From contig CAXTKV010000041.1 in the NCBI GenBank assembly GCA_964244895.1, positions 1 through 15,076 on the forward strand: 15,076 nucleotides of DNA, read 5' to 3'. The stretch comes from an uncultured Deinococcales bacterium. GTDB taxonomy: Bacteria; Deinococcota; Deinococci; Deinococcales; JAAFIG01. This document shows positions 1-15,076 of this stretch, piece by piece; within the stretch, counting starts at the first letter, position 1, and the number at the start of each line of letters is the position of its first letter. The translations under genes were made by a program, and so were the position numbers. The notes beneath the pieces are model-generated. The model was not told the DNA's origin. It saw only the letters and a program-made list of their open reading frames with translations, and made no database searches.

Positions 1-137
1 GCGTTGGAGATCACCGGCACATAAGACAGGTTGGGCATTTCCAGCAACCTGGCCGCGAGCTGCGTCACCCGGCGCAGGCTTTCTTCAGTTTCCGACGGGC
101 GCGGCGCATTCGCACCGCCGGAGTGGTCGGTGCTCAT
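1..137 (-). CDS. 5' part of a probable GAF-domain sensory protein, truncated by the window edge
   Basis: Manual translation from ATG at 137 gives MSTDHSGGANAPRPSETEESLRRVTQLAARLLEMPNLSYVPVISN, open to the edge. 'E-SLRRVTQLAARLLEMP' resembles the first helix of GAF domains in sensor kinases and cyclases. A TATGAT -10-like box lies at 224-229 (minus strand). Confidence 0.5.
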   Translation of the reverse strand, partial: MSTDHSGGANAPRPSETEESLRRVTQLAARLLEMPNLSYVPVISN

Positions 138-395
138 CGCCGATTCCGGATTGAACCTTGAGTTCGACCTCGCTCGAGTATGCGGCCTGCTTTCTTGTCA
201 GTGGTTTCCTTCACGATCCCGCCATCATAGATTCTTGCCGCGCTGGACGCGGTTCACAACGCACACTGCGGCCCGCAGAGCAGCCCGTTTCCCGAAATCC
301 TCGATGCCCGAGCGCGTTTCCGTGGGTGCGCGACGGCTCTGGTTGTTCGAGGCTGCGCCCGAGCAGGTCTCGCCGGAAACCGCCTTTTTGGCCAC

Positions 396-470
396 TTTCC
401 GGGGAAGACCGTCCAGCACGCAAATCCGGAAAAGTCAAAAAACACCGTCCCAGACGGTCTTCCCTGGAAA
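396..470. repeat. Inverted repeat containing a REP-like ACCGTCCAGCACG element; possible terminator of the TPR gene
   Basis: TTTCCGGGGAAGACCGTC (396-413) pairs with GACGGTCTTCCCTGGAAA (453-470) at 17/18 positions. It lies 10 nt downstream of the stop at 481-483. Confidence 0.7.
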
Positions 471-480
471 CCCAGTCGGG

Positions 481-2160
481 TCAGTTCAGTTCAAGGTTGC
501 GCGTTCGTTTGCCCGACATCATCTCCAAGGATCGCGCCACCTCGAGCGCCCAATCCGAGTACACGCCCTCCAGGAACGAACCCTCGAAGAACCCGTCCGC
601 TCTGGCCCGCGCGATGTCGTACTCCCAGGTCGCGTCCGCATCCAGACGGTACGCGCCGCGCAGGGCTCGCACGCTGCCCTCCCAGCCCAGGGCATCGCGC
701 AACTTGTTGACCAGCTTCCAGACGGCCTGGCGCACCCGCACGGGTTCCGGTGGCCCGAACGAACCCGCGTACATGGCATCCCCGATCACCTCGAGCGAGG
801 CCACACCCCCAGCTTCCAGCAGGAACACCAGCAGTTCCCCGGCGCGCCCGGTCGGCGCGATCGGTACGGCGCGGTCGTTGACGCAGACCTCCAGCACGCC
901 GGAAGCCTTGACGCTCACGACCGTGCGCGTCGCGTATTCCAACCGTGCGGGCACGGGCTGACCCGCGTTCTCGAGCAAGCCAAACAGCGCCCCGAAGGCT
1001 CCGGTTTCCTCTCGGGCGTGCAAAGACGCGACCGCGAGACCCTCCAGCAAGCCTACGGCCTCGTCCAGTCGCCCGTCCTGCCGCGCCAGTTCCGCCCGAG
1101 CGATGCGTTCCAGCCACTTGTCCGATTCGCTGACCAGCGCGCCCACGCGCCCCAGCGAATCCCGCGCCCGTTCGGGTTGGCCCAGCGCCAAAAAGACCAT
1201 CGCGTGCGAGACGCGCAGCGCCCCCTTCTCGAGCGTATCGTCCTGGAGGGCGAACTCGAGGGTTTCCAGCGCTTCGATGTGCCGCCCCGCCAGCCGCAGC
1301 GTGCGCGCCAGACCGAGATACGATTGCTTGCGGTCGTGCGCGTCGCGTGCAACCTCGAGACCTGCGCGATACGTATGTTCGGCGCGTGCCCATTCACCAA
1401 TCGCACGGCGTGACCCACCCAAACCGTTCAACGTCGCCGCACGCAACACCGCCGCCTGCGGTTTGCGCGTCAACCGATCGGCCTCGAGAAAATGCCGTTC
1501 CGCCTCCGGGTCAAGATCGCGTAAAGCGCTGATTCCGAGGTTGTAGCGCAGCCAAGCGAGCATTCTGGGATCGGATCGATACAGCGGCAATGCCTCGAGC
1601 CAGACGTTGCGGGCCTCAATGCTCTTTCGGCTCTCTGAAAGGCAATAGCCCTCGTTGAGCAAGGCTCGCCCGAGTTCCTCGCCGGAAAGCAGCGCCCGCG
1701 CATGGGCAAAAGCTTCGTGCCAAGGCTCTCTGAGGTTGAAGAGAACAAATCCAAGCAACCGAAACGCGATCCCTAATTTTTCACCGTGGAGATGCAAAAT
1801 CACGCCATCAATGGCGCGTCGAGCCTCAGGATAACGACGCATTTCGGATAGCGCTCCGCCGCACTCAAGTTGTACTGAAGCGGCTCGAGTCACATTGTGT
1901 CGCGTCGCGACTCGAGAACTAAATTCAATCACGTCAGCAAATCGACGATTCTTGTTTAGCACTCGCGCACATACAAATGCCGCCTCAACCGATTCAATGC
2001 GTTGCGCTTCAGGAATTCGTTCAACAAGCTCAAGTGCCTGCCTCCACTCGTCCTCAGTGCGAATCGTCGGCAACGCCCGCTCGAGCACCATGACCGCACG
2101 ATCAACGTCGCCCTGCTCGAGCAGCAGTTCACACGACACGCGAGCTTCAGCGAACTTCAC
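481..2160 (-). CDS. TPR-repeat transcriptional regulator with a C-terminal OmpR/SARP-like winged-helix domain (putative peptide receptor)
   Basis: 559 aa, GTG start. Several TPR-like helical pairs (RALLNEGYCLSE, WLRYNLGISALR, TLNGLGGSRRAIGEWARAEHTYRAGL, SYLGLARTLRLAGRHIEALETLEFAL). The C-terminus 'GVLEVCVNDRAV...LLVFLLEAGGVASLEVIGDAMY...VWKLVNKLRDALG...RGAYRLD...FLEGVYSDW' fits a Trans_reg_C-type wHTH followed by a short BTAD-like start. Confidence 0.85.
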   Translation of the reverse strand: MKFAEARVSCELLLEQGDVDRAVMVLERALPTIRTEDEWRQALELVERIPEAQRIESVEAAFVCARVLNKNRRFADVIEFSSRVATRHNVTRAASVQLECGGALSEMRRYPEARRAIDGVILHLHGEKLGIAFRLLGFVLFNLREPWHEAFAHARALLSGEELGRALLNEGYCLSESRKSIEARNVWLEALPLYRSDPRMLAWLRYNLGISALRDLDPEAERHFLEADRLTRKPQAAVLRAATLNGLGGSRRAIGEWARAEHTYRAGLEVARDAHDRKQSYLGLARTLRLAGRHIEALETLEFALQDDTLEKGALRVSHAMVFLALGQPERARDSLGRVGALVSESDKWLERIARAELARQDGRLDEAVGLLEGLAVASLHAREETGAFGALFGLLENAGQPVPARLEYATRTVVSVKASGVLEVCVNDRAVPIAPTGRAGELLVFLLEAGGVASLEVIGDAMYAGSFGPPEPVRVRQAVWKLVNKLRDALGWEGSVRALRGAYRLDADATWEYDIARARADGFFEGSFLEGVYSDWALEVARSLEMMSGKRTRNLELN

Positions 2161-2194
2161 CGATCATCCCCCCACCCCGGTCACATGATGGCAC

Positions 2195-2234
2195 ATCAAA
2201 GGAAGACGGCGAGGACGGTGCATCCTCGCCGTCT
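2195..2234 (-). terminator. Probable intrinsic terminator after the peptide genes
   Basis: Perfect 12-bp stem AGACGGCGAGGA (2204-2215) / TCCTCGCCGTCT (2223-2234) with a 7-nt loop. On the minus strand it is followed by TCCTTTGAT, a weak U tail. Confidence 0.65.
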
Positions 2235-2272
2235 GTGTTGCGTGGATTCAATACGTGGCAAACCAGTGTGGA

Positions 2273-2410
2273 TTATCGGCGGCAGGCGGGGCAGGGCTTC
2301 GGGTCATCCGCAAAAGCAATCGAGGTGTCACTCGGAAGGATAGACGACACGAAGGGAACCGCGACGGCGATCAAAGCACCCACGAGAATCGTGCGAACAG
2401 CGAGTTTCAA
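2273..2410 (-). CDS. Small secreted peptide precursor (45 aa) ending in DDPKPCPACRR; not in the ORF track
   Basis: Manual translation: MKLAVRTILVGALIAVAVPFVSSILPSDTSIAFADDPKPCPACRR*. TTG start with SD GAGGTG at 2421-2426. It has a basic N-region, a hydrophobic core and an A-F-A motif just before DD. The C-terminus is paralogous to that of 2488-2658. Confidence 0.8.
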   Translation of the reverse strand: MKLAVRTILVGALIAVAVPFVSSILPSDTSIAFADDPKPCPACRR

Positions 2411-2487
2411 CGTGAACGTTCACCTCGTTTGCGTGTGCCACACTCTCCTCGATGCCGCGACACCGCGACCGATGATGCCTCGAGCGA

Positions 2488-2658
2488 TCAGCAGACGCTG
2501 CAAGGCTTCGGGTTATCGTCCACCTGCATGAAGACACCCGGCCTCGAGAGCTGATGCTGAGCGTGTTGCACGGCCAGTTGCGCACCGAAGAACGCGCTCA
2601 GGGTGGCGATCAAAGCGATGGCGATGAACTGCTTGGGGTTGTATGCGCTACGATTCAT
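2488..2658 (-). CDS. Small secreted peptide precursor (56 aa) ending in DDNPKPCSVC
   Basis: MNRSAYNPKQFIAIALIATLSAFFGAQLAVQHAQHQLSRPGVFMQVDDNPKPCSVC*. ATG at 2658 has SD AGGAGG at 2665-2670, so the track's start at 2757 is probably too far upstream. It has a signal-peptide-like hydrophobic stretch. Confidence 0.8.
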   Translation of the reverse strand: MNRSAYNPKQFIAIALIATLSAFFGAQLAVQHAQHQLSRPGVFMQVDDNPKPCSVC

Positions 2659-2740
2659 GGTGTTCCTCCTGGTGGGGAATCCTGGATGCGGGGGTTCCGA
2701 GGCCCGAACCGCATCCCATTTCTTTGGTTGAAAAGATCGA

Positions 2741-2941
2741 TCAATCCTGGCGAGCATTTACACGGGGATCACCTCCTCCTGCGGTGAACGGGCGGAATGC
2801 TGGTGTGAACTGCTCGGGCCAGCTCTTCGCCTCGTTCAATTGGGTGCGCGCAGCTCGCCGTTCTCGAGAGACCTCTCGGCGCAGCGCTGAGAGATCGCCC
2901 AACGCGAGCAGCTCGAGCGTCAAGGAGTCGGTGAGCCTCAA
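2741..2941 (-). CDS. Small hypothetical protein (66 aa)
   Basis: The TTG start overlaps the TGA stop of the upstream 53-aa ORF (TTGA at 2938-2941), suggesting translational coupling. It contains a charged helical segment, LELLALGDLSALRREVSRERRAARTQL. Confidence 0.5.
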   Translation of the reverse strand: MRLTDSLTLELLALGDLSALRREVSRERRAARTQLNEAKSWPEQFTPAFRPFTAGGGDPRVNARQD

Positions 2942-3099
2942 TGAAGGGCTGCTTTCGGGTGGAACTCTCGATCGATCAGGTGGTTGAGCCGGATGGCGGC
3001 CTCTCGATCGGTCACGAACTGACGATCAGGCGTGAATGCCAGGACGTTGGGGTTCTGGATTGGCGGAATGGGTGTGAATACGCGGTACGTTGGTTTCAT
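2938..3099 (-). CDS. Small hypothetical protein (53 aa); not in the ORF track
   Basis: Manual translation: MKPTYRVFTPIPPIQNPNVLAFTPDRQFVTDREAAIRLNHLIDREFHPKAALH*. The ATG is preceded by an AAGGAG SD, and the stop overlaps the next start. Confidence 0.55.
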   Translation of the reverse strand: MKPTYRVFTPIPPIQNPNVLAFTPDRQFVTDREAAIRLNHLIDREFHPKAALH

Positions 3100-3183
3100 C
3101 CGCTTGCTCCTTCTGGGCTCATGGGCGCGTTCTTCCTCGCCTCACTGCTCGGAAGCAGTGAAGATGATCTTGAATTCAGGAGT

Positions 3184-3223
3184 ACCGTCCTGGACGTGAT
3201 ATTAAAAGAACGTGCTGGACGAT
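3184..3223. repeat. Degenerate copy of the REP-like palindromic element
   Basis: ACCGTCCTGGACGT, an AT-rich loop, then ACGTGCTGGACGAT (11/14 complementary). The right arm matches CGTGCTGGACG of the copies at 10434 and 12881. Confidence 0.55.
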
Positions 3224-3348
3224 GCGCTTATGTATGATTCGAACAAATCTGACTGATCTTAGGGTTCAATCGAATTGGCTGTGATCGCACGTTCTGGCCG
3301 TGCGAGAAGCTCGAACACCGTGTCCGAGCCCACGCTGGCGTTTACGCG

Positions 3349-3543
3349 TCAGTGCAATCTCGGGCGGCCTAACGACACCCACTCGAGATACCGCACCAGA
3401 TCCAGCACGCTCACGAACTCCAGGCTCTTGCCGGGCGATTGACCCGTCAAGGTGAAGCGTCCCGGCTGGTTAGGGGTCGCAGGCTGCACGTGCAGCACGA
3501 ACTCGAGCGAGGGCAGCTTGGGGTCTCGGGTCACAACGATCAC
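3349..3543 (-). CDS. Small hypothetical protein (about 61-64 aa)
   Basis: Plausible beta/alpha mini-domain (LEFVLHVQP...FTLTG...LEFVSVLDLVRYLEW). GGAGG sits 8 nt before the GTG at 3534, which may be the true start. A -10-like TATCTT lies at 3554-3559. Confidence 0.65.
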   Translation of the reverse strand: MIVVTRDPKLPSLEFVLHVQPATPNQPGRFTLTGQSPGKSLEFVSVLDLVRYLEWVSLGRPRLH

Positions 3544-3553
3544 CTCCGCCGCT

Positions 3554-3586
3554 AAGATAGTGGCGGAGGCGTAAGGTGGGCGTAGG
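3554..3586 (-). promoter_or_regulatory. Putative SARP/OmpR-type operator (direct repeat with 11-bp period) plus -10 box
   Basis: The minus strand reads CCTACGCC-cac-CTTACGCC-tccgccac-TATCTT. The repeats are at 3579-3586 and 3568-3575 and end 8 nt upstream of the -10 box. Confidence 0.5.
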
Positions 3587-3802
3587 TCGGGTTTCGTTCA
3601 AGCGTCAGCGTTTGCGAGGGCCTGCCATGATGACGATTCCAGATTGAAGGATGTTCTTCCATTGATCGGTATGGCGCTTTTACGATTCAATGCCTGGACG
3701 TCAATCAAGTTGGGCGATGCGTTGTCCGTGAAGTCGCATCGGGTTCCTGTCGCGAGATCGCGAATCTTGCGTCCGGGACGACTTCAAAACGCTTTTAGGG
3801 TA

Positions 3803-4234
3803 TCAATCAATTTTAGCGAGAAAAAATTGAGGGCGATTTGTACCCGAACCACCGTCGAACAGCATGAAAACCCTGGCTTCTTTTAAAAGAATATCGAGAC
3901 TGCTAATCTCAGATGGGACAAAAACGGTCGAAGTTCCGCCCGTACTCACGATGCTTAGCTTGTTGCTTTCCATGGAAATTCGTATCTCATCACCAAAATA
4001 ATCGGCATGGAATGTGTCTGGCACTACCAGGATTCCCCAACCCCCGCCACATTTTGAAAAAACATTTACAATATCTAAAATCTGCGATCTGTTTTCGACA
4101 CTAAATTTGATATCCATCGAATATTCACCAGAAGAAAACGTAAGCTCATTTTCTTTACGGCTTTCCTCTATGTTCATATACTGAAATACTTTAAATCCCT
4201 TTTTTTGCGGCTGAATCTCTCGAATCTTTCTCAC
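3803..4234 (-). CDS. AT-rich hypothetical protein (start uncertain: 4309, 4234 or 4177)
   Basis: An open frame of more than 120 codons in AT-rich DNA, where chance ORFs are short. It directly follows the STAND gene. TAAGGAG lies just before the GTG at 4234. No motif recognised. Confidence 0.6.
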   Translation of the reverse strand: MRKIREIQPQKKGFKVFQYMNIEESRKENELTFSSGEYSMDIKFSVENRSQILDIVNVFSKCGGGWGILVVPDTFHADYFGDEIRISMESNKLSIVSTGGTSTVFVPSEISSLDILLKEARVFMLFDGGSGTNRPQFFLAKID

Positions 4235-4262
4235 TTTACTCCTTAATTTGTTTAATTCTGCT

Positions 4263-7070
4263 CTAAATTGCACGATTTTTAATAAAAGAGACAATTTTGC
4301 TATATTCATTTATCATCTCTGTATATATTACCCCTTTCTCTGCGGATAAACCCATTTCCGCATAATTCAGCGCTTTTTCATAATTTCTATTTAACAGTTG
4401 TATTTTAGACAAGTTTATCAAAGATATGTGCTTAAATCGAGCAAAATTATATTTTTCTGAGAGATTAAGAACTTTCTCAAAGCATTCTAAAGCAAGAATT
4501 AAGTTGTTTCTCGATTTAGCGATACTACCTTTAACAACGATTGTACCCAAAAAGTTTTTGTCTATACCAAAAGTAAAATCACTTTCAACTTTTTGATTGT
4601 AAATTTCCGCTTTGTCTAAATTGCCCAGGAAGATTTCTAATTCAGCTAAATAAATATAAAGCTTCCCTAAAATGTCATCATGAAGCTCGTTTTCAGATTT
4701 TTTGAGTTTGTAAAGTAAAATTTTTGCTTTCAAAAATTCGTTTAAATTGAAAAGAGCCTGGGATGCTACTAAAATGGCGTTTGCTTTTGTATTCCAACTT
4801 GCTTTTGATTGATTTATTGCTTTCAATATATGAAAATAGGCGGATTCGGAAGAACCTGTAGATATTTCAATTTCTGCAAGGTTTGTTTCTGATTCGAGCA
4901 GAAAATCTTCATTTCTGTTATGTTTAGAAACTTCGAGCAGGATCTGACTCTCTTTTAACCAAAGATCTTTTTTATCTAAATTTCGGAAAATCCTCACCCT
5001 CTTTGAATGAACGTTCAAGCGATCTGCAACATCCAGACCGTTTTTAAGCGCTTTTGAATAATGCGTCAATGCGATTTCGTGTGCGTAGATTCTGATCGCA
5101 TCGTCGCCAGCTTTGATGCTCCACAACGCGGCTCGTTTTGCCAGTCCACCTCGTTCGTAATGCTCTGCAATCCGAACTGATGTACCGCCTGAATTCTCGA
5201 GGCTTACCGCCAACTTCCTGTGTATCAACCTCTTCCGATCGGGGTTCAACCCGTCCTCTAGCGCTCGCCGGATCAAATCGTGGTTGAACCGATACCCGTC
5301 GTTGCCTTCCTCGAGCAATTCCGCTTTGACGGCGCGTTCAATCGCGTCCACGCCTTCCCATTCGGTTAACGCCGTGGCGCTGGAAATGAGGGACAGATCG
5401 AACCCGTCCCCGGCCAGGCTCGCAGCCTCGAGCAATCGGCGCGCGTCGGCTCCAGTGCGATCCACGCGGGCGATCACGGTTTCGCGCACGGTGGCGGGTA
5501 TGGGCAATTCCGCGTAGCTTTCAGTGTCGTCGTGCGGTGTCGTCCAGGTTCCGTCGGCTGTGACCTGCAATTGTCCCGATCCGAACAGGTCGCGCAGGGT
5601 CTCGAGCAAAAAAAATGGGTTGCCGACGGTCGCGGCGTGTAGGCGCTTGGCGAAGGCGGGTGCGTCCGCACCGCCGGAGAGGGATTGAATCAGGACGCGC
5701 ACATCGCGTTCTTGCAATGGTTCCAGGTCGAGGCGCGTCAGCAACCCGTCGCGTTTCAGGTCGACGAGGATCGGGGCGGCGGCTGCGTTGCCCTCAAGTT
5801 CGACGGTGCGGGCGGTGGATATCAATCGCACGTTCGCGTCTTTGGCGCGTCGGGCGAGGTGCGCGACGAGCTCTAAGGTCGCCGCATCGAACCAGTGCAG
5901 GTCGTCCAGCACGATCGCGCCGCCATTCCCGACGCTGGCGATGATGGCGCGTGCGAGTCCTTCGATAAATCGCACGCGGCCTTCCAGGGACGGCATGGGT
6001 TGCGGTGTAACGCTCGGGTCAATTTCTGGCACGAGCCGGGCGCATTCGGTGCGCCAGACGGGTTCCAGGGTGTTTGCCCAGGCGGGTTCGCGCAGCGCTT
6101 CGCGCAGGCTTTCCGCGACGGGATACAGCGGTGATCCGCTCGAGCCTTCGCGCCCTTGCAGGCGATGGACTGCGCCTTTTCGGGCGGTGTAGTACGACAT
6201 TTCGTCCGCCAGCCGGGACTTGCCGATGCCGGGTTCGCCGGTGATCAGCGTCAGGCCGGGTTTTGCGCGCTCCAGTTGCGCCCATTCCGTCTCGCGCCCG
6301 ACGAGCGGTGAGCGCAAGTCGAGTTGCGCGGCGTCTGGGATCTCGAGGACGGTCAGGTCGCTGGCTTTGCGTTGGATGGCGTTCTGAACGCGTTCGGCGA
6401 TCTGTTGGGTTTGCGGCAGGGGCACGTCGCCCAGTTCTTGTTCTAGGGTCTGGCGGTAGCGTTCGTAATGGCGGATGGCGTTTTCGCGTTCGCCGAGGGC
6501 TTCGAGCAGGCGGATGACTTGGCGCTGGTGGAATTCCTGAAGTTCGTCGTCGTTCAATAGGCGTTGGTGCGTTTCGAGCGCGCCGCGCAGGTCGCCGCGT
6601 TCTTCGTGTTTGCTGGCGAGCCGCCTCAGTGTTTCGTGGTAGGCACCCGTCAGTGTTTCGCGGGTGGCCTCGAGCCATTCTTTGAATCCGGGGGCGTCGG
6701 GAACGTCCAGATCCTCGAGGAACCTGCCGCGCCATAAACGCATGGCGGCTTCGTCCTCTTGGGCACTGATGTGGGCTCGAAAGTGCGTCAGGTCGATTTC
6801 GGCGCATATGCCCAGCCGGATTTCGTCTCCGTCGCTGGCAAAGAAACCTTCTGGCAGGCGCTCTTTGAGTTCGTAGATGCGCTGCCGGAGGTTGCGCCGG
6901 GCGTCGGCTTGGTTCATCTCGGGCCACAGCAAATCCGCGAGCTTGTCGCGGCTGGTGGTTCCGTTGGCGCTCAGGTACGCGATCAACCCGATGCCCTTGC
7001 GGTCTCGCAGGGCGATGGGGCGTCCGTCGACGCGGAATGTGGGGCGACCGAGCAGCAGGATTTCGAGCAC
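4263..7070 (-). CDS. SARP/AfsR-like transcriptional regulator: wHTH + BTAD + AAA (STAND) ATPase + C-terminal TPR
   Basis: Likely start GTG at 7070 (VLEILLLGRP), with GGGAGG upstream and a TAGCAT -10; about 935 aa. wHTH 'LIAYLS...SRDKLADLLWPE...ARRNLRQRIYELK'. BTAD 'LWRGRFLEDL...FKEWLEATRE...QEFHQRQVIRLLEALGERENAIRHYERY'. Also 'LVGRETE', Walker A GEPGIGKS, Walker B IVLDDLHWFD, 'GNPFFLLE' and 'YRFNHDLIR', followed by a TPR-like tail. Confidence 0.92.
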   Translation of the reverse strand: MLEILLLGRPTFRVDGRPIALRDRKGIGLIAYLSANGTTSRDKLADLLWPEMNQADARRNLRQRIYELKERLPEGFFASDGDEIRLGICAEIDLTHFRAHISAQEDEAAMRLWRGRFLEDLDVPDAPGFKEWLEATRETLTGAYHETLRRLASKHEERGDLRGALETHQRLLNDDELQEFHQRQVIRLLEALGERENAIRHYERYRQTLEQELGDVPLPQTQQIAERVQNAIQRKASDLTVLEIPDAAQLDLRSPLVGRETEWAQLERAKPGLTLITGEPGIGKSRLADEMSYYTARKGAVHRLQGREGSSGSPLYPVAESLREALREPAWANTLEPVWRTECARLVPEIDPSVTPQPMPSLEGRVRFIEGLARAIIASVGNGGAIVLDDLHWFDAATLELVAHLARRAKDANVRLISTARTVELEGNAAAAPILVDLKRDGLLTRLDLEPLQERDVRVLIQSLSGGADAPAFAKRLHAATVGNPFFLLETLRDLFGSGQLQVTADGTWTTPHDDTESYAELPIPATVRETVIARVDRTGADARRLLEAASLAGDGFDLSLISSATALTEWEGVDAIERAVKAELLEEGNDGYRFNHDLIRRALEDGLNPDRKRLIHRKLAVSLENSGGTSVRIAEHYERGGLAKRAALWSIKAGDDAIRIYAHEIALTHYSKALKNGLDVADRLNVHSKRVRIFRNLDKKDLWLKESQILLEVSKHNRNEDFLLESETNLAEIEISTGSSESAYFHILKAINQSKASWNTKANAILVASQALFNLNEFLKAKILLYKLKKSENELHDDILGKLYIYLAELEIFLGNLDKAEIYNQKVESDFTFGIDKNFLGTIVVKGSIAKSRNNLILALECFEKVLNLSEKYNFARFKHISLINLSKIQLLNRNYEKALNYAEMGLSAEKGVIYTEMINEYSKIVSFIKNRAI

Positions 7071-7233
7071 GAACCCTCCCGTGTGAAGAGGATGTGCCAT
7101 GCTAGCAAGCCATGAGGAGGGCATCGCAACTTTGCAAAAGTATTGCGTTCTGGACGGTTGTCTCGCTATACACAGAGCGCCCACCCAGAGGATCGGGCGA
7201 GCGCTCTGCGAATTGATGTGCAAGTTTTGAGCC

Positions 7234-8841
7234 TTACTCGCCGGATCTGGCCACGGCGGCTCCGATGGCCATGCCCAGGAAGGCGTCGATGACTTTCGGG
7301 TCGAACTGCTTGCCGCTCTGCGTGCGAATCTCTTCCAGGGCCGCGTGGACGCTCCAGGGTTTGCTATAGGCGCGTTTTGACAGGAGCGTGTCGTACACGT
7401 CGCAGACGGCGAAGATCCGGGCGACCAGGGGGATCGTTTCGCCCGCCAGGTGATCCGGGTAGCCCATGCCGTCCCAGCGTTCGTGGTGGTGACGGATGAC
7501 GTTGAGCGCACCCTGGGACAGGTTCGGGATGCGCGAGGCCATCTGCGAGCCGACCGATGCGTGCGATTGCATCAATCCCCATTCGTCCGGGTCGAGCGCA
7601 GAGGGTTTTTGCAGCACGGCGTCCGGGATGGCGAGCTTGCCGATGTCGTGCAGGTACGCACCCTGGCGCAATTCATCCAGCGAGCGCCCGCGCAGCCCGA
7701 GGACGTTCCCGAGCGATTCGGCCAGGCGAACCACGCGTTCGGTGTGACCTTTGGGTTCGAGTTCTCGCGTCTCGAGCGCCAGCCCGAGGGCGGACAACCC
7801 GTTTTCCAGGGTGCGCCGGACTTCGGCGTCCACCCGGACGCGCTCTAAGGTGTGGCCGACGCGCAGCGCGACCGATTCGAGGGTCAGGCGCATTTTGGAG
7901 GTGACGGCCTGCCAGCTCTCGAAGCTCAGCACGCCGAGCATGCCGACCAGGCGTCCGCCGTCGCGGACGGGCACGAGCAGATAGGTCTTGAGTCCCAGCG
8001 CGCACCACCCTGTGAGCGCGCCTTTTTCGTCGCTGTAATCGGCGCCCCAGATGGTGCGACCTTCGCTCATGGCGTTCTCGAAAGCGTTCTGGCCGGGTTG
8101 AAAGAACGGCAGTCCGATCATCCCGATGGCGTTCACGGACGACCTGGTGTTGATCCTGGAAACCGTGAACAAGCCCTGGTGCGGGCCGTGAGCGTCGGGA
8201 GTCAGGTAGATGGCGGCGTCGTAGCCGAGCCGGTCGCGCACCATCGTCAGGCCGACCGCCACGATTTCTGTCGGGTTCTCGAGCCATTCGAGCTGGGCCG
8301 TAAATTCGGCCAGCGTGCCCGTGCTGGCGGGATTGGTGAACGAAAAGCTGACATCGCGCTGCCTCTCTTTGTCCTCGTACATGCGGCTGTCCGCCAGCGC
8401 GAGCGCTCGCTCGAACGGTTCCCGGCTGGTGATCGGGGCGACCCCGACGGAGAAGGCAGGCGTGCCGGGTCGGGATTCTTCGAGGTCTTGAAGGGCGATG
8501 GCAGCGATCTCGAGCGCTTCGGTTTCGTCGTGATGAGGCAACAACACCACGAATTCGTCGCCGCCCCAGCGCGCCAGAACGCCCTCTGGAGGCAGAGCCT
8601 TTTCGAGCGTCTGAGCGACCGCCACGAGTTGTTGATCGCCAGCGCCGTGGCCGTTGAAGTCGTTCAGTCGTTTGAGGCCGTTCAGGTCAATCATCAAGAG
8701 CGCGGCGGTCGTACCTTCGGGCAATTGCTCGTAGCAGTGCAGCAAACCCTGACGGGTGAACACGCCGGTCAGAGGGTCGAGGGCCATGGGCTGTGGTTGC
8801 ACGATCTGTCGCAGTTGGTCGAGCAATTTTGCGTATCTCAC
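7234..8841 (-). CDS. GGDEF-GAF-HD-GYP hybrid diguanylate cyclase / c-di-GMP phosphodiesterase
   Basis: Likely start GTG at 8841 with SD AAGGAG at 8848-8853 (the track starts at 8904). GGDEF motifs DPLTGVF, MIDLNGLKRLNDFNGHGAGD, RWGGDEF and ADSRMY. A central GAF domain (LLVPVRDGGRLVGMLGV). HD-GYP motifs GHTERV, LHDIGK, HHERWDGMGYP and RIFAVCDVYD. Confidence 0.95.
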   Translation of the reverse strand: MRYAKLLDQLRQIVQPQPMALDPLTGVFTRQGLLHCYEQLPEGTTAALLMIDLNGLKRLNDFNGHGAGDQQLVAVAQTLEKALPPEGVLARWGGDEFVVLLPHHDETEALEIAAIALQDLEESRPGTPAFSVGVAPITSREPFERALALADSRMYEDKERQRDVSFSFTNPASTGTLAEFTAQLEWLENPTEIVAVGLTMVRDRLGYDAAIYLTPDAHGPHQGLFTVSRINTRSSVNAIGMIGLPFFQPGQNAFENAMSEGRTIWGADYSDEKGALTGWCALGLKTYLLVPVRDGGRLVGMLGVLSFESWQAVTSKMRLTLESVALRVGHTLERVRVDAEVRRTLENGLSALGLALETRELEPKGHTERVVRLAESLGNVLGLRGRSLDELRQGAYLHDIGKLAIPDAVLQKPSALDPDEWGLMQSHASVGSQMASRIPNLSQGALNVIRHHHERWDGMGYPDHLAGETIPLVARIFAVCDVYDTLLSKRAYSKPWSVHAALEEIRTQSGKQFDPKVIDAFLGMAIGAAVARSGE

Positions 8842-8900
8842 GTGTTTCTCCTTGTTGGCGTTGGGCTGCGGTAAAAAATCTGGGAGTCGACAAAGATGCA

Positions 8901-9752
8901 TCACAGGTTGCTCACGTCCTCGATGGTGGCGTTCAGGTCGAACGAGAACGCGCCGGTCGCGAGGTTTCCGCTGAAACCGTTGGCGGGTGTCATGGTCGCG
9001 CTGGCCGAATGAAACTCGAGCCTCTGAGCCGTAATTGCATCTACCGTGAGCGTGCCATCGGTCGAATCCCAGGCGCGCAGTTCGCGCTGGTTTGAGCCCG
9101 CCGAGGTCTGGAAGTAAGTGATCGAAGCCGTGCCCGCCGCGCCGACGCGGTCGGTACTGACCAGGCGGTAGGTTTTACCCGGCGTGAACGGCGCCGTCAG
9201 GCAGACGTAAACGCCCCGTCCAGCGGCGCTGGCCGTGACCTGGCACAGGCTGCCCTTGAAATTCGCGTAGGCGGAGCTCATCTTGAGCCCGCTCGGGTCA
9301 ACGTTGCTGTCGCGGTTGGTGAAGCGTCCGCTGACTTGCCCACCCGCTTCGACCTGCTTGACGGCGATGTACAAGGGCGTGCTGCTCGAGGCGGCCTCGG
9401 TGCGGGCGGTGACGGTCGCGGCGATGGCCTGCTCGGTGTGAGCCCGATCGCTGGCTTCCAAGGTGACGGTCACGCGATCCGCGTCCGCAGGAACGATCAC
9501 CGTAGACGCGCTGACGCCTTCGGGCAGGTCGAGGAAATGCAGTTTGACCTCGCGGTGATCGCCCGAGGGTCGCTGAATCGAAACGTTGACCGTGGCGCTC
9601 TTGCCCGCTTCGAGCTTCAGGCTCGAAGGGGAGAGGCGAAGCTGAACGCTGGCGGATTCGTTCGCGGTCGGAACGACATCGACGCCGGGGCAGGCAGTCA
9701 AGGCAATAGCGAGAAACGGCAGCCCAAGAGCCAAGAAGATACGACTGGACAT
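8901..9752 (-). CDS. Lipoprotein with an Ig-like beta-sandwich domain
   Basis: Start ATG at 9752 (MSSRIFLALGLPFLAIALTA-C) gives a lipobox LTAC, with SD GAGGGTG upstream. 'LSPSSLKLEAGKSATVNVSIQR...LPEGVSASTVIVPADADRVTVTLEAS' is typical of Ig-like surface domains. The C-terminal domain is beta-rich with two Cys. Confidence 0.85.
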   Translation of the reverse strand: MSSRIFLALGLPFLAIALTACPGVDVVPTANESASVQLRLSPSSLKLEAGKSATVNVSIQRPSGDHREVKLHFLDLPEGVSASTVIVPADADRVTVTLEASDRAHTEQAIAATVTARTEAASSSTPLYIAVKQVEAGGQVSGRFTNRDSNVDPSGLKMSSAYANFKGSLCQVTASAAGRGVYVCLTAPFTPGKTYRLVSTDRVGAAGTASITYFQTSAGSNQRELRAWDSTDGTLTVDAITAQRLEFHSASATMTPANGFSGNLATGAFSFDLNATIEDVSNL

Positions 9753-9756
9753 GTTT

Positions 9757-9779
9757 TTCACCCTCACGCGGAGGGTGAA
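9757..9779 (-). promoter_or_regulatory. SD-sequestering hairpin (putative riboswitch expression platform)
   Basis: Minus strand TTCACCCTC-cgcgt-GAGGGTGAA is a perfect 9-bp stem. Its 3' arm is the SD of the lipoprotein gene. Confidence 0.6.
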
Positions 9780-9847
9780 CGGGTTCTCGAAATCGGACGC
9801 TTCCGGTCTGGAGGCGTCGGAGTTCGAGGAGGCTCGATGGTTGTCCA

Positions 9848-9930
9848 TCGAACAGGGCCGGTCGCACCACTAGCTCCATCCACCCGAGGTGCCCGGATTA
9901 CAGGGTGAACTTCATCGCTTCCCGTGCCGC
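9848..9930 (-). promoter_or_regulatory. c-di-GMP-II riboswitch
   Basis: The minus strand reads CACGGGAAGCGAUGAAGUUCACCCUGUAAUCCGGGCACCUCGGGUGGAUGGAGCUAGUGGUGCGACCGGCCCUG. This fits the class II pattern GAA-RC-N-RUGAA...YGGGCAC...GGAGYUAGURGUGCRACC, with a kink-turn (AUGAA/GGA), P3 GUUCACCC/GGGUGGAU and a pseudoknot GCACC/GGUGC plus CCGG/CCGG. A TAAGAT -10 lies at 9945-9950, and the element is upstream of a c-di-GMP enzyme. Confidence 0.88.
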
Positions 9931-10007
9931 TCGCACGTGAGGACATCTTAGCCAGAAGTGGTCTTCCCATATTCTTACAAGCCCAGCGGCGGGTTTCACC
10001 TCGAGCT

Positions 10008-10334
10008 TCAACCCATGCGCAGACCCAGCAGCAAACCCGGCACGAAGGCCGCCGCGAACGGAATGTTCTGCGTCAGCACGCCCAGCAAGCTCTTCCAGGC
10101 GCTCTCCAGGCCGCTTTTTTGCAGCACCGGATCGGCAACTTGCTGAATCCGCAACCAGTTGACCTCGATGAAGCCCAGGTAAGCCAGGACTTGCACGGTG
10201 ATGAACAGCAGCCCGAACACCACCAGCGCCACCCGCCCGACTTTTTTGAGCGCGTACCCGACCGCGAAACCCGCCAGTCCCCCGAAGGAAATCTGCCCGA
10301 GGTAGGGCGCGATTGAATCCATGACGTTCGGCAT
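10008..10334 (-). CDS. FUN14 family membrane protein
   Basis: 'QISFGGLAGFAVGYALKKVGRVALVVFGLLFITVQVLAYLGFIEVNW' is the FUN14 signature. TATGCT at 10342-10347 lies 7 nt before the ATG at 10334, consistent with a leaderless transcript. Confidence 0.88.
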   Translation of the reverse strand: MPNVMDSIAPYLGQISFGGLAGFAVGYALKKVGRVALVVFGLLFITVQVLAYLGFIEVNWLRIQQVADPVLQKSGLESAWKSLLGVLTQNIPFAAAFVPGLLLGLRMG

Positions 10335-10433
10335 CGGCTCGAGCATAGCAGGGCGGCAAAGGGCTTTTGGGCGCGAAAGAATTCTCGGATTCGAGCTTCG
10401 AGACCACCCGGTCTGCACGGCCCGATGGTGTTT

Positions 10434-10481
10434 GAGCACCGTCCAGCGCGCATTTTTTATCGTGCGTGCTGGACGGTGCTC
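10434..10481. repeat. REP-like palindromic element
   Basis: GAGCACCGTCCAGCGCGCA / TGCGTGCTGGACGGTGCTC, an 18/19 stem with a 10-nt T-rich loop, between divergent genes. Confidence 0.8.
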
Positions 10482-10511
10482 CCCGAAGACGGGTTCTCCT
10501 GTAAGGTGTTG

Positions 10512-10539
10512 GGAACTTCGATCGAGGTACTCACGTATG
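10512..10539 (+). promoter_or_regulatory. Putative ECF-sigma autoregulatory promoter
   Basis: GGAACT (10512-10517), a 16-nt spacer, then CGTA (10534-10537). This matches the canonical ECF GAAC/CGT pattern directly upstream of the sigma gene. Confidence 0.6.
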
Positions 10540-11100
10540 GCTCTCGAGATGGACGCACACTGCCTGCAACGCCTCAAGGATGGGGATCAAACGACCTGGG
10601 AAATGCTGATCACGGAGCACCAGGACAGGATTCTCAACTACCTCTACCACCTCGAGGGTCATTACGACGAGGCGCTGGATTTGACCCAGGAGACGTTCTA
10701 CCGCGCCTGGCGCGGCATCCGCACCTTCCGCGAGGGCGAGGCCTTTTTGCCGTGGTTGTACACCATCGCGCGCAACGTCCGCATCGAGAAGTACCGCCGG
10801 AAATCGCACCCGCAATTTTCTCTCGAGGAAGCCTCAGAGGTTGGTTTCGAACCGTCCGATACGCGCCGCAGCCCGCAAGCCAACGCGGAATCAAAGGAAT
10901 CCGTGGATCGCGTCCGCGAAGCCCTGCAGGGCGTGCCCGAGGAATACCGCGAGGCGGTCGTGCTGCGCTTCATGGATGATTTTTCCTACGAGGAAATTGC
11001 TGCCGCGCAGGGTTGCGCGGTCGGCACCGCCAAAAGCCGCGTTTTTCGCGGCAAGGAATTGCTGGCTAAAGCGCTGGAAGGGCAGGTGATCGTCGAGTGA
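10537..11100 (+). CDS. ECF-family RNA polymerase sigma-70 factor
   Basis: Region 2 'GDQTTWEMLITEHQDRILNYLY...EALDLTQETFYRAWRGIRTFR...FLPWLYTIARN'. Region 4 'VPEEYREAVVLRFMDDFSYEEIAAAQGCAVGTAKSRVFRGK'. Start is ATG 10537 or 10549; the track's 10321 start is an over-extension. Confidence 0.95.
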   Translation: MALEMDAHCLQRLKDGDQTTWEMLITEHQDRILNYLYHLEGHYDEALDLTQETFYRAWRGIRTFREGEAFLPWLYTIARNVRIEKYRRKSHPQFSLEEASEVGFEPSDTRRSPQANAESKESVDRVREALQGVPEEYREAVVLRFMDDFSYEEIAAAQGCAVGTAKSRVFRGKELLAKALEGQVIVE

Positions 11101-12872
11101 GCCAGGATCGCGACACGACCGCGAAACCCGATGATCTCGAGTCCGGGGTTCCCGAGTCCGGGGTTCTCGAGTTCGACGTTTTGACCCACGCGGCGCTGGA
11201 AGGTCAGCTTTCCGGCGATGAATTGCTCGCGTGGCAAGAACGCCTGAATGACCGGAGTTTCGCCGCTGCGGTCGCGTCGCTCGAGCGGGCCGCGCAAGTC
11301 TTGCGGAGCGCGCCGCCGATCCACGCGCCACCCGGTTTCGCGCCCACGCTCGCGTCCGAAATCGGGCTCGCGGCCAGACTGGCGAGCCTTCAGCAGACGG
11401 CACCGGACGGGTTCGCGCGCGCAGTCGCGTCCGTCATTCACGTGTCCTCGAGGCTCGATGCCGCTCGCGTGCGCGCCCCGGAGGGCTTGGCCAGCCAACT
11501 CGCCCGCGACATCGCCCTCGATCGCCAACTCGAGGCGATCCCTGTGCAACGCGTGCCGGACGGGTTTGCCGCCAACCTCGCGTCGGCAATATCGCTCGAG
11601 GCGGAGTTGCGCCAACCGATCAGTCCAATCTTGGAACCAGCGCTGAAGACCTCATCCATCGATGCCGCAGAGCGCGACCTTCGGGCACTCGAGCGCGCCC
11701 GCGTCCCGGCTGGATTTTCCGCCCGTCTCGCCTCGAAGATTTCCGCCGAAGCCCGAGCCGAGGCCACCCTGCCGACCCAACCCGAAGAGCGCAACCTGAC
11801 GCCTTTTTACTTCCTGGCGGGCACGCTCGGCAGCGCGGCGCTGGCCTTGACCGCTCTGGCCTGGCCTTACGCGCAGGTGGCCGGAGGAACCGCCCTCGAG
11901 ATCGCGCGCACGCTCCCGACTGGCCTGATCGTGACGATCGCGGGGCTGCTGTCGCTGGCGGGCGTGGCGGCCAGCGGACGCGTCCGCGCATCCTTGCCGA
12001 CCAGCCTGATCGCCTTCGCGGTCTGCGCGGCGCTGGCGCTGCCGCAAATTGCGCCATCCTTCGGCCCGGCGCGCGTCGCGGTCAACCAGACCACCGGCAC
12101 CGTATTGCGCGTCGGTGGGGACTTGAGCGTTGCGGGTCACATCATCGGCGACGCCATCAGCTTGGGCGGGAACGTGCGCCTCGAGCCGGGAGCGCGCGTG
12201 GATGGTCGGATCGTGACGTTATTGGGCGATGTCAACCTGCCCAGCCGACCCGCCGTGATGCACGGCGTCAGCGCGGTACTGGGCTCCACCCACGTCGAAG
12301 GTGTGACGGACGCCCAAGTCCCAAACCTGCTGCCGAACCTGAGCGCCGCCAGTGCCCTCAAGCCCTTGCGCACCCTGGTCAGCGCGAGTTACTGGCAGTG
12401 GTTCTACCTCGGGATCGTCTGCGCGCTGGTGGCGGTCGTCGGATTGCTGCCGGGCTGGTTCGAGGCGCTCGAGGTACCGTTCTGGCGCGAATCCGGGCGC
12501 GCCATCGGCGCGGGATCGCTGGCGTTGGCGCTGTGCCTGCCGTTCGGCTCGCTGGCGGCGCTGACGCTGATCGGTGCGCCGCTTGGCCTGGGTCTGCTGA
12601 GCCTGACGGCGGTGGCCTTCACGCTCGGATTGTCCGTCAGCGCGGTGCAACTCGGGCGCGTGCTGCGCGGCCTGTTCAGGTTACCGCGCAACGCCATGCT
12701 CGAGGCTTGCCTGGGATTGGGCGTGTTCGCGCTGACGCTCGTCTGGACGCCGCTCAGCTTGGCGGTCTGGGTGCTCGGCGGCGCGTGGGGGGCGGGCGCG
12801 CTGTTGCTGGCGTGGCGTGCGGGCCGTTTGGCGTTCGTATCGCGGCAACTCAGAGAAGAATTCGCGGGTTGA
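11097..12872 (+). CDS. Putative membrane anti-sigma factor with internal repeats and a bactofilin-like (polymer-forming cytoskeletal) segment
   Basis: The GTG start overlaps the sigma stop (GTGA). It has five [AV]P-x-G-[FL]-x3-[LV]-A-x2-I repeats and TM helices. A beta-helix-like segment 'VGGDLSVAGHIIGDAISLGGNVRLEPGARVDGRIVTLLGDV' precedes a multi-TM C-terminus. Confidence 0.8.
   Translation: MSQDRDTTAKPDDLESGVPESGVLEFDVLTHAALEGQLSGDELLAWQERLNDRSFAAAVASLERAAQVLRSAPPIHAPPGFAPTLASEIGLAARLASLQQTAPDGFARAVASVIHVSSRLDAARVRAPEGLASQLARDIALDRQLEAIPVQRVPDGFAANLASAISLEAELRQPISPILEPALKTSSIDAAERDLRALERARVPAGFSARLASKISAEARAEATLPTQPEERNLTPFYFLAGTLGSAALALTALAWPYAQVAGGTALEIARTLPTGLIVTIAGLLSLAGVAASGRVRASLPTSLIAFAVCAALALPQIAPSFGPARVAVNQTTGTVLRVGGDLSVAGHIIGDAISLGGNVRLEPGARVDGRIVTLLGDVNLPSRPAVMHGVSAVLGSTHVEGVTDAQVPNLLPNLSAASALKPLRTLVSASYWQWFYLGIVCALVAVVGLLPGWFEALEVPFWRESGRAIGAGSLALALCLPFGSLAALTLIGAPLGLGLLSLTAVAFTLGLSVSAVQLGRVLRGLFRLPRNAMLEACLGLGVFALTLVWTPLSLAVWVLGGAWGAGALLLAWRAGRLAFVSRQLREEFAG
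11135..11175 (+). repeat. 15-bp in-frame tandem repeat (about 2.7 copies)
   Basis: TCTCGAGTCCGGGGT, TCCCGAGTCCGGGGT, TCTCGAGTTCG, encoding LESGV-PESGV-LEF. Confidence 0.7.
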
Positions 12873-12880
12873 GTCTTAAG

Positions 12881-12926
12881 AACACCGTCCAGCACGCATA
12901 TCTGAAAGCGCGTGCTGGACGGTGTT
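12881..12926. repeat. REP-like palindromic element, possibly a bidirectional terminator
   Basis: Perfect 17-bp stem AACACCGTCCAGCACGC / GCGTGCTGGACGGTGTT with a 12-nt loop, between convergent genes. Confidence 0.85.
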
Positions 12927-12991
12927 GTTGATTACCGACGAGCCCAAATCTCGAATTCACCGCAGGCGCGGCGAGAGGGATTTTTCGAGCT

Positions 12992-13675
12992 TCAGACGGG
13001 TGTCGTGACTCGAGCCCGTTCGGGCTTGCTCGAGATCACCGTCTGCACGCTCAGCACCCAGGCGATGGCTGCCGCCCAGCCCGCCAGCACGTCGGATGGG
13101 AAGTGCACGCCCAGGTACAGCCTGGAAAATCCCACGCACAGCGAGAAACTCACGCCGAGCAGCAGCGCGACCCAACGCCAACGCGTCGACCAGACGACCA
13201 GCGCCAGGCTCAGGGCCAGCGCCATCGTGCCCATCGCGTGCCCGCTCGGGAAGCCGTAATCGAACTCCGGCGTGAGCGAAACCCAGAAGTCCGGGCGGTG
13301 GCGTTGAAACGCGAGCTTGGCCAGCACGTTGAGCGTGGCCGCACCGCCCAGCTCGAGCGCGAACGCGGCAGCTCGCCGGTAGAGGCGCGCCCAGAGCAAC
13401 CAGAGCGTCAGGGCTGCCGCGAACGGAGCGATGAAGTAGACGTTGCCGATCGTGGAAACGAACACGGCCAGCGCGTCGTTGGATGGGCTGGCGTGCGCGT
13501 GGATTGCCATCAGCACGGGCTTGTCCCAGCTGAAGCCCTCGCGTTCCCAGACTTCGTTGGCGAGCTTGCCGAAAATCAGGAGCGGCGCGAGCACGCCGAG
13601 GAACACCAGCGCGAGCCGCGCGCGGTGCTGCTGGAGGAGCTCAAAGGTTTCGGCCATGGAATGCGGCAGGGTCAT
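12992..13675 (-). CDS. PAP2 family membrane phosphatase (lipid or undecaprenyl phosphate phosphatase-like)
   Basis: All three PAP2 motifs are present: KLAFQRHRP, FPSGH and SRLYLGVHFPSDV. Several TM helices. Confidence 0.93.
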   Translation of the reverse strand: MTLPHSMAETFELLQQHRARLALVFLGVLAPLLIFGKLANEVWEREGFSWDKPVLMAIHAHASPSNDALAVFVSTIGNVYFIAPFAAALTLWLLWARLYRRAAAFALELGGAATLNVLAKLAFQRHRPDFWVSLTPEFDYGFPSGHAMGTMALALSLALVVWSTRWRWVALLLGVSFSLCVGFSRLYLGVHFPSDVLAGWAAAIAWVLSVQTVISSKPERARVTTPV

Positions 13676-13742
13676 GAAGCCGCATTCTGCGCCCCTGAGG
13701 GTGAAGGCTGTGTGAACCGGGCTGCCCTTCAGATCTCGAGCC

Positions 13743-14006
13743 TCAGATCTCGAGTGCGGCGCGCCCGTCGGGTAACTTGACGCCCTCCAGGGCGCTTCGA
13801 TCCACCAACACGCGATCGTTCTCCCTGGAGGCCATTCCCTGCTGCACGAGCTTGTTCAGTTCCCGCTCGACGGATTGCTGAACGCGCCGCAAGAACATCT
13901 CCTGGGCGTCCGCCACGCCCCTGGAAGTCAGGAAGGCGCGGTGAAAGCTGGGCAGGTCTTCCAGGCCGATGCGTTCCTCGAGCGCGCGCCAGTCGATTCG
14001 TTCCAT
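13743..14006 (-). CDS. Hypothetical protein (87 aa)
   Basis: Protein-like composition and host-like codon usage. TAGACT at 14013-14018 lies 6 nt before the ATG, consistent with a leaderless transcript. Confidence 0.8.
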   Translation of the reverse strand: MERIDWRALEERIGLEDLPSFHRAFLTSRGVADAQEMFLRRVQQSVERELNKLVQQGMASRENDRVLVDRSALEGVKLPDGRAALEI

Positions 14007-14091
14007 GAATCGAGTCTACATCCCGTCTCGAGCACGCGGCCTGAGAGGCATCCCGAGAGGTGCTGTCTGATGGCGCAAGAACGGTGTTCGC

Positions 14092-14964
14092 TTAACTTCG
14101 GGCGATCAGACCGCCGACGAACAGCAGCACCGCCGCCAACGCGAACGCTGGCCCGAGCGCCTCACCCAACAGGAGTGCGCCCAGGAGCGCCCCCACCACG
14201 GGTTGCGCGAAAAAGGCGATGCCGGAAAGCACCGAACCCGCCCTCGAGACGCCGTAAACCCAGGCCGCGAACGCGACCGCCGTGGAGACCACGCCGATGT
14301 ACAGGATGCCCAGCATCACGCCCGGTGTGATGGTTCCAATCGTGTGGTTGGAAAGCTCCCACGGCACCAGGCAGGCGGTCGCCAGTCCACCGATCAGGCT
14401 GGCCCAGGCGGTCACGGTCGCGGCATCGTAGGCATCCACCACGCGCCCACCGATCAAACCCAGCGCGCCCCACGAGACCGCCGCCGCCAGCAACCACAGG
14501 ATGCCCGCCAGACTCGCGCCGCTCGAGTTGCCGGACAACAGCAGCACGCCGACCAGACCCAATCCCAGGCCCGCCCAGGCCCGCCAGGAGACCTTCTCGT
14601 GCCCCAGCGCGCTCGAGAGCGCGACCGTCACCAACGGCGAGGCGGTCGTGATCAGCGACCCCAGGGCGGCGCCCGCCAGGGATGTCCCCATGAACTGCGC
14701 CGTGATCGAAAAGGCGTTCCCGACCAACCCCATCGCCAGCACCCGACCCCAGACCGCGCGCGGCAGACGCCAATCCTGACCGCGAACCTGTTGGTACGCG
14801 ATCAACGTTACGAACGCGATCAACATGCGGATCATCACCAGCGTGATCGGTGGTACGACGCCCAGCACGACCCTCGAAACGACGTACATTCCGCCCCAGA
14901 TGGCGCTCGCCGCGATGGCCGCGATCACGCCGAGCGCGACCGGGTTGTCTTTTGTGGCGATCAC
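14092..14964 (-). CDS. EamA/DMT family transporter
   Basis: 290 aa with about 10 TM helices in two EamA repeats: 'AIWGGMYVVSR...PPITLVMIRMLIA', 'LGHEKVSWRAWAGLGLGLVGVLLL' and 'QPVVGALLGALLLGEAL'. TAGACT at 14971-14976 lies 6 nt before the GTG. Confidence 0.93.
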   Translation of the reverse strand: MIATKDNPVALGVIAAIAASAIWGGMYVVSRVVLGVVPPITLVMIRMLIAFVTLIAYQQVRGQDWRLPRAVWGRVLAMGLVGNAFSITAQFMGTSLAGAALGSLITTASPLVTVALSSALGHEKVSWRAWAGLGLGLVGVLLLSGNSSGASLAGILWLLAAAVSWGALGLIGGRVVDAYDAATVTAWASLIGGLATACLVPWELSNHTIGTITPGVMLGILYIGVVSTAVAFAAWVYGVSRAGSVLSGIAFFAQPVVGALLGALLLGEALGPAFALAAVLLFVGGLIARS

Positions 14965-15001
14965 CGCGCGAGTCTAACGTGGCGCGAGACGCGAGGTTCG
15001 A

Positions 15002-15074
15002 TCTCGTGCGAGAACCCGGTATCTCGTGCGAGAACCGATCCGTCGTCTCGTGCGAGAACCGATCCGTCGTCTCG
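15002..15074. repeat. Short tandem repeat with a palindromic core
   Basis: TCTCGTGCGAGAACC occurs at 15002, 15022 and 15046. The last two units are identical 24-mers (core plus GATCCGTCG). A partial fourth unit starts at 15070. Confidence 0.8.
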
Positions 15075-15076
15075 GG

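Follow-up and report, generated by a model that had tools for sequence, protein, structure and literature searches.

Do the two small genes near the start of this contig encode signals for the TPR protein beside them, and is such an arrangement found beyond one genome? The window, by which we mean the whole 15,076-nt stretch of DNA analysed, is the 5' start of contig C41 from an uncultured Deinococcales bacterium (genome 5.1 Mb, 91% complete). All three minus-strand ORFs from which the first-pass annotation built a candidate peptide-signalling system are present where it placed them (Table 1). We read the two window peptides and the adjacent TPR-SARP protein as a one-component peptide signalling switch, at a probability of about 0.6. 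The gene arrangement is real and conserved.

Table 1. Features of the peptide-receptor locus and of its neighbours in the window
Feature	Position	Strand	Remarks
Propeptide 1	2488..2658	-	56 aa, ATG, strong AGGAGG site
Propeptide 2	2273..2410	-	45 aa, TTG start, GAGGTG 10 nt upstream
Receptor/regulator gene	481..2160	-	559 aa
TPR superhelix, residues 1-398	967..2160	-	predicted peptide sensor
SARP-type winged helix and first helices of BTAD-like part, residues 414-548	517..921	-	
Hairpin in spacer of peptide and receptor genes	2204..2234	-	likely terminator or mRNA end
Hairpin directly before ribosome site of peptide 1	2684..2716	-	
Inverted repeat past receptor gene	396..470	.	likely terminator, not system-specific
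64-aa ORF	3349..3543	-	also upstream of cassette in branch relatives L112 and L008
SARP-STAND regulator	4263..7070	-	winged helix, BTAD, AAA ATPase, TPR; recurring branch neighbour
GGDEF-GAF-HD-GYP protein	7234-8904	-	upstream of STAND gene
Ig-like lipoprotein	8901-9848	-	upstream of STAND gene

Putative peptide precursors and the predicted TPR-SARP receptor

On the basis of hydropathy, both window peptides have a basic start followed by a hydrophobic stretch, with best 11-residue Kyte-Doolittle means of 2.5 and 3.1. Peptide 1 ends in VDDNPKPCSVC and peptide 2 in FADDPKPCPACRR. The DD(N)PKPCxxC ending that had been noticed in both mini-genes is present. The two have a common 27-nt core that is 81% identical, and similarity between the two peptides is limited to this core. 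Peptide 1 is orthologous to the one peptide that the closest relatives have (47% identity to the peptide of locus L004, with DNA that aligns from the ribosome site onward), and peptide 2 is an additional copy that was not seen in those relatives. The precursors of relatives are 38-85 aa long. No NCBIfam family scored above cut-off for the receptor or the peptides.

The hairpin separating peptide 2 from the receptor gene, also claimed earlier, is real: its arms pair at 2204-2215 and 2223-2234, it folds at a z of -4.0, and none of 200 shuffles was equally stable. Among homologous peptide-receptor spacers, 54 of 86 fold at z <= -2. The hairpin ahead of peptide 1 is common to seven cysteine-branch relatives; alone it is weak (z -1.3), with a compensatory change in 1 of 10 pairs. 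The inverted repeat past the receptor gene is built from a genome-wide palindrome, one copy of which lies at 444-458. This palindrome, ACCGTC-N3-GACGGT, has 251 exact copies in the genome against 0-6 for six control patterns, usually with A- and T-runs at its flanks, and we interpret it as a REP-like or uptake-sequence-like element within terminator-like hairpins.

TPR repeats are the sole Pfam matches of the receptor protein (TPR_12, E 5.6e-13), and its structure model (pLDDT 94) has helical repeats to residue 398 followed by an alpha/beta domain, consistent with the original description of a TPR protein with a C-terminal winged helix. Folded alone, this domain finds its best matches in AfsR/EmbR (Foldseek E 3.4e-5; Z 13-14, rmsd 2.7-3.1 over 139-142 residues), and OmpR-type domains rank below these (Z <= 10). 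The profile of the C-terminal domain also aligns with the SARP N-termini of neighbouring STAND proteins (HHalign 93.9%), in support of the OmpR/SARP type proposed for it. A complete BTAD is absent, with the Pfam BTAD found in 0 of 44 C-terminal domains, and the receptor chain ends ~45 residues past the winged helix. Full-length homologous receptors are ~530-600 aa long, and the recognition helix of the window receptor keeps the family pattern. Residues R251, R252, R259, T287, R289, D197, and D276 are conserved and are candidate contacts for the D-x-x-K core of the peptides. The TPR fold matches LGN (Z 21.5) better than RapI (18.6), NprR (17.5), and MalT (16.7), and by profile comparison RapJ reaches only E 2.7e-4. 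Judged from the model, the TPR fold thus appears generic, with no specific structural kinship to Rap/NprR over other TPR proteins.

Pairing and co-divergence of receptors and peptides

A profile of 80 homologues was searched against 364 genomes of the phylum. Full-length, strong receptor matches occur in families f1, f2, and f4, and the matches of f3 and f5 are weak and at the level of TPR repeats. The 113 examined loci comprise the 110 best-scoring among the matches listed, the named locus L001 (whose protein is the same as that of L004), and two paralogues from the window's own genome; about 40 listed and about 390 unlisted weaker matches fall outside the 110. The named relatives belong to Deinococcota, the phylum that had been proposed for the host and in which they would place it.

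The first-pass annotation had named as its check whether homologous regulators keep an adjacent secretion-type small ORF and co-vary with it, and both outcomes were observed. An adjacent small ORF on the same strand, with a hydrophobic stretch and a terminal core, is present in 96 of the 113 examined loci, L028 and L074 having been added to this count by hand. Two of the remaining 17 loci are without upstream DNA, and eight have an intact, cut, read-through, or frameshifted peptide when inspected by eye; in seven of the 111 examinable loci no peptide is visible (L024, L031, L036, L087, L100, L102, and L104). Three distant receptors likewise have a peptide gene. The loci are related, so these counts are not independent. 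At L047, which is included among the 96, the peptide gene is kept but has moved behind the receptor gene. In L023, L044, and L096 it is displaced by 350-850 nt yet kept, in L044 by an insertion. Tandem receptor genes occur at L114:7508-12839, each with its own cysteine peptide, the second of which ends in GDCEKPSGC.

The peptide rule matches 86 of 599 stop-ended segments in the 400 nt that precede the receptor gene, compared with 11 of 11,442 segments in the rest of these loci, three of these 11 being displaced peptides; the rule was formulated with the candidates already seen and is not blind. When the four peptides of the window's own genome were part of the training set, the model put them in the top four places among 99,223 segments, a result that is circular, and a cysteine-free peptide model ranks the window peptides sixth and twelfth of the same 99,223 (E 0.82 and 2.1).

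Peptide cores follow the receptor tree. In a FastTree phylogeny of 112 rows, from which the fragment L025 was dropped, peptide types map onto receptor branches, and the window receptor falls within a 13-row branch (SH 96). Deep nodes were not used because of several long-branch joins. Across the family the core consensus is hydrophobic-A-G-D-D-P-K-x-G-x-G-G-stop, and most endings read D-x-x-K-x-G-x-G-G. Among 84 paired rows, D is found in 78 and K in 69, and conservation of the core exceeds that of the hydrophobic part in each of the six receptor-identity bins, from 0.39 versus 0.25 up to 0.90 versus 0.84. This co-divergence reflects joint inheritance and selection on the core and is not a sign of binding, since kin carry the same labels.

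Searching with a DNA pattern for one of the peptide cores returned 83 matches. Five of the 80 that were fetched have the receptor and a WYL regulator gene alongside, all of them Deinococcaceae records; the other 75 do not and were judged to be chance. The phage search returned no match for the system, and the metagenome search found no locus. Alignment-based searches of the locus turned up no conserved stretch that could serve as a query.

Predicted operator and CRISPR-Cas context

The gene next after the receptor encodes a WYL regulator in 78 of the 113 examined loci, and 27 of 113 have a CRISPR array in their 1.5-2 kb flanks (with Pfam run on a subset); certain loci run straight into Cmr2 or Cas6. 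Of 20 larger loci chosen by hand, 14 are outside the window's branch and its sister. Cas genes were identified by Pfam in 10 of these and by likeness in two more, and the remaining two have WYL without cas genes. Annotated plasmids carry the arrangements TPR-cas3-I-C-III-B (Allomeiothermus silvanus), TPR-WYL-I-E (Deinococcus sp. NW-56), and TPR-WYL without cas (Deinococcus sp. KNUC1210). The window's own genome contains a type I-C cassette on contig C36, peptide-receptor-WYL-cas3-5-8c-7-4-1-2-array, with 19 repeats in the array and gene names assigned by likeness to Pfam-scanned relatives, and a peptide-receptor-WYL arrangement at the contig end of C310. In family f4, in-frame fusions join the WYL regulator with Cas3 (HD and helicase) at L039, L041, L051, L052, L067, L117, L118, and L124. 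Directly upstream of the C36 cassette and next to lipoprotein genes, C36:17493-18827 encodes a protein of 445 aa whose start looks SARP-like by eye.

Past the receptor stop codon, 6-mer direct repeats peak at a spacing of 11, which occurs in 40 of 110 downstream regions, compared with 2-19 at other spacings and 9 of 111 in a coding-DNA control. The predicted operator motif is (G/T)CGAC(A/G) twice, 11 bp apart. According to the available text of PMC5930380, an 11-bp direct-repeat unit overlapping the -35 is the classical SARP site. The earlier interpretation, which is partly supported, had missed this SARP-type promoter repeat and the usual place of the system at the head of WYL/cas operons. 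In cross-validation the operator was recovered in 51 of 72 WYL-linked loci, versus 1-6% in shuffles and 2 of 72 on the reverse strand; it is found in 4 of 32 loci without WYL and in 0 of 6 with a convergent WYL. A -10-like box, (T/C)AnnnT, which is outside the model, begins 8 nt past the operator at 57 of 70 sites, often with a start codon ~7 nt after the box.

Ownership of the operator was assessed in the best 30 of 40 WYL matches from 80 genomes picked for a weak or absent receptor match, with L244 dropped for want of upstream DNA. The operator precedes WYL in 4 of 4 cases with a receptor gene upstream (three distant WYLs included) versus 2 of 25 without, and so tracks the receptor and not the WYL gene. 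When the whole genome was scanned for targets, only the two paralogue sites stood out clearly, as the two top-ranked matches, but the seven matches at a score of at least 16 equal the seven in the reversed control. No common motif upstream of the peptide genes was found (3 of 94 and 4 of 94).

Near the window receptor no operator was found (best downstream score 3.4). The contig ends 480 nt past the receptor, so the target is perhaps missing from the assembly. A repeat-like site at window position 3755 (score 10.6) was rejected, as it is at background level and has no -10 box at offset 7-8. The receptor copy in the window is without cas neighbours, and WYL is present in 0 of 13 loci of its branch. 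Operators occur in 2 of 10 loci of this cysteine branch, where the SARP domain of the neighbouring STAND protein could be the binder instead. The cassette has a SARP-STAND gene nearby not only in the window but also in 3 of 5 large branch loci, at L005 and L036, and at L130, a sister locus; lipoprotein or subtilase genes often accompany it. The window's branch is of a derived cysteine type, is no longer tied to CRISPR, and probably controls genes for secreted proteins or lipoproteins. The genome encodes about a dozen paralogous SARP-STAND proteins (C52, C206, C30, C111, C134, C116, C269, and others). At C52, an 11-bp GCGAC repeat lies behind the STAND gene, before a small ORF and a lipoprotein gene, suggesting that SARP-STANDs may read sites similar to the 11-bp repeat.

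Proposed mechanism, alternatives, and known relatives

The best reading of these sequences is an RRNPP-like, peptide-controlled activator outside Bacillota that is not itself a member of RRNPP. The precursors would be exported by Sec and then trimmed to an acidic C-terminal peptide of ~8-13 residues, which in the window may be closed by a disulfide (DDPKPCxxC). The mature peptide would re-enter by way of an oligopeptide ABC transporter. The genome encodes 22 binding proteins of the family-5 peptide type, and such proteins are present in 11 of 14 control genomes. Once imported, the peptide would sit in the TPR groove near the conserved arginines 251, 252, 259, and 289, and its binding would switch the C-terminal winged helix on or off. 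The winged helix would bind the two (G/T)CGAC(A/G) boxes, which are spaced 11 bp apart within the -35 region, and would thereby activate the promoter; for most family members the predicted target is the WYL gene at the head of a CRISPR-Cas operon. The broader proposal, that Deinococcota evolved peptide quorum sensing without descent from the Bacillota systems, that an imported peptide makes the TPR-SARP protein activate CRISPR-Cas, and that the window is a redeployed disulfide branch, is more tentative, and we place it somewhat short of an even chance.

The main rival is a private same-cell circuit, in which the receptor still activates the repeat promoter and a periplasmic or membrane-anchored peptide reports envelope damage, secretion stress, or time, and not density. 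The two-membrane envelope of Deinococcota could hold a peptide in the periplasm, and a single hydrophobic stretch suits a membrane anchor and a signal peptide equally. Identical cores across species, for example DGDDPKIGTGG, leave little privacy between populations, and defence genes plausibly respond to damage. However, the basic-hydrophobic-spacer-terminal core layout is that of RRNPP precursors as described in the available text of PMC9765709, and separate channels fit the distinct peptide types that accompany each receptor paralogue in one genome. We consider the same-cell circuit unlikely.

Much less probable is that the small proteins are CxxC redox or metal-binding micro-proteins through which the regulator senses redox state or metal. 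All 10 visible loci of the window's 13-row branch have two cysteines 2-4 residues apart, and CC pairs arose separately in family f4, as would suit such a role. However, most peptides of the family are cysteine-free, including both paralogous peptides elsewhere in the genome, which have glycine endings, and the spacing of the cysteines varies, so that redox or metal sensing would at most be a branch-specific gate on the signal. At the two cysteine positions, C is found in 13 and 6 of 84 rows. Given its occurrence in the window's branch, its separate appearance in f4, and its absence from most of the rest, cysteine is a trait of single branches and not of the family, and it no longer serves as the defining trait for which the first-pass annotation took it.

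Two ligands were likewise thought to define the system, possibly as an agonist/antagonist pair such as is known from PrgX systems, a reading whose probability we rate as very low. Peptide 2 has two extra arginines and is unlike peptide 1 outside the core, and a two-peptide precedent is known (PMC9765709, available text). Against this, two peptide genes occur in 2 of the 113 examined loci (the window and L062), one suffices in the closest relatives, and the DDPKPC core of peptide 2 is that of the single peptide of L004. Opposite action of the two peptides is unlikely because their cores are nearly identical, and peptide 2 most likely acts as another signal of the peptide 1 type. Least probable of all is that the small ORF is an output of the regulator (a secreted effector or antimicrobial peptide) and not its ligand: the operator lies upstream of the peptide gene in L010 of the cysteine branch (score 17.7), but in WYL-linked loci it is downstream in 55 of 67 and upstream in 1 of 67, and the peptide core tracks the receptor tree.

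The peptide-controlled activator proposed here resembles the RRNPP/RRNPPA systems (Rap-Phr, NprR-NprX, PlcR-PapR, and AimR-AimP) in its hydrophobic-leader precursor with a C-terminal core, its adjacent TPR protein, its peptide types per receptor branch, and the extra peptide genes that appear now and then. Among the RRNPP features given in the available text of PMC10075063, it has the 10-100 aa propeptide, the TPR repeats, and the adjacent peptide and receptor genes; its receptor of 559 aa, however, is longer than the 250-500 aa of that signature. The signature also includes a Sec signal peptide, for which hydropathy gives a basic start and a hydrophobic stretch in both window peptides. Unlike the N-terminal HTH or three-helix bundle of RRNPP receptors (PMC9765709, available text), its effector domain is C-terminal and SARP-type, and it differs further in its phylum and in its usual target, WYL/CRISPR-Cas. 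The available text of PMC10075063 places intracellular peptide-receptor signalling in Bacillota and in mobile elements of these bacteria, and the string 'Deinococc' is absent from the main texts of PMC10075063 and PMC9765709. A literature search that lay largely outside subscription papers found no paper on the peptide or on a signalling reading.

The receptor alone is already in print. In the available text of Shah et al. (PMC6546367), C3a198 is a 'TPR protein' family of CRISPR type III-B accessory proteins of ~532 aa, with three members in its rows (Mrub_1490/K649_15110/Mesil_3386). Counting genes from the Csx1/Csx2 gene, Mesil_3386 (NC_014213) falls on MESIL_RS17030. No other plasmid protein matched the window protein better (37% identity), and a peptide ORF lies upstream of MESIL_RS17030. 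The receptor family therefore appears to correspond to C3a198, by gene count rather than direct sequence comparison. Unlike the present description, the entry in that text names a TPR protein only and gives no peptide, DNA-binding domain, or mechanism, and the window copy, unlike C3a198, is not beside cas genes. The term C3a198 was found in the searched literature in PMC6546367 only. As a signalling system, the arrangement is apparently undescribed.

Likeness to SARP activators (AfsR, EmbR, and PimR) extends to the winged-helix fold and the start of the BTAD at the Z scores given above and, in relatives, to 11-bp direct repeats in the -35 region, none of which was found in the window. Unlike in those activators, the domain is C-terminal behind a TPR sensor and not N-terminal, and it comes with a truncated BTAD and a cognate peptide gene. 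Regulators that combine TPR and BTAD in Actinomycetota, Chloroflexota, and Deinococcota, grouped as ESM Atlas clusters, are similar in size and feature profile (score 0.93-0.95), but the Pfam BTAD is found in 29-99% of their members, unlike in the window receptor. If the signalling reading is true, the Deinococcota version with its other effector domain would be a second invention of intracellular peptide-signalling logic, and CRISPR-Cas loci would contain a dedicated peptide switch. Given the peptide sequences, the operator prediction, and the spacing of the promoter, the system is directly testable in culturable Deinococcus and Meiothermus-group strains.

For four further ORFs of the window (2938-3099, 2741-2941, 3803-4309, and 3-137), neither the genome nor the fetched loci yielded a credible homologue, and these ORFs were excluded as members of the system. 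Small ORFs 2938-3099, which has a ribosome site, and 2741-2941 are on the minus strand upstream of peptide 1. ORF 3-137, also on the minus strand, begins past the terminator, runs off the contig end, and has no Pfam match. GC content drops to 0.29-0.41 over window positions 3803-5000, where the STAND gene encodes its C-terminal TPR part and is followed by an orphan ORF of 168 aa, and this suggests an exchanged STAND sensor end with its attached gene.
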